A DNA stretch of 64,000 bases from Thermodesulfobacteriota bacterium. GTDB lineage: Bacteria > Desulfobacterota > Desulfobacteria > Desulfobacterales > UBA11574. Below are positions 1-64,000 of this stretch, piece after piece. A program made the position numbers and the translations under genes. Within the stretch, counting starts at the first letter, position 1. Each line of letters opens with the position of its first letter. A model generated the notes under the pieces. The model did no database searches. It had not been told where the DNA came from and saw only the letters and a program-made list of their open reading frames with translations. The stretch is from NCBI GenBank assembly GCA_042573625.1, contig JBHPCZ010000004.1:1148-65147 (forward strand), in the 5' to 3' direction.

Positions 1-1
1 G

Positions 2-316
2 GGTGAAAAAGCCGATTGCCTATATCTCATTAAGAGCGGTTTCGTCGAGCTGATCGTCGACGCCTCAAACTCTTTCGGGGGACGTGTCATCCGAAATCTC
101 GGGCAGGGCCAGTCGGTTGGCGAGATGACCTGGGTCGACCACGGCAGACGGTCTGCTACGGCGCGGTCGGCCACCGAAGGGACAACGACTGTTTCGGTCT
201 CGTTCGAGGCGCTTGACGAACTGTGTGAAAGAAATCCCAGAATCGGCTACCGTGTCTCGCGAAACATTGCATCAGACCTTTCGTTCAGGCTTCGGCAAGA
301 TTCTGAATTTTTTTAA
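2..316 (+). CDS. cyclic nucleotide-binding (cNMP/Crp-type) domain protein, 5' truncated by window edge
   Basis: Frame open from base 2: GEKADCLYLIKSGFVEL...LGQGQSVGEMTWVDHGRRSATAR, with the cNMP-binding GE...RSA signature. Confidence 0.85.
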   Translation, partial: GEKADCLYLIKSGFVELIVDASNSFGGRVIRNLGQGQSVGEMTWVDHGRRSATARSATEGTTTVSVSFEALDELCERNPRIGYRVSRNIASDLSFRLRQDSEFF

Positions 317-328
317 AAAGGGGGAAGA

Positions 329-1762
329 GTGGCCAAAATAGCTATCATTGGTGCAGGTTTTGCCGGCCATACGGCGGCAATCTACCTTGGCAACGCACTG
401 GGTCACGACCATGAGGTCACGCTGATTAATAAATTTGATTACTTCCTCTACACCCCCTCTTTGATCTGGGTGGGTGTCGGGCATATGAAGCCGGAAAAGG
501 TGTGCGTTCCCTTGAAGCCTATTTATGACAGAATACATGTCCGATTTGTGAACGGTACAGCCACTGAAATTCATCCGGATGAAAACTACGTGATCGCCGA
601 AAGACTCGATCAGAGCGGCCGGGAGCGGATAGATTACGATTATCTGGTTGTTGCCACGGGTCCCAAGTTGAATTGGGAGGGCACACCCGGCCTGGGTCCC
701 ATGAACGGGCATACACTCTCTGTCTGCCATCTCAGGTCCGCCGCACAAGCCAGGGACGAATATCAAGAGACCCTTGAACGGTTGCGGCGTGGAGAGAAGG
801 TCAAATTTGTCATTGGCGTGGGTCATCCGGAGGCGACCTGCCAGGGGGCCGCTTTCGAATATATGATGAATATTGACAGGGACCTGATTAAATTGGGCCT
901 TCGGGATAAGGCGGAATTGCTGTGGCTGTCGAATGAACCCGCCTTGGCTGATTTCGGCGTCGGCGGCATCCATTGGAAGAAAAACGGCGTAATGCAGTCC
1001 GGCGAAGATTACGTGAGAGCCCTTTTCAACAAACACAACATCAAATGGGAAGTTCAGAAGGGTGTAAAACAGGTGGATCAGAAATGCATCTACTGGGAGG
1101 ACTACAGCGGGAATCACGGAGAGACCGACTACGATTTTGCCATGCTGATTCCTCAGTTTTTAGGGCAGCCAATGAAGTATATTGGCAAAGAGGGTGAAGA
1201 TATTTCGGGCAAGCTGATGAATAAAGCCGGCTTTGTATTTGTTGACGGCTACTATGGTTTACCATATGAAAGCCTGCACTATACCCCCGAAGCCTGGCCC
1301 GCCGTCTATCAAAATCCGGTCTACAGAAACATCTTCGCTGCGGGCATTTCCTTTGCCCCCCCCGGGCCTATTTCACCGCCACACATAACACCGAACGGAA
1401 CGAACATCACCGCCGCTCCGCCGCGCACCGGCATGGTGTCGGGTATCATTGGCCGACTTGTGGCCAAGAACCTTATCGGTCTGGTAAATGAGGACAAAAT
1501 GGCCTATCAAGAGCGAATGACAGAGATGTATTCAGCCTGTATCGCCTCTATGGGTTCCTCCCTCTGGAGTGGGGAGGCGACCTCGGTTTTTCTTTATCCA
1601 GTCGTGCCCAATTTTCTGCGCTTCCCAAACAAATATGGCCGCGATGAACGCATCACTCATCTTGAGGGAGGGTTGTCGGGTGCGTGGATCAAACGTATTG
1701 TCCATACGACCATGTTATACAAAGCGAAATCGTATCCTGGCTGGCAGTTTATTCCCGAGTAA
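329..1762 (+). CDS. sqr: sulfide:quinone oxidoreductase family flavoprotein
   Basis: GAGFAG FAD motif, YDYLVVATG, Cys in LSVCHL, ATCQGAAFE and SACIASMG, PRTGMVS segment; GTG start. Confidence 0.85.
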   Translation: MAKIAIIGAGFAGHTAAIYLGNALGHDHEVTLINKFDYFLYTPSLIWVGVGHMKPEKVCVPLKPIYDRIHVRFVNGTATEIHPDENYVIAERLDQSGRERIDYDYLVVATGPKLNWEGTPGLGPMNGHTLSVCHLRSAAQARDEYQETLERLRRGEKVKFVIGVGHPEATCQGAAFEYMMNIDRDLIKLGLRDKAELLWLSNEPALADFGVGGIHWKKNGVMQSGEDYVRALFNKHNIKWEVQKGVKQVDQKCIYWEDYSGNHGETDYDFAMLIPQFLGQPMKYIGKEGEDISGKLMNKAGFVFVDGYYGLPYESLHYTPEAWPAVYQNPVYRNIFAAGISFAPPGPISPPHITPNGTNITAAPPRTGMVSGIIGRLVAKNLIGLVNEDKMAYQERMTEMYSACIASMGSSLWSGEATSVFLYPVVPNFLRFPNKYGRDERITHLEGGLSGAWIKRIVHTTMLYKAKSYPGWQFIPE

Positions 1763-1779
1763 GGGGAAGGTAAAGCGTT

Positions 1780-2106
1780 ATGGAGATAAGAGAGAAAGAA
1801 CCTTTCTGGAGGAACTTTAAAATCTACCAGGTGTGGCGTTTCACCGTCTTGAATTTTAAAATACTTCAAGGTGTGATTCATAGCAAACGACTCTTTAAGT
1901 TTGTAATAAAATACAAGGTGAGCTATGTTGTAAAGGGCAACGGATATCCCCCCACCATTGTCAACACTGCCAAGCCGCCTCAAACGGGTGACAGGGTTCA
2001 ACTCGGCAGAAACAAATTCGAAGTCATTGAAGTCCTCCAGCTCATGCCACCTCGGGGAGAGTTCTGTTTTTTACAGGCCAGTTGTAAATTGGTCGATGAT
2101 TCCTGA
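1780..2106 (+). CDS. small hypothetical protein downstream of sqr
   Basis: 108-aa ORF 17 bp after the sqr stop, purine-rich upstream sequence. Confidence 0.65.
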   Translation: MEIREKEPFWRNFKIYQVWRFTVLNFKILQGVIHSKRLFKFVIKYKVSYVVKGNGYPPTIVNTAKPPQTGDRVQLGRNKFEVIEVLQLMPPRGEFCFLQASCKLVDDS

Positions 2107-2203
2107 GGGCGCTGCTTTAGTATGCTATCGTAAACCCCTAATAATATTGATTTACTGAAAAATTTTCATGAAATATTCGGGATAGCCTTCGGAGATCTGA
2201 CAT

Positions 2204-3127
2204 TCAGGAAAGAGACACTTCGATTTTTTCAGGCACAGCCCGGTCAGTGGTGAGGTTGGTCAGGGAAACAGCGAACAGCACTAGCACGCCACCGCAAATC
2301 TGCAGCAGGGTAAGCGTTTCACCCAGAAGTATCCAGGCGCCAAATGCCGTCACCACCGGAATGCCGTTGATGAAGACGGCTGCCCGGGAGGCGTGTATCC
2401 GGGTCAATGCATGATTATAACACAGAAAGGCAGCGATGGTGGCAAACAGGGTAAGGTAGGCCAGCGCCCACAGGGATCTATCGCTAATCGCCGACCACTC
2501 AATCCCCGGCAGTTCCCAGAGAAATGCCGGCGCAAAGAAGACGGCCCCATAAATCACTTGCATACCGGTGATGTCCAGGGCCGAATGGCTTTGTCCCAAA
2601 TCTCTGGCGCAGATCATGTATAAAGCCGCTGATACCACCGCTCCGAAAATGAGAAGATCGCCAAGCAGCTGCCCCTCCATACCCCTGCTGAATTTCGGAT
2701 CTCCGACGACCAATATCGTTATCCCCACAAGTGACAATCCAATGCCGAAAAGGCGGGTAATATTGGCAGGCTCTTTAAGAAAGATCGCGGAAAATATGAA
2801 TACAACAACAGGTATTGTGGCGATAATCAGGGCGGCCTTCGGTGCCGAGGTATGCTGAAGACCGGTGGTTTCGAAGGTAAAATAAAGGCCCGGCTGAAAC
2901 AGAGCGATAAGCAGTATCTTGGCATGATTTTTTCCGGTGAACGAGGGGAAGCCGCGATAGACCATCAAAAAAAGAAAGAGGCATGCGGCAATACTGAATC
3001 GAAAGAAGACCAGCGTGAATGTGGGAAGGCTTTCCAGGGCAACCTTGGTGGCCACAAAAGAGAGCCCCCAAAAAACCACGGCCGCGACCAGGGCCGCGTA
3101 TGTCGATGAGTGACGGGTTTGTTTCAT
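2204..3127 (-). CDS. DMT/EamA family transporter
   Basis: About 10 TM segments in two repeats, FWGLSFVATK and LLGETLT motifs. Confidence 0.92.
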   Translation of the reverse strand: MKQTRHSSTYAALVAAVVFWGLSFVATKVALESLPTFTLVFFRFSIAACLFLFLMVYRGFPSFTGKNHAKILLIALFQPGLYFTFETTGLQHTSAPKAALIIATIPVVVFIFSAIFLKEPANITRLFGIGLSLVGITILVVGDPKFSRGMEGQLLGDLLIFGAVVSAALYMICARDLGQSHSALDITGMQVIYGAVFFAPAFLWELPGIEWSAISDRSLWALAYLTLFATIAAFLCYNHALTRIHASRAAVFINGIPVVTAFGAWILLGETLTLLQICGGVLVLFAVSLTNLTTDRAVPEKIEVSLS

Positions 3128-3143
3128 TCAGCATCATGACAAC

Positions 3144-3191
3144 CAGAAAGCCCTGTGGAATTCTCAGAACAATATTCCACAGGGCTTTCTG
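3144..3191. other. long intergenic hairpin (possible terminator or RNA stabiliser)
   Basis: cagaaagccctgtggaat...attccacagggctttctg inverted repeat; no clear U-tract. Confidence 0.5.
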
Positions 3192-3227
3192 CAATGTAAT
3201 AATTTTTTCCGGGTGTACATCCTATTC

Positions 3228-3369
3228 GAGACCTTTGAAAAACGCTCCCTTTTGCCCGATCCCGGTGTCAGGCTCAAATTTTAATCCTCGAAATACTTAA
3301 TGTATTCCTGTGGTTAAAATTATCGCCTTCCTTGGCCTTGAGCAAAATTGAACATTTTTCAAAGGTCTC
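3228..3369. mobile_element. MITE-like palindromic element, family B copy 1
   Basis: Terminal IR GAGACCTTTGAAAAA/TTTTTCAAAGGTCTC, flanked by TATTC direct repeat; near-identical copy at 53415-53592. Confidence 0.85.
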
Positions 3370-4424
3370 TATTCTTCGGTTGCAGGGGCAGTACTTGAAG
3401 TATATTTGTCCCATTCATACTTTCCGTATTTATAGTACCCCTGGACATTGTTAATCCTGGCGTCGATATCATTTTTGATGGGTATGACATTTCCGGCAAC
3501 CAACGGCTGAAGGTAATCGGCCAGCTCCATTGAACCGCCACCGGTCAGGACAATGGTATCCATGTCCCAGTCCTCGGCCCACAAACGTTCAATGTCGTTT
3601 GCAATGACACCGGCGGCATGTGAAAAGACCTGGTCTCTGAGCTTTTCGATATTGTATTCTTTTCCTCTTATTTTTATAACACCGGCTTGAACCGCCTTGT
3701 ACAGACGGTAGACTTCAATGCTAACGCCGCATTCTTCCCGAAGTTTTTTCGCAATAACGCCGAAGCTCTTCGAAATCCCGGTGTCGGTTGTCGTGCTGCC
3801 TCTTTCGACATAGCGTAATTGATCAAAAATGCTAAAATCCGTTGTTCTGAACCCGATATCCACCACGCCGACTTTTTGTTTTGCCAGCTCTTTGTTTACG
3901 ATTTTTCCATTATCATCCATCAACAGGTTAAAGATGCTTCCCAGCGGTTGCGGCATCATTCGAACCTTGTTGATATTTATCTTTCTCGTAATCTTGGTCC
4001 CATCGGGTTTGTGAAACGTAATATCGTGATGACCGGTCAATATTTTTACGAACTGCTGGTAATATTGCCTTAAATAGCCGATCGGGAGTCCGGAAACAAC
4101 ATTCATCGGCACATACTTTTCTGTTATGCTCCCTGCCGCCGTTAGCGCCAAAACCCTGAGAAACTCCGCCAACAGCTTTTCCTGGTCCAGGGTGAATTGC
4201 AGGACATTCGATTGCTGCTCCGCAAAATCACCAATAAAATAGGATTGGTTATCAATGGTAACATGCAGATTTTTCGCAAACGAAACATCCCCAATACTCA
4301 TCCGAAATTGGATGTCCGTCGCCTCCCCAAAGAGAGACTTGAATATAATGAATTCTTTTCCATTGGTGGCTTTTGTAAACCCAAACCCGACATCAATGCC
4401 AAGGATCTCCATCTCTTCCTCCAT
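3369..4424 (-). CDS. ParM/StbA family actin-like ATPase
   Basis: GIDVGFGFTK phosphate-1, VVDIGFRTTD phosphate-2 and LTGGG adenosine motifs. Confidence 0.9.
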   Translation of the reverse strand: MEEEMEILGIDVGFGFTKATNGKEFIIFKSLFGEATDIQFRMSIGDVSFAKNLHVTIDNQSYFIGDFAEQQSNVLQFTLDQEKLLAEFLRVLALTAAGSITEKYVPMNVVSGLPIGYLRQYYQQFVKILTGHHDITFHKPDGTKITRKININKVRMMPQPLGSIFNLLMDDNGKIVNKELAKQKVGVVDIGFRTTDFSIFDQLRYVERGSTTTDTGISKSFGVIAKKLREECGVSIEVYRLYKAVQAGVIKIRGKEYNIEKLRDQVFSHAAGVIANDIERLWAEDWDMDTIVLTGGGSMELADYLQPLVAGNVIPIKNDIDARINNVQGYYKYGKYEWDKYTSSTAPATEE

Positions 4425-4607
4425 GAACCGTAAAATTGCGGTTAATTTTCACTTTTACTCATTTATCATAAATTAAGGTGGATCAAAAGGATAAAAGTTT
4501 AATTTGACTTGAATTTTGTGTATAGAGAGTAGAGCGGAGTGATGTGTCCGCACAGGGTCAACCGATTGGCCGGCCCCCTTTTCGTTTCGTAACAAGGAAT
4601 TTGCCGC

Positions 4608-5147
4608 ATGAAACGCCTGCTTAAATTCATTCCGGAAAATTGGCTGGCAACCATTGCCTTGCGACACTTTGGATTTTTTAAAATTCCGTTGTTGTTTTTT
4701 GTCAGGCCCAGTATCATCGAGCTGTCCGATGATACCGTTGTGGTGAAGGTCCCTCTAAGGCGGCGAACACGGAATCACTTAGGTTCAATGTACTTCGGGG
4801 CATTGGCCATCGGGGCCGATTGCGCCGCCGGACTGATTGCCATGAAGCGCATACAAGAGAGTCCGCAAAGTATATCTTTGATATTTAAAAGCCTGAAGGC
4901 AGAGTTTCTGAAACGGGCAGAGGGTGATGTATATTTTATATGCAACCAGGGTCGCAAAATTTCCGATCTGGTTGCCGCTGCTGAAGCGTCGGATCAAAGA
5001 GTCGAATCTCCGGTTGAGGTGGTCGCCACGGTTCCCGATCAGTTTCAGGAGGATCCGGTGGCCCGATTTACTTTAGTATTATCTCTTAAGAAAAAAATCG
5101 CAGAAAATACTGATCTGCGACAAACAGCAAACAAAAGGCGTCAGTGA
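4608..5147 (+). CDS. hotdog-fold thioesterase-like protein (DUF4442/PaaI-like)
   Basis: RRTRNHLGSMYFGAL and FLKRAEGDV motifs. Confidence 0.85.
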   Translation: MKRLLKFIPENWLATIALRHFGFFKIPLLFFVRPSIIELSDDTVVVKVPLRRRTRNHLGSMYFGALAIGADCAAGLIAMKRIQESPQSISLIFKSLKAEFLKRAEGDVYFICNQGRKISDLVAAAEASDQRVESPVEVVATVPDQFQEDPVARFTLVLSLKKKIAENTDLRQTANKRRQ

Positions 5148-6124
5148 TGGTAAATTCAATCAAAACAGCTTTTACAGAACAGTTCAATGTCAAGTATCCG
5201 ATTGTCTGTGCCCCCATGTTTCTGGTGAGTTCGGTTAAAATGGTGGTCGCGGCGAGTGAGGCCGGCGGCGTGGGAACGTTTCCGGCCCTGAATTTCCGTC
5301 CCATTGAAAAATACCGTCGAGTGATTCAGGAGATAAAAGAACAGACCACCAACGCATTCGGGATCAACATTATCGTCCAGAAGACAAACAAGTTTCAGCA
5401 TAAACAGATAGACCATGCGCTCGAAGAAAAGGTTCCCTTAATCATCACTTCATTGGGGAGCCCCAAGGAGGTGATTCGTCTGTCCCATCAGGCGGGAACC
5501 CGTGTTTACTGTGATGTGGTGGGGTTTGAACACGCTGAAAAGGTGGCTGACCTTGGCGCTGACGGGCTTATCGCCGTGGGGTACGGTGCGGGAGGTCATG
5601 CAGGGGATCTGACCCCGCTGGCCCTTATTCCGAATCTTGTGAAAAAATTTAAGTTACCGGTTATCGCCGCCGGCAGTATTGTCGATGGGATGGGAATGGC
5701 TGCGGCGTTTGCTCTGGGTGCTTCGGCGGTTTACATGGGCACGCGGTTCATCGCGTCGAAAGAAGCAGAGGTGCCGGAAGCGTACAAAAACGCCATCATC
5801 AATTCAGAGAGTGAAGATATCGTCAATACCGACAGGGTGGATGGATTCCCCGGAAACTTTATACGAACCCGGGCGCTGGAAGCACTGGGTCTGGAAAGCG
5901 GATGGATTGAAGAAATTCTTAAAAGAAACAAAAGGATCAAACGTTGGATTTCACTCAGCCGCGCTGCCCGGTCTTTATTGGGTGATGTGAATTCCAAAAT
6001 CTCCTACAAGACTGTATTTTCCGCGGGTCATGGGGTGGGACTCATAGACAGGGTTCTGTCGATTCAAGAGATAATGGAAATGACGGTAAAAGAATACCAG
6101 GAGATTAAAGAACAATTGCCCTAA
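5144..6124 (+). CDS. nitronate monooxygenase / FabK-like flavin oxidoreductase
   Basis: YPIVCAPM, GAGGHAG, PVIAAGSI, VYMGTRF. Confidence 0.9.
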   Translation: MMVNSIKTAFTEQFNVKYPIVCAPMFLVSSVKMVVAASEAGGVGTFPALNFRPIEKYRRVIQEIKEQTTNAFGINIIVQKTNKFQHKQIDHALEEKVPLIITSLGSPKEVIRLSHQAGTRVYCDVVGFEHAEKVADLGADGLIAVGYGAGGHAGDLTPLALIPNLVKKFKLPVIAAGSIVDGMGMAAAFALGASAVYMGTRFIASKEAEVPEAYKNAIINSESEDIVNTDRVDGFPGNFIRTRALEALGLESGWIEEILKRNKRIKRWISLSRAARSLLGDVNSKISYKTVFSAGHGVGLIDRVLSIQEIMEMTVKEYQEIKEQLP

Positions 6125-6221
6125 AAACAGAGGCCGCTTAAAGGAAACAGGCCTTGACAGGCATCTTTATCATGCGCATATTTTTGTTAAAAAAATTATA
6201 AATAAAGGATAATTGACGGAT

Positions 6222-6617
6222 ATGCTGATTAAACTTTTTCTCGCATTTACGCTTGTGCCTGTTATTGAACTCTACCTGCTCATCAAGGTCGGGGCTGTCA
6301 TCGGTTCTTTTAACACGGTCTTGATCGTTATCATCACCGGTTTTATAGGGGCATCCCTGGCCCGCATGCAGGGTTTGCAGACCATGACCCGGGTTCAAAC
6401 CAGCCTTCAGCAGGGGATAATGCCCGCCGAAGATCTCATTGACGCACTGATCATCCTTGTGGCGGGAATCGTTCTGTTGACGCCGGGATTTGTCACAGAT
6501 GGGGCCGGGTTGTTCCTTCTATTTCCGGCGACCCGATACCATTTTAAACGCTGGTTGAGACGGAAATTCGACCAATGGGTCAAAAACCAGAACGTCCAAT
6601 TTCACCGATATCCTTAA
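6222..6617 (+). CDS. fxsA: FxsA family membrane protein
   Basis: PVIELYLLIKVG and LLTPGFVTD motifs. Confidence 0.92.
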   Translation: MLIKLFLAFTLVPVIELYLLIKVGAVIGSFNTVLIVIITGFIGASLARMQGLQTMTRVQTSLQQGIMPAEDLIDALIILVAGIVLLTPGFVTDGAGLFLLFPATRYHFKRWLRRKFDQWVKNQNVQFHRYP

Positions 6618-6744
6618 ATATCCCCTCCTCGGATGGTTCACATTTCTATTGACCCATTACCCAAAAAGGTTTTAAAGCATCTCCACTGATTTTCAAAAAA
6701 GTTAGAAACGCATGGAACAATCGAAATACATCCAAGGAGGAAAG

Positions 6745-7257
6745 ATGAGATACCATTTTTCAAACAGAATTCGTGCCCTGGGGCTGATATTGATTGTCGC
6801 ATTTGTGGCAACAGCTCATGCCGGAGATCATCAGCCGTTAACCCCGCTGCTTATTGACCTCCAAGGGTGGGAAGCAGAAAACCCGGAAGGCATGAGTATG
6901 GACATGGGCGCCATGAAAATGACAAACGCCACTCGGACGTATACCAAAGACGACAACAGCATCACCGCCATGGTGATGATCGGCAGCCATGCCATGACAC
7001 AGGGCCAGATGCAGGAGATGAAGGTAGAAACAACGGATGTCAAGGTAAGCGTCTCGGAAATCGACGGTTTCCAGGTGCATACCGGGTACGACAAGAATGA
7101 AAACGCGGGATCAGTGACCGTATTTTTATCCCAGGGTCAGACAGAAAGCGCTTTGTTCATGGTTTCGTATCAAAACCTTTCAGAAAAGGAAGCAATGGAT
7201 CTTGTAAAAGACTTTGACTGGAAGAAAATGAAGGCGGTCGTTGACAAGCTTTTATAA
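6745..7257 (+). CDS. secreted hypothetical protein
   Basis: AAGGAGG RBS, signal peptide ending ...TAHA. Confidence 0.75.
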   Translation: MRYHFSNRIRALGLILIVAFVATAHAGDHQPLTPLLIDLQGWEAENPEGMSMDMGAMKMTNATRTYTKDDNSITAMVMIGSHAMTQGQMQEMKVETTDVKVSVSEIDGFQVHTGYDKNENAGSVTVFLSQGQTESALFMVSYQNLSEKEAMDLVKDFDWKKMKAVVDKLL

Positions 7258-7369
7258 CCAAACAGTGTTGAAGATGATGTTGCCTGACCGGCGGGTAACA
7301 CATATTGACTTCAATAAATGTTTCCTCTATTTTAGATATATAAGAAATGAAAGAATTAAGGGGGAAAGA

Positions 7370-8290
7370 ATGAAAAAATTTCGTGGTTTACTGATTATTT
7401 CGATCCTATTCAGCTGGGTGCTTATCGGCTCCGGACAATGCATGGCCCAGAGCGGCGGCCTTAGTTACACCATAGCGGTATCCAAATTCGAAAACCGCTC
7501 TAACTGGCGGGGCCAATGGAACCTGGGGGATGCCTGGGGAGCTGTTCTGACCGACAGTCTGAATCAAACGGGTCGCTTTATCGTATTGGGTGAGACAGAT
7601 ATGCGAAGTGCAGCGATGGAGGAGCAGGATTTTGCCGCCAGCGGAAGGGCGGCTGGCGGGGGGAAAACAGTGGTCACCGGGCATATGACTCCGGCGCAGT
7701 TGCTGATAAAGGGAGAAATAACACATTTTGCAGATGAAACCAGCGGCGGCGGAGCCGGCGTCGGTTTTCAAGGGTTCAGGCTTGGGGGGAGTGCTAGCTT
7801 TTCTGAAATCAACACGGTTATGTATATTATAGATTCAAGTACCGGTCAGGTTCTGGCATCGAAAAAGTGTTACGGCAAAGTTTCCAAGAAAGGGCTTACC
7901 ATTGGTGCTACCAAAGGGGGGTTTACAGGTGATGTCGGAGGCTTCAAGAAAACCAATGCAGGAAAAGCCGTTGAAAAAGCCGTGGATGAAGGTGTGGCTT
8001 TTCTGACCGGCATGCTGGAAGAGATTCCCTGGAGCGGAACGGTTATTCTCAAAAAAGAAGATTCGGTCTTTATCAACAGGGGAACAAGAGAGGGTGTTTC
8101 TTTGGGTCAGATTTTTAATGTCGGAAAGTCGGAAGTTTTAAGGGACCCCGGAACCGGTGAGGTTCTGGACCAAAGCTTTGAAAAGGCGGGGAGTATCCAG
8201 GTCATAAACGTAAAAGAAAAGATTTCGATCTGTAAAATCACTCAAGGCGGCGGCATCGCAAAAGGAATGACAGTGGTTCCAGCGAAATAG
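7370..8290 (+). CDS. secreted CsgG/HfaB-like protein with C-terminal FlgT-C-like beta domain
   Basis: Signal peptide; TIAVSKFEN, LNQTGRFIVL, AQLLIKGEITHF; C-terminal VFINRG..EGV..G and DPGTGEVL. Confidence 0.8.
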   Translation: MKKFRGLLIISILFSWVLIGSGQCMAQSGGLSYTIAVSKFENRSNWRGQWNLGDAWGAVLTDSLNQTGRFIVLGETDMRSAAMEEQDFAASGRAAGGGKTVVTGHMTPAQLLIKGEITHFADETSGGGAGVGFQGFRLGGSASFSEINTVMYIIDSSTGQVLASKKCYGKVSKKGLTIGATKGGFTGDVGGFKKTNAGKAVEKAVDEGVAFLTGMLEEIPWSGTVILKKEDSVFINRGTREGVSLGQIFNVGKSEVLRDPGTGEVLDQSFEKAGSIQVINVKEKISICKITQGGGIAKGMTVVPAK

Positions 8291-9475
8291 ATGCCTTCTC
8301 AACCCAAATCGATTTCGTTCCGAAAGAGGGGTTTTTCCGTGAAAAAAAGATGTCAGTTTATTTTCGTTTCATTGGTTTTTATCTTTCCGCTTTTTTGCTT
8401 TTCCCTCTTTGCTCAGGAAGGGGCAAAAGAGGTTGTCGCCACTGGTGTGGCGGACGGCAGTTCTTCTCGGGCAAGAGACGAAGCGCTTAACGATGCCCTT
8501 CGAAGGGCTGTGGAGCAGGGTGTAGGAACTTTTGTCACCACTGAATTATCGGTTGAGCAGCAGCGGTTGGTGGAAGAAAGAATCTACACGGAAAGCCGGG
8601 GATATATCCAAAGCTATAGCATTAAACGCGAAGGGCCGAGTGAAGACATCTATGAGGTTGAGATATCAGCCCTGGTGAAGATGGGAAAGCTGGCCGGTGA
8701 CCTCGAGTCCATCGGACTGCTCATACGAAAAAAGCAAAATCCCCGGGTCATGGTGGTGATATACAGCGGAGAGATGAACAGCTCGTACCTGGGGGTGGCC
8801 CTCGAAGGGAACCGCAATGCGGAAAATCAGATAGAAAAAAGATTGTTAGAAAAAGGATTTCAACTGGTTGACGCCGGGCAGGTGAGCCGAAAAAAAGAAA
8901 TGGAAACCCTCCTTATTCAGGGGGATCCGTCAAGGGCCAGCAAAATTGCCAAAGATTTTGGCGCAGAGGTTCTGGTGGAGGGTCAAGCCCGAAGATCATT
9001 TGTCGATGAAAGGCAAGTGTTCGGGAAAGGGATGCGCTTTTTCTCAAATGAAATTCGGCTTAAAGCTTTTGAGACGGATACAGGGAAGATCTTATTCTCC
9101 GGGTATAGAACCCGCCCGCCTTCCGGCGCGGGTGCCCTGCTTCCGTTGGAGGAGGCCACTTCCGAATTGATTGAAGAGATGATGTCCGGAATACTCGAAC
9201 AATGGCGCAAGGATGTGTATCAGGCAGGTTCTTTTCAATTAAATATTTCGAAGATTTCATTTAGTGAGCTTTCAAGATTTAAAAAGAATCTAAAAACTAT
9301 TCGCGGAGTGCAAGACATACAGGTCAGGAGTTTTCAGTCCGGGCATGCGATGCTGGCGGTAAGATACCAGGGCACCCTTGAAGAGCTTGCCAACAAGATA
9401 GATGCGATGAAAAGTCCATCCCCTGTGATTACGGGACTGCAATCCAATACCGTTGAGATTTCGTTTGGAAAATGA
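8291..9475 (+). CDS. secreted FlgT N-terminal-like domain protein
   Basis: ARDEALNDALRRAVEQGVG...GYIQSYSI, PRVMV; probable start GTG 8339; paralog of 36830-37993. Confidence 0.75.
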   Translation: MPSQPKSISFRKRGFSVKKRCQFIFVSLVFIFPLFCFSLFAQEGAKEVVATGVADGSSSRARDEALNDALRRAVEQGVGTFVTTELSVEQQRLVEERIYTESRGYIQSYSIKREGPSEDIYEVEISALVKMGKLAGDLESIGLLIRKKQNPRVMVVIYSGEMNSSYLGVALEGNRNAENQIEKRLLEKGFQLVDAGQVSRKKEMETLLIQGDPSRASKIAKDFGAEVLVEGQARRSFVDERQVFGKGMRFFSNEIRLKAFETDTGKILFSGYRTRPPSGAGALLPLEEATSELIEEMMSGILEQWRKDVYQAGSFQLNISKISFSELSRFKKNLKTIRGVQDIQVRSFQSGHAMLAVRYQGTLEELANKIDAMKSPSPVITGLQSNTVEISFGK

Positions 9476-9617
9476 TTTGAATTGAAATATTCCGACTTGA
9501 GCCTTGCTCCACTCCGTTCTATGAATGCTTCTATCAGGGCAAAACTTTTCAATACCTGTTGCGGTTGAAAGAAGCCATGTAAAATATCCTTAAGGCGATA
9601 TCGAATGGATAGAATTT

Positions 9618-10628
9618 GTGATCTCTAAAAAGAATATCAAACGCATCTTTGCTTTTGTCCTCGCTCTTTTTTTGCTGAACGGCGTTTCGGTTCGAGCAGA
9701 GAGCGGGAGATTCCCTTCCTTGATAGAATCTTTTCCCAAAGGAAAAATAGATTGGGGCGGAGGATTTTTTTACGGGGTGGGGATCGGCTATCCCCATATG
9801 AACGATGGTTCCAAGGCAAAGGCGTTGAAGGTGGCGCAGGCAAATGCCTTGAGCTCTATTCTTCAAGTCGCCTCGAAACTCAGAATAGACGACAAAACTA
9901 AACTATCGGATCTGGAAGAAAAAAAAGTTATTATTCAGATTAAAGGCCTGATCTATTATGAGCCCTACGAGAGAAAGTTCTTTAAATCAGGGACCCATCC
10001 TTTTTACCAAGTCACATATCGCGCGCCCATGAAAGGCGTAAAGGGGTTAACACGGAAACTCCTGCCGCATTTAAGGTCACGCCCGGTATCATCATCAGAA
10101 GATGTTCCAGGAGAGAAAATCATTGATGGCCCGGAGGAATCTTCTCCCTGGCTCGTATTGGATGCCCGCGAGCTGAAGCATCGGGACGTGATTCAGCCGG
10201 CTCTCTTCCCCAAGATCGTAACGGAGGACGGCGAATCTGTTTATGACCTGAACACTCCGGAAGAAGGGGCTTTGGTTAAAAATGGCATGATCAGATACGT
10301 GGTCTCAGACAAAAACCAAGACGAATTGGGGTTGTTTCATGGGAATGGGATCCTCAACGGTTTACGGGCCCTCTTTTCTCCTCGGACAGCTCTGGCAGAA
10401 GAGCGGCGTAAGCGGAAAAGACGAGGAAAGTATATTATTAAAAATGTTCGACAGGCGCAGGGGCTGATGAAAACCAATCTCGTCATCAGCGAAGGTGATG
10501 CTAAAGATATCAGAGAAGCGGACGCCTCAAGCCAAATCTTGAAAAAATGCCGGGTCATGGTCATCGTATCCAGTCCCATTGGCGGTATTGAAGGGCATCT
10601 CTTAGAACATCTTGCGCTTTTTCGTTAG
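9618..10628 (+). CDS. secreted LPP20-like domain protein
   Basis: Signal peptide, GKIDW...GVG, LVLDAR...PALFPKIVTEDG; paralog of each half of 38065-39651. Confidence 0.7.
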   Translation: MISKKNIKRIFAFVLALFLLNGVSVRAESGRFPSLIESFPKGKIDWGGGFFYGVGIGYPHMNDGSKAKALKVAQANALSSILQVASKLRIDDKTKLSDLEEKKVIIQIKGLIYYEPYERKFFKSGTHPFYQVTYRAPMKGVKGLTRKLLPHLRSRPVSSSEDVPGEKIIDGPEESSPWLVLDARELKHRDVIQPALFPKIVTEDGESVYDLNTPEEGALVKNGMIRYVVSDKNQDELGLFHGNGILNGLRALFSPRTALAEERRKRKRRGKYIIKNVRQAQGLMKTNLVISEGDAKDIREADASSQILKKCRVMVIVSSPIGGIEGHLLEHLALFR

Positions 10629-10632
10629 CTCA

Positions 10633-12744
10633 ATGAATCCACAAAAAAAACTTTTTCTGAATCATCTCATTCTTTCACTTTTGTTCTCCATCATTTTTAT
10701 CGTCGTTGTGCTTGTCTCCTATCAACAGCACCTTTTGGAGAAAGCAGATTTTATTCTCTATGATCTTCATTTTAAATGGCGCGGACCTCAACCCACATCA
10801 GGCAAAATCGTATTGATCCTCATGGACCAGAGAAGCGCATCGGAATTGGAAAGGAAAAAAGGTGCATGGTCCAGATCGCAGATGGCTGAAGCTCTTGTAA
10901 ATCTTTGTAAAGCGGATACGGAGATCATCGGGCTTGACCTTGTCTTTTTCGCCCCCTCACAAAATCAGAAAGAAGATGCAGCCTTGGCGAAAGCCATTGA
11001 ATCGTGCGGCAATGTTGTTCTATCCAAATTTGTCGCTGTGGAAGGCAGAAGGGAAGTGACATCCCTTTCCATGTTTCAGGAGGGGATGATCGGCGATGGT
11101 TTTATTAATATGTTTCCCGACAGAGACGGAATTTTAAGGAAGGCGCCTTTTTTTGATATAAAACCGGTGGCGGAAGGCGTGGCAATTTCCCCCAGTTTTT
11201 CCTTGGAAGTGGCAAGGGCTTTCCTCAATCTCGATTTTGCCTTGGATTTTACCTATAAAGCCTATTTTTTACTCGGCGCAGAAGGAGAGAAACAGCTTAG
11301 ACTTCCATATCCTGACCTGCGGATTCATTTTCGAGGTAGAGAGGATGTTTTTAAAACGTTATCTTATGTGGATGTCGTGTCGGGTCGTTTTCCTCCCGAA
11401 GATGTAAAAGGAAAAATCGTACTGATTGGAAGCAGCCTTACTACGGACAAGGATTTTTTTTCTACACCTTATTCTGGATATAAAAGCAGCCGGAGGTCAT
11501 ATGAAGATAAATTCGGCAAAGTGATGGAGGGTGACTCCGGTATTAAAACCGTGGGTGTCGCCTGCCACGCCCATGCCGTTGAAACTATTCTAAGTGATAG
11601 ATTTATAAGCAAATGCCCGATGTATTATGTGTTATTCATGATCGTCATTTGCGGATTTCTGGGTGTGATTTTTTATTTTGAGAAGCCGGGCCCTTTTCCG
11701 GGGTTCTTTTTATTGGTGATTTGTGTCGGCGCGATGATAGCCGGTTCCCATGCTGTTTTTGTTCAAAACCTTCTGTGGGTTGAGATTGCGCCCGGCATCA
11801 GTATTCTATCAGTTCAATATGTCAGTGGTATCGCATGGCAGAGAGCTTTTAGTAAAAAGAAGACAAAACTCGTTGCAAGTCTTTTTGGCAAATACGTTTC
11901 TCAGGGGGTAGTCAATGATATTTTAAGAGGTGACATTGGCATCAACCTGGAGGGCCGTTCACAGGAAGTGACCGTGCTTTTTTCAGACCTTCGGAAATTT
12001 ACTTCACTCGCTGAAAACCTGACCCCCCGGGAGACAGGCCATCTGCTTAATGCCTATTTTGACACTATGATTCCCATTGTTTTTGAATATCAGGGAACCC
12101 TTGACAAGCTCATGGGGGATGCCATCATGGCATTTTACGGGGCGCCGCGGGAACTCAGCGATCACCCACAGAGAGCTGCTGAAACGGCCTTGAAGATGGT
12201 TGAAGAGCTGGATAGGTTAAAGTCTGAAAGCGGAGTAAAGGGGATTGAAAAACTGAGCCTGGGGATTGGATTGAATACAGGGCAGGTCACCGTCGGGAAT
12301 CTTGGAAGTCATAAATTCATGGATTATACCGTCATCGGTGATACGGTGAACCTGGGATCCCGGCTGGAGGGTCTGAACAAAAATTATGGCACCTCAATCA
12401 TCATCAGCCAGTCCACTGCAGAGCGGCTGGACAGCCGGTTTGTTTTACGCGAATTGGACCGGGTAAGGGTAAAGGGAAAAGCGTATGCCGTTACCATCTT
12501 TGAACTGTTCGGCGTCAGGGAAGAACTTGATGCGGGTCGCTTCAAGTTTCTGGAGATTTTTCATTCCGGCCGGCGCCGGTACATAAAAAGGGACTGGAAA
12601 GCGGCGGAAGAGACTTTTAATCAGGCGCTGGAACTCTTTCCCGAGGATGGGCCTACCCGGATCTATTTAGAAAGAATTGAAGATCTTTTGGAGAATCCTC
12701 CCGGTTCTGATTGGGATCCTACCGTAGATTTTTTCCTTAAATAA
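10633..12744 (+). CDS. CHASE2-domain class III adenylate cyclase with C-terminal TPR
   Basis: CHASE2 motifs (IGLDLVF, DRDGILR, GKIVLIG), 3 TM, LFSDLRKFT, DKLMGDA, GDTVNLGSRLEG. Confidence 0.93.
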   Translation: MNPQKKLFLNHLILSLLFSIIFIVVVLVSYQQHLLEKADFILYDLHFKWRGPQPTSGKIVLILMDQRSASELERKKGAWSRSQMAEALVNLCKADTEIIGLDLVFFAPSQNQKEDAALAKAIESCGNVVLSKFVAVEGRREVTSLSMFQEGMIGDGFINMFPDRDGILRKAPFFDIKPVAEGVAISPSFSLEVARAFLNLDFALDFTYKAYFLLGAEGEKQLRLPYPDLRIHFRGREDVFKTLSYVDVVSGRFPPEDVKGKIVLIGSSLTTDKDFFSTPYSGYKSSRRSYEDKFGKVMEGDSGIKTVGVACHAHAVETILSDRFISKCPMYYVLFMIVICGFLGVIFYFEKPGPFPGFFLLVICVGAMIAGSHAVFVQNLLWVEIAPGISILSVQYVSGIAWQRAFSKKKTKLVASLFGKYVSQGVVNDILRGDIGINLEGRSQEVTVLFSDLRKFTSLAENLTPRETGHLLNAYFDTMIPIVFEYQGTLDKLMGDAIMAFYGAPRELSDHPQRAAETALKMVEELDRLKSESGVKGIEKLSLGIGLNTGQVTVGNLGSHKFMDYTVIGDTVNLGSRLEGLNKNYGTSIIISQSTAERLDSRFVLRELDRVRVKGKAYAVTIFELFGVREELDAGRFKFLEIFHSGRRRYIKRDWKAAEETFNQALELFPEDGPTRIYLERIEDLLENPPGSDWDPTVDFFLK

Positions 12745-13033
12745 TTGAGCAGTCGGGGAGTTTTCGCTGTTAAGTCGCTTTATGGATAATCATCTTTCAA
12801 ACCGTGTGAACTCGTGGTTAAAGGCTCGTAAAAAACAACAGAGGCTTTCATAGTAAAAACAGTTGGTTCGCTTAACGAATGGAGACCTCTTGCGATGTAA
12901 AATGTGCGCAATGTGTCTGTTCTTTCTAACGATCCTTAAACCACTCAAACAGCACACGCTTTAAAACCTGATCATCCATTTCGCTAATTTATAAAGCTTT
13001 ATGATAAAAACTTCCCAACCCCTCAAATAATTA
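12742..13033. repeat. ~290-bp nested-palindrome element, family A copy 1
   Basis: Ends gtcggggagtttt / aaaaacttcccaacccctca; internal AACTCG...CTCAAACAG; aligns with 17421-17711 and 18488-18778. Confidence 0.85.
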
Positions 13034-13116
13034 CCGTTATCTTGACCATCCAAATAGAGCCGCACGCAAGCGAAGGGTATCTATTCGATGTCGGATAATT
13101 AATGAACTCCTTGGTT

Positions 13117-13454
13117 GTGTCCTAAACCCTCCGCCTGGCGGAGGACCCGGAAAGGTTCTACCGACCCGGGGTGCTCTGATAAGTGAGGCCCAACTCAACC
13201 CGTGTGTTGAATATCGAATATCCAATATTCAATGTCGAATATAGAAGGAAACGGCCGGTTTGCCTTCGGGTTGGATTTTTTGTGGAATTTGGTGCTGCCA
13301 TATACCAAAAGTTAGAGAAGAGAACACTTCATCATTGGACATTCCTTGCTGGATATTCGGTATCTGTAAATTATCGACTGTTCCAAGGGATAGCGACAAA
13401 GCCCTCATCGTGGGGGCTTCCTGATGCCTCCCGCTATGCGGGAGGAGACTCACT
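13117..13454 (+). repeat. ~340-bp hairpin-ended element with inverted heptamer arrays, family C copy 1
   Basis: cctccgcctggcggagg left hairpin, gaatatc-type heptamers, cctcccgctatgcgggagg-agactcact right end; copies at 28.4, 44.6 and 60.4 kb. Confidence 0.85.
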
Positions 13455-13457
13455 AAT

Positions 13458-14768
13458 GTGTCGGGCTTTATAAAATTGAACAGGCATAACCCTTATACCG
13501 TCTTTTTTGGAATATCATCCTTTCAAATCCTCGCCATGTTTCGGCGCGGGTTATTCTACAGTTACCTCTCCATCTACCTGCGGCATTTTCTCGGGTTAAG
13601 CGTCACGGAAACAACCCTTTTTGCCACCTTGCCCATGGTGATGAACATTATTTTTCAGACCTTTGTATGGGGAGTGATCTCGGATAAACATCAGTTAAGG
13701 CGGACACTGATCATATGCGGTGAAGCACTGGCGGGATTCGGAACGGTTCTCGTATGGTATGCCCACACCCTGACGGGAAATCTTATGCTGGCCGGATATG
13801 TCATCATCATCGGTCTTTCTGCGGTCGAAATTTTCTGGTCCATGTCGAATGTCGGTTGGAGTGCGCTGATATCGGACATCTATCGTAAGGAGGATCGAAA
13901 CACGGTTCAAGGCAGGCTGTCCAGTGTCGGCGGCATTGGTCGAATTGCCGGTGTCTGGATCGGTGGTTTGCTCTATGATGGATTGGGTCTTCAGTACGAA
14001 GGATGGGGCTTTTACGAAGGCGCACTCTTTTATATTGCAGCCGGCGTGATGTTTATATCCATCGTTCCCATGCTTTTTGTTCCCGAAGGGGGAATCTACC
14101 ATGAGATAGAAAATGCATCTGTTCAGGAACCCATCCGTTCAGCATCTACTCCAAGGGTTCTTTTGATCTTTTTGATCGCAATGGTGTTTATCAATTTTGG
14201 CCGAAATTCCATCGCGCTCCTTCAGGTACAATACCTGGTTCTCGATTCCGGTTTCTCGGTGTCGAGCAAGGTGTTAAGCTATATTGTCAATACACAATCG
14301 ATGGCAATGATTTTAACGGGCCTTGTCGCCGGGTGGGTCGGTCGACGAATCGGCAATGGGAATTTCCTGTTGCTCGGTACGGCCATGGCAATTGGGTCAC
14401 TGGTTCTGCTTGCAACCACATCGGATTTAGCGATTATTTATCTCAGCAATATGTTCAGGGGAGGTTCTGAAGTCATCATTTACGCGTCTTCATATACCAT
14501 CGCTTCCGTTTTGATTCCTTCGGAAAGACGCGCGAAGCTTTTCGGTGTATTCAATGCCACCTATTTTCTCAGTTGGGGGATTCCGGGAACCTTCATTGCA
14601 GGGCCGATCACGGACATCCTCATCGCCTATGGCGCTTTGGAAGTATTTGCCTATCAAATGGCGTTCATGTCCGCATCGGTCATCACCTTAATCGGTTTTA
14701 TCATTCTGGGATTTCTGGTATACGCTTTAATTCCAAAATCATCAAAAGAGATCAGGATATATATTTAG
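13458..14768 (+). CDS. MFS transporter
   Basis: About 12 TM segments, GVISDKHQLRR and GWVGRRIGN loop motifs. Confidence 0.88.
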   Translation: MSGFIKLNRHNPYTVFFGISSFQILAMFRRGLFYSYLSIYLRHFLGLSVTETTLFATLPMVMNIIFQTFVWGVISDKHQLRRTLIICGEALAGFGTVLVWYAHTLTGNLMLAGYVIIIGLSAVEIFWSMSNVGWSALISDIYRKEDRNTVQGRLSSVGGIGRIAGVWIGGLLYDGLGLQYEGWGFYEGALFYIAAGVMFISIVPMLFVPEGGIYHEIENASVQEPIRSASTPRVLLIFLIAMVFINFGRNSIALLQVQYLVLDSGFSVSSKVLSYIVNTQSMAMILTGLVAGWVGRRIGNGNFLLLGTAMAIGSLVLLATTSDLAIIYLSNMFRGGSEVIIYASSYTIASVLIPSERRAKLFGVFNATYFLSWGIPGTFIAGPITDILIAYGALEVFAYQMAFMSASVITLIGFIILGFLVYALIPKSSKEIRIYI

Positions 14769-14987
14769 ATGTCGGTGGGCGAAGATGATCTGCCAACAGT
14801 CTAAATCGGGATTCATTTGACCTTACACCGGCAAAATATGATATCTGTATATTGATTGTTGCTATGAATGGTGTGGATATTTGTAAGATATCTGTAATCA
14901 GTATAAATAGACTTCAGGTTTTTGTTTTGGCAAGAAATCTGTAATCGAATCTCCCTATCTCTCTTCCCAATAGATAGGGTTTTAATT

Positions 14988-15233
14988 ATGACAAAAAAAC
15001 TCTAAAGACGTTCACTTCGGATACCAACAAATCTTGCCGAGAGAGTGAAAGCTTTCGCTTCAGAGAATAATTACACTGTTGAAGGTGTTGTAATTAAAGC
15101 TCTGGATATTTTACTTAGAGAACAAAAAATAGAAGATTTTCTGTTTATGATCCGCAAAAAAATATTGCTCAATGAAAAGGAAAATTGTCAAATAGCTGGG
15201 TTTTTCAATAAACGTTCAAAATTGGAAAAATAA
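14988..15233 (+). pseudogene. ribbon-helix-helix-like DNA-binding protein with an in-frame stop
   Basis: ATG 14988 reads MTKKL*RRSLRIPTNLAERVKAFASENNYTVEGVVIKALDILLRE; TAA at 15003-15005. Confidence 0.5.
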
Positions 15234-16366
15234 TGACCTCAACAAACAAAGCGAACCAACAGATAGCCACTGAACAGCGGATGATCCAAAAAAAGAATTT
15301 CGTAAGAGTAATGAACGACTGGCTGCTTAAAACTTATCTGAGTGCAGACGCAGTCATTAAAGACCTGATATCACCGGCCGATTTACCGCTAAGACACACC
15401 ATAAGGGCTTGGAGGCATGGCTTTTTGCGGTTCAACTACCGCATTTACGGCTTAGTTCAATCGGGCAACCCAGCTGACTACCTTTCGGATAATGACACCC
15501 TAAGGCTATCTGGGATCAACGGAAAGTTTGGGGAAGTGGTAAATAACAAATTGGCATTTCCGTTATTGATGAAACACCACGGGATACCGACTCCTGAAGT
15601 CAGAGGTGTGATTCGTAAGGGCCTTTTTTATCCGCTACACCCGGGCAGGACAATGGCGCCATCAAAATTTATAGAGGAGTCGTGCAAACCTGAAGAACAG
15701 CTCGTTTTAAAACCAATATGGGGGGCCCATGGCATCGGGGTCATCATGGTAAAAAGGAGTGTGAATGGCTTTAAGCTTAACGGAAAGGATACCCCACTGC
15801 ACACTTTTAATGATATCCTCAACAAACTCGAGAATTACGTGGTCACTGATTTCGTGTCTCAGGGAGAATACGGCGCTCGATTATACTCGGATACCACCAA
15901 TACCATACGTATGGTAACCTTCTGGGATGCAGAGACAAAGAAACCGTTCATCGCCAAGGTTGTACAGCGTATCGGAACATCTCGATCGTATCCCGTCGAC
16001 AACTTCAGGGCCGGACGTGGAGGGCTAAGTGCATCCATTGATCCCGACACCGGCGAACTGGGTTCTGGGGCGATGGTGGACACCAAAGGCCATGTGACCT
16101 GGCACTCCCACCATCCGGAGAGCCATGCTCAGATACAAGGTACTATCGTTCCGTCTTGGGATAAAATTCGAACCAGTATCTTGGAGTATTCTGACAGATT
16201 TGCTTTTGCACCTTGCATTGGATGGGATATCGTTCCAACCCACTCGGGCTTCTCTATTATTGAGGGAAATTCTACACCAGGTATGCCAGTTTTACAAGTT
16301 CACGGTCCTATACTCACTGATCCACGAATCAGGCGCTTCTATAAGTATCATCATGTCATTACTTGA
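15233..16366 (+). CDS. ATP-grasp protein (sugar-transfer-associated / alpha-L-glutamate ligase-like)
   Basis: LVLKPIWGAHGIG, TTNTIRMVT, VDNFRAG, IGWDIV, IIEGN. Confidence 0.88.
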   Translation: MTSTNKANQQIATEQRMIQKKNFVRVMNDWLLKTYLSADAVIKDLISPADLPLRHTIRAWRHGFLRFNYRIYGLVQSGNPADYLSDNDTLRLSGINGKFGEVVNNKLAFPLLMKHHGIPTPEVRGVIRKGLFYPLHPGRTMAPSKFIEESCKPEEQLVLKPIWGAHGIGVIMVKRSVNGFKLNGKDTPLHTFNDILNKLENYVVTDFVSQGEYGARLYSDTTNTIRMVTFWDAETKKPFIAKVVQRIGTSRSYPVDNFRAGRGGLSASIDPDTGELGSGAMVDTKGHVTWHSHHPESHAQIQGTIVPSWDKIRTSILEYSDRFAFAPCIGWDIVPTHSGFSIIEGNSTPGMPVLQVHGPILTDPRIRRFYKYHHVIT

Positions 16367-16740
16367 CACGTTATTCGTAGTGTGAATAAGGCCGCCTTTG
16401 AAATACTCGGATTTCAAAAGTGACGTGTTGAGTTGAACCTGCAGTTAGAATCTTTTAACCACTAATTGAAGACTGAGGGGCCACAGCTTCATAAATCGTC
16501 CGTAACTTGCCTGGCTTATTAAGTAGAAGACAGCTTCCTTTTATCGTGTGTTTAGACCATGCAAAGATGGTTTCGATTTTGGTTTCAAATCATCTATTCT
16601 CAACTTGTGCTTACTGCAATATATCAAAAGTTTGATACAACTTGCCTGAGGTTGTGATATCAAATTCTGAAGGTTGAACTGTCAAGTAATGTATTGACCC
16701 ACCTATCGATTCTGCCAAGTCAAATACAGGTCGGGACAAT

Positions 16741-17202
16741 TTAGTCGGATTGTTTCTCTTCGATCTGTTTCGGGGTATGTTCAATCCCCAACCAGGCTTT
16801 TACCTTGTTGGCGATTCTTTTTAGGAGCCATGCTTGTGCTTCGGGACTTGCCCGATCCGCGATCTGATCGGCAAGGGTAACATCACCGGCTTTGTAGCGC
16901 ATATAGGTTTCATTAATATGCATTTCCAGATCGGTGGATAAATATTTTGCATAGGCCAGAGCGATATGCCAGTGTCCGAAAGTGCCGGTGCCTTCGTGAT
17001 TTTCGATTAGAATCCGAGATTTTCCCATTTTCTTCTGGAGCCTCAAGATTAAATTGACAGCCTGCGGATTATTCAACCACTGCGGAGCGGACTTGTTTTT
17101 AGGTCGATCCACGGCTTTCCAAAAATCGGTTAAACAGACAAGATCATCCTTTACGTGGATTTTTTGTCCTTTGTAAGTGAGATCCATTCGATTTATAGCC
17201 AT
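16741..17202 (-). CDS. KilA-N domain DNA-binding protein
   Basis: CLTDFWKA...PQWL...GTFGHWHIALAYAKYLS. Confidence 0.88.
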   Translation of the reverse strand: MAINRMDLTYKGQKIHVKDDLVCLTDFWKAVDRPKNKSAPQWLNNPQAVNLILRLQKKMGKSRILIENHEGTGTFGHWHIALAYAKYLSTDLEMHINETYMRYKAGDVTLADQIADRASPEAQAWLLKRIANKVKAWLGIEHTPKQIEEKQSD

Positions 17203-17420
17203 AATTATTCCTTTTCAGGCAACAAGTTGATGCAGATTATTTTGGTCGTTATCTTGAAATTCATAGCTCGAACGCTTATTTTAGGAGACTCATAACATAT
17301 TTAAAAGATTTTTTTAACTTTTTCAATGCGATTGATATATCAACGGGTCTTTTCGAAAATTTTTACTGGTGTTTGGACGGATTAAATGGGACGGTAAAAG
17401 ATCGTCGACGTTATAGAGGA

Positions 17421-17711
17421 AATTAACTGAGGGGCCGGGGAGTTTTTTCTGTTAAACGCTCCATGGATAATCTTTTGTTAAATCGTGCAAACTCGTGCAT
17501 AAGGGTTCGTAAAGAAAGAACAGAGGCCTTTATATAAAAACAATGAGTTAACATCATGACGGCATGTTTCCCAGCGGAAATATTTAAGCATGCGTCTGTT
17601 CTTTCTAACGATCCCATAATTCACTCAAACAGTGCACGCTTTAAAAAAAGATCATCCATTCCGCTGGTAAGAAGGCTTTACAAGAAAAACACCCCGACGC
17701 CTCAATTAAAT
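17421..17711. repeat. family A element copy 2
   Basis: tgaggggccggggagttttt ... aaaaacaccccgacgcctca; nested inverted repeats. Confidence 0.85.
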
Positions 17712-17729
17712 ACAATTAAGGAGAAACCC

Positions 17730-18230
17730 ATGTCGAATGATCCTGTCGAAAAATACGGTTGGAACAAGGATATGCCCATACTGTTGCTGGAAAAGTTGAA
17801 AGTCGATCTGAAGTCGGCTGTCTTGGATAAAGACGCGGAAGCAAAAACCGCTATCCGACAGATTATGAGTGAGTATCCGAAGTTGACGGTGCCGCTGACA
17901 CTGGAGAGCGGGAAGAAAACAACCCGGTTAAAAAAACCCGAAGAGATTACCAATGATGATATTCTGGGAATTATACAGGGGCTTGTAAAATCAGAAAAAA
18001 TAGTTCTTGAGATCAAAACGGAAGAGACTTCGGGTTATCTTCAGATACTGGAATCATATCAACCCAAAATGGCAACCCGGGAGGAAATCAAAAGCTGGGT
18101 TGAAGAAAACATCGATTTTTCTGATTTTAAAAAACCCATGCAGGCCATGGGGCCGGTAATGAAGCATTTTGGTAAACTTGCTGACGGAAATCTCGTCCGA
18201 GAGGTTCTCAATGAGTTAAGTGGGGGATAG
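17730..18230 (+). CDS. GatB/YqeY domain protein
   Basis: AAGGAG RBS, ATG 17730; C-terminal MQAMGPVMKHFGKLADGNLVREVL. Confidence 0.85.
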   Translation: MSNDPVEKYGWNKDMPILLLEKLKVDLKSAVLDKDAEAKTAIRQIMSEYPKLTVPLTLESGKKTTRLKKPEEITNDDILGIIQGLVKSEKIVLEIKTEETSGYLQILESYQPKMATREEIKSWVEENIDFSDFKKPMQAMGPVMKHFGKLADGNLVREVLNELSGG

Positions 18231-18381
18231 CATGTGCATTGTATGAGGGATGAAGTTTTCGTTAACAAGCCAAATGAAGTTAATAACATATGAACGAATG
18301 CTTGCTATATTTTTCCAGATGAACTAAAGGATGCTTTCTATATTCTCCTCCAATTAACTGAAATTTTCAGGGGAGGAATTC

Positions 18382-18519
18382 ATGAGCCGAGTAAAAAGTG
18401 GGGATACAGTAAAAGTTCACTATACCGGGAAACTCGAAGGTGGTGTGGTATTCGATTCTTCAATAGAACGACAGCCGCTTGAATTTTTAATTAGACGAGG
18501 GGTCGGGGAGTTTTTTTGA
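18382..18519 (+). pseudogene. FKBP-type PPIase (SlyD/FkpB-like) 5' fragment truncated at a family A element
   Basis: GGGGAGG RBS; [37 protein letters not shown], then runs into the repeat and stops. Confidence 0.85.
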
Positions 18520-18778
18520 TTCAATAGCTCCATGAATAATCAGCGACTGCATCGTGCAAACTCATGCATAAGGGCTCGTAAAGAAAAAACAGAGAATAAA
18601 CATTAAAAAAATGGGTTAGGCGCCTATGCGACCGTTCAGATTTCGACTATAATCAGAGCGCCCCGATGTTCTTTCTTAACGAGCCCTAATACATTCAAAC
18701 AGTGCACGATTTCGCTGCTGATCATTCCTTCCGCTATTTATAAGCATTTTAAAGAAAAACTCCACGACTGCTGAATTA
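18488..18778. repeat. family A element copy 3
   Basis: gaggggtcggggagtttttt ... aaaaactccacgactgctga; same nested stems. Confidence 0.85.
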
Positions 18779-18794
18779 GGTAGGAGAAATTTTT

Positions 18795-19790
18795 ATGCAG
18801 ATGAAAAAGGTTATATGGGTTTTTGTGCTGTTCATTGCTATGGGCCTGGTACTTGTTGCGATGCCGGCATTCGCAGCTGAAAAACAGAGCGGAAACAGTA
18901 AAGTTGCGGTCGTTAATGGAATAGTGATCACAAAGGGTGATCTGGACAGAGAGATGATTCATGTTCACCAGCAACTTGCCCGTAGGGGGAAGCCTTTCAA
19001 CAAATCACAGTTGCCAAGAATCAAGAAAGAGGTTCTCGAAACGCTTATCAACGAAGAGTTGCTTTACCTGGAAAGTCAATCCAAGGGTGTCAAGGTCGAA
19101 GAAAAAGTTGTGAATGAGCGGTTTGATAATCTGAAGAAAGGGTTTTCGAGTGAAGATGAATTCAAATCCGCATTACTAAAGGGAAAAATCTCTGAGACCG
19201 CACTCAAGTCTCAAATGCGAAAAAGAATGGCGATTCAGCAATATGTCGACAAGGAATTTGTTCAAAAAGTTAAGGTTTCCGAAAAGGAAGTCAAGGCTTA
19301 CTACGCCAGTCACCCGGATATGTTCAAGGCGCCCGAGCAGGTAAGGGTGAGGCATATATTAATCAAGGCGGATCCCGGAACGGAAAAATCCAAGAAAAGT
19401 AAAGCACGTAAAAAGATTGAAGACGTCCAGAAGAAACTGCGAAAAGGTGGAGATTTTGAAGCACTTGCAAAAGAGTATTCTGAAGGGCCCAGCAATGTCA
19501 AGGGCGGAGATATCGGGTACCGTAGCAGGGGTCAACTGGTAAAACCTTTTGAGGAAGCAGCCTTTAGTTTGCCGCCAGGCAAGGTGAGCGATATTGTCGA
19601 GACTCAGTATGGATACCACCTTATTGAAGTCATTGACAAAAAGCCTGAATCTATAGTCGCCTATGAGCAGGTCAAGGAGAAACTTCAGGATTATCTGAAG
19701 CAGAAGAAGGTTCGTGAAAAAGTAACTGGTCAGATAGAGAAGTTGAAAGGCAATGCAAAAGTGGAAAGATTTCTGGGAGACAATTCTTAA
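18795..19790 (+). CDS. SurA/PrsA-like parvulin peptidyl-prolyl isomerase
   Basis: Signal peptide, VAVVNG, VRHILIK, FEALAKEYS, GGDIG, FEEAAFSL, YGYHLI. Confidence 0.93.
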   Translation: MQMKKVIWVFVLFIAMGLVLVAMPAFAAEKQSGNSKVAVVNGIVITKGDLDREMIHVHQQLARRGKPFNKSQLPRIKKEVLETLINEELLYLESQSKGVKVEEKVVNERFDNLKKGFSSEDEFKSALLKGKISETALKSQMRKRMAIQQYVDKEFVQKVKVSEKEVKAYYASHPDMFKAPEQVRVRHILIKADPGTEKSKKSKARKKIEDVQKKLRKGGDFEALAKEYSEGPSNVKGGDIGYRSRGQLVKPFEEAAFSLPPGKVSDIVETQYGYHLIEVIDKKPESIVAYEQVKEKLQDYLKQKKVREKVTGQIEKLKGNAKVERFLGDNS

Positions 19791-20001
19791 ACCTACTATG
19801 CCAGTTGTCAAAATAACGTTCCGTTTCAGCCGAAGCTTAATAAAATATGAAAAAAAGCGAATCAATAGGAACGTATTTGTGGAAACCGCTATAACACAAA
19901 TTTCGTACTCCTAACCATTAACCAAGCTTCTCCTCAGTTAAGGTTGGATGGTGTTTTTTTAAAAAGAAAATATTTTCGCTTGTACTGTAATAGGATTCAA
20001 T

Positions 20002-22176
20002 CTATCCACTCAAACGGTGCTTCAAATACGTGTACCGTTTTCGCATTTGATCGTTCTTGATCCCGATCGCCAGCGCTTTTCTGGTTCCCACCAACACCAC
20101 CAGCTTGCGGCCCCGTGTAACGGCGGTGTAAATCAGATTTCGTTGCAGGAGAATGAAATGCTGCGTGAGCATGGGGATCACCACCGCCCAATATTCAGAA
20201 CCTTGAGATTTGTGAATGGAAACCGCATAGGCAAGAACGATTTCATCCAGGTCTGAAAAGCCATAGACAACTTTTCGTCCATCAAAGGAAATGATAACCT
20301 CCTGATCTTCCGGTTGGATGCTGGAGATTCTTCCAATGTCCCCGTTGAAGACTTCCCTGTCATAATTGTTTTTAATTTGCATGACTTTATCGGATACCCG
20401 ATATTCCCGATCCCCCCGTGTTATCCCGAACTGACCGGGATTCAGCGCTTTTTGTAACTTATCGTTGAGGTTCCCGGTGCCGACGACCCCTTTGTGCATG
20501 GGCGATAGAACCTGGATATCGTCAATGGGGTCAAATCCAAAACGTCGGGGTATCCGCTGTTTTGTGAGTTTCACAATAAGCTCCACCACCTTTTCAGGAT
20601 CTTCCTGCTCGATGAAATAAAAATCGGTATCCGTCTCGGCGGATTCAAAAAAAGGAACATCTCCGTTAATGATTTTATGTGCGTTCACAATGATTTGACT
20701 TGTTTTGGCCTGGCGAAAAATCTCGTTGAGTTTCACCACGGGTACTGCATTGGACGCGATAATATCCATGAGTACGGTTCCTGCGCCCACGGAAGGAAGC
20801 TGATCCACATCGCCGACGAGGATAAGCGTGGCATTGGAAGGGACGGCCTTTAACAGGTGGTACATCAGGATAGTGTCAATCATGGAGGCTTCGTCGACGA
20901 TGAGCACGTCGCAATTCAGAGGCTTTTCATCGTTTCTCTGGAATCCGCCTTTTTGAAAGCTGAACTCCAGAAGCCGGTGAATGGTTTTGGCCTCTTTTCC
21001 CGAGGTTTCACTCATTCGCTTTGCGGCCCGGCCGGTCGGGGCTGCCAGCATGCTTTTGGCTTTGAGACGGGAAAAAATCTTTAAAAGCGAATTGATAATT
21101 GTGGTTTTACCGGTTCCGGGTCCCCCGGTGATCACCATTACCTTGTCAGAAAGAGCGCTTTGAAGCGCAGATACCTGATTTTTAGCCAGTGTTATGGAAA
21201 GCTGCTGTTGAACCCATTTAATGGCTCTGGCCGGATCGGCAACGCGGATGAGCTTGGGTGCGTTTAACAGTTTCTTTAGCAAAATGGCGATGCGGGTTTC
21301 ACAGACGTGAAACTTTTCCAGGTAAACCGCTTTGTTATTCTCTCTGAATTCTTCCAGGTTTTCGTTCAGATCCTCTATGACGATTTTTCCTTCCAAAGAG
21401 ACGGCGGCCAGCGCGTTAACAATGGATTCCCTGTCAACCTGAAGGATTTCCCGGCTTTTTACCAAGAGGGATTCGTAAGGGTAAAACACATGCCCATCGT
21501 CCGCGAGTTGGTGGAGGACGTAGAGAATACCCGCGTTGATCCGCAATTGGGAATTTTGTGCAAATCCGAGTTTTTCCGCGATGCTGTCGGCGGTTAAGAA
21601 CCCGATCCCGAAAATATCCGTTGCAAGTTGATACGGATTTTGTTTTACCGCCGGTATGGATCTGTTTCCGTAGTGCTTGAATATTTTCGTGGCATAACCC
21701 GAGCTGACACCGTGGGATTGGAGAAAAAGCATCACCTCCCGGATATCCTTTTGTTCTTCCCAAGCCTTATGAACCATTGCGATACGCTTTGTACCGATGC
21801 CATCGACTTCGGCCAGCTTTTCAATGTCGTCTTCGATGACATCCAGCGTTTTTTTACCGAATTTTTTTACAATTCTTTCGGCCATAACAGGGCCGAGACC
21901 TTTAATGAGTCCTGAGCCCAGATATTTGCGGATTCCATAGACGGTGGCCGGCACGGTGGTTTTGTATTCCGAGACCTTGAACTGTTCACCGTATTTGGGA
22001 TGATTCATCCATTCGCCGCTCATTTTTAGGGTTTCGCCGGGCGCCGGAGACATCAGGTTGCCAACAACGGTCACCAGATCCCGCTGCCCGGAGACCTTCA
22101 CCCTGGCGATGGTGAAGCCGTTTTCTTCGTTGAAATACGTAATTCTTTCTATCTGGCCGGAAAGTTCGATAAGCAT
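20002..22176 (-). CDS. recD2: RecD2-like ATP-dependent DNA helicase
   Basis: N-terminal OB/HhH region, TGGPGTGKT, DEASM, SIHKSQGSE, YTAVTRG. Confidence 0.95.
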   Translation of the reverse strand: MLIELSGQIERITYFNEENGFTIARVKVSGQRDLVTVVGNLMSPAPGETLKMSGEWMNHPKYGEQFKVSEYKTTVPATVYGIRKYLGSGLIKGLGPVMAERIVKKFGKKTLDVIEDDIEKLAEVDGIGTKRIAMVHKAWEEQKDIREVMLFLQSHGVSSGYATKIFKHYGNRSIPAVKQNPYQLATDIFGIGFLTADSIAEKLGFAQNSQLRINAGILYVLHQLADDGHVFYPYESLLVKSREILQVDRESIVNALAAVSLEGKIVIEDLNENLEEFRENNKAVYLEKFHVCETRIAILLKKLLNAPKLIRVADPARAIKWVQQQLSITLAKNQVSALQSALSDKVMVITGGPGTGKTTIINSLLKIFSRLKAKSMLAAPTGRAAKRMSETSGKEAKTIHRLLEFSFQKGGFQRNDEKPLNCDVLIVDEASMIDTILMYHLLKAVPSNATLILVGDVDQLPSVGAGTVLMDIIASNAVPVVKLNEIFRQAKTSQIIVNAHKIINGDVPFFESAETDTDFYFIEQEDPEKVVELIVKLTKQRIPRRFGFDPIDDIQVLSPMHKGVVGTGNLNDKLQKALNPGQFGITRGDREYRVSDKVMQIKNNYDREVFNGDIGRISSIQPEDQEVIISFDGRKVVYGFSDLDEIVLAYAVSIHKSQGSEYWAVVIPMLTQHFILLQRNLIYTAVTRGRKLVVLVGTRKALAIGIKNDQMRKRYTYLKHRLSG

Positions 22177-22269
22177 ATTAAATCATTGCCTGTTGAATGT
22201 TGCTTTTTGATACAGCTCATGCTTAAAGATCATTTGAAAAGGATCTACGGAGTCTGTTTTAACGTCATT

Positions 22270-22431
22270 AGAACCTATCTCAAAAACAATCTAAGTGCCC
22301 ATGGCGGTGTTGCGAAACGGTTTAAAATGCTCGTCCGCCTCAGGAGGGCTCACATACTAGGTGTATGCTCCGCTTTTTCGACTGATTCGCGCCTTGCTCT
22401 GAACCCTAATCTTACTTTTGAGATAGGTTCT
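22270..22431. mobile_element. MITE-like palindromic element, family B-related
   Basis: Terminal IR AGAACCTATCTCAAAA/TTTTGAGATAGGTTCT, ATT on both flanks, internal catactaggtgtatg hairpin. Confidence 0.75.
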
Positions 22432-22478
22432 ATTAACTTCTCATACAATCAAGTTGTTTTGGAATTATCAAGTGATAT

Positions 22479-23339
22479 ATGATGAATAACTTCTGGAACT
22501 GGTGGCAGCATATACCCGAGCATTTAAACCCCGTCATCTTTGAAATCGGCGGGTTTAAGTTGCAGTACTACGGGTTGATGTATGTGGTTGCCTTTTTCAT
22601 TGTTTACGGTTTGGTTCTTTTTCGCATCAAACGCGAAAGACGGTTCAACGTATCATCGGATCAGGTCAGCGAACTCATGTTGAACATGATACTCGGTCTC
22701 ATCATCGGCGGGCGTCTGGGGTACGTGGTATTTTACAATTTTGGCTACTATTTAAAACATCCTCTCGAAATATTTCTGCCTTTTAAATTTTTAGACGGGA
22801 TAACCTTTACCGGCATCTCAGGAATGTCATATCACGGTGGCCTTATCGGCATTATCTTCGCGGGATGGCTCTATGTACACAAGGCTGATCTGGATTTTTG
22901 GGCAATGGCTGATTTGTGTGTTCCCGCCATTCCGCTGGGGTATACATTTGGCCGAATCGGGAATTTTATCAACGGTGAGCTGTACGGCAGAGCCACATCC
23001 GCATCGTTCGGCATGGTTTTCCCGACAGCGCCGGGATTGGGACTCCGGCATCCGTCACAACTTTATGAAGCCTTTTTTGAAGGTCTTTTTCTCTATGGTA
23101 TTTTGTGGAATTTACGACACATAAAGATGCCGAAAGGCGCCATGATCGCTTTTTATCTTTTTGGATACGGTTTTGTCAGATTTTTCATAGAATTTTTTCG
23201 CCAGCCCGACGCCCACATCGGTTTTGTTTTTATGAAGTTTTCACTCGGCCAGGTGCTCTGTTTTATCATGATGCTGTGTGGCATCTTTTTGTATCTCTAT
23301 TTGCGACGAAGTGACGCCCGGTGGACTGTTCGGCCTTAA
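22479..23339 (+). CDS. lgt: prolipoprotein diacylglyceryl transferase
   Basis: YYGLMY, GGRLGYV, GMSYHGG, RIGNFINGELYGR, RHPSQLYE. Confidence 0.97.
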   Translation: MMNNFWNWWQHIPEHLNPVIFEIGGFKLQYYGLMYVVAFFIVYGLVLFRIKRERRFNVSSDQVSELMLNMILGLIIGGRLGYVVFYNFGYYLKHPLEIFLPFKFLDGITFTGISGMSYHGGLIGIIFAGWLYVHKADLDFWAMADLCVPAIPLGYTFGRIGNFINGELYGRATSASFGMVFPTAPGLGLRHPSQLYEAFFEGLFLYGILWNLRHIKMPKGAMIAFYLFGYGFVRFFIEFFRQPDAHIGFVFMKFSLGQVLCFIMMLCGIFLYLYLRRSDARWTVRP

Positions 23340-23451
23340 CGCTAAAACAATACGGAAGTCGCTTGAAGTTCTTGGTCAAAATCAATATTAACCGTTAAAT
23401 CTGAAGATGATCCAACGGAGTCGAGATTTTAAGGTCTGAAAGGATAGTAAA

Positions 23452-23673
23452 ATGAAATTTTTTATTGCTGAAGGAAACATCGGAAGCGATGCGACAAAAG
23501 AGCAGGCTGAGAAAGTGATCGAACTGCTGAAGGCCAAGGGCTGGGATGTTGAATACGGCGTCGGGAACAATAAAGCAACTGACGTTTCAGAATTCGGAAA
23601 AGAAGAGAGCATTCTGGATGCTTTTACCGTCGATTTTATGGCCTGCATCGATCAAGTTGAGGGGGAGGAGTAA
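23452..23673 (+). CDS. small acidic hypothetical protein
   Basis: AAGGA RBS, 73 aa, protein-like composition. Confidence 0.65.
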   Translation: MKFFIAEGNIGSDATKEQAEKVIELLKAKGWDVEYGVGNNKATDVSEFGKEESILDAFTVDFMACIDQVEGEE

Positions 23674-23739
23674 TCCCCTTTTCAGATATCTGTTTGAAAA
23701 TATTTTCTTTATTTGGGTAGTTTAACGTCTTGCCCAGGA

Positions 23740-23796
23740 CTATCGATGGCAGCCGTCGCTGCAATGGGCTACTCTGGGTATTGTAAAACGTTTCAT
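23740..23796 (-). CDS. putative small peptide MKRFTIPRVAHCSDGCHR
   Basis: GGGAGGTG Shine-Dalgarno with GGAGG 8 nt upstream of ATG 23796. Confidence 0.4.
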   Translation of the reverse strand: MKRFTIPRVAHCSDGCHR

Positions 23797-23959
23797 TAAC
23801 ATCACCTCCCTGTTGGTTTTTATTTTAAATATTAAAGATATTGAGTCCGCATCCGGCGGACATCATTACCCACGGAAAGCGTAAAGTAAGACGTATTGCC
23901 ATACCGTCAAGGAAATCTTTCCGCGCGAATACATAAAACCGTATTTTTTACGATGAGGA

Positions 23960-25018
23960 TCATCTTTTCGCGCTGCAGCTGCTGCCGCCGGAACAGCCAC
24001 TGCCGGCAGCCCTGGCTTGAACCAGGCGTTCAATTTCCTTGTCATAGTATACAACCTTGGCCAGCAATTTGGCATTATTGAACCAGGCTGCATAGCGGCG
24101 CTGTTTGTCGAAATCGTTTGTTGCGCTTCCAAGAATGTTACTTTCCAGGTAGGCATTGATTAACACTTTATTTTCGAATTTTTTCATAAAATAATCAAAC
24201 CGGTACCCGGTTTTTTCAAGATCAGTTTTAAATTTCGCAAGTCCGACGCCCCGTTGTTTTAAAAATGTTTGAAACTCTGCATCCACCGCAGCATCATTCA
24301 CCGCAAACCCTGATCTTCGGATAGCCTGCATCTGTAACCCTTCATTGATCAGTCGTGATGCAATTTGAGATTTCAGATTGTCCATCAGCGCGTTTCCCCG
24401 GGGGGTGGTAAAGAGTTCACTACCGTAAGATAGGGCATACCTGTTCTTGGCATGTTCCAGCTCGGTGTTAAAATCATTCCTTGAAATATCCCATTCGCCG
24501 ACAGACGCAATATAGTTTGAGGAGCGCGCGGCTGCCAGATCCTGCTCTTTTCTGATCTGATCCGCTGAAAGGATCTCAGTAACTTTCGCGGGATAACCGC
24601 TGGCGGTGATAGCATCAGCAATCCGGTTGACATCCTTTAATTGCGAGTTGTCATAATAGACTTCGGTTTGTCCGGCAGATAGATTCACCAGAATATCTCG
24701 GATGCCTTTAAATTCGGAAAGACTTGATTTAATAGTATAAATACAGCCAGAGCAGGACATCCCGTCAACACGGAGAACAACCTTTGATACGTTGTCGGTA
24801 ATTTCGAGTTTTCCCGGCAATGTCGCATCTATGCGGTCAGTGACGGTGGCAACCGGATTGTTTGCTCCGGCTGAGGGGTATTTTTCAACACCCGGTGGCG
24901 TTCCTTTTTTATCTGTTGCCGATGTAAAGGCAAAGGAGACGACACCGATGACTGCAATTAAAACAACACTCCCGATGATAATGACTTTTTTTAGACTGTT
25001 GAATTTGTCGAAAATCAT
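23960..25018 (-). CDS. membrane-anchored HMA (CxxC) + SurA-N-like domain protein
   Basis: N-terminal TM, VDGMSCSGC, helical SurA-N-like half, C-terminal GCSGGSSC. Confidence 0.8.
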   Translation of the reverse strand: MIFDKFNSLKKVIIIGSVVLIAVIGVVSFAFTSATDKKGTPPGVEKYPSAGANNPVATVTDRIDATLPGKLEITDNVSKVVLRVDGMSCSGCIYTIKSSLSEFKGIRDILVNLSAGQTEVYYDNSQLKDVNRIADAITASGYPAKVTEILSADQIRKEQDLAAARSSNYIASVGEWDISRNDFNTELEHAKNRYALSYGSELFTTPRGNALMDNLKSQIASRLINEGLQMQAIRRSGFAVNDAAVDAEFQTFLKQRGVGLAKFKTDLEKTGYRFDYFMKKFENKVLINAYLESNILGSATNDFDKQRRYAAWFNNAKLLAKVVYYDKEIERLVQARAAGSGCSGGSSCSAKR

Positions 25019-25133
25019 GTTCTATGACCTCCCATATTATAGTATTGTTGATTTGGAGAATATTCTTCAACTATTTTCATCGTAAAAAATTTTTAAATGG
25101 TTATAATATTTCGTTATTCCTGAGAAATTCGGA

Positions 25134-25868
25134 TCAGGCTGCTCTGGTTTCAAGATGTTGTTCCGCCCCTGGCGCAATGGATTTTTTCAAGGATCTGTTT
25201 TCCTCCACCAACCGGCCGTCGCTGAGACGCAGTATCCTCTGCGCGTATTTGGCACACTCGGCACTGTGAGAGACCATGACAATGGTCATTCCCTCCTGGT
25301 TGAGCCCAAGAAGCAGCTCCATAACCTCACGGGTGGTCCGGGTATCCAGATTTCCCGTGGGCTCATCCGCCAGCAATACCGGGGGCTCGTTGACAATGGC
25401 ACGGGCGACGGCCACCCGTTCCTTTTCACCTCCGGAAATCTGATTTGGCAACCGGTGAAATTTTCCATCCAGCCCCATACTTGCAAGGGCGTGCTCAGCC
25501 ATGGATTGTTTTGTTTTTCGGTTGGTCTTGAGTGTGGTCAGGGGGAGCATGACGTTTTCCAGAACAGTCAGATAGGGCACAAGATGAAAGCTCTGGAACA
25601 CAAAGCCCAGAAACTCCCTTCGAAAATCGGCCTGCTTCTCCTGACTCAAGGCATAAACATCGATGTCGTCAACGATATACCGACCCGAAGTCGGCGCGTT
25701 CATAGCACCCATGATGGACAGCAGCGTGGATTTCCCGGAACCGGATTCACCCATAACAGCGACAAACTCCCCGGAATCGATCTGATAGCTGATATCTGAG
25801 ATGGCAGTCACTACAGAGTCTGCACTGCCGTATTTTTTGGATAAATTATTTGCAATAATGTAACTCAT
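25134..25868 (-). CDS. ABC transporter ATP-binding protein (LolD/MacB type)
   Basis: GESGSGKS, ISGGE, LLADEPTGNLD. Confidence 0.95.
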   Translation of the reverse strand: MSYIIANNLSKKYGSADSVVTAISDISYQIDSGEFVAVMGESGSGKSTLLSIMGAMNAPTSGRYIVDDIDVYALSQEKQADFRREFLGFVFQSFHLVPYLTVLENVMLPLTTLKTNRKTKQSMAEHALASMGLDGKFHRLPNQISGGEKERVAVARAIVNEPPVLLADEPTGNLDTRTTREVMELLLGLNQEGMTIVMVSHSAECAKYAQRILRLSDGRLVEENRSLKKSIAPGAEQHLETRAA

Positions 25869-25907
25869 ACTATCCTCCGTAAGAAGATACAGCTCATGTA
25901 AAAGGGT

Positions 25908-27065
25908 CTATAGGGATCTCAATGCCTCATTGGGATCCATCTGTGCGGCCATGAGTGCAGGATATGCACTGGAAACCAGCCCCATCACGATGGCCATGAT
26001 AAGTGCGCTGCCGGCCAATTCCATGTTTATCGGGATTGCCGGCACAGGGCCTTCGGAAACCAGCCTCAAACCGACATGGGTGCCGCCGATTCCGAGCAGA
26101 TAACCCAGAAGCCCGGCAAAGGTGGATACGATCCCGGCTTCAAGGAAGATGATCCACATCACGTGATGTTTGCGAAACCCGATTGCTCTGAAGATTCCGA
26201 TTTCCTGTGTACGCTCCCGTACGCTGCCCATAAAAGTTACCAGGACGACCAAACCTCCGACAAAAAAGACCACCGCTGAAATACCGTAGGAAAACTTTTT
26301 GAGCTGGGAAAGGGTTTCCATACGCCCTTTGACCACCTGCTGAATGGCCATAACCTTAGCGCCGGGAAGCACTTCGGCGATCTGTTTTACCATCTCGTCG
26401 ATGGGGCAGGCATTGCACAAAGCCGCTACTTCTACCATGGAAACCTTACCCTTTTTGTTCAGCAGCGACTGGACGGTTTCAAGGCGCGCAAAAACCAGTT
26501 GATCATCCTGTGAGCCTGTAGGTTCCAAAACCCCGGTAATTTTAAGCGAACGGCTGTTCACGTTTACACTATCGCCGATCTTAAGAGACAGAATTCGGGC
26601 GGCCTCGGGACCCAGCAGAAGGCCCTGCTTGCCAGGGAATTCTCCCCTCACTTTCCACCAGGGTTTCAACGTGCCGGCAGTTTTAAAATCGATCCCGGAA
26701 AGCAAAACTCGCTTATCCCCCACCTGGATGTTTCCCAGGACCATCGGGCCGACGGCGGCGACATTGGCTGCATTCTTTATTGAATGGATGCCCGCCAGAT
26801 CCGACTGGCGGATTTCCTGCATCTCAAAAGAAACGCCGCCGAGTGAAAGGCCGCCATAGGTCAGGGTGAGGTTGTCCGTCCGGGGAACAATCAAAATATT
26901 TGCGCCGTATTTTTCAAGTTTTTGATTGATGTCATGGGTTGTGGCATCTACAAAACTAATGACAGCCACCACTGTTGCCACACCAATAACGAGTCCGGCC
27001 AGCACAAACATTGCCTTGCCCTTGCGGCGCATCAGATTTTTCAATGCAATTTCTTTCAATGTCAT
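25908..27065 (-). CDS. ABC transporter permease (MacB/FtsX type)
   Basis: KNLMRRK, SVRERTQEIGIFRAIG, DPNEALR; periplasmic ALCNACP. Confidence 0.92.
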   Translation of the reverse strand: MTLKEIALKNLMRRKGKAMFVLAGLVIGVATVVAVISFVDATTHDINQKLEKYGANILIVPRTDNLTLTYGGLSLGGVSFEMQEIRQSDLAGIHSIKNAANVAAVGPMVLGNIQVGDKRVLLSGIDFKTAGTLKPWWKVRGEFPGKQGLLLGPEAARILSLKIGDSVNVNSRSLKITGVLEPTGSQDDQLVFARLETVQSLLNKKGKVSMVEVAALCNACPIDEMVKQIAEVLPGAKVMAIQQVVKGRMETLSQLKKFSYGISAVVFFVGGLVVLVTFMGSVRERTQEIGIFRAIGFRKHHVMWIIFLEAGIVSTFAGLLGYLLGIGGTHVGLRLVSEGPVPAIPINMELAGSALIMAIVMGLVSSAYPALMAAQMDPNEALRSL

Positions 27066-27068
27066 GGT

Positions 27069-27632
27069 TTACGTCCTTCCGGAAAAGTCAAAATATTGCT
27101 TGCCCTCGAGAATGTCGCTATTATGGATGACCAGTTTGTCGCCCACAATTCCACGGGTTAACGGCGCAGGGTTGCATCCCCCCTTGACTTCGTTGACCAG
27201 GACCGATGCGAATCGGCGTCCGCAATTTCGGCAGACCATATCATCGCCCTCCTGGTAATACCCTTTGCCGGCCGGCCAGCAGACATCACAGGCGTCAAAG
27301 GCCGCCCGGATCACACCGTCTGAGCTTTTCAGGACAAAGTAACGGATCGTAATATCATTATGCTGGTATGCGAAATGGTGGGCTATTCCATCATTGAACA
27401 GCGCTGTCGGGAAGTCCACCGCAGTGGCGTTTGGCGCCGCGGTTGCGGGCGCGGTGGCCGATGCCTTTTTCCCGGAGAGGCTGTAGAATGCGATGCCACC
27501 GGTTAGAATCAAAACGGTGCAAACGAAAAAGATTATTAGCGGTGCTTGGCGTTTTCTTTCAGTGCCGAGAACAGCGGCTTTTTTGACTGATCGTTTATCT
27601 TGGTTTCTGGTGTCGCGTTTTTTCCTGGACAT
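27069..27632 (-). CDS. DUF2318 family membrane Fe-S-type protein
   Basis: FDACDVC...CRNCG...GGCNP. Confidence 0.88.
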   Translation of the reverse strand: MSRKKRDTRNQDKRSVKKAAVLGTERKRQAPLIIFFVCTVLILTGGIAFYSLSGKKASATAPATAAPNATAVDFPTALFNDGIAHHFAYQHNDITIRYFVLKSSDGVIRAAFDACDVCWPAGKGYYQEGDDMVCRNCGRRFASVLVNEVKGGCNPAPLTRGIVGDKLVIHNSDILEGKQYFDFSGRT

Positions 27633-27770
27633 AACAGAGATCTCCTTGATGTTTTTCTCAAATGAGTTCGATTGTGAATATGCAAAACAGATTCGTTTAA
27701 CATGGATATTTCACACAAACGAATCCGGGTATGGGTCAAATTTTAGATGAGATAGTGCAGATCGGATGGA

Positions 27771-28190
27771 TTAACAGATAAAAGTTTGGTTTTGAAGATA
27801 TATGGGAATGGGGTCGATAGTGATCCAAAACGGGTTGAAATTTTTATTTCCTATCGTTGGTAGCCGGAAAGAAGGATCATTGACAGCAACGCTAACTGTG
27901 CCATTAACCGGCGCTTTCATATCTTCCGTTGCAGATGATACGATAAGGGGCGGTGTATCCGGCATCTGGTTTTTATTCAGAGCACAAGGAACCGTAGCTG
28001 TGGACGAGCAGCATCCGTGTTCGATGGAATCAATGACAGAAGGCGGTCCATTGTGATGCATCATCATTTTGGTGCAGCAGCAGGGTTGGCTCGCGCAAAG
28101 TGCGGCACCGCCTGCCGTAACTGCAATAATATGAATGCCGAGCATCACAAGAGAAAAGCTGGCAATTATTTTTTTGGAGAATGGGTTCAT
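27771..28190 (-). CDS. Cys/His-rich exported hypothetical protein heading the metal ABC operon
   Basis: Signal-like N-terminus, CCC, HH, GCC, C-terminal PIYLQNQTFIC. Confidence 0.7.
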   Translation of the reverse strand: MNPFSKKIIASFSLVMLGIHIIAVTAGGAALCASQPCCCTKMMMHHNGPPSVIDSIEHGCCSSTATVPCALNKNQMPDTPPLIVSSATEDMKAPVNGTVSVAVNDPSFRLPTIGNKNFNPFWITIDPIPIYLQNQTFIC

Positions 28191-28431
28191 GTCTGTTGAT
28201 TTTTAAATTATATTAGCAAACATTATATGCCACATTGTCGTAGTTGTCAACCCAAAAAGCCAGCAAGGAAACCTTTTGAAAACAGATCGTGCTTTTTACA
28301 TTTAATGCATTGTCGGCAGCCTTTTGAGTTCGTTTGTGAGTGAATTGGGCTGAAAACCCAAATCCGTTGCTTTCGAATTGTCAAGAGAAACGTCAGGAGG
28401 TCTCGGTGCCGGCAGGCTTAAATCTTTCTGT

Positions 28432-28748
28432 TCGTCCTAGATACTGACAGGAGAAGGTTCAACCGATCCGGTGTGCAACGATACGCGTGAGGTATCACTC
28501 AACCGGTATTTTCAATATCGAATGTCGAATATAAAAGGAAAACAGCGTGTTTGCTTTCGGGTTGAATTTCCCGTAAAATTTGGCGCTGTCATTTTACAAA
28601 GGTCGAAAAGACTTCATTATTCGACATTCCTTGTTGAATATTGGATATTCGGCAACGTGTAAAATAGCAACTGTGTTCAGAGCCTGGGGCGATGCCTCCA
28701 TCATGATGGCTACCGGATGCTTCCCGCTATGCGGGAAAAGAGCCCACT
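28432..28748 (+). repeat. family C element copy 2
   Basis: Aligns with 13117-13454; left hairpin lost; ttcccgctatgcgggaa right hairpin. Confidence 0.8.
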
Positions 28749-28756
28749 CTTTTTCC

Positions 28757-30712
28757 TTAGTCTTCTTGCAGTTCTTTTAAATCAGCGTAATACTCAAGTG
28801 CTTCAGGGTTCCTCAGGGCGTCTTTATTGAGCACAGGCTGGTTGTGAATGATCTTTTTGACGGCCAGTTCAACCTTTTTCATGTTGAGCGTATAGGGCAC
28901 ATCCGGTATTGCCAAAATCTTGGCCGGAACGTGTCTTGGCGAAGCATTGGTCCGAATTGTTGTCTTGATTATATTTTTTAATTCCTCGGTGAGTTCATAT
29001 CCTTCGGCCATTTGGACAAAAAGGATGATACGGGTATCATTTTTCCAGTTTTGCCCCACAACGACGCTATCTTCAATTTCCTCCAACCGATCCATCTGGC
29101 GATAGATTTCGGCTGTTCCTATCCGTACGCCGCCGGGGTTCAAGGTGGCATCCGAACGCCCGAATATGGCTACTCCACCTCGGTCATTGATGATGATAAA
29201 GTCACCATGTCGCCAGACATTGGGGTATACGTCGAAATACGCATCATGGTATTTTTTATTGTCCGGATCGTTCCAGAAGTAGATGGGCATGGAAGGGAAG
29301 GGGGCGCTGCAAACCAGTTCTCCCTCCCGGTTTACTATCGAACTTCCATTTTTATCAAAGGCATTGACGTTCATGGCCAGCCCCCTGCACTGGAGTTCAC
29401 CTGCATATACAGAACCCATCGGGTTGCCGAGCGCAAAGCAGCCGTTGAGGTCTGTTCCGCCGGAAATGGATGCCAGCTGAAGATCCGATTTGACTTCACG
29501 GTAAATATACTCGAAGCCTTCGTTGGAAAGGGGTGACCCTGTGGAGAGCACCGCCTTGAGCGAAGAGAGGTCATACGATTTTCCGGGTGTTACGCCGGCA
29601 TTTTGGAGAGCGGCAATGTATCCCGCACTGGTCCCGAAGATTGAAATTTTTTCATCCTGGGCCAATTCCCACAACACACCGGGATCTGGATGGAAGGGGT
29701 TGCCGTCAAAGAGAACGATGGTGGCGCCTACTGCCAGAGAACTGACCAGCCAGTTCCACATCATCCAGCCGCATGTGGTAAAGTAAAAGATGGTATCCTC
29801 CTGTTTTAAATCGGTATGGAGGATAAGCTCTTTCATGTGGTGGATCAGAATCCCTCCGGCACTCTGAACCATGCATTTGGGAAGTCCGGTGGTGCCGGAT
29901 GAATACATGATATAGAGGGGGTGATCAAACGGGAGTTGTTCAAATTCAATTTCAGGGGCGGATGGTTGAGACTTGAAGTCTTCATATAAAATGGCGTGCA
30001 GTACATTGCTGATATCCGGATATTTTTGTGTGTACGGCACCACCACCACCCGCTCAATGGAAGGAAGTTCCTTGATGATGCTGGAGATACGCTCTAGGCT
30101 ATCCAGCCGGTTTCCTTTGAAAAAATATCCATCAACCGTGAATAATATTTTGGGTTTGATCTGGCCGAATCGATCCAGCACGCCCTTAATGCCGAAGTCC
30201 GGAGAGCAGGAAGACCATGCGGCACCAATACTGGTGGCGGCCAGCATGGCAATAACGGTTTCCGGCATATTTGGCATAAACCCGACGACCCGATCATTGG
30301 TTTGAACACCTGCTGCTTTTAAAGAACCGGCGATCCGGGCCACTTCATCGTAAAGTGTGGCATATGTTATCTTAACGGTATTCTGACCCTCTCCTTTGAA
30401 AATCAGGGCTGTGCGGTCATCCCGAAATCGCATGAGATTTTCAGCAAAGTTGAGCCGTGCGCCTGAAAACCACCGGGCGCCCGGCATTTTTTTGAGGTCA
30501 TCAATGATGTTATCATACGGTTTTGACGCGATGATATCCGCGAATTCCCACATGGCCGCCCAGAAATCCGGAATGTTTTCAATGGACCATTGATGGAGAG
30601 ATGTATATTCCTTGAAATCCTGGCTGTATTTGCCATTGATGAAATGCATGAATCGGTACATGTTTGTACTTTTGATTCTTTCTTCCGAGGGTGCCCATAA
30701 TGGTACGGCCAT
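28757..30712 (-). CDS. acetoacetate--CoA ligase
   Basis: YSSGTTGLPK, FTTCGWMMWNW, SGGTD, GRSDATLNPGGVRIG. Confidence 0.93.
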   Translation of the reverse strand: MAVPLWAPSEERIKSTNMYRFMHFINGKYSQDFKEYTSLHQWSIENIPDFWAAMWEFADIIASKPYDNIIDDLKKMPGARWFSGARLNFAENLMRFRDDRTALIFKGEGQNTVKITYATLYDEVARIAGSLKAAGVQTNDRVVGFMPNMPETVIAMLAATSIGAAWSSCSPDFGIKGVLDRFGQIKPKILFTVDGYFFKGNRLDSLERISSIIKELPSIERVVVVPYTQKYPDISNVLHAILYEDFKSQPSAPEIEFEQLPFDHPLYIMYSSGTTGLPKCMVQSAGGILIHHMKELILHTDLKQEDTIFYFTTCGWMMWNWLVSSLAVGATIVLFDGNPFHPDPGVLWELAQDEKISIFGTSAGYIAALQNAGVTPGKSYDLSSLKAVLSTGSPLSNEGFEYIYREVKSDLQLASISGGTDLNGCFALGNPMGSVYAGELQCRGLAMNVNAFDKNGSSIVNREGELVCSAPFPSMPIYFWNDPDNKKYHDAYFDVYPNVWRHGDFIIINDRGGVAIFGRSDATLNPGGVRIGTAEIYRQMDRLEEIEDSVVVGQNWKNDTRIILFVQMAEGYELTEELKNIIKTTIRTNASPRHVPAKILAIPDVPYTLNMKKVELAVKKIIHNQPVLNKDALRNPEALEYYADLKELQED

Positions 30713-30923
30713 CTCCAACTCCTTTAACCTGAACTTTTTAACGGCAATGTCATTCTATGGAACCGTTACTTCCATTGATGGTTTTTACAATTATCCATAT
30801 CGATACGTCAAGATTATGATTAGAAAATGATAAATTCAAAGGCTTTAACACTTGCGGAATGATCGGATTTCAGATAGCTTCTACCCCAAAATTGTTCTTT
30901 TATCGAAGAGGGAGATGTAAATT

Positions 30924-31958
30924 ATGCGTATTGTTGATTTACGGTCTGACACCATCACACAGCCGACGCCGGCCATGCGAAAAGCAATGGCTGACGCAAA
31001 AGTCGGAGACGACGTTTTCGGTGAAGATCCGACGGTGAACCGTCTCGAGGAAATGGCAGGTGAACGGTTGGGAAAAGCCGCGGGATTGTTCGTCGCCAGT
31101 GGAACCATGGCCAATCTGGTCAGCCAGTTGACACATTGTGGTCGGGGTGCTGAAGTTATTCTGGGCGACCAGTCCCACATTTTTTTCTTCGAGCAGGGAG
31201 GGTCTGCCGCGCTGGGCGGTATCCACCCCCACACCGTACCCAACCAGCCGGACGGCAAACTGGCCTTGAGTGATATTGAAACCGCTATTAGAACAGACGA
31301 CGTTCATTTTCCCAGAACCCGGCTGATTATTCTCGAAAACACGCATAACCGCTGCCATGGAAGCCCTCTCGACAAGGATTATATGCATTCCGTGGGAGAA
31401 ATAGCACAAAGCCATGGATTGAAAATCCATGTTGACGGCGCGCGGCTTTTCAATGCCGCCATCGCACAGAATGAGGATGCAAAAGAACTGGTTGTAGATG
31501 CGGATTCCGTCAGTATTTGTCTCAGCAAGGGATTGGCTGCGCCCGTGGGTTCTGTGGTTTGTGGTTCCCAAGATTTTATCGCCGAAGCCCGGAGAGCCCG
31601 AAAGGTAATCGGGGGAGGCATGCGGCAGGCAGGCGTAATTGCCGCCGCCGGCTTAGTGGCACTCAATGAAATGGTAGACCGCCTGGCAGATGATCACGCC
31701 AATGCAAAACGATTGGCAGAGAGATTGGCCGATCTGGATGGGTTGTCAATCGATCCAAATTCCGTAAAGACCAATATTGTATTCTTTGAGGTAACCAGGG
31801 CCGATATAACTGCCCGGATAATGGCGGAAAGGCTCGGCAGCGAAGGCATTCGCGTACTGCCCGGCGGATCCCGGCGGCTGAGGGCCGTGACCCATTACCA
31901 CATCACTTCGGATGATATCGATTATGCCCTGGAAGGTTTTTCCAGGGTTTTAAAATAG
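30924..31958 (+). CDS. ltaE: low-specificity L-threonine aldolase
   Basis: DLRSDT, SGTMAN, ENTHN, HVDGAR, CLSKGL. Confidence 0.95.
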   Translation: MRIVDLRSDTITQPTPAMRKAMADAKVGDDVFGEDPTVNRLEEMAGERLGKAAGLFVASGTMANLVSQLTHCGRGAEVILGDQSHIFFFEQGGSAALGGIHPHTVPNQPDGKLALSDIETAIRTDDVHFPRTRLIILENTHNRCHGSPLDKDYMHSVGEIAQSHGLKIHVDGARLFNAAIAQNEDAKELVVDADSVSICLSKGLAAPVGSVVCGSQDFIAEARRARKVIGGGMRQAGVIAAAGLVALNEMVDRLADDHANAKRLAERLADLDGLSIDPNSVKTNIVFFEVTRADITARIMAERLGSEGIRVLPGGSRRLRAVTHYHITSDDIDYALEGFSRVLK

Positions 31959-31987
31959 TTGTCTAATTTCAACTTTTTTATGATTTT

Positions 31988-32186
31988 TGGTTCTTCTTCC
32001 ACTGAGTTGAACCAAAGGGTCCAAGGATTCAAGGGTTCCAGGGTCCAAGTGATTACGCTCTATCTATCTTCTTGATGGTCTATAAACATCCAAACAGAGT
32101 CTAAACGGCACCTGCGAAACTTTCAGCCCCTCTTGATGTTTAATCATTTTACTTGAATCCTTGCCCCCTAAAACCCTTGAATCCTT
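31988..32186 (-). pseudogene. octamer-flanked four-helix-bundle cassette remnant (D1)
   Basis: ggattcaa/gggtccaa arrays on both sides; minus strand MIKHQEGLKVSQVPFRLCLDVYR resembles the D3 N-terminus. Confidence 0.65.
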
Positions 32187-32187
32187 T

Positions 32188-32217
32188 ATACCCCGCCGCT
32201 TGCGGCGGGGTGATTCA
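32188..32217 (+). repeat. IS200/IS605-like end hairpin
   Basis: ataccccgccgcttgcggcggggtgattca; same motif at 42289 and 42556. Confidence 0.6.
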
Positions 32218-32225
32218 TTTGCTTT

Positions 32226-33476
32226 TTAGTGTTTGAAACTCCGCTGCCCGGTATAAACCATTGTGGCATTGACCTCGTTACAGGCTTCGATGGACTGATA
32301 ATCATTTCCTGATCCGCCCGGCTGAATCACGGACTGAATGCCTTCACTAAGACCCACATCAATGCCGTCTCTGAACGGAAAGAATGCATCGCTGACCATG
32401 GCAGCACCAATCAGCCCACCCTTTTCCTTTGCAACCTTATCGTCAATTTCCGCTTTTTTATCGTCATCTTTCAGGTCATTATAGGGGATATTGAGCATTT
32501 CGAAACAGTAACGGTCTGCAAGCTTCCGATAGGCCTTGTCCCTGGCAATCTCCGCGACACCCACCCGATCCTGCTCACCGGTTCCAATGCCTACGGTAAC
32601 CTGATCTTTGACATAAATAACCGAGTTTGATGTAATTCCTGATTCAACGAGCCAGCCAAACAGCAGGTCATCATATTCCTGATCCGTGGGTTCCCGGTTT
32701 ATCCTGTATGTTTTGCCCTTGTAGTCACATTCCGCGATCTTGAGATCTGCCGGGGTGCGAGCGGTCGGGGCAAATGACCATTGCACGACATGGCCGCCGT
32801 CTATAAGGCTTTTGAATTCCACACATCGCTGGCCTACAAAATTCTGCAGGCGATCAATATTTCCGATACGGACAACCCGGAGATTGGGTTTCTTTGCAAA
32901 AATATCCATCACCCCTTCTTCAAAATCGGGCGCGACCACAACTTCGGCGTATTGTTCGTAAATCGCCTCAGCCGTTGCCCTGTCAACCGCCCGATTGACG
33001 GTAATGCATCCACCGAAAGCGGCCACCCGGTCGGCCATGTTTGCCTTGTTGTATGCGTCTACCAATGAATCAGACCGCGCAACACCACAGGGGTTATTGT
33101 GCTTGACAATGACCACAGTGGGTTTGTCCACAAAATATCTCAGGATATTCAATGAATTGTCCGCGTCGGTCAAATTTGTTTTTCCGGGATGCTTGCCGGA
33201 TTGCAGCAGCTCGATGTCCGAAGCCAGATACTGCCCCGGCTGTATGGTTTCGGTTTCACCCAAAACCAGGTTTCCGTTTGCAAGCTTATACAGCGCTGCT
33301 TCCTGGCCCGGATTTTCACCGTATCTTAAACCTTTTTGGACGTTGTCGATGGTCCAGGCAACTTTTTCATAAAAGAGGGTCTGCCTTTTCGCTTCATCCA
33401 CAAAAGTGATTTCCATCTGGGGAGGAAAGTGGTCATCCATTATTGTTCGATACATTTTCTTCAGATCTTCAGACAT
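32226..33476 (-). CDS. purH: PurH AICAR transformylase domain (split purH, C-terminal part)
   Basis: LRYGENPGQ, VKHNNPCG, SDAFFPF, IQPGGS, RSFKH. Confidence 0.9.
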   Translation of the reverse strand: MSEDLKKMYRTIMDDHFPPQMEITFVDEAKRQTLFYEKVAWTIDNVQKGLRYGENPGQEAALYKLANGNLVLGETETIQPGQYLASDIELLQSGKHPGKTNLTDADNSLNILRYFVDKPTVVIVKHNNPCGVARSDSLVDAYNKANMADRVAAFGGCITVNRAVDRATAEAIYEQYAEVVVAPDFEEGVMDIFAKKPNLRVVRIGNIDRLQNFVGQRCVEFKSLIDGGHVVQWSFAPTARTPADLKIAECDYKGKTYRINREPTDQEYDDLLFGWLVESGITSNSVIYVKDQVTVGIGTGEQDRVGVAEIARDKAYRKLADRYCFEMLNIPYNDLKDDDKKAEIDDKVAKEKGGLIGAAMVSDAFFPFRDGIDVGLSEGIQSVIQPGGSGNDYQSIEACNEVNATMVYTGQRSFKH

Positions 33477-33515
33477 TTTTTTCTCCTTTCCTTAAATGAC
33501 CCTTTTTATATATTT

Positions 33516-34190
33516 TTAGGTGTAACATCCTTTTACTTCCTCAAAGGCTCTGGCGCCCAAATAGCCGGCAATGGTGCGGTCATAGTCGGCAGTGTATTCA
33601 AACGCCTTTTTGGCCAGTTGGTAACGAAGGTCCAGTGATATGGATCCGTTGTTTTTTTCCATATCAGATATGATCGATCCATAGTCGGAGGGATCAACCA
33701 CCGAAGCCACCCGGATATAATTTTTCGCGGAAGCCCTGATCATGCAAGGCCCTCCGATATCGATGTTGCCGCGGGCCTGTTCAACCGTCACATCCGGTTT
33801 TGAAATCGTGTCTTTAAAAGGATAAAGGTTTCCGATAACCATATCAATGTGAACAGACCCTGTTCGCCGGAGGTCATCATTGTGGGCGTCATTGTAGGTT
33901 TCAGTAAGGAGTCCGAGATATATTTTAAAATCGAGGGTTTTTACCAGTCCGCCCTGGGTTTCCGGCTGGCCGGTGTAATCCGAAACCTGTGTCAGGCAGG
34001 TGTCGGCAGTATCACCGATGATTTCTTTTATTTTAGAGAATGTACCCCCTGTTGAAAAGAATTTTATATCAGGATTTATCCTGAGCAACTCGGGGACAAA
34101 CGAATCAAGGCCGTTTTTGTCAAAAACACTTGCCAGCACATGCCTAACTTTAACCAGATCATCAATTTTTTCAACGACGTTCATACTCAT
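33516..34190 (-). CDS. PurH IMP cyclohydrolase / MGS-like domain (split purH, N-terminal part)
   Basis: SVFDK, STGGT, GGLVKTL, NLYPF, NIDIGGP, AKN. Confidence 0.88.
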   Translation of the reverse strand: MSMNVVEKIDDLVKVRHVLASVFDKNGLDSFVPELLRINPDIKFFSTGGTFSKIKEIIGDTADTCLTQVSDYTGQPETQGGLVKTLDFKIYLGLLTETYNDAHNDDLRRTGSVHIDMVIGNLYPFKDTISKPDVTVEQARGNIDIGGPCMIRASAKNYIRVASVVDPSDYGSIISDMEKNNGSISLDLRYQLAKKAFEYTADYDRTIAGYLGARAFEEVKGCYT

Positions 34191-34195
34191 AGCAT

Positions 34196-34894
34196 CTACC
34201 TCTCTCCTTTGACCTCTTGAATAAATCGTTTAAAGAACTGCTCCATAAAATCATGGCGTTCATTCGCCAGCCTCCTGCCTTCGTCTGTCAGTATCCGATC
34301 CTGGATCTTGCAAAGCTTGACTTTAAACTCCCTAAAACCGGTATCATCTTTTGAATACGGCTTTGTTTTTTCCACATCGATATCAGCGTTGTGAAGCCGA
34401 GCGCCCAATTCACCGGCAAAAAGATATGCTCTGGCCACACCGACGGCACCGATGGCGTCGAGCTTATCTGCATCGAACAACACCTTCGCTTCTTTTGTTT
34501 TCGGTGAATGGTTTCCCCGATATCGATGAGATCTTATACAGTGAATGACATTCTGTTTCTGTTCTTCTGAAAGGGGAAGGGTTTTTACAATGGGCCATGC
34601 CATCTGGGCGCCCTTTTCAGCGTGGCATACCGCGCCGTTGGCGTCGTCCTGAAAGCTTCTTCCGATATCGTGCAGATAGGCAGCAGTGCGGAGGACATCC
34701 ATGTCTACACCTTCTGCAGAACCGATGCGGTTACACAAGCTGTATACACGAAGGGTGTGCTCCCAGTCATGGCTTCCCCGGGCTTCATCCAACATCTTTT
34801 GTGCTATTTTTTTTATATTTTTCAGCACGGGTTTGTCATCGGGTTGTGAGCGAACATCGGTTTTTTTAATTTTTTCATTAACGGTATTCATCAT
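34196..34894 (-). CDS. HD-domain phosphohydrolase
   Basis: HDWEHTLRV, LHDIGR, DADKLDAIGA. Confidence 0.92.
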   Translation of the reverse strand: MMNTVNEKIKKTDVRSQPDDKPVLKNIKKIAQKMLDEARGSHDWEHTLRVYSLCNRIGSAEGVDMDVLRTAAYLHDIGRSFQDDANGAVCHAEKGAQMAWPIVKTLPLSEEQKQNVIHCIRSHRYRGNHSPKTKEAKVLFDADKLDAIGAVGVARAYLFAGELGARLHNADIDVEKTKPYSKDDTGFREFKVKLCKIQDRILTDEGRRLANERHDFMEQFFKRFIQEVKGER

Positions 34895-34896
34895 CC

Positions 34897-35352
34897 TTAC
34901 CCGGATTGTTTTCCTGTCATATGAGCTATTTCAACCTGAATGACAACCGCATTTTTTACTTTATTTTCAGGGTATACAAAAGATCTGTCTGAATATTGGC
35001 GCATAATAATATCCAGAGCGCGGCACTTTGACTCAAAATCTTCAATAAAGGATGCTGTTCCAAAACCGATAACACTCTTGTATTTCATACCCCAGTCACA
35101 TGCTTTATCGGACGTTATGGCTTCACAGTCAATATCGAATTCAAAACAGACCCGGTTATTCTTTTTGATTATCTCGAGTTTTTTTCCTGAAAGCGCTGAA
35201 TGGAAATACAGTTTATTGTCCCTGTATCCAAAGCTCAGCGGGACAATATACGGCTGATTCTGATCCGCCAGCGCCAGTCTGCAGACAGATGATCTGAGGA
35301 TGATTGACTCGATTTCAGCTCTGTCGGTGATTTCTTTGTCTTTTCTTCTCAT
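34897..35352 (-). CDS. pyridoxamine 5'-phosphate oxidase / NimA-like flavin-binding protein
   Basis: MRRKDKEI, PYIVPL, YFHSA..GKK, SVIGFG. Confidence 0.9.
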   Translation of the reverse strand: MRRKDKEITDRAEIESIILRSSVCRLALADQNQPYIVPLSFGYRDNKLYFHSALSGKKLEIIKKNNRVCFEFDIDCEAITSDKACDWGMKYKSVIGFGTASFIEDFESKCRALDIIMRQYSDRSFVYPENKVKNAVVIQVEIAHMTGKQSG

Positions 35353-36128
35353 AATTTTTGTGTATTTCGGTTAACCAATGGCCTAAGCTGTTATGGGTTT
35401 CCATACCCTCAATCCCCGGTGACATAATTGAGAAAGGTTGCCGCATCGCGGGATTTGAATTCATGCAGGATCTTTTTGGTCATTTGATACCCCCGCAGAT
35501 TGTTCGTTACAGAAGTGCGCAAGGCTTTGCAAGAATCATCCGGACTGCTGGCTAGGACGACGGAGGAGCTGACGGGTTCAAAGATCGATGTGATCTCTTT
35601 AATCACTCCGGTAATAGCGGTCCATCCATATCACCCCATCCCGTCTCCGGTAAAACTGACCCTGCCCGAAGAACGGGAATTTTGAGGACTCAATAAAACA
35701 CATGTTGAATATTTTTTAAAGTCAGAATTCGACATTCTCGGGAAATTCCATTAAATGCTGTAACGGTTTTGGAATTGAGATGGTATGTTTCTCGGGGAGG
35801 TCTAATGCAAAATATCACCTGCATCGATAATGGACGGTAAAATCAAGGAGTATTCACTGTATCACACCGATAGTGCACTTTGAAAATGGACAGACAGGGT
35901 AGAAGTAAGGTTTAAGTGAAATTAAAATATATTGAGGTTTTCATATTTTTTTCATATACAAAATTGAAAAATAAGAATAAAAGCTTTAGCCTTGTGAATA
36001 ACTGGTCTGTTTGACTGACTTCGCTTATACTTGTGAACAGGTATAACTTTAATCCCTGTGAAGGCGATGTGTCGCGCATAGGAAATTGTTCGGCGGCATG
36101 TTAAAGAAAAGGAAATGAGGTGAATCGC

Positions 36129-36830
36129 ATGAAACGCCCAATATCTTTTGTTATTTTAGTGATTCTTTCAATAGGTGTTCTGTCTTCAGGATATGCCATC
36201 GCAGCGGATATGAATCCCAAAACCTTGGCCATTCTGCCTTTTGAAAACAATTCAGTGACAGATCCCGAACGTTTTGAACCTTTGACCAAGGGGCTTTCCG
36301 CCATGCTCATTACCGACCTGAATAACAGGCAGGACATTCTCAAGGTCATTGAACGCGAAAAAATTCAGTCCTTGTTGAAAGAAATCGCCCTGAGTCAGAG
36401 CGGCAGCGTGGACCAATCATCCGCCATACGGGCCGGTAAAATTCTCGGGGCACAATCGATTGCTTTCGGTTCTTTCATGGTGATTGGGAAGATGGTTCGC
36501 ATCGACACACGGATTATAAAGGTGGAAACCGGCGAACTGATTATGGCCGAATCAACAACCGGTGATACGCAAGGGTTCCTGAACCTCGAAAAGGAACTGG
36601 CCCAGAAGATTGCCGGATCGCTCGGGGTCGCCTTGCAGTCAAAAGATACCGGTTCAAGATCCGGTAAAGGCGCTTCGGAAAAGGAAATGGATGCCGCATT
36701 GCTGTATTCAAGAGGTTTAGATGCTTTAGATCGCGGCAACAAGAAAGAGGCCAGGAAACTGTTTAAGAAATGCATTGCCAAGGACGCTTCATACAAAGAG
36801 CGTATCGATAATATTAAAGGGTTGGAATAA
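36129..36830 (+). CDS. secreted CsgG/TolB-N-like protein with C-terminal TPR
   Basis: Signal peptide; TLAILPFEN, GLSAMLITDL, VIERE, AIRAGKILGA. Confidence 0.8.
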   Translation: MKRPISFVILVILSIGVLSSGYAIAADMNPKTLAILPFENNSVTDPERFEPLTKGLSAMLITDLNNRQDILKVIEREKIQSLLKEIALSQSGSVDQSSAIRAGKILGAQSIAFGSFMVIGKMVRIDTRIIKVETGELIMAESTTGDTQGFLNLEKELAQKIAGSLGVALQSKDTGSRSGKGASEKEMDAALLYSRGLDALDRGNKKEARKLFKKCIAKDASYKERIDNIKGLE

Positions 36831-37993
36831 TGAAAAAAATCATTACATTTTTTACAGTATTTGCAGTGGTTGCCTTTATCCCTCTGGCTGCTGTCGCCGC
36901 GAATAAAACAATAGAGGCCCAGGGGGAAAGCATGTCCTCTAAAGAAGATGCGCTTCGACAAGCGATGAGACTGGCCGTGGAACAGGCTGTGGGGGTGTTC
37001 GTCCACTCAGAAACCGAGGTCGAAAACTTCGAGCTGAAAAAGGACAAAATTCTGTCCCGGACCCAGGGGTATGTTACCAGCTACACCGTATTGAAAGAGG
37101 AGAAGGTCGATGATGTAATCAAGGTCGTCATCCGAGCTACAATTTCTCTGGACAAGATTAAAGATGACCTGCTTGCAATGAAGATTCTTCTCGACAGCAT
37201 GGAACGGCCCAAAGTGATGATTTTGATTAAGGAAAAATTATTAAGCGCAGATAAGGCGGGGGGGAAAATAGCAGAATCGGCAAAGGACGAGATGGAAATG
37301 CGCATCGCGGAAACAGAGATGTCCTCCCTGCTTGTAAGTAAAGGCTTTGATCTTGTGGACAAGGCCCAGCTGGAGGCGGTAAAAAATCTCGACCAGCGCC
37401 GGCAGGCTTTGGCCGGCAATACGGTTGCAGCCAAAAGCCTTGGGCTGAGTCTTGGGGCGCAGTATGTGATTTTGGGAAAGGCTGTGGCCCAAGACAGCGG
37501 TGAAGCTTATCCCGGAACCGGCTTGCGTTCTATTCAGGCCAGCCTGCAGACCAAGATCATACAGACTCAAACCGGCCTGGTTTTAGGGTCTGTAGTCAAA
37601 AGCGGCGTAGCGGCGCATATCAGCCCGCTGACCGGTGCCACAAAGGCACTGCAGGAAGCCGTCCACAAGGCGGTTGACCAATACCTTGTGAATGCCATTA
37701 CCGCTTCATTTCAGGATTATCTGAATAACGGTGCGCCTATGAAACTGCAAGTTACCGGCGTAAACAGCTTCCGCCAATACAAGCAAATAGTCTCCGGCAT
37801 CGATGCCCTGGACAATGTGGTCAGCAGCAAGAAGGAAGGCTGGAACAAGGCCGGCGGACTGCTCGTTCTCGACATGCGTTTTAAAGGTACAAGCGAGGAG
37901 CTGGCAGAACTGTTGGACGGCATACAATTGGGTGAAAACAGTCTTGAAGTCGTGGATTTTGCGCCGGAAAGAGTTGACTGTAATTTTAAATAA
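36830..37993 (+). CDS. secreted FlgT N-terminal-like domain protein
   Basis: DALRQAMRLAVEQAVGVFV...GYVTSYTV, PKVMI, GFDLVD; paralog of 8291-9475. Confidence 0.75.
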   Translation: MKKIITFFTVFAVVAFIPLAAVAANKTIEAQGESMSSKEDALRQAMRLAVEQAVGVFVHSETEVENFELKKDKILSRTQGYVTSYTVLKEEKVDDVIKVVIRATISLDKIKDDLLAMKILLDSMERPKVMILIKEKLLSADKAGGKIAESAKDEMEMRIAETEMSSLLVSKGFDLVDKAQLEAVKNLDQRRQALAGNTVAAKSLGLSLGAQYVILGKAVAQDSGEAYPGTGLRSIQASLQTKIIQTQTGLVLGSVVKSGVAAHISPLTGATKALQEAVHKAVDQYLVNAITASFQDYLNNGAPMKLQVTGVNSFRQYKQIVSGIDALDNVVSSKKEGWNKAGGLLVLDMRFKGTSEELAELLDGIQLGENSLEVVDFAPERVDCNFK

Positions 37994-38064
37994 AATCAAT
38001 TTGTTGCATTCATTTATATTCATTGTTCGGATTTTTCTATTATAAATAAACAAGGTGTCCTGTA

Positions 38065-39651
38065 ATGGACAAACAAAAAATGAAGCAGAGTATCCGAATC
38101 GCCGGTTTTGTGCCGATATGTTTTTTAATGATTCTTTTTTCCCAGGCCAGGGCGGAAAATTGCAAAGGCCTAGCTGAAGAAATTACCCACGGCGGCGTTC
38201 TGTGGACCCAAAATGCCGTTGTTGTTCAGGGCACTGCGGCTCCGGGACTCTCCAAAAACATGGACAAATCCATATCCGCAATCAAGCGACAGGCCAAAAG
38301 AGCGGCGACCATAGATGCATATCGAAAGCTGGCGGCTGTTCTTTCCGGCGTTCGGGTCACAAGTGAATCGCTTGCGGCTGACAACCCAAAGTTTATGGTT
38401 GAAATACAGGGGTTTGTGAGGCGTGCTGAAATCTGCAAATCAAAATTCTACGCAGATGGCGGCGTTGATATGGTTGTAACCGCACCGCTTTCCGATGCCT
38501 TTTCTATGGACAAACTCACTGCGGCGGGCAGAAAAGTCGCCAACGCCAAATCCAAGTTTACAGGGCTTGTTGTTGATGCCTCAAGCATTTCTTTTGCGCC
38601 GGCCTTGGCTCCCAGATTACTGGCCACTGACGGTTCGGTTTTATTCAGCCTGGAAAATGTAAAAAAAGAAGTTCTTGTGAACAGGGGAGCCGTTGTTTAC
38701 GCGAATAATATTGAGACGGTCGACCCGGAAATATTGGGCGGCAATCCTTTGAATACCCGGGCGATCGGGCTGGGCTCACTCACTCCAAGTGACCTGGTTA
38801 TTGCCTCCGAACCGGCCAACGTATTATCCGAATCTCCCGCTTTTCTGGGAGAAGGAAAGGTTGTTATCATCACAACGGCCACCCGGAACATTGAATGTAA
38901 AAATTTAGCCCCAAAAGTTAAAGACGCTCTGGTGGATTGGGAAAAAAGGATAATTCTCGCTTCCGGTACCGGCAAGATAGATTTTGAAAGGAAGCTGGAA
39001 ACGGCAACTCGCATCCGTATGCTGGAACGGGCGGCCGAAGTCGACGCCCAAAGAAAACTCCTGAAAGCCTTTTCACAAATCAATATTGCCGGCGATAAGA
39101 TGTTGAAAGACTTCCCTGGTGGGACTAGGCACACAATGGGTGTGGCCTTAAACGCCGTTCGCTGCGCCGCTAAATTTTTTAAAGATGGTACTGCCAAGGT
39201 TGTGATGGCTGCGCCAATAGACGGAATGGGGGTCAAGGGCGCAGAATTAGGCAAAAAGGGCGGATCAATTTTAAAAGTTTCAGAACTAAATGTTAGCGGG
39301 CTGATAGTGGATGCCGCCGGTTTAAAATTCAAACCAATATTAGCCCCCAGCCTCCTGGCCCCCGACGGTACTCGGGTTTTCGGATCAAACGTTGTCGCCA
39401 AAGCTTATGTTGAGCATTACGGTGTGGCCGGCTACCGGTCTTCCATCTCTGAGGCCACATCGGATAGAAGAATAGGGGATACCCCTGTTGTCGTTAAAGC
39501 GATAAATACCTCCGGTGATACGGGGCAATTGATACTGTCGGCTGAAGACGCCGAGAGGGTTGAGCAGCTGAAAAATAAAACCGGCCTGTTGAGCCAGGGG
39601 CGGGTTATTATTATCACTGAAAATACAATTGCGGAGATATTGCCAAGATGA
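38065..39651 (+). CDS. secreted tandem LPP20-like domain protein
   Basis: Internal duplication GLVVDAS..FAPALAP.L...DG / GLIVDAA..FKPILAP.L...DG. Confidence 0.72.
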   Translation: MDKQKMKQSIRIAGFVPICFLMILFSQARAENCKGLAEEITHGGVLWTQNAVVVQGTAAPGLSKNMDKSISAIKRQAKRAATIDAYRKLAAVLSGVRVTSESLAADNPKFMVEIQGFVRRAEICKSKFYADGGVDMVVTAPLSDAFSMDKLTAAGRKVANAKSKFTGLVVDASSISFAPALAPRLLATDGSVLFSLENVKKEVLVNRGAVVYANNIETVDPEILGGNPLNTRAIGLGSLTPSDLVIASEPANVLSESPAFLGEGKVVIITTATRNIECKNLAPKVKDALVDWEKRIILASGTGKIDFERKLETATRIRMLERAAEVDAQRKLLKAFSQINIAGDKMLKDFPGGTRHTMGVALNAVRCAAKFFKDGTAKVVMAAPIDGMGVKGAELGKKGGSILKVSELNVSGLIVDAAGLKFKPILAPSLLAPDGTRVFGSNVVAKAYVEHYGVAGYRSSISEATSDRRIGDTPVVVKAINTSGDTGQLILSAEDAERVEQLKNKTGLLSQGRVIIITENTIAEILPR

Positions 39652-40361
39652 AAGCATATTCGTCAATATTTATAATAACACTGGTATTTGCCATCATTCT
39701 ATCCCTGGCTGGGCCGGGTTTCGGCGCCCAGGTTGCCAGAGTGACGTATCTTAAAGCCGATGTTTTTATGGGCCACACGCAAAAAGGCCCTTGGCAGGCC
39801 TTGAAGAAAGGGTTGTCCGTCACCGAGGGCAAATTTATTAAAACAGGAAAAACGGGCGTTGTGGAACTGACATTGCCGGACAATTCTACAATACGCCTGT
39901 CAACCGGTACGATATTCAAGCTTAGCGATGTCCATTTCCCCGAAGGGGGGCCGCCGAAGTTTTCAGCAAAACTGTTTCTTGGGCGGATGTGGGCCAAAGT
40001 CAGCAGTGTTGTAAACGAAAAAAACGGTACCTTTGAGGCGCATCTCAACACAGCCGTGATCGGTGTGCGGGGCACTGTTTATAATCTGGATGTCGCTGCC
40101 GATACAAGCGCTGATGTTTCTGTGTTTGAAGGCATTGTCGGTGTCGGGCCGCCACTCTTTGTCAAGGGTGCCCCCAAAGAAGAAATTGCCTGGCCAATGG
40201 AAGTCACTGAGAAGAAGTGGGAGGAAATCATCCTAAAGCAGCTGCAGCGGTTGCATATTGGCGCTGACGGAAAACCGGGCAAGCCGGCATCTTTTGATCC
40301 TGTAAAGGAGAAAGACGAATGGATCCTGTGGAACCGGGAGCGGGATACCCACCCAACCTAA
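39648..40361 (+). CDS. FecR-domain protein
   Basis: IKTG..G.VEL...D.S.IRL, LFLGRMWA, TAVIGVRGT, VSVFEG.V. Confidence 0.88.
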   Translation: MKAYSSIFIITLVFAIILSLAGPGFGAQVARVTYLKADVFMGHTQKGPWQALKKGLSVTEGKFIKTGKTGVVELTLPDNSTIRLSTGTIFKLSDVHFPEGGPPKFSAKLFLGRMWAKVSSVVNEKNGTFEAHLNTAVIGVRGTVYNLDVAADTSADVSVFEGIVGVGPPLFVKGAPKEEIAWPMEVTEKKWEEIILKQLQRLHIGADGKPGKPASFDPVKEKDEWILWNRERDTHPT

Positions 40362-40426
40362 ATGCGTCTTTACATTTATGAATGGATATTTTTTTATGTA
40401 AGCCGATAACAGAAAGGAGTAAAGCC

Positions 40427-42082
40427 ATGTATAAGCGAAACATTTTACTTTTAGGCGTATTGTGCCTGTGTACTGTTCTTGCGGTGAACACGCCGGCATC
40501 GGCGTTTTTCGGACCGAGCAGCAAGGCCAAAAAAATGCTGAAACAGGAAAAATACGATGAGGCGATACCGCTTTATAAGGAGTATCTTTCTAAAAAACCC
40601 CATAAGTATAGGGCCAGAAATGAGTTGGGTTTTGCTTACCTAAAGACGGGTCGACTTGACGAGGCGATTAAAGAGTTTAATTCAGTGTTAAAGACCAAAC
40701 CCGGCAATCCTTACGCTGTTTTGTATATCGGGCTGGCACATGTCGCCAAAGGAGAGTTCGGCAAAGCTATCGATACCTGGCAGGGCTTTCGGGACAGGAA
40801 GAAGCCTTTGGTTGAAGAGGAAATCAGGGGCCAGCTGACGCTTTTGTTAATGCTTGAGAGTCAGAAGTCTGTTGAAAAAGCACTGGCGGAAGAAAAAAAG
40901 ATCAAAACAGTGAAATCTGATGCCAATACCGTCGCTGTCTGTTATTACCAGGATCTTTCTCCGGACAAGAGCCTGCGTGCGTTTCAAAAGGGCCTGGCGG
41001 CTATGGTGATTACTGATCTATCCAAAATCAAATCCCTCAAAGTCGTTGAAAGGTTGCGGCTTCAGGCGCTGTTGGCGGAGATGAAGCTTGGCCAGACAGG
41101 TATTGTGGACCCGCGTACCGCACCACGGGTGGGCAGGTTGCTGGGGGCTGAAAGTATTATTGTCGGCAATTTATCCAAGGGAACTGTTACGGCGACAACA
41201 ACAGGTGCCGGAAAGGCTAGCGGCACGAGCACTGTTTCGGTGGATGAAGAAAAGTTTTACGAATTGTCCAGAATTATAGTACGGGATATAGCAAAAATTT
41301 TAGGCATCGAATTGACGCCTGAGGAGGTAAAGGCTATCGGTATACCGCACACAAAGGTCTATAAGGCCTTTGTCCATTTCGGGAATGCTCTGGATGCCCT
41401 TGATGCCGGAAAGTGGAAAGAAGCCAAAAACTTTTTCAATAAGGCTTTGTTTGCTGACCCCAATTTTACGCTTGCCAGAGAGGGCGCTGGATCTTGTCCG
41501 GACTCGTCTTCACCGGGTATCAGCGCGTTGAGTAAACGGACCCCTGCTCAACTTGCGGCCCTATTTGAAAAGTTGATTGCCCTGAAGAAAGCCGCACAGG
41601 TCGAAGCCGATAAGGAAGCCCAGGAAGCAGCAGCAGCAAATGCATCAGGAGGAGGTTGTCTTGCTTATGACACTTTGGTTTATATGGCTGACAATTCCGT
41701 TAAACGCGTAATTGATGTGCGTGTTGGAGATATGGTCAAGGCCAGGGATTTGAAGAAGGGAAAAATGGTGTCCAGGAGGGTCAACTACAAGTATCGTGCA
41801 GACCAGGATCACTATTACATGATCAATGGAGAGCTCAAAGTCACGGGTACGCATCCGGTTTTAACGGACAATGGCAAATGGGTTCTGGTTTCAGACTTGC
41901 AGAAGGGTGACAGAATTGTAACTCTTGACGGTAAAACAGAAATCACCTCCTTTGAAAAAATGAAATATGACCATCGCGTTTACTACTTGAGCGTTGGGGA
42001 CAGCCATAACTATTTTGTTTCAGCCTATGGAAAGAATTTTTACCTGATTCATAATAGCGAAGGTGGCGGTGGCGGAAAATAG
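40427..42082 (+). CDS. secreted TPR + CsgG/TolB-N-like protein with C-terminal Hint domain
   Basis: AAGGAG RBS, signal peptide, TPRs, GLAAMVITDL..VVER, then CLAYDT...TGTHP...HNYFV...IHN-S. Confidence 0.88.
   Translation: MYKRNILLLGVLCLCTVLAVNTPASAFFGPSSKAKKMLKQEKYDEAIPLYKEYLSKKPHKYRARNELGFAYLKTGRLDEAIKEFNSVLKTKPGNPYAVLYIGLAHVAKGEFGKAIDTWQGFRDRKKPLVEEEIRGQLTLLLMLESQKSVEKALAEEKKIKTVKSDANTVAVCYYQDLSPDKSLRAFQKGLAAMVITDLSKIKSLKVVERLRLQALLAEMKLGQTGIVDPRTAPRVGRLLGAESIIVGNLSKGTVTATTTGAGKASGTSTVSVDEEKFYELSRIIVRDIAKILGIELTPEEVKAIGIPHTKVYKAFVHFGNALDALDAGKWKEAKNFFNKALFADPNFTLAREGAGSCPDSSSPGISALSKRTPAQLAALFEKLIALKKAAQVEADKEAQEAAAANASGGGCLAYDTLVYMADNSVKRVIDVRVGDMVKARDLKKGKMVSRRVNYKYRADQDHYYMINGELKVTGTHPVLTDNGKWVLVSDLQKGDRIVTLDGKTEITSFEKMKYDHRVYYLSVGDSHNYFVSAYGKNFYLIHNSEGGGGGK
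41657..42055 (+). other. Hint domain (mini-intein / bacterial intein-like), 133 aa
   Basis: Cys1 at 41657, block B TGTHP, block F VYYLSVGDSHNYFV, terminal His-Asn, Ser at +1; no endonuclease insert. Confidence 0.9.
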
Positions 42083-42239
42083 CTTTTCTCCGTGATGAAA
42101 ATTTGAGCAAGCTCTTTTTGTCTGGCACTATTCCCAGACGTTGACGTGCAGGTAAAAAGGATTCAGGCTATAGATATTATGTGATATCCGGGCATGTTAT
42201 GTCCGTTTGTAGGACTATTTGACGAAAACAATACATGGC

Positions 42240-42280
42240 AAAGAAGGCAGGTCCAGAAATGGCCCTGCCTTCTTTATTAT
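42240..42280 (+). terminator. probable intrinsic terminator after the Hint-protein cluster
   Basis: aaagaaggcagg...cctgccttcttt followed by T-rich sequence. Confidence 0.6.
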
Positions 42281-42288
42281 GATTTTTA

Positions 42289-42586
42289 ATACCCCGTCCG
42301 CTTGTGGCGGGGTAAAAGGCGTTCCGATTCGATCTGTCGGCAGTACCGATTTCAACATCCCGCGTTCGCTGGTTTGGCCATTTTGGAAAGTGCTAAGCTT
42401 GCTTCGCTAAAATTGGAAAACTCGTCCCGCTGTGCGGGACTCAGACAGTTCCAATTTTTGCGCTCCGCTTTACTAAGCACTTTAGTCAAAATGGCCAAAA
42501 GGCTTCCGGCGTGATGTCGAAATCTTACTTAAGAAAACAAAATGAGATCAATTTTGATACCCCGCCGCTCGCGAAGGGGAGCTTCA
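42289..42586 (+). mobile_element. non-autonomous IS200/IS605-like palindrome-ended element with internal nested hairpin
   Basis: ataccccgtccgcttgtggcggggt left end, gataccccgccgctcgcgaaggggagcttca right end, internal AAACTCG..CTCAGACAGT stem. Confidence 0.6.
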
Positions 42587-42611
42587 TTTAGATATCAGCC
42601 ATATATTTTGA

Positions 42612-43253
42612 TTAAGCACTGCCTGCGGTTCTTTTCAGGCGGTCGGTAAAAATTCCTCCCAGTATGGCCAGGGATTCCGCATCCAGATATTTTTCCGCAC
42701 GCCTTTCAAACAGTACCGAGCAATTGGACGGGAAATCATCATCTGCATCATTGAAAAGCATTAAAAGCGGCACCTTCGGCAGCGGATCGAATCGCATGAT
42801 TAAATCGTACGAAAGTTGGATGTCGGGACGAGTACCGCCGAGCGCTACACAGGCTTTTTCAAGATCACCGGCCAAGCCTGAAAAAGTCATGGCAATCGGG
42901 TTTTCTACGTTGCTTGCAAAAAAATGGGTCAAAGGACCTGAATCTTTAAAATCCCGGTAGGAGACCCAGTCGCTCTCTTGCGGATAACCGGCCGGGCATA
43001 ACAGGAGGTATTTACAAAGAACAACGCATGTCCCGAAGTCGGGTCGCTTGTCGGAAGGGTCTGCAATGCCGCTTGAGGAAAACCGATAGGATTTGCCGAA
43101 AAACGGAACGACAATCTCATGACCTTCTAATTTCACACCGATCCTGTCCTGCTTGGTACTGAAATCAATGTTCGAGATCTGAGCCAGATATTCGGTGTAT
43201 GTTTTTTTAAACACGGTAGATTTTTCAGATGGTCTATTTTTTTCTGTTTTCAT
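42612..43253 (-). CDS. DUF3786 family protein
   Basis: WVSYRDF, PLPKVP...DADDDFP..C.VLF, YLDAESL. Confidence 0.85.
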   Translation of the reverse strand: MKTEKNRPSEKSTVFKKTYTEYLAQISNIDFSTKQDRIGVKLEGHEIVVPFFGKSYRFSSSGIADPSDKRPDFGTCVVLCKYLLLCPAGYPQESDWVSYRDFKDSGPLTHFFASNVENPIAMTFSGLAGDLEKACVALGGTRPDIQLSYDLIMRFDPLPKVPLLMLFNDADDDFPSNCSVLFERRAEKYLDAESLAILGGIFTDRLKRTAGSA

Positions 43254-43350
43254 TTAAGTTGTCCTTTGATGGTTTCGTGAAAAATTTGATTTTTACGAGG
43301 TTGTCATCCTTTAGGTTAAGCTTTTCAAGAATAAATATCCATTTACCAGA

Positions 43351-44532
43351 TCAACCTGAACCCGCCTCTTTTTTATGGTAAGTGCAAACGAGGAAAGATC
43401 CAACGCAAAGCATCATGATCACTGCGCCTGAGGGGAAAGCGTGACGAAGAAGAGTGATATCCATGACCAGGCCGCCCAAGAGAGATCCTATAAGCATCCC
43501 GAAACTGTGCGCCATGGTCAACAGAGACATAACAGATCCCATGGCATCGGTTTGATTCCCTTTCAGTACCGCAAGGGCCATCAGGGCCGGCATCGATATA
43601 CCTCCGCCGAAGCCGAAAAATAGAGTGGCCAGAATCAGCCCATGAAAGCTGCTTGCCCATTCAAATGAACATATAGCAGTTCCAATGATTATCCCACCGG
43701 TTACAACCATTATTTTTTTGTTCATTCTGTCCGCAAGAATGCCCATCGGGACGTGAAGAATTCCACTGGTAAAAACCCCTAACATAACCAGAATTCCGAT
43801 GGATGAACTGGAAAGAGAAAACGCCGTATCTGCCAAAACCGGCAGAAACCCCCAGATGATGCCGATACATGCTGCATAGCCAAATCTGAAAAGAAAAAAC
43901 CCGATGATATCCCTGTCTTTGAGAAGCTGTTTCCATGCCGCAGGATCTCTTCCGCGAAGGACAACCTGTTCTGAACTCGTAGGCGGAAGCAATGAAAGAC
44001 TTAATAAAAAGCCGATCATTGCGAGGGAAGCCATGCACGCAAATGAGAGCTGGAGGCTGAAGCGGTCTTTTATTATTCCACCGATCAGGGGGCCTATGCT
44101 CAGGCCAAAGAACATCGACATATTGAACAGGCCCATGGTCAGGCCTTCTCGGCCGTCGGGGGTTATATCTCCGATATATGCCTGAATAACAGGCATAATC
44201 ATGGCTGATGCTATCCCCTGAATAAAGCGAATGACAATCAGCTGCTCAACAGTGTCGGACAGCATGAATCCGATTGAAATCAGCGTGTATGAAAAAAGAC
44301 CTATGACAATAAGCGGTTTACGCCCCTTCCTATCCGAAAGCCTGCCGAAATAGGGCAAAAAGATTGTTCTTGAAAGGGAAAACGAACCGAATATCAATCC
44401 AATATATAGACCGCTGGCGCCCAGATCATAGGCGTATATGGGCAGAAGCGGAACGACGATACCGACCCCGGTAACCACCGCAAAGATGGAAAAGAAAAGG
44501 GTGCTAAAAACTTTTTTATCCAGTTTTTTCAT
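43351..44532 (-). CDS. MFS transporter (DHA1/TetA-like)
   Basis: GRLSDRKGRK motif A, RFIQG, about 12 TM. Confidence 0.92.
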   Translation of the reverse strand: MKKLDKKVFSTLFFSIFAVVTGVGIVVPLLPIYAYDLGASGLYIGLIFGSFSLSRTIFLPYFGRLSDRKGRKPLIVIGLFSYTLISIGFMLSDTVEQLIVIRFIQGIASAMIMPVIQAYIGDITPDGREGLTMGLFNMSMFFGLSIGPLIGGIIKDRFSLQLSFACMASLAMIGFLLSLSLLPPTSSEQVVLRGRDPAAWKQLLKDRDIIGFFLFRFGYAACIGIIWGFLPVLADTAFSLSSSSIGILVMLGVFTSGILHVPMGILADRMNKKIMVVTGGIIIGTAICSFEWASSFHGLILATLFFGFGGGISMPALMALAVLKGNQTDAMGSVMSLLTMAHSFGMLIGSLLGGLVMDITLLRHAFPSGAVIMMLCVGSFLVCTYHKKEAGSG

Positions 44533-44616
44533 ATATCAGCACATTGAACAAATCGAAATTTATAGCGGTTTACATAAATATATTCCGATTGAATCGTTCC
44601 TGTGAAGAATTTTCCG

Positions 44617-44943
44617 AGTGAGTGCTCCTCCCGCATAGCGGGAGGCCTCCGGAAGCCCCCACGATGGGGCATCGCCACCGGCCTTGAAAAGAGTCGCTAT
44701 TTTACACGTTGCCGAATATCCAATATCCAACAAGGAATGTCGAATGATAAAGTCTATGACAGTACCCAATTTAACGGAAAATCTGATCCGAAGGTAAACA
44801 AGATGTTTTCCTTCGACATTCGACATTGGGTATTGGATATTCGATATTGAAGACACCGGTTGAATGGTGTCTCAGGTATCGGACCCCCCCGGGTCAGTTG
44901 AACCTCTCCGGGTCCTCCGCCAGAGGCGGAGGATTTAGGACGC
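44617..44943 (-). repeat. family C element copy 3 (inverted)
   Basis: Reverse complement aligns end to end with 13117-13454. Confidence 0.85.
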
Positions 44944-44947
44944 AATT

Positions 44948-44982
44948 AAAAAATGCCCTCCACCAAGATGGGGGAGGGCTTA
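44948..44982 (-). terminator. probable intrinsic terminator after PMM/PGM
   Basis: Minus strand gccctcc..ggagggc followed by attttt. Confidence 0.6.
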
Positions 44983-45030
44983 AAAGTGACAAAGACCGTG
45001 CGTCGGCACTTTGTGCTGTACAATTTCGGG

Positions 45031-46380
45031 TTAAGCCTTTTGAATGTCGTATAGGGTGGACTCCACAAGATTTCTGATCTCGCTTAGCCGTTGCTCTGAC
45101 AAGGCTTCAAAGCGGAGAACCAGGGCGGGCTGGGTGTTGGAAGCGCGCACAAGACCCCACCCGTCGTCAAACAGTATTCGAACCCCGTCGATATCGATAA
45201 TGTTGTATCGTTTGCGAAAATATTCGGTTGCTTTTTCAACCACGGCAAACTTTTTGTCGTCCGGAGATTCAACGCGTATTTCCGGAGTGGAATATGTTTT
45301 GGGGACATCAGCCAGAAGCTCGGATATTGTCTTTCCGGTTTGAGTTAATATTTCAAGGAGCCTGCAGGACGCATAGACGGCATCATCATATCCGAAGTAT
45401 CGGTCTGCGAAGAACATGTGGCCGCTCATCTCGCCGGCCAGGTCGGCCTTCTCCTCTTTCATTTTCTTTTTGATCAGCGAATGCCCGGTTTTCCACATAA
45501 TTGCCCGGCCCCCGTGATTTTCGATATCATCGTACATGGTCTTTGAGCATTTTACCTCTGATATAAACGTGGCCCCGGGCTTTCTCGAAAGTATCTCCCT
45601 GGAAAAGATGATCATCAGCTGGTCTCCGAAGATGAGATTTCCTTTTTCATCCACAACGCCGATACGATCGCCGTCACCATCATAACCGATGCCGATATCC
45701 AGCCCCTTTTCCTTTACCAGGGAAATGAGATCCTCCATATTTTTCGCCACCGTCGGATCCGCCTCATGATTCGGGAAAGTTCCGTCCATATCACAATAAA
45801 TATCGTGTACCCGGCAGTTGAGTCTCTTCAATATCGGTACGGCAACCACACCGGCGGTCCCATTGCCCGCGTCCACGCCTACTTTAATTGGGCTGGCAAT
45901 GGTAATATTGTTCACCACAAATTCCGTGTACGGCGTGACAACGTCGGCGGTTGAAAGAGAACCCTTTCCCCGGGCAAACGCTTTTTCATTGATGATGCCT
46001 AGAATTTTCTGAATATCTTTGCCGTGGATCGAATCAGTGCCCATGCACAGCTTGAACCCGTTGTATTCTCCCGGGTTGTGGCTGGCCGTTACCATGACAC
46101 CCCCTTCCTGGTCGAGGTGCTGAATGGAGAAGTACAGAACCGGTGTCGGACAAACGCCGATATCAATGACATGACAACCGGTCGAAATCAAACCGTCTAT
46201 CAGTTTCTCAGAGTACAAGTCGGAAGTTACCCTGCAATCCCGGCCAACGGTCAGTTTAAAGCAATTGTTTTGGACAAGAAATGTGCCGACGCCCTGTCCG
46301 ATCAGAACAACATCATTTTCAGTCATGTCCTTGCCTGCAATTCCTCTGATGTCGTATTCTCTGAACATTTCCGGGTTCAT
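45031..46380 (-). CDS. phosphomannomutase/phosphoglucomutase (AlgC-like)
   Basis: FREYDIRG, TASHNP, DGDGDR, GEMSGH, RASNT. Confidence 0.96.
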   Translation of the reverse strand: MNPEMFREYDIRGIAGKDMTENDVVLIGQGVGTFLVQNNCFKLTVGRDCRVTSDLYSEKLIDGLISTGCHVIDIGVCPTPVLYFSIQHLDQEGGVMVTASHNPGEYNGFKLCMGTDSIHGKDIQKILGIINEKAFARGKGSLSTADVVTPYTEFVVNNITIASPIKVGVDAGNGTAGVVAVPILKRLNCRVHDIYCDMDGTFPNHEADPTVAKNMEDLISLVKEKGLDIGIGYDGDGDRIGVVDEKGNLIFGDQLMIIFSREILSRKPGATFISEVKCSKTMYDDIENHGGRAIMWKTGHSLIKKKMKEEKADLAGEMSGHMFFADRYFGYDDAVYASCRLLEILTQTGKTISELLADVPKTYSTPEIRVESPDDKKFAVVEKATEYFRKRYNIIDIDGVRILFDDGWGLVRASNTQPALVLRFEALSEQRLSEIRNLVESTLYDIQKA

Positions 46381-46393
46381 GGAATCCTCCTTT

Positions 46394-47221
46394 TTATAAC
46401 CAGTTCCAAATCAGCGCCCCGACGCCCAGCAACCAGCAGTAGGGGGCAAACCAGTACAGCTGTCCCTGTTTGATGATGTGCAACAATATTTTTAGTGCAG
46501 CATAACCCACAATTCCGGCGAAGAAGGTTCCTAGAAGAATTATTCCGCCTGAAACAGAGTTATGGGTTATGGAAGAATCAAACCCGAGGAGCATCGCGCC
46601 AAGGATGGCAGGGATCGACAGAAGAAATGAGTATCGGCCGGACACTTCCCGGTCCACGCCCAGTAAAAGGGCGACGGAAATGGTCGATCCGGATCGGGAT
46701 ATCCCGGGAAGGACCGCCAGCCCCTGGATCACACCGACGATAAGGGCGTCTTTCATGGAAACCTGCAAAAGGGGACGGCCTTCCGAACGGAGTTGCCGGG
46801 TCAGCCATAAAAGGGTGCCGGTAACCATAAGCATGACCCCCACGATCCATACGGTTCCAAAAATTTGGTTCGAGATCTTATGGAACAGGAACCCCAGGAT
46901 GGCTGTGGGTATACTTCCCACTAGGATCAAGACGGCGATTCTGACGTCTTCATTGTCGTTAAAAACAGGTCTCAGACCGCCGGCGATCCGGATCAAACCG
47001 GGCAGGCGAACCAGTGCTCCAAGGATCGCACGGATCTCCTTGAAAAAAACGATGCAGACGGCGATCAACGTTCCGACATGAAGGCTGATGTCAAGCAGAA
47101 GTTCGGGCTCTTTGAACCCAAACAGATTCTGAAGCAGAACCAGATGCCCTGAACTGCTCACCGGAAGGAACTCGGTGAGTCCCTGAATGATGCCTAGTGT
47201 TATTGCCTGAATAGGTTCCAT
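46394..47221 (-). CDS. uppP: undecaprenyl-diphosphate phosphatase
   Basis: QGLTEFLPVSSSGHL, PGISRSG. Confidence 0.97.
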   Translation of the reverse strand: MEPIQAITLGIIQGLTEFLPVSSSGHLVLLQNLFGFKEPELLLDISLHVGTLIAVCIVFFKEIRAILGALVRLPGLIRIAGGLRPVFNDNEDVRIAVLILVGSIPTAILGFLFHKISNQIFGTVWIVGVMLMVTGTLLWLTRQLRSEGRPLLQVSMKDALIVGVIQGLAVLPGISRSGSTISVALLLGVDREVSGRYSFLLSIPAILGAMLLGFDSSITHNSVSGGIILLGTFFAGIVGYAALKILLHIIKQGQLYWFAPYCWLLGVGALIWNWL

Positions 47222-47230
47222 GTTAATTAG

Positions 47231-47471
47231 TGGTTCTTCGTCAATTTAGTTAGAGAAAAGGGTTCGAGGATTCAAGGGGTCAAGGGTTCAAGCGATTATT
47301 CTCCAACGATTTAGCGCTTTGAGCATTCTTCCAACTTCCCTCTGTATCATACTTGAAAGCCTTTCAGATCTTAGTAATTCTTAAGCATTTTTATCCGCCT
47401 GTTCTGTGGCGGATCACTCGAATCCTTGACTCCTTGACCCCTTGAATCCTTAGGATCACTCAAACTCTTTT
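47231..47471 (-). pseudogene. octamer-flanked four-helix-bundle cassette remnant (D2)
   Basis: Minus strand MLKNY*DLK joined to EVGRMLKAL..LENNRLNP; gggttcaa/ttgaatcc arrays. Confidence 0.8.
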
Positions 47472-47518
47472 TGCGGTTCCGTGTTGGATATTGGATATTC
47501 AGGTTTTCTCCAGCGTGG

Positions 47519-48952
47519 TCAGCCTTTGACGACCCCAATCGGTTTCAACTTCGCCACCTTTTTCGAGATTCCCGCACCATGGACCACTTCAACCACCTGG
47601 GATATATCCTTATACGCGTCCGGCATCTCTTCAGCCAGAGTGGCCCTGCCGGTCCATTTGACCAAAATGCCTTTATCTTCCAGCTCTCGCTGAATGGCTC
47701 TGCCCTTGCTTGCTTTTTTAGCGGCGGTTCTGCTCATAACGCGTCCCGCACCGTGGCATGTTGAGCCAAAGGTTTCTTCCATGGCCTTTTCCGTACCTAC
47801 AAGAACATATGATGCCGTGCCCATGTCGCCGGGAATGATGACCGGCTGGCCCGCATTTCGATATTCATCACTCAGCGCTTCGTGTCCCGGCGGAAACGAT
47901 CGCGTCGCCCCTTTTCTATGAACACAGACCGTTTGCTTTTTCCCCTCAACGACATGGGTTTCTTTTTTTGCGATGTTGTGGCACACGTCATACACCAGCT
48001 TCATGCCAAGGTCCCTTGGCCCCATACCGAGTACCTTCATGAGTATTTCCTTAGCGTTGTGCATCATAATCTGCCTGTTGGCCCAGGCGTAGTTTGCCGC
48101 ACAGGCCATCGCGTTGTAGTAACGCATTCCTTCTTTCGATTGAATTCGAGCACAGGCAAGCTGGCGGTCCGGCAGATCGAACCCGAGTGTTTTGACATGT
48201 TTTGCCATGAATGCCAGAGAATCATCACAAACCTGATACCCCAATCCCCGTGACCCTGAGTGAAGCATCAAAGTGACCTGACCTTCAAAAATGCCAAACG
48301 CCCGAGCCGCCTCGGGCTCATAGACGGTCTCAACCACGCCGATTTCAAGGAAGTGATTTCCGGAACCCAGGGTTCCGAGCTGATTGCGGCCCCTTTCCAG
48401 AGCCCTTTGGCTGATCACATCCGGATCCGCATTTTCCATACATCCGCCGTCTTCCGTATGTTCCAGATCAGCCTTTTCTCCGAACCCCTGGCGCACTGCC
48501 CATCCGCTGCCGGTGCGAAGAACCTTTTTGACTTCTTTTACGGAGAGCTTGATGGCGCCCTTGGAACCGACCCCGGCCGGGATGCCCTGGAAAATCGCGT
48601 TCACTAGATTTTCAAGTTTTGGGCGTATTTCCTTTTCGACAAGGGAGGTTGTTGCCAGGCGTACGCCGCAGTTAATATCATACCCTACACCGCCCGGAGA
48701 GATGATACCCGATTCCCAGTCAAAGGCCGCAACACCGCCAATGGGAAACCCATATCCCCAGTGCATATCCGGCATGGCCAGCGACGCCTTTACAATGCCC
48801 GGCAGGGTTGCCACATTGGCCACCTGCTTTAACGGTTCATTTTGTTGTGAACCTTTGAGCATCGATGCCGTTGCATAAACCATTCCCGGAACACGCATGG
48901 CACCGGTTTTGGGCACTTCCCAACGGTATTGGTCTATTTGTTTAATATCCAT
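47519..48952 (-). CDS. rtcB: RtcB RNA ligase
   Basis: MPDMHWGYG, GYDINCG, GSGNHF, HSGSRG, HRKGA, CHGAGR; ATG 48952. Confidence 0.97.
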   Translation of the reverse strand: MDIKQIDQYRWEVPKTGAMRVPGMVYATASMLKGSQQNEPLKQVANVATLPGIVKASLAMPDMHWGYGFPIGGVAAFDWESGIISPGGVGYDINCGVRLATTSLVEKEIRPKLENLVNAIFQGIPAGVGSKGAIKLSVKEVKKVLRTGSGWAVRQGFGEKADLEHTEDGGCMENADPDVISQRALERGRNQLGTLGSGNHFLEIGVVETVYEPEAARAFGIFEGQVTLMLHSGSRGLGYQVCDDSLAFMAKHVKTLGFDLPDRQLACARIQSKEGMRYYNAMACAANYAWANRQIMMHNAKEILMKVLGMGPRDLGMKLVYDVCHNIAKKETHVVEGKKQTVCVHRKGATRSFPPGHEALSDEYRNAGQPVIIPGDMGTASYVLVGTEKAMEETFGSTCHGAGRVMSRTAAKKASKGRAIQRELEDKGILVKWTGRATLAEEMPDAYKDISQVVEVVHGAGISKKVAKLKPIGVVKG

Positions 48953-48970
48953 AGTAACCCTATTTATTAT

Positions 48971-49490
48971 GGTTCTTCTCCAGATTAGTTGTAGAAAATC
49001 CTGCCTACAAGGCATACAAGCCTGTCTGAGGTTTACCCGCCTCTGGAGGGCAGACAAGGATTCAAGGGGCCAAGTGTTTTTTTTCTAACGATTTTATCAA
49101 CATCCTTCAGCAATATTTGAAGGTGCAGACACGGCGGATCTTCTTATTTGAGATGTCAGACCCTACCTTCTTCTTTCGGAAATTTTCTTGTTATTCTATA
49201 AATATCCAAACGGAGTTCATAAGATTTCTGCCATACTTTTCATTCTTTATACTTTTTAATCATTTCTCTCGAACCCCTGGCCCAGAACGGTTAACCATAC
49301 TATATTGTCAACAAACTATCACCATTATGAAGCTTAGCCTATACTCTAAGTAATCACCACGTCGCGACAGGGCGGGCCTTGAACCCTCGATTCCTTGAAT
49401 CCTAAAATTTCTTAGCATCTCACTCGAATCCTTGAATCCTTGCCCCCCTGAATCCTTAGGATCACTCCAACTCTTTTGGAGGTGATTCTG
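48971..49490 (-). mobile_element. composite octamer-flanked cassette (D3) between archease and rtcB
   Basis: Same end motifs as D2 and D4; contains the pseudogene below and a second start stub (MLRNF). Confidence 0.75.
49062..49263 (-). pseudogene. four-helix-bundle protein (23S rRNA IVS / bAvd-like) pseudogene
   Basis: MIKKYKE*KVWQKSYELRLDIYRITRKFPKEE / frameshift / GLTSQIRRSAVSAPSNIAEG / deletion / LIKSLEKK.HLAP. Confidence 0.9.
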
Positions 49491-49492
49491 TA

Positions 49493-49906
49493 TTATACAT
49501 CGAATATTATCTTGGCTTCCCATCCCGAGGGGCCGCTGCTGACCTGAATCTGGTGATAGGTCACCGCTTTGATTTCGATTTTAACCGCATGACGATCCGG
49601 ATCATATGGGTCCGTCATCACATTTGCGGACAGTTCATTTTCCGTCAGGGACAGTATATGAACCTTTTTGACCAGCACTTCTTTGCCTGACCAGAGATAT
49701 AACAGCTCCCTGAGCCAGTTGACCATCAAATCAGGCCAGTCTTCTCCTGCGATCCGAATGTGGCTTTCATCCAGACCGCGCAGCATGTCGATATTCGTAA
49801 TCTGGTCGAACAGTGCATGAGCGGCATTGGTGAACAGGTCTTTTGAATCTGTTCCAAAAACGTGAATGCCAAAGTCGGCGGTGTGGTCTATCAACTTGTA
49901 TCGCAT
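49493..49906 (-). CDS. archease
   Basis: DHTAD, EIKAVTYH, C-terminal FDV. Confidence 0.96.
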   Translation of the reverse strand: MRYKLIDHTADFGIHVFGTDSKDLFTNAAHALFDQITNIDMLRGLDESHIRIAGEDWPDLMVNWLRELLYLWSGKEVLVKKVHILSLTENELSANVMTDPYDPDRHAVKIEIKAVTYHQIQVSSGPSGWEAKIIFDV

Positions 49907-49924
49907 AAGGTTTTGATTCGTTGT

Positions 49925-50000
49925 CCACAGATTACGCTGATTTTCGCAGATGATTAAAAAACATGTCTCCTTAATCCGAGAAATCCGAGAAATCTGCGGA
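49925..50000. repeat. short inverted 9-mer repeat array
   Basis: acagattac gctgatttt cgcagat ... aatccgaga aatccgaga aatctgcgg. Confidence 0.6.
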
Positions 50001-50001
50001 T

Positions 50002-51933
50002 CTAAAATTCAATGATCGTTCCTGTTTTTTCCGTACTGTATCCCCCCAGTGCTTCAACACGCTTTTTAAATGCTGAAGAGTTAATGGTTTCGAGAAGAAT
50101 TTTGATGTTGTCCGACGCATAATATATTTCCGGAATGATCAGGTCGTACTGTTCGGTGACCACCGGGATGAAGTCCAGATCCAGGGCTTTTGCCGCCGCG
50201 AAGATGCCCAAACCCACATCCGCCGCATTGCTGAGCACAGCGACGGCCACCGACATGTGGGTAAATTCTTCGTTTTCATATCCGTTGATGGCACCCGGAT
50301 CGATACCCAACTGCTTCAAACGGTAATCGAGGAGAATTCTTGTGCCGGAACCGGCCTGCCTGTTCATGAACGTTACATCATCGTTTCCCAGATCTTCAAT
50401 GCCCTTGATCCCTTTGGGGTTTCCTTTCTGAACAATCAGACCCTGATCTCGAAATACAAAATTCGTCAATTTTACGTGAACATCGGGAAGAAATTTTTGA
50501 ATATATGAAATATTGTACGATCCGTCCTCCGTATCCAGAAGATGCGATCCGGCCACGTGGCATGCCCCTTTCTTAATGGCCATCAACCCGCCCATGCTTC
50601 CCACGTGGCTTGATGAAAGGGAAAGACTGCGATGGCCTTCCCTGATCTGGTCGGCTAAAATGTCGAGCGTGTTGTCATGGCTGCCCACCACAACGATGGT
50701 ATTGTCAACGGAAGACAAGGGGCGAAGAAGTTCGGCAGTCACCGCATCATCGATTTTCAACCCCTCGATGTGATTCGGAATTCGGATGATTCCATCCGCC
50801 TCTGTTAAGGTGGTTATACATCCCGCGCCCCGGGCCAAAGGCGTCGCTACAACCCTGCTGCCGACGGTTCCGAGTTTAACACGTAAAAACTCTTCAACAC
50901 CGAGCTTTGACGCGACTTTCCGGGTCAGGTCGACCCGGACCTTGGGTCTCTCTTTTTCCGGCTGCCCCAGCATCATGGATATCAACGGGCTGACGAACTG
51001 CTCAAAAGCGATGATCGCCGATACCGGATATCCGGGTATTCCAAAAACAGGCTTCTCCTTTATTGCCCCGATGAGAACCGGCTTTCCGGGCATCATGGTA
51101 ACGCCGTGAACCAGCACTTCGCCGAGGTTGTCAATAACGTCTCTCGCATAGTCCTCAGACCCGGCCGATGATCCGCCGAGAATCAGAATGATCTGAAAAT
51201 CGCTGTTGGCGGCATCACCTATTGCCTGTTTGATCTGTTCAAGATCGTCCTGAATCATCTCATGCCGTTGAAAGATACCGCCGACCGATTCGGTGAGCTT
51301 TCCGAGGACAAATGAGTTTGTTTCAATGACCTGGCCCGCTTTAAGATCCCCGGGCGGCGTTTTCTGCCAGTCTACCAGTTCTGATCCTGTCGGGACAATG
51401 AGCACTTTTGGTTTTTTTCTGACAGAAACATTAAAAATGCCCGCGGTAATCAGTGCGCCCAGACAATAGGGTGTGACGATATGATTCTGAGGAAAGAGAA
51501 GCTCTGTTGCCACAATGTCTTCGCCGACTTTTCTGACGTTCTGCCAGGGAAATGCCGCCGCTTCGATCTCAACATGGTTTTCATCCAGGGCGTTGACATG
51601 TTCAATCATAATCACCGCATCGGTACCTTCCGGCATGACATGGCCGGTATTGACATGAAAAGCATCCCTTTCAATGATCAGTTGCTTTGGCTTTGTTTCA
51701 CTGGCGCCGAAAGTGGCCTCGGCTTTTACGGCAATGCCGTCCATTGCGGATGAATGAAAACCGGGTGAAGAAAGTGCCGCGGTTACCGATTCCGCAAGGA
51801 CCCGGCCGACGGCGTCCGGAACAGGCACCCTCTCAGCGGCAAGTCCGTTGGACAGTGGAAACCGGTTAAAAAGGATTTTCTTAGCCTCTTTCAGTGTTTT
51901 CATCTCCAGATATATATGACGCCTTTTGCTCAT
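50002..51933 (-). CDS. MoeA fused to a PBP/LysR-type substrate-binding domain
   Basis: SAMDGIAV, PTGSEL, GGSSAGSED, PGKP, then GSHD, GSMGG, NRQAGSGTR. Confidence 0.93.
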   Translation of the reverse strand: MSKRRHIYLEMKTLKEAKKILFNRFPLSNGLAAERVPVPDAVGRVLAESVTAALSSPGFHSSAMDGIAVKAEATFGASETKPKQLIIERDAFHVNTGHVMPEGTDAVIMIEHVNALDENHVEIEAAAFPWQNVRKVGEDIVATELLFPQNHIVTPYCLGALITAGIFNVSVRKKPKVLIVPTGSELVDWQKTPPGDLKAGQVIETNSFVLGKLTESVGGIFQRHEMIQDDLEQIKQAIGDAANSDFQIILILGGSSAGSEDYARDVIDNLGEVLVHGVTMMPGKPVLIGAIKEKPVFGIPGYPVSAIIAFEQFVSPLISMMLGQPEKERPKVRVDLTRKVASKLGVEEFLRVKLGTVGSRVVATPLARGAGCITTLTEADGIIRIPNHIEGLKIDDAVTAELLRPLSSVDNTIVVVGSHDNTLDILADQIREGHRSLSLSSSHVGSMGGLMAIKKGACHVAGSHLLDTEDGSYNISYIQKFLPDVHVKLTNFVFRDQGLIVQKGNPKGIKGIEDLGNDDVTFMNRQAGSGTRILLDYRLKQLGIDPGAINGYENEEFTHMSVAVAVLSNAADVGLGIFAAAKALDLDFIPVVTEQYDLIIPEIYYASDNIKILLETINSSAFKKRVEALGGYSTEKTGTIIEF

Positions 51934-51993
51934 AATTCTCCCATTTGATTTGTTATGTTATACACCACGCGGCGCACGAAGGTTAATTATTGA

Positions 51994-52159
51994 GGTTCTT
52001 CTCCAGTTTAATTGGAGAAGAGGGTTCGAGGATTCAAGGGGTCAAGGGTTCAAGCGCTTGTTCTTCAAAGATTTTATCAGCGCTTTGAGCATCCTTTCAA
52101 CTTCTTCTGTATCATCTTGAATCCTTAGGATCACTCCAACTCTTTTGAAGGTGATCCTA
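51994..52159 (-). pseudogene. octamer-flanked four-helix-bundle cassette remnant (D4)
   Basis: Minus strand DDTEEVERMLKALIKSLKNKRLNP*; shared end hairpins. Confidence 0.82.
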
Positions 52160-53386
52160 AAGCAGTTTCACCGAGACTTCGGCACCCTTGACCAACCCTT
52201 CCGTGTTCATCCCTATTTCGATGAGACCATCCGCCTTCACCATGGTATTGATTAGGCCCGACTTGCCAAGGATCGGTTCTACCCAAAGGGCAGCATTTTG
52301 TTCAACAAACCGGACACGGATATAATCTATACGACCCTGTGCGGAGGACAAGTTTCTGCTGAGCCGGGCCGGGATTATCGATGGGCTTTTATGTTTCGAT
52401 GAGCGCCCGCCGATATGCTCAATAAAGGGCCGAACAACAACATCAAAAACAATCATGGCCGATACGACATGTCCGGGCAAACCCCAGAAGGCCTTGCTTT
52501 GAGCTTTGGCCAAAATGGTTGGCTTGCCGGGGCTTATCGGTATTCCGTGCACAAGGATATCCGCTTCAGGCAGGGCGCTGAGGGCTTCAATCGTATAATC
52601 GCGGGTTCCCACTGAACTTCCTCCTGAAATCAGAACCATGTCTGACCGAGCCAAAGCCTGCGTGCAGGTATTAAAAAGTGTATCAAAATCATCTTTAACA
52701 ATGCCGTATGTCACCGGAATACCGCCGGCTTCTCTAACGAGGCCGGACAAGGTATACGTATTGATATCACGAATCTGGCCGGGCCCGGGAATTTCATTGG
52801 CCGGGACAATCTCATCCCCCGTGGAAATGATTCCGATGACGGGATTTCTATAGACCTTAACCGTTACTCTGCCAAATGCGGCCAGGAGTCCGGTTTCCTG
52901 GGGCCTGAGTTTCCGGCCGCAATCAAGAATGATATCGCCTTTCCTGAAGTCCTCACCCTTCTCCAGAATGTGCTGTCCCGGAGCGACACTCCGGTATACT
53001 TCAATGCTTGTTTTGTCGATGACTTCAGTGTGTTCAACCATCACGACGCTGTCTGAGCCCTCCGGCAACATCCCTCCGGTCGGCATCTTCGCGGCCTCAC
53101 CGATTCCAACAGTAAATCCCGGCGCCGCTGCCATGGCAACAGACCCTTTGAGGGTAAGATACGCCGGATTTGCTTCGGATGCACCAAAGGTCGAGGCGGC
53201 ACGGACGGCATACCCGTCCATCGTGGAGCGTGCGAAACCCGGAAGGTCGATGTCGGAAACAATGTCCTCGGCCAGAATTCTTCCGGTGGTTTCGGAGAGT
53301 TGAATCTCTTCCGTCGCAACCCGGTCAAAATCAGATGCATATTCGAGGACCCGGCCCAATTCGGTAACTTTAAAAAATTCTTTCAT
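52157..53386 (-). CDS. moeA: molybdopterin molybdotransferase
   Basis: STMDGYAV, STGDE, SGGSSVG, PGKP, LPG. Confidence 0.95.
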   Translation of the reverse strand: MKEFFKVTELGRVLEYASDFDRVATEEIQLSETTGRILAEDIVSDIDLPGFARSTMDGYAVRAASTFGASEANPAYLTLKGSVAMAAAPGFTVGIGEAAKMPTGGMLPEGSDSVVMVEHTEVIDKTSIEVYRSVAPGQHILEKGEDFRKGDIILDCGRKLRPQETGLLAAFGRVTVKVYRNPVIGIISTGDEIVPANEIPGPGQIRDINTYTLSGLVREAGGIPVTYGIVKDDFDTLFNTCTQALARSDMVLISGGSSVGTRDYTIEALSALPEADILVHGIPISPGKPTILAKAQSKAFWGLPGHVVSAMIVFDVVVRPFIEHIGGRSSKHKSPSIIPARLSRNLSSAQGRIDYIRVRFVEQNAALWVEPILGKSGLINTMVKADGLIEIGMNTEGLVKGAEVSVKLL

Positions 53387-53414
53387 ATTCTACAAGCGCT
53401 CTGTGGTTTAGGTT

Positions 53415-53592
53415 GAGACCTTTGAAAAACGCCCCCTTTTGCCCAATCCCGGTGCCTGCCCCGTGCAATGCGAAACCTATTTCACTGGGGTCAGGCTCAA
53501 ATCTTAATCCTCGAAATGCTCAATGTATTCATGTGGTTAAGATTTTCACCTTCCGTGGCCTTGAACAAAATTGAACATTTTTCAAAGGTCTC
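53415..53592. mobile_element. family B element copy 2 with an inserted hairpin
   Basis: GAGACCTTTGAAAAA terminal IRs, GGTT on both flanks, extra cctgccccgtgcaat...tttcactgggg segment. Confidence 0.85.
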
Positions 53593-53850
53593 GGTTGATC
53601 TTCAGAATATCTGTATCGGACTTTGTTGATACAAAATTGAAAAATCTTGTCCGTCAATAAAATAGCTGTTTTTAATACAATAGTCGATTATTTGTTATCA
53701 CAAAGGTTATTTAAGTTCAAACGATTGAGAGGGTTTCATGATATATAATAAAGGAACTGTACTTAATGCCCGGTCCGGCACAAAGAGAAATTGCCGGAGA
53801 AGTGAGGATTGCTTGCAAATTTTTTGAAAGATAGTATATAATCGAGAACC

Positions 53851-55350
53851 ATGCCAGAGACCATAGATCCTCAAATACCTGCTCAGCGAGCAGCGGAACC
53901 CGATTTTCTGACCCAAACCCGGTTTGATGCGTTTGACCTGCCTGCAGAGGTTCTGTCCGGTATGGACGATATCGGCTTCACGTACTGCACTCCGATACAG
54001 GCGCAGGTCCTGCCCGTGTCTCTGGCCGGCAAGGATGTCGCCGGTCAGGCACAGACCGGCACCGGAAAGACGGCTGCCTTTCTGGTAACGATTTTCACCC
54101 GGCTTTTGGGCCTGCCCCGGCGGAAGGATGGCCTGCCGTCGGCCCTTATTGTCGCTCCCACCCGGGAACTGGCACTCCAGATCTGCGAAGAGGCCGAAAT
54201 CCTGGGCCGTCATACGGGGTTGAGTATGGCCCAGGTCGTCGGCGGTGTTGACTACCATAAACAGGCCGAGACCCTGCGTAAGGGCGTGGATATTGTTATC
54301 TGTACACCCGGTCGAGTCATCGATTATTTTAAACAGGGCATCTTCAAAACCGCCGGCATTAAAGTCGTTGTTGTTGATGAGGCCGACCGCCTTCTGGATC
54401 TTGGTTTTGCTAAAGACATGCGTTATATCCTGCGCAAGCTTCCCCATTATGAAACCCGGCAGTCCATGCTTTTCTCAGCAACGCTTTCCTACCGTGTCCT
54501 GGAACTCACGTATGACTACATGAACCTGCCCGAGTTTGTTTCTGTTACACCCGAGGAAGTTACTGTTGAAGGAATTGAGCAGTCCCTGTTTCACGTCGGA
54601 ACCGAACATAAGCTGCCCCTTCTTCTCGGTTTGCTGGCCAGAGAGGATTGGCGCCGGCTGCTTATCTTTGTGAACACCAGGGTCGGCGTGGATTGGCTTG
54701 CCAAAAAACTCAAAGGAAACGGCTGGCCCGCCGAGGGTATCACCGGCGATTTGCCTCAACGCAAACGATTCAGGCTGATGGAGGGGTTCAAAAATGGCCG
54801 AATCAAGATTCTGGTGGCGACCGACGTCGCATCCAGGGGCATTCACGTTGAGGATATCAGCCATGTTATCAATTACGATTTGCCCCAGGATGCTGAGAAC
54901 TACATTCACAGGATCGGGCGAACTGCCCGGGCGGGAAAGACCGGCAGGGCGCTTTCTCTGGCGTGCGAAAAATATGTTTTTCATCTCGAACTTATTGAGG
55001 AGATGTTGGGATATAAGATCCCGATAATATGGCCGGAAGATGACTGGTTGGTAGCGGATAAATCCCGAACCATACCCGCCGAACGAAAACAGAGGGGGAG
55101 GAAACCTGTGCGACGGCGACCTTCCAGACCCGGGGAAAAGCGACCCTTCCAAAGAAAATCAGAAAAAAAGCCATTGAAAAAAGCTGGACCAAGATCGGTC
55201 CCCGGCGCTTTTTTTGGTTTTGCTCCTGAGCCAAAACCCAAAACCAAGTCAGACCCGCTATTAAAGCAGAAAGAATCCACTGGACAAAAAAGAAGGCGTC
55301 GGCCCAAAAAGAAGAGCCCCGACCCAAACGGTGACGTCTCTACCCAATAG
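53851..55350 (+). CDS. DEAD-box RNA helicase (RhlB-like)
   Basis: AQTGTGKT, PTRELA, DEAD, SAT, HRIGRTAR; basic C-terminal tail. Confidence 0.95.
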   Translation: MPETIDPQIPAQRAAEPDFLTQTRFDAFDLPAEVLSGMDDIGFTYCTPIQAQVLPVSLAGKDVAGQAQTGTGKTAAFLVTIFTRLLGLPRRKDGLPSALIVAPTRELALQICEEAEILGRHTGLSMAQVVGGVDYHKQAETLRKGVDIVICTPGRVIDYFKQGIFKTAGIKVVVVDEADRLLDLGFAKDMRYILRKLPHYETRQSMLFSATLSYRVLELTYDYMNLPEFVSVTPEEVTVEGIEQSLFHVGTEHKLPLLLGLLAREDWRRLLIFVNTRVGVDWLAKKLKGNGWPAEGITGDLPQRKRFRLMEGFKNGRIKILVATDVASRGIHVEDISHVINYDLPQDAENYIHRIGRTARAGKTGRALSLACEKYVFHLELIEEMLGYKIPIIWPEDDWLVADKSRTIPAERKQRGRKPVRRRPSRPGEKRPFQRKSEKKPLKKAGPRSVPGAFFGFAPEPKPKTKSDPLLKQKESTGQKRRRRPKKKSPDPNGDVSTQ

Positions 55351-55394
55351 AAACCTGTCAGATAGTAGAGGCAGTTTCAAAACCTCCCGTTCGC

Positions 55395-55510
55395 GAAAAC
55401 TTTAAATTTTGGCTAACGCCCTCAAACAGTTGCAAATTTTTATCCGCCTCAGGCGGATTAACGCTCCGCTTCGCTAAGAACTTTTGAGCAAAATTGTCAA
55501 AAGGCTTCAC
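55395..55510. repeat. partial copy of the CTCAAACAGT hairpin core
   Basis: ctcaaacagtt..aattttt[atccgcctcaggcggat]..cgctccgcttcgctaag..aaaaggcttc resembles 42440-42507. Confidence 0.6.
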
Positions 55511-55587
55511 CATGAGTCAGTTCCCACGGGGATCCCTCATGGGATATAATACCAGAGGCTTTATAAAGATTTTCGGAGGTGGTTAAC

Positions 55588-58500
55588 ATGTCCACTAAAA
55601 GAAAAATCAGCATATCCACGGCGTATCTTTACAGCATGTTATTGATAACGGTGTTGTCAATTCTAATTGTTGGATATTTATGGATATCTTATGTGTCGAA
55701 CAGGTTTGCAGCGGAATCTGACGCCCTAAAAACAGAATATATTGAATTTCACGAATCAATGGTGAAAAACGAAGTCGAAAAAGTCATTGATTTCATATCA
55801 TACAAACATTCTCAGGTCGAAGCGCGGCTGAAACAAGACATAAAAAATCGCACATATGAAGCATATGAAATCGCAATGAATATTTACAAGGAAAATAAAG
55901 GCGATAAGAGCAGCTCGGAAATAGAAAAGATGGCAAAAGACGCGCTGAGGCCGATTCGGTTTAACAACGGCCGGGGATACTTTTTTGCGACAGAGTTAAA
56001 TGGCGTAGAGCGATTATTTGCCGACCGTCCGGAGCTTGAAGGAAAAAATTTAATCGGAATGCAGGATACAAAAGGAAAGTTCGTTATCAAAGATATGATT
56101 GATATCGTGAAGGATAGAACGGAAGATTTTTACGAGTACACCTGGACAAAACCGAATGCGAAAGGAAAGGATTTTCCGAAAATCGCATTTGTTAAGCATT
56201 TTGAGCCGTTTGACTGGTTTATCGGAACCGGTGAATATCTTGACGATGTGGACGAAGATATTCAAAAAGAGGTCCTAAACAGGATTGAGCAAATCAGATT
56301 TGGTAAAAATGGATATATTTTTGCGGGTTCGTGGGACGGGCTCACTCTGTCAGGGCCGGCCAAAGGGAAAAATATGTATGATGTGACAGACGCCAATGGC
56401 GTGAAAATCGTTCAGAAACTCATCGCTTATGCAAAAACGGGCGGCGGATTTGTTCGTTACGTTATGCCTGGGTTGGACGGGAAAAAGAGTGCGCCCAAGA
56501 TAAGTTACGCTGATGGAATAAATGCGTGGAAATGGTATGTCGGCGCAGGTGTATATATTGATGAGATAGATCAGGTCATTGCGAAAAAGAAAATCCAGCT
56601 GCAAGAAGAGGTGAGATTTCAGGTTCTAAAGATTACAGCAACCTTAATTGCCCTGATTGTTTTCACGACGATTATTGGGAAATTCACTTCGAGCAAAGCA
56701 AAAAAGAGTTTCGAAGTATTCTTGTCATTTTTTGAAAAGGCGGCGGCCGAATCTGCAAGTATTGATGAGAATGAAGTATATTTCTCGGAATTTTCAAAGT
56801 TGGCGAGTTCTGCGAACCAGATGGTTGCTGACCGAAAACACTCCGAGACGGCCCTGAAAGAGAGCGAAGAGCGCTTGAGGAGTTTCTACGATGCTGCCTT
56901 TGAAGGGATTGCCATTACCGAGCAAGGCAAGTTTATCGATTTGAACAGCCGTTTTGCCGAAATTTTTGGGTATGAATATGATGAGTTGATTGGAAGAGCG
57001 GTCATGGAGCTGGTTGCCGAGGAGGATCGAGAGCTGGTGTCAGGGCATATCCGTTCAGACTTCCAAGAACCGTATGAACACAAGGCGCTTCATAAAGACG
57101 GTTCGATACTTTTCGTTGAAGTTCAGGGACGGCAGGCGCAATTCCACGGACGCCCGGTTAGAGTAACGGCCATTCATGACATCTCTGAACGAAAACGGTC
57201 CGAGAATGCCATAAGGGAGAGTGAAAATAAATTCCGGACTCTGTTTGAATTTGCTCCTGATGTGTATTACCTGCACGATATGAACGGCCATTTCATAGAT
57301 GGAAATAAAACTGCTGAAAACCTGCTCGGATATAAAAAAGAAGAATTAATTGGGAAAAATTTATTTGAACTGGATCTGCTCAGCGAAGAGGGACTGAAAA
57401 AAGCTGCTGAAAATATAGCCGAAAATTTAGCGGGAAAACTTACAGGTCCTGATGAGTATATTTTAAAAGACAAGTTTGGTCGTCAGATTGTAGTAGAGAT
57501 AAGAGCTATTCCCATAGATTACGGCGGTCAAAATGTTGTCTTGGGAATTGCGCGGGATATCTCGGAACGAAAGCGCGCGGAGGAGGAACGAAAGCGCCTG
57601 GAGACCCAACTTGCGCAAGCCCAAAAAATGGAATCCATCGGCACGTTGGCCGGGGGCGTTGCCCATGACTTCAACAACATTCTTTCGCCCATCATCCTGC
57701 ACACGGAGATGATGTTGGAGGATACGCCGGCAGAAAATCCGCTCCGGCTTAATTTAGAGGAAATTCACAGTGCCAGTATGCGAGCGAGAGATCTGATCAA
57801 ACAGATCCTTACGTTCAGCCGTCAGACCGAGAAAGAGAGAATCCCTTTAATACTCGACTCAATCATCAGGGAAGCGATTAAAATGCTGAGGTCCTCTTTG
57901 CCTTCGACAGTTGAAATACGCCAGAACATAGAAAGCGGCGTGGGGCCGGTCCTGGCGGATCCGACCCAGATCCATCAGATCATGCTGAATCTATGCACAA
58001 ACGCTGCGCATGCCATGCGAGAGAAGGGTGGAATATTGGAAGCCAGTTTGGTTGATGTGGATTTAAATCCGGAGGACACGGCCCACATCCCTGACTTGGA
58101 GCCGGGGCAATACGTAAAGTTGACCGTGAGTGATACCGGTGCCGGAATGGAGAGCAGTGTCAAGGAACGGATTTTCGAACCGTATTTCACGACAAAGGAA
58201 AAGGGTGAAGGGACAGGCCTCGGTCTTTCCGTGGTTCATGGAATTGCAAAGAGCTATAATGGAGCGATCTTGGTGGATAGTGAACCGGGCAAAGGCACTA
58301 CCTTTCAGATATTCCTCCCTCAGACGAAAAGGCGCATATCATCAAAATCAGCAAGCGCGGTTCAATATTCCGGAGGAAACGAGAGGGTGCTGTTGATTGA
58401 TGATGAGCGGAGCATGTTAACCGCTTTACAACAGATGCTGGAGCGTCTGGGATACACCGTTGATGCCCGGATGAACGGCGTTGAAGCGCTGGAGATTTTT

Positions 58501-58749
58501 CGAGCGGATCCCGGCGAATTCGATCTGATCATCACGGACTATACGATGCCCGAAGTCACCGGTGCGGATTTGGCCAGGGAGGTTATGGGTATCCGACCTG
58601 ATATTCCGGTGATATTGTGTACCGGTTATAGCGATCAGATGGATGAAGAGAAGTCGAAAGCGATGGGTATCCGGGCATTTGTAATGAAGCCGATTGTAAT
58701 GGGTGAAATGGCTGAAACCATCCGGAAAGTGATCGAGAATGACACATAG
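55588..58749 (+). CDS. Cache-PAS-PAS hybrid histidine kinase with receiver domain
   Basis: Two Cache-like periplasmic repeats, 2 PAS, AHDFNN, GTGLGL, REC (ITDYTMP). Confidence 0.95.
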   Translation: MSTKRKISISTAYLYSMLLITVLSILIVGYLWISYVSNRFAAESDALKTEYIEFHESMVKNEVEKVIDFISYKHSQVEARLKQDIKNRTYEAYEIAMNIYKENKGDKSSSEIEKMAKDALRPIRFNNGRGYFFATELNGVERLFADRPELEGKNLIGMQDTKGKFVIKDMIDIVKDRTEDFYEYTWTKPNAKGKDFPKIAFVKHFEPFDWFIGTGEYLDDVDEDIQKEVLNRIEQIRFGKNGYIFAGSWDGLTLSGPAKGKNMYDVTDANGVKIVQKLIAYAKTGGGFVRYVMPGLDGKKSAPKISYADGINAWKWYVGAGVYIDEIDQVIAKKKIQLQEEVRFQVLKITATLIALIVFTTIIGKFTSSKAKKSFEVFLSFFEKAAAESASIDENEVYFSEFSKLASSANQMVADRKHSETALKESEERLRSFYDAAFEGIAITEQGKFIDLNSRFAEIFGYEYDELIGRAVMELVAEEDRELVSGHIRSDFQEPYEHKALHKDGSILFVEVQGRQAQFHGRPVRVTAIHDISERKRSENAIRESENKFRTLFEFAPDVYYLHDMNGHFIDGNKTAENLLGYKKEELIGKNLFELDLLSEEGLKKAAENIAENLAGKLTGPDEYILKDKFGRQIVVEIRAIPIDYGGQNVVLGIARDISERKRAEEERKRLETQLAQAQKMESIGTLAGGVAHDFNNILSPIILHTEMMLEDTPAENPLRLNLEEIHSASMRARDLIKQILTFSRQTEKERIPLILDSIIREAIKMLRSSLPSTVEIRQNIESGVGPVLADPTQIHQIMLNLCTNAAHAMREKGGILEASLVDVDLNPEDTAHIPDLEPGQYVKLTVSDTGAGMESSVKERIFEPYFTTKEKGEGTGLGLSVVHGIAKSYNGAILVDSEPGKGTTFQIFLPQTKRRISSKSASAVQYSGGNERVLLIDDERSMLTALQQMLERLGYTVDARMNGVEALEIFRADPGEFDLIITDYTMPEVTGADLAREVMGIRPDIPVILCTGYSDQMDEEKSKAMGIRAFVMKPIVMGEMAETIRKVIENDT

Positions 58750-58767
58750 GCTATAGGGTGAAACCCA

Positions 58768-60177
58768 ATGGCAAATATTTTGATCATCGATGATGACAGA
58801 GCGATTTGCAAAGCCCTGGTGGGTGTGGTGAGCCGTATCGGGTATGATGCGGCATATGCCGTCACGTTGAAAGAGGGCCTCAATATGGTTTCTTCAGGTC
58901 TGTATGATGTTGTATTTCTTGACGTTCGCCTGCCGGATGGAAATGGTTTGGATGCGTTGCCGGAGATCCGGCGCAGTTCCTCGTCACCTGAGGTGATTAT
59001 TATCACCGGAGAGGGAGATCCGGACGGGGCCGAACTGGCCATCAAGAGCGGCGCCTGGGACTATATTGAAAAGCCGCTTTCTATAGAGGTGATGACCCTG
59101 CCACTCATGCGCGCGCTCCAATACCGGGACGAAAAGCGAATCAAAAAACCTCCTGTGGCGATAAAGCGGGAACGTATTATCGGTGATAGCCCGGAGATGA
59201 AGCACTGTCTTGACCTCCTGGTTCAGGCAGCACAAAGCGATGCCGGTGTTCTCATTACCGGTGAGACAGGAACCGGAAAAGAATTGTTTGCAAATGCGAT
59301 CCATGAAAACAGTATCCGTTGCAGCCATAATTTTGTGGTTGTGGATTGCGCCGCCCTGCCAAAAACGCTGGTTGAAAGTGTGCTTTTCGGCCATGAAAAA
59401 GGGGCATTTACGGGTGCTGACAGGACCACCGAGGGCCTTGTCAAGCAGGCAGACGGCGGGACGCTTTTCTTGGATGAAGTGGGCGAACTCCCCATGTCTA
59501 TACAGAGGTCTTTTCTCAGAGTGCTTCAGGAACGCCGTTTCAGGCCTGTCGGCGGCAGAAGGGAGATCGAAAGTGATTTCAGGCTAATTGCAGCGACCCA
59601 TCGTGACCTTGACCAGGCGGTGCAGGATGGAAAATTCCGGCAAGATCTTCTGTTCCGCATCCGCTCCATTGTCATTGAGCTGCCCCCATTAAGAGAACGC
59701 GCCAAAGATATTAAACAACTTGCCATGTACTTTATGACAAAATTTTGTGACCGTTACGAAACAGCGACCAAAGGTTTTTCTCCGGAGTTTAACGAGGCCC
59801 TTGCTGTGTATGCGTGGCCGGGGAATGTCCGGGAGTTGGATAGCTGCCTGAAGAGCATATTAACCACAGCAGGCGATGCGCCGATCCTTTACCCGAAGCA
59901 TCTGCCCACTTATATTCGAGCCAAAATGGCGCGGGAATCGGTGGGGAAGAAAGATAAACGCACAAGAGAACAGGAAAAGAAGGGCAGCAGCGCCGAAACC
60001 TTGGAAAAGTTCAAGGATTTTCGAGCCATGACCTTGGGTGAGGCGGAAAAGGCGTATTTGCGAAACCTTATGCCCCTGACCCAGTGGAACATCCCAGCGG
60101 CCTGCCAGATGTCCGGCCTTTCTCGGCCCCGATTATATGCCCTCCTGAAGAAACACGAGATCACCAGAACGCGATAA
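58768..60177 (+). CDS. sigma-54-dependent response regulator (NtrC family)
   Basis: REC, GETGTGKE, GAFTGA, LDEVGE, WPGNVREL, C-terminal HTH. Confidence 0.96.
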   Translation: MANILIIDDDRAICKALVGVVSRIGYDAAYAVTLKEGLNMVSSGLYDVVFLDVRLPDGNGLDALPEIRRSSSSPEVIIITGEGDPDGAELAIKSGAWDYIEKPLSIEVMTLPLMRALQYRDEKRIKKPPVAIKRERIIGDSPEMKHCLDLLVQAAQSDAGVLITGETGTGKELFANAIHENSIRCSHNFVVVDCAALPKTLVESVLFGHEKGAFTGADRTTEGLVKQADGGTLFLDEVGELPMSIQRSFLRVLQERRFRPVGGRREIESDFRLIAATHRDLDQAVQDGKFRQDLLFRIRSIVIELPPLRERAKDIKQLAMYFMTKFCDRYETATKGFSPEFNEALAVYAWPGNVRELDSCLKSILTTAGDAPILYPKHLPTYIRAKMARESVGKKDKRTREQEKKGSSAETLEKFKDFRAMTLGEAEKAYLRNLMPLTQWNIPAACQMSGLSRPRLYALLKKHEITRTR

Positions 60178-60190
60178 CCCCACCTTATTT

Positions 60191-60360
60191 AGTGTCCATC
60201 CATAAATGGTCTTTTTGCCCAATCTCTGCGTTACGCTCAAAAAACAATCCTCGGAATATAACACATATGCACCCCAAGGGCATTTCCTGCGGGGCACCTG
60301 CGGTTATTTTTTTCGCATGCCTTGATATAGAACAAAAATCCTCATTTCTGGATGGACACT
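60191..60360. mobile_element. family B-related MITE-like element
   Basis: Terminal IR AGTGTCCATCCA.AAATG, ATTT on both flanks, internal ttttgcccaat / aatcctcggaata / gccttga shared with family B. Confidence 0.8.
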
Positions 60361-60367
60361 ATTTAGC

Positions 60368-60501
60368 TGTGCCCTAAACCCTCCACCTCTGGTGGAAGAC
60401 CTGGAGAGGTTCGACCGATCCGGGGTGCTCCGGTCAGAGCGGCATCACTCCACCGGTGTGTTGAATATCGAATATCCAGTGTCGAATAAGGAGTGCTCAC
60501 T
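60368..60501 (+). repeat. family C element copy 4 (internally deleted)
   Basis: Left ~110 bp match copies 1 and 3, then joins directly to ggagtgctcact end. Confidence 0.75.
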
Positions 60502-60514
60502 TCAGGCGAGGCGG

Positions 60515-60573
60515 TGTCTTGAAATACAAGACAATGTCTTGTATTTCAAGAATCTGTCTTGTTTTATCAGACA
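60515..60573. promoter_or_regulatory. three phased 19-bp palindromes, putative enhancer-binding protein sites
   Basis: TGTCTTGaaataCAAGACA, TGTCTTGtatttCAAGAat, TGTCTTGttttaTCAGACA at 20-bp period. Confidence 0.7.
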
Positions 60574-60670
60574 GATCCTAAAGATCCCCCCAACACTTCC
60601 GCCGGCTTCATTCTATTTAACATATTGGTAATATTTAAGATCAATCCAGTTATTCCCTCCAGTCACTTTT

Positions 60671-60686
60671 TGGCATGGTTTTTGAT
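60671..60686 (+). promoter_or_regulatory. putative sigma-54 -24/-12 promoter
   Basis: TGGCATGGTTTTTGAT versus consensus TGGCACG-N4-TTGC; -12 is GA rather than GC. Confidence 0.55.
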
Positions 60687-60738
60687 GTAGCTAAGTAAAA
60701 GACCTTCCATCTTTGGAAGAAACGGAGAAAAAGGAAAA

Positions 60739-61185
60739 ATGAAACTGCTTTTATACGCGGAGGAGACGAACAGGGCCGGCCTTCGGCTACAGCGGATGCT
60801 TGAAATATTCGAGATGGGAATCGATATCAAGGTTTACCGGACGATCGACAGCCTCGCTCACGGTCTTCTCCAGCCGGACATTTCTTATGATGGGACCATT
60901 GCCGTACTGTTGGCTCACAGCAAAAAAGAGCTCCAGTCCCTGCTTTCCATTCGAGACTTAATCACGGATGTTCGGGTCATTATGGTGTTGCCGGACCGGG
61001 AAGACGATACGATTAAAAAAGGCTTTTTGCTGTATCCGCGCCTGGTGACCTATGTGGATGGAGATTTTGTTCTCATCGCCGCTGTGTTGAAAAAGATGAT
61101 TGCACGCATAAATTCGAACAAAAAACATGTAGGTTTTTTTGAGGAGTCTGGAGGATGTTCAGATGACATGCAAACCAGCACATGA
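60739..61185 (+). CDS. hypothetical protein, possibly a degenerate receiver fold
   Basis: RBS; alternating beta/alpha pattern without the acidic pocket. Confidence 0.7.
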   Translation: MKLLLYAEETNRAGLRLQRMLEIFEMGIDIKVYRTIDSLAHGLLQPDISYDGTIAVLLAHSKKELQSLLSIRDLITDVRVIMVLPDREDDTIKKGFLLYPRLVTYVDGDFVLIAAVLKKMIARINSNKKHVGFFEESGGCSDDMQTST

Positions 61186-64000
61186 AGAGTTGGAACAAAA
61201 AGTTGGAGAATTAGAAAAAGAAGTTTCCGAGCTAAAACAAAGGGATGAAAAGCTGCGGGAGAACGAATGGGTTTTGAACCAAGTTCAAAATATTGCCCGT
61301 ATCGGCAGCTGGTATATGGATTTCCAAACAGGTGAATCAGGGCTGTCAGATGAACTGTATAAAATTTATGGCGTTGACAGTGAATTTGACTGTGCCGCAA
61401 AGAACATCATCGAGAAACTCATTCATCCTGATGATAGAGAGAAAGTGCAATCCGCATTCGAAAAAGCATTTTCAGGCACGTCCCAACCTGCGCTGGAATG
61501 GCGAATTGTTCGTCCGGATGGAATGGAACGGATCATGTACTCCAGAGGGGCGAAAGTATCTTTGGATAAAGATAATAAGCCGTCCAAAATCATCGCACCG
61601 GTTCAAGACATCACCGAATTCAGGCAAATGGAGAGAGGGCTAATACGGAGCGAAGAGAAATACAGGCGGTTAATAAACAATATCGCAGGTGTTGCTTACA
61701 AAGGGTATAAAGACTGGTCTGTTGAGTTCTTTGATGAAAAAATAACATCAATTACAGGATACGAACTGGATGAATTTAATTCCCGGAAAGTGAAATGGAT
61801 CGACATCATCGTTAAAGAAGATATCGAAACTGTAAAGAATATATTTATTCAGGCCCTAAAAACAGACCGGTCTTATGTTCGGGAATATCGGATCAAAACC
61901 AAGCCGGGGGATGTCCGTTGGATACAAGAAAGAGGGAGGATCATTTTTGATCAGAAGGGAGAGATTGGATACATAACCGGCATCTTTTTTGATATTACCG
62001 ATCGCAAGCAAGCCGAAGAGGCGCTGCGGGAAAAAGAGGCTACTATAAAAAGCATCTTTCGGGCGGCACCCACCGGTATCGGAATGGTTGCTGACAGAGT
62101 TATCGTACAAGCCAATGAAAGACTATGCGAGATCGTTGGTTATTCCCGTGAAGCGCTTTTGGGAAAAAGTGCAAGGATGTTATATCCGACCGACCAGGAC
62201 TTTGAATATGTCGGGCGGGAGAAATACGCCCAGATTCGTGAGCACGGCACCGGGACCGTCGAGACGCGCTTTCAACGCAAGGACGGACAGGTGATTGACG
62301 TACTTCTGAGTTCGACGCCGATCGACCGTAACGATTTTTCGATCGGTGTAACCTTTACGGTGCTGGATATCACCCATCGCAAGCAGGCGGAGGAGGCGCT
62401 GAGGGAATCGATCAAAACATTGGCCGAGATTGTCGAGGCCATTCCATCCGGTTTGTTTATTTATCGATATGAACCGCAGGATCGTTTGATACTTTTGGCC
62501 GGCAACCCCGCAGCGGAGAGACTGACAGGGATCAATCTTGGTGAATCCTTGGGAAAGGAATTCAATAAAATTTGGCCCAAGGCTCTTGAAATGGGGATAA
62601 CAGACTCGTTTTTAAATGTCGTCAAAACCGGCAAAATATATGAGGTCGAGGATTTGCAATATAAGGACAAACGAATAGAAGGCGCTTTCAAGACAACCGT
62701 ATTCCCGATACCGGGCCAGCTGCTGGGAGTGACGTTCGAGAACATCAGCGAACGGAAAAAGACGGAGAATGCATTACAACGGAGCGAGAAGCGATTCCGG
62801 AAACTTTTCGAAGAATCCAACGATGCGATATTTATTCATGACCTTGAGGGGAAAATCTACGATTTGAATCATGCTGCGCTGAATATGACCGGTTATGCCA
62901 AAGCATCCTTATTGGAAAGGGTTGTTTCAGACCTGCACCCTGAAGCGGACCAGCCCGGTGCGTATCAGGCGTTGGAGGAGACACGCCAAAACGGCCATGC
63001 CCGTTTTCAATCCAGATTCATGCGGGCCGATCAGAGCATAATAACAGTAGACATCAGTTCAAGTGTCATTGATGAAGATGAGGGGCTGGTTCAGGAGCTT
63101 GTGAGGGATATTACAAAACAGAGGCAAATGGAAGATCAACTTCGCCAGACTCAGAGGATAGAGTCTATCGGAACCTTGGCGGGAGGGATTGCCCATGATT
63201 TTAACAACATTCTTTCACCCATCATCCTTCACACGGAGATGATGTTAGAGGATACGCCTGAGGAGAGCCCGTTGTGCTTTAACCTGGAAGAGGTTCACAG
63301 TGCCAGCATACGAGCAAGAGATCTAACCAATCAGATCCTTACGTTCAGCCGTCAAACCGAGCAAGAGAGAATCCCGTTAATCATCAGCCCCATTATTAAA
63401 GAAACGCTTAAACTGCTCAGGTTTTCCTTTCCCTCGACCATTGAGATCCGGCAAACCGTAGAGACTGCAGGCGGTTCGGTTTTGGCTGACCAGACTCAGA
63501 TTCAGCAGATTTTGATGAATCTTTGCACCAATGCTGCATATGCCATGCGAGAGGAAGGAGGCGTATTAGAGGTTGGGTTGGCAGATATACACCTGACTTC
63601 GGCGGACATTGTTCAAAATTCTAATCTGGCGCCGGGACACTACATAAATCTGACCGTGCGTGACACCGGTCCCGGGATGGAAAGCAGTGTCAAAGATAGA
63701 ATATTTGATCCCTATTTTACGACCAAGGACAAGGGTGAGGGGGCGGGGCTGGGGCTTGCCGTGGTGCACGGGATTGTAAAGAGCTATGACGGAGCGATCA
63801 CCGTGGACAGTGAACCGGGGAAAGGCACCGCCTTTCAAGTATTTCTTCCGAAGATCGAGGGTCATATATCGTCGAAACCGGCGGATGCGGTTCAGCTTCC
63901 CGTGGGAACCGAGAGCATACTTCTGATTGACGACGAGCAAAGCATGTTGAAAGCAATGCAACAGATGCTGGAACGTCTGGGTTATACGGTGGATGCCAGG
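61163..64000 (+). CDS. cytoplasmic multi-PAS hybrid histidine kinase, 3' truncated by window edge
   Basis: GGAGG RBS; MTCKPAHEELEQKVGELE..., about 5 PAS/PAC units, AHDFNN, HATPase, start of REC; no stop seen on manual reading and absent from the ORF track because it runs off the edge. Confidence 0.9.
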   Translation, partial: MTCKPAHEELEQKVGELEKEVSELKQRDEKLRENEWVLNQVQNIARIGSWYMDFQTGESGLSDELYKIYGVDSEFDCAAKNIIEKLIHPDDREKVQSAFEKAFSGTSQPALEWRIVRPDGMERIMYSRGAKVSLDKDNKPSKIIAPVQDITEFRQMERGLIRSEEKYRRLINNIAGVAYKGYKDWSVEFFDEKITSITGYELDEFNSRKVKWIDIIVKEDIETVKNIFIQALKTDRSYVREYRIKTKPGDVRWIQERGRIIFDQKGEIGYITGIFFDITDRKQAEEALREKEATIKSIFRAAPTGIGMVADRVIVQANERLCEIVGYSREALLGKSARMLYPTDQDFEYVGREKYAQIREHGTGTVETRFQRKDGQVIDVLLSSTPIDRNDFSIGVTFTVLDITHRKQAEEALRESIKTLAEIVEAIPSGLFIYRYEPQDRLILLAGNPAAERLTGINLGESLGKEFNKIWPKALEMGITDSFLNVVKTGKIYEVEDLQYKDKRIEGAFKTTVFPIPGQLLGVTFENISERKKTENALQRSEKRFRKLFEESNDAIFIHDLEGKIYDLNHAALNMTGYAKASLLERVVSDLHPEADQPGAYQALEETRQNGHARFQSRFMRADQSIITVDISSSVIDEDEGLVQELVRDITKQRQMEDQLRQTQRIESIGTLAGGIAHDFNNILSPIILHTEMMLEDTPEESPLCFNLEEVHSASIRARDLTNQILTFSRQTEQERIPLIISPIIKETLKLLRFSFPSTIEIRQTVETAGGSVLADQTQIQQILMNLCTNAAYAMREEGGVLEVGLADIHLTSADIVQNSNLAPGHYINLTVRDTGPGMESSVKDRIFDPYFTTKDKGEGAGLGLAVVHGIVKSYDGAITVDSEPGKGTAFQVFLPKIEGHISSKPADAVQLPVGTESILLIDDEQSMLKAMQQMLERLGYTVDAR

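Follow-up and report, generated by a model that had tools for sequence, protein, structure and literature searches.

A cargo-less C-terminal Hint domain with a Gly-rich, Lys-ended tail on exported envelope proteins

Closest described systems

Three roles of Hint domains are known: they serve as inteins within cytoplasmic enzymes, they release toxin cargo, and in hedgehog proteins they form the half that attaches a lipid. A Gly precedes the catalytic Cys in hedgehog- and ubiquitin-type substrates. Braun's lipoprotein (Lpp) combines a lipobox, a coiled coil and a C-terminal Lys, a layout that a small lipoprotein with a coiled coil resembles. A-type BIL domains were reportedly described by Amitai in 2003 and by Dassa in 2004. 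According to the accessible parts of PMC9185962 and PMC7765530, an A-type BIL domain has 130-155 aa, ends in His-Asn and lies in the variable region of a secreted bacterial protein. The accessible parts of PMC7765530, PMC9185962 and PMC7664689 add that BIL domains typically carry no +1 nucleophile and mainly give cleavage products, and that they can in principle cleave or splice. For BIL2, PMC8616854 describes an isopeptide bond made between a Lys side chain and a C-terminus.

We analysed a window of 64,000 nucleotides (the whole stretch of DNA under study), in which one gene of a sulfate-reducer-like host specifies an exported protein of 551 aa that contains TPRs and a CsgG/LpoB-like domain. 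The C-terminal end of this protein reads ...ASGGG, then Cys411...His542-Asn543, then SEGGGGGK; we call the Hint domain with these short flanks the cassette. The A-type BIL domain is like this Hint in length (133 aa against about 130-155 aa), in the terminal His-Asn and in its place in the variable part of a secreted bacterial protein, and a solved BIL example (2lwy) is among its top structural matches. In contrast to BIL domains, the Hint of the window has Ser at +1, a position at which Ser, Thr or Cys prevails among its relatives, and a fixed Gly(n)-Lys-COOH tail and a strictly C-terminal position go unmentioned for BIL domains in the accessible parts of PMC7765530, PMC9185962 and PMC7664689. 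The PT-HINT of polymorphic toxins belongs to the same Pfam family (PF07591), but here neither a C-terminal toxin nor a candidate immunity gene accompanies it. Class-1 mini-inteins (NpuDnaB, 4o1r; Pho RadA, 4e2u) share Cys1, TxxH, HNF, HN, the +1 Ser, the mini size, the absence of an endonuclease and the existence of Hint-less alleles. They differ from the cassette, whose host is an exported envelope protein and not a cytoplasmic nucleic-acid enzyme, whose site is the extreme C-terminus and not a conserved active site, and whose C-extein is part of the cassette, recurring on unrelated host proteins and differing from the tails of Hint-less members; the AU test gave no evidence that the Hint had moved between hosts.

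In hedgehog (1at0), too, a HINT at the C-terminus processes the secreted protein that precedes it, and a Gly stands before the catalytic Cys, but the Hint of the window has no sterol-recognition region (only SEGGGGGK follows), and its His-Asn and +1 nucleophile have no use in hedgehog according to the accessible part of PMC7664689. BIL2 of the BUBL1 locus (6tmm/6y75) likewise has a Gly acyl donor and a Lys available downstream, yet it is eukaryotic and sits between ubiquitin-like domains, and no such domain lies upstream of our Hint. Small lipoproteins that carry the cassette share the lipobox, coiled coil and C-terminal Lys layout of Lpp, whereas the TPR/CsgG-like protein of the window has no lipobox and no sequence relation to Lpp; Lys551 and one YkuD gene are present. 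In the literature searched, no description was found of a C-terminal Hint that has no cargo and is followed by a Gly(n)-Lys tail; Amitai 2003, Dassa 2004, Dori-Bachash 2009 and Chiarini 2021 may bear on this claim.

The Hint gene and its surroundings

The coordinates of the locus are collected in Table 1. The ATG lies 7 nt after the Shine-Dalgarno-like motif and is also backed by the homologs P0002-P0004 with the N-terminus MYKRN. The predicted signal peptide and its cleavage site, between MYKRNILLLGVLCLCTVLAVNTPASA and FF, were read by eye. With a simple regular expression, a lipobox was detected at the signal-peptide position in 89 of 120 homologs and was absent from P0001 (the protein of the window) to P0004. 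Pfam TPR families cover about residues 38-109 (for example TPR_2, E 5.8e-16), and the match to Pfam CsgG reaches 46.1 bits against a cut-off of 20.8 (E 4.8e-12).

Table 1. Features of the Hint gene and its neighbours in the window
Feature	Position	Strand	Basis or remark
g1, CsgG-like domain and TPR protein, 236 aa; opening gene of a five-gene cluster (g1-g5)	36120..36830	+	Pfam CsgG, E 1.1e-12
g2, FlgT_N / LpoB-like / DUF6175-like exported protein, 387 aa	36830..37993	+	
g3, exported protein, 528 aa	38065..39651	+	no Pfam family
g4, FecR-domain protein, 237 aa	39648..40361	+	Pfam FecR, E 2e-11
Open frame of the host protein	40382..42082	+	
Shine-Dalgarno-like AAAGGAG	40413..40419	+	sequence reading
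g5, Hint gene, 551 aa	40427..42082	+	start codon at 40427
Putative signal peptide, residues 1-26	40427..40504	+	sequence reading; SPase-I-like ...NTPASA/FF
N-terminal TPR region, about residues 30-120	40514..40786	+	Pfam TPR families; AF2 helices 30-118, pLDDT about 90-97
CsgG/LpoB-like alpha/beta domain, residues 168-269	40928..41233	+	Pfam CsgG; AF2 strands 165-176, 241-272
Second helical TPR-like region, about residues 274-356	41246..41494	+	AF2 helices 274-356
Long Ala-rich helix, residues 373-399	41543..41623	+	AF2 helix
Flexible linker to ASGGG, residues 400-410 (Gly410 = -1)	41624..41656	+	pLDDT 55 (401-410)
Hint autoprocessing domain, residues 411-543	41657..42055	+	Pfam PT-HINT, Hint, Vint; HINT fold
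C-extein SEGGGGGK: Ser544 (+1 nucleophile), Gly run, terminal Lys551	42056..42079	+	
Stop codon TAG	42080..42082	+	followed by 529 nt non-coding
DUF3786 gene, convergent, next after the Hint gene	42612..43253	-	

The Hint domain itself extends from Cys1 (residue 411, nt 41657) to Asn543 (nt 42053-42055). Its top-scoring Pfam family is PT-HINT (PF07591; residues 425-543, E 4.7e-11, 43.5 bits against a cut-off of 27.7), and Hint (PF01079; 32.2 bits against 29.7) and Vint (32.1 against 27) also score above their cut-offs. The class-1 intein residue set is complete, with Cys411, Thr473-x-x-His476, His542-Asn543 and Ser544 at +1, and the HNF motif is there as well; T473-x-x-H476, H527-N528 and H542-N543 are invariant or nearly so across 24 Hint-bearing homologs. 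The AF2 model of the domain has a pLDDT of 93.1 and matches BIL2 best (6tmm; Z 20.6, rmsd 1.4, 133 aligned; Foldseek E 2e-9), followed by 2lwy (Z 20.0, rmsd 1.4, 129 aligned), the NpuDnaB intein (4o1r; 18.8) and hedgehog (1at0; 18.3). The best PDB match by sequence was the Pho RadA intein (E 3.5e-6), the atlas neighbours were PT-HINT clusters, and NCBIfam gave only sub-threshold intein matches and no curated name for the cassette. The domain belongs with the PT-HINT, BIL and mini-intein type and has every class-1 catalytic residue, its likely chemistry being read from motifs. The SEGGGGGK tail is disordered in both AF2 models, which are uninformative on its reach to the active site. The preliminary description had announced a complete Hint domain without cargo, and this was borne out by the Pfam PT-HINT match, the HINT fold, the full residue set and the 8 residues that precede the stop.

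A cargo concealed by a frameshift or read-through was rejected: no cargo-like frame was found 3' of the stop in any of the three frames, and Rfam gave 0 matches on the whole window. No candidate immunity gene was seen downstream, where the convergent DUF3786 gene comes next. A second PT-HINT was not found in the genome (84.6% complete), which has one gene for a YkuD-type L,D-transpeptidase. Upstream, orthologs of g1 adjoin orthologs of the Hint gene in most related loci, and orthologs of g2, 59-65% identical, come after g1. The Pfam matches of g2 are weak and all under curated cut-offs (FlgT_N, 27.4 bits against 28.8; LpoB, 19.9 against 22.3). The g3 protein appears internally duplicated, its halves 15-285 and 281-517 both matching one stretch in locus L037. 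FecR-Hint fusions occur elsewhere (see below); the FecR gene of the window was rejected as their ortholog, with a FecR domain identity of 25% and E 0.003 in a single comparison.

The cassette recurs, is inherited with its host gene and is repeatedly deleted

Among the best 120 of 423 homologs, the Hint was present in 33 and absent from 87, a ratio that overstates the share of carriers because these align over more of the query and so rank high. One carrier, P0039, is incomplete and was left out of the Hint alignments and tail counts (n=32) but kept in the host tree. Cys1 was found in 32/32 family carriers and HN in 30/32, being lost in P0027 and P0034. The -1 residue is Gly in 19/32, and the tail ends in Lys in 25/32. 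Of the 30 members that keep HN, 25 carry Ser, Cys or Thr at +1; P0005 has Asp there. Tails range down to K, SK or CK, or none: four members, P0023 and the clade P0025/P0026/P0029, stop exactly at HN and retain Cys1, TxxH and HN. In Desulfonema magnum, a frameshifted Hint lies on a gene lacking the CsgG domain and represents a decayed copy.

Hint-less orthologs exist, with tails unlike the S/T/C...K of the cassette, and the site is an unconserved extreme C-terminus. The possibility raised in the preliminary description that Hint-less homologs end in a similar tail holds for the Gly-rich stretch, present in 69/87 and closed by H, Y, G or C, but not for the Lys, found in 0/69; the product of splicing would therefore differ from the Hint-less protein. 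The same description had set against itself the picture of a sporadic Hint between unconserved flanks; the Hint is sporadic, but its flanks are conserved.

The arrangement Gly, Cys-Hint-HisAsn, Ser/Thr/Cys-Gly(n)-Lys-COOH recurs as a C-terminal cassette on unrelated exported proteins. One profile search gave a set of 91 proteins (the small-lipoprotein set), small lipoproteins and FecR fusions among them, of which 7 have no terminal HN and 12 no match to the Cys1 pattern. In this set 77 of the 84 proteins with a terminal HN close in Lys, 74/84 carry Ser, Cys or Thr at +1, and the -1 residue is Gly in 70/79. The tail was Lys-ended in 43/66 of an additional cassette set, tail classes being assigned by simple regular expressions. 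One Hint search gave 5602 matches in total. Carriers include coiled-coil lipoproteins (L030, L034, L035), the FecR fusions P0336-P0341, and P0346/P0347, which bear the cassette together with many beta-propeller-type Pfam families including PF07676. Some cassette proteins outside the family have Gly or Lys at +1 (tails K, GK, GGGGK), with the terminal Lys still there. Since the Gly(n)-Lys rule is common to unrelated hosts, the tail belongs to the device and not to the host. No partner gene was shared beside the small-lipoprotein carriers L030, L035 and L115; a Sel1 and peptidoglycan-binding lipoprotein adjoins one of these three loci. A word-based search for short proteins bearing the Hint part gave one fragment only.

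We then compared the history of the Hint with that of its host. Clades of the Hint tree match those of the host tree, and on the latter, built in FastTree, Hint presence or absence changes 15 times, at least 6 of these changes being forced by well-supported branches. Conservation of the Hint equals or exceeds that of the host protein, with a mean pairwise identity of 62% against 57% (Pearson r 0.83) and no indels in 32 homologs. Host-domain data are compatible with a clade of Gly(n)-Lys-tailed carriers (AU test, p 0.30), and GC3 is 0.489 in the Hint and 0.507 in the host part. Given the congruent clades, this AU result and the similar GC3, transfer of the Hint between family members is unsupported, though not disproved.

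Traces of loss were seen in the DNA. A tblastn search of 69 loci (E up to 10) returned only L036, L024, L030 and a weak match of E 4.9, which led to a scar in L068. The Hint-less gene of L068 ends in GGGGH and two stops, followed by NNFRIRESQSHYVSGCNKEMYLLDNSK and a further stop, which is a dead Hint 3' end: over 213 nt this DNA shares 80% identity with the Hint 3' end and intergenic DNA of L036, and the His codon of the tail aligns with Hint His106. The ancestor therefore had a Hint that was deleted in that clade, and the terminal His of the tail in L068-type members is the scar of this deletion. Reading through the tails revealed the same scar in L042 and no other, so that Hint remnants behind every Hint-less gene were rejected. 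A conserved '...RGVR(stop)TP(stop)K' after the tails of L004, L039, L043, L045 and L065 showed no tie to the Hint. These results show that the cassette is inherited with its host gene in this family and is repeatedly deleted. Its presence on unrelated exported proteins, its inheritance and its repeated deletion therefore mark it as an old, accessory module of maturation and not as a device that releases cargo.

Possible processing of the cassette and its meaning

The reading that we prefer, at about even chances, is that this exported TPR and CsgG/LpoB-like envelope protein ends in a self-contained autoprocessing cassette that excises itself, probably by splicing, and leaves a Gly-rich, Lys-ended tail. 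After export and folding, Cys411 would act on the Gly410 carbonyl in an N-S acyl shift, the acyl group would pass to Ser544, cyclisation of Asn543 would release the Hint, and an O-N shift would give ...ASGGG-SEGGGGGK. A fraction might be resolved by hydrolysis to ...ASGGG-COOH. Among the outcomes offered in the preliminary description, splicing to GGG-SEGGGGGK best fits the conserved +1 Ser/Thr/Cys, since no step but its transesterification gives a reason to retain this residue. That the purpose is to release an octapeptide is unlikely, given the tails K, SK or CK, or the lack of any tail, in the same family. Some points speak against splicing. A Gly-Lys tail could be encoded directly, so retention of the Hint would be left unexplained, and the Asp at +1 of P0005, like the Gly or Lys at +1 of others, would not suit it. 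Moreover, members ending at HN keep their catalytic residues without a C-extein, and therefore C-extein ligation cannot be the selected activity there.

Of these last members, the clade P0025/P0026/P0029 speaks for a hedgehog-like ligation, as it retains the N-terminal catalytic residues. Here the Gly410 thioester would be resolved by an envelope nucleophile, for instance a stem peptide of peptidoglycan (through its free amine), a lipid head group or a partner protein (through a Lys), and the N-terminal part would become covalently anchored, the tail being a helper or having no role. The strong preference for Gly at -1, in the family as in the small-lipoprotein set, is consistent with it, as are the export of every carrier to the envelope, many being small coiled-coil lipoproteins, and the place of HhC among the best structural matches; a hedgehog 'GCF' site was not found in PMC9163320. 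This outcome is nevertheless rather improbable. Only 0-20 residues follow the Hint, with no substrate-recognition region, the reaction needs neither the +1 Ser/Thr/Cys nor the terminal Lys, which are both conserved, the three small-lipoprotein loci have no conserved partner gene, and most orthologs have no Hint.

The cassette might also be a self-contained envelope ligation device working without enzyme or ATP, in which the thioester of the last Gly is resolved either by the terminal Lys of the cassette, to form an isopeptide lariat like that of Tetrahymena BUBL, or by a peptidoglycan stem peptide. This wider proposal, on balance unlikely, would explain why the cassette sits on coiled-coil lipoproteins and on envelope proteins of TolB-, FecR- and CsgG-like type. 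Less probable still is its first branch taken as BUBL-like isopeptide splicing, in which the side-chain amine of Lys551, brought by the flexible Gly run, would attack the thioester; once the Asn had cyclised, the N-terminal part would be held on the Lys by an isopeptide bond, with SEGGGGG hanging from it by an open amino end. Of all tail features, the terminal Lys is conserved best, being kept even when +1 is Gly or Lys, and the best structural match is Tetrahymena BUBL1 BIL2, which makes such a bond according to PMC8616854. The folds of BIL2, the Clostridium BIL domain and ordinary mini-inteins are barely separated, since their Z scores lie within less than 2 units, and identity to BIL2 is only 22%. 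Ordinary splicing accounts for the conserved +1 Ser/Thr/Cys, and the N-terminal part, with its TPR, CsgG-like domain and helices, is not ubiquitin-like. Finally, a Hint without catalytic activity in the periplasm (with Cys411 oxidised, for example), serving as a binding or structural domain or decaying as a remnant, is very unlikely: decayed copies such as the frameshifted one of Desulfonema magnum, the loss of HN in P0027 and P0034 and frequent Hint loss are in its favour, but the copy of the window has an open frame with all catalytic residues intact, and near-complete retention of HN and Cys1 in the family is unexpected for a mere binding domain.

Cargo-less Hint domains that end exported envelope proteins, mostly with Gly before them and a Lys-closed Gly tail after them, represent a fourth, and recurrent, use of this domain. 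If the cassette merely excises itself, it would be a clean periplasmic intein-like element with vertical inheritance, loss by deletion and a scar visible in the DNA. Transfer of the thioester to an amine of the envelope would amount to a new means of attaching proteins covalently in the Gram-negative envelope, and would offer a compact natural tool for ligating proteins at their C-terminus. Should that amine belong to peptidoglycan, Desulfobacterota-type bacteria would own a self-catalysed counterpart of the Braun-lipoprotein tether.

The g5 protein and its gene cluster

The Hint-bearing gene g5 closes a run of five co-directional genes (table). Its start was placed by an AAAGGAG motif 7 nt upstream and by the N-terminus of the closest homologs, MYKRN, and translation gives a product of 551 residues, whose signal peptide was assigned by eye. 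The TPR and CsgG-like domains named in the preliminary description were both recovered with Pfam, the TPR families at about residues 38-109 and the CsgG domain at residues 168-269 (46.1 bits; cut-off 20.8). A profile search, proposed there as a check on the Hint domain, returned PT-HINT at residues 425-543 (43.5 bits against a cut-off of 27.7), and the Hint and Vint families also exceeded their own Pfam cut-offs. The complete 133-residue Hint that had been described, with Cys1, TxxH, His-Asn and Ser+1, was borne out by Pfam, the alignments and the junctions, which read ...ANASGGG/C411 LAYDT...LIH542 N543/S544 EGGGGGK before the stop (slashes between residues mark Hint boundaries); block B is T473-x-x-H476 and block F H527-N528 in the alignments. 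The absence of a C-terminal cargo was also confirmed, since 8 residues follow the Hint and 529 nt without a convincing frame separate the g5 stop from a convergent DUF3786 gene. No second PT-HINT was found in the window's genome (84.6% complete). AlphaFold2 modelled the whole protein with pLDDT 86.6 and pTM 0.81 and the Hint alone with pLDDT 93.1, with disorder in the linker (401-410) and over the six C-terminal residues.

Coordinates of the g5 gene cluster and of features in related loci
Feature	Location	Strand	Description
Five-gene cluster	window 36120-42082	+	g1 to g5, g5 last
g1		+	CsgG-like and TPR protein (Pfam)
g2		+	exported protein; weak FlgT_N and LpoB-like matches, all below Pfam cut-offs
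g3	window 38065-39651	+	528-aa exported protein; no Pfam or NCBIfam family
g4		+	FecR-domain protein, directly upstream of g5
g5 ORF	window 40382..42082	+	Hint-bearing; start most likely 40427
Scar, L068	L068:840-960		deletion scar, shared by at least two genomes
Scar, L042	L042:9090-9200		deletion scar, shared by at least two genomes
Decayed copy	L079:8001-8956 (= L033, L024)		Desulfonema magnum 4be13, complete genome
Neighbour of small carrier	L035:3691-4521	-	lipoprotein with Sel1 repeats and PG_binding_1 (E 3.1e-16), immediately downstream of the gene for a small Hint-Gly(n)-Lys lipoprotein

Most related loci that reach far enough, in metagenome-assembled genomes of Desulfobacterales, Syntrophales and Desulfatiglandales, keep the order g5-g1-g2, some with two tandem g5 copies, indicating that the g5 protein is, across this group, a conserved member of an envelope gene cluster. 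The window's order differs from that of loci L038-L073 in placing g5 last, after g3 and the FecR gene; most of those relatives have a TPR-CsgG gene in front of g1-g2, several of them in two tandem copies. Both halves of g3 match one and the same stretch of locus L037, pointing to an internal duplication. A lipobox was matched with a simple regular expression in 89/120 homologs (best 120 of 423), and the window's own small clade (P0001-P0004) has a signal-peptidase-I-like site in its place.

Conservation, inheritance and loss of the Hint cassette

All counts for the g5 family use the best 120 of 423 homologs. Among these, the Hint is present in 33 (32 complete) and absent in 87. The 32 complete Hints align gap-free, keeping Cys1 in 32/32 and His-Asn in 30/32. 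At -1, Gly accounts for 19, Asp and Ala for 5 each and Ser for 3; at +1, Ser accounts for 13, Cys for 7, Thr for 5 and Asp for 1. A terminal Lys ends 25 of the 32 proteins, with tails such as SK, CK and S/T/C-Gly(n)-K; four others stop right after His-Asn, one ends SKGH and two are degenerate. The cassette is real and well conserved. The preliminary description had asked whether Hint-less homologs end in a similar Gly-rich tail. They do so in part: 69/87 are Gly-rich, but 0/69 end in Lys, and the tails close with His (31), Tyr (15), Gly (12), Cys (7) or another residue (4). It had also counted a sporadic Hint with unconserved flanks against its reading. Sporadic the Hint is, with 15 presence/absence changes on the host-part tree (FastTree), at least six of them forced by well-supported branches, but its flanks are kept.

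Even close pairs can differ in the Hint, such as P0006, which has it, and P0036, which lacks it. Where it is present, the Hint and host trees recover the same clades, and pairwise identities of Hint and host part are correlated (Pearson 0.83), with means of 62% for the Hint and 57% for the host, so that the Hint is, if anything, the better conserved. A tree uniting all carriers of Gly(n)-Lys tails, as the Hint tree supports, was not rejected by the host data (AU p 0.30). Altogether, these results give no sign of Hint transfer between hosts, and the simplest reading of the trees is that the Hint would be co-inherited with its host gene and repeatedly lost. The form is rare among species-representative genomes: in an order-level survey, a match was found in 34/151, with the full-length form in the window's own genome only, and among 40 related loci (L036-L075) only L036 carries a Hint.

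Loss can be followed in the DNA. In L068, a contig of a Desulfonema-like genome, the Hint-less gene ends ...GGKGGGGH, followed by two stop codons, and the frame continued past them reads NNFRIRESQSHYVSGCNKEMYLLDNSK up to a further stop, recognisable as the last 27 Hint residues and an SK tail. Compared with the Hint-bearing L036, 213 nt covering the Hint 3' end, the stop codon and the intergenic region are 80% identical; the His codon of GGGGH aligns with that of Hint His106, which lies in the ...DHRVYNF... motif, and the two stops align with the next two codons. Locus L042 has the same junction (CAT TAA GAG AAT AAT TTC), decayed further. The dead Hint 3' end behind GGGGH identifies this tail as a scar in both loci: as aligned, an in-frame deletion evidently took Hint residues 1-105, and the nonsense changes came later. 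Since many other Hint-less proteins from the region of the tree that holds these loci share the GGGGH ending, a single old deletion is suggested. When the tails of loci ending in Tyr, Cys or Gly were read through, no Hint scar could be demonstrated behind them. The decayed copy in Desulfonema magnum joins the TPR part and linker directly to the Hint, without the CsgG-like domain, and has one frameshift inside the Hint and the end ...LVHN, then a stop. The cassette evidently stood in the ancestor of at least one clade of the family and was deleted repeatedly, with one clear DNA scar.

The cassette on unrelated exported proteins

The Hint with its tail was searched against 1.84 billion representatives, giving 5602 matches at E <= 0.001, 150 of them listed. 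His-Asn lay within the last 32 residues in 66/149 new proteins among the matches listed: Lys closed 43 of them (32 tails were Gly-rich, 8 consisted of K alone or of K after a single residue, 3 were of other kinds), 2 stopped at His-Asn and 21 had other tails. A profile built from 35 such small proteins found 98 proteins, 91 of them new. Terminal His-Asn was present in 84/91. Among these 84, 77 end in Lys, and the +1 position holds Ser (43), Thr (26), Cys (5) or Lys (6) in most; -1 was Gly in 70/79 where the Cys1 pattern matched. Most are 250-330 residues long, and the majority of those with an intact N-terminus combine a lipobox-like start, judged by eye, with a helical or coiled-coil middle. 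Other hosts are FecR-domain fusions of 453-499 aa (P0336-P0341) and two proteins with many beta-propeller-type Pfam families including PF07676 and the tail K (P0346, P0347). Junctions read ...GA/CFTPDT...LVHN/TGGGGGGK in L030 and L034 and ...RG/CFPPDT...LVHN/SSGGGGGAK in L035. The same Gly(n)-Lys tail on unrelated hosts indicates that it is a property of the cassette and not of the host protein, and therefore differs from the tails of Hint-less orthologs. The FecR protein g4 was considered as an ortholog of the FecR-Hint fusions and rejected, the FecR parts being only 25% identical.

At E <= 1e-15, a Hint of this clade occurs in 18/301 sampled genomes of the phylum, mostly in large proteins of 640-1070 residues and once in a small lipoprotein. 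No conserved partner gene was found beside the three small-carrier loci examined, and the Sel1/PG_binding lipoprotein of L035 was not found at the two others. Several observations concern other arrangements. In P0137, P0142, P0195, P0212, P0242, P0252 and P0268, the same Hint clade comes right after a signal peptide and ...RGGGG/C, with a large C-terminal domain behind it; the upstream part would be a few Gly only, and the Hint would free the N-terminus of the cargo. Proteins of 700 to >3000 aa (P0122, P0126, P0136, P0169 and others, and those in genomes G253, G344, G401 and G410) have 2-7 Hints of this type in tandem. Glu takes the place of the block B His in a large number of the small-lipoprotein carriers (T-x-x-E, e.g. 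...TAYERF, ...TGGERL; alignments A1, A3); Hint His52, 14 residues upstream in a (D/N)HYY motif, and Asn57 are nearly invariant or invariant and may form a variant catalytic arrangement.

Relatives of the Hint and its chemistry

The g5 Hint belongs to the HINT superfamily and passes Pfam PT-HINT. The best structural match to its model was Tetrahymena BIL2, from the BUBL1 locus (Z 20.6 and rmsd 1.4 over 133 aligned residues), ahead of a BIL (bacterial intein-like) domain from Clostridium thermocellum, 2lwy (Z 20.0), the mini-intein of NpuDnaB (Z 18.8) and hedgehog 1at0 (Z 18.3), with a similar order in Foldseek; the four scores, within <2.5 units, indicate a HINT fold and do not support a subtype. 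By sequence, the Pho RadA mini-intein comes closest among solved structures (E 3.5e-6), and every sequence feature of a class-1 mini-intein is present. Reviews describe BIL domains as having exported hosts, unconserved sites, no endonuclease and typically no +1 nucleophile (PMC7765530, PMC9185962, PMC7664689); the g5 Hint shares the first three but has the +1 nucleophile. No sterol-recognition region follows it as in hedgehog, and the protein has no ubiquitin-like neighbour of the BUBL kind. Because both a toxin and a candidate immunity gene are absent, g5 is not part of a polymorphic toxin system. Full-text literature searches, which covered primary BIL papers via citations, found no account of a C-terminal Hint that lacks cargo and carries a Gly(n)-Lys tail, and no curated NCBIfam model for the cassette was found.

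Ordinary protein splicing would be the most economical chemistry. After an N-S acyl shift at Gly410-Cys411, the acyl group would pass to Ser544, Asn543 would cyclise and an O-N shift would complete the reaction, yielding ...ASGGG-SEGGGGGK and a free 133-residue Hint. We favour splicing mainly because it alone explains why +1 stays Ser, Thr or Cys, and the chance that the g5 Hint splices or removes itself seems about even. Three observations speak against splicing being all there is. The host gene could simply encode a Gly-Lys tail, which leaves retention of the Hint unexplained by splicing alone. The P0025/P0026/P0029 clade, and P0023 separately, have no residues after the Hint, yet keep the N-terminal catalytic residues, so that thioester formation or N-terminal cleavage must be selected there; the terminal Lys is also kept where +1 is Gly or Lys itself. 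These three points would be addressed by a hedgehog-like reaction, its thioester passing to an amine or hydroxyl elsewhere in the envelope, which we consider rather unlikely. They would equally be addressed if the terminal Lys side chain were the nucleophile, giving an isopeptide; a Lys side chain is described as such for BUBL BIL2, the best structural match (PMC8616854), and we regard this route as improbable. Neither gives a reason for the +1 residue. That the Hint performs no processing at all seems very improbable.

The cassette retains a complete class-1 catalytic set, with conserved Gly before Cys1, hydroxyl or thiol at +1 and terminal Lys; it has no cargo, its host is exported and its inheritance is vertical with deletion. 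Braun's lipoprotein combines a lipobox, a coiled coil and a C-terminal Lys, and the small carriers may be likened to it in all three; the window's genome has one YkuD-type L,D-transpeptidase. The finding is thus of a HINT autoprocessing domain that many exported envelope proteins carry as a cargo-less C-terminal cassette, its entry a fixed Gly/Cys and its exit Gly(n)-Lys.
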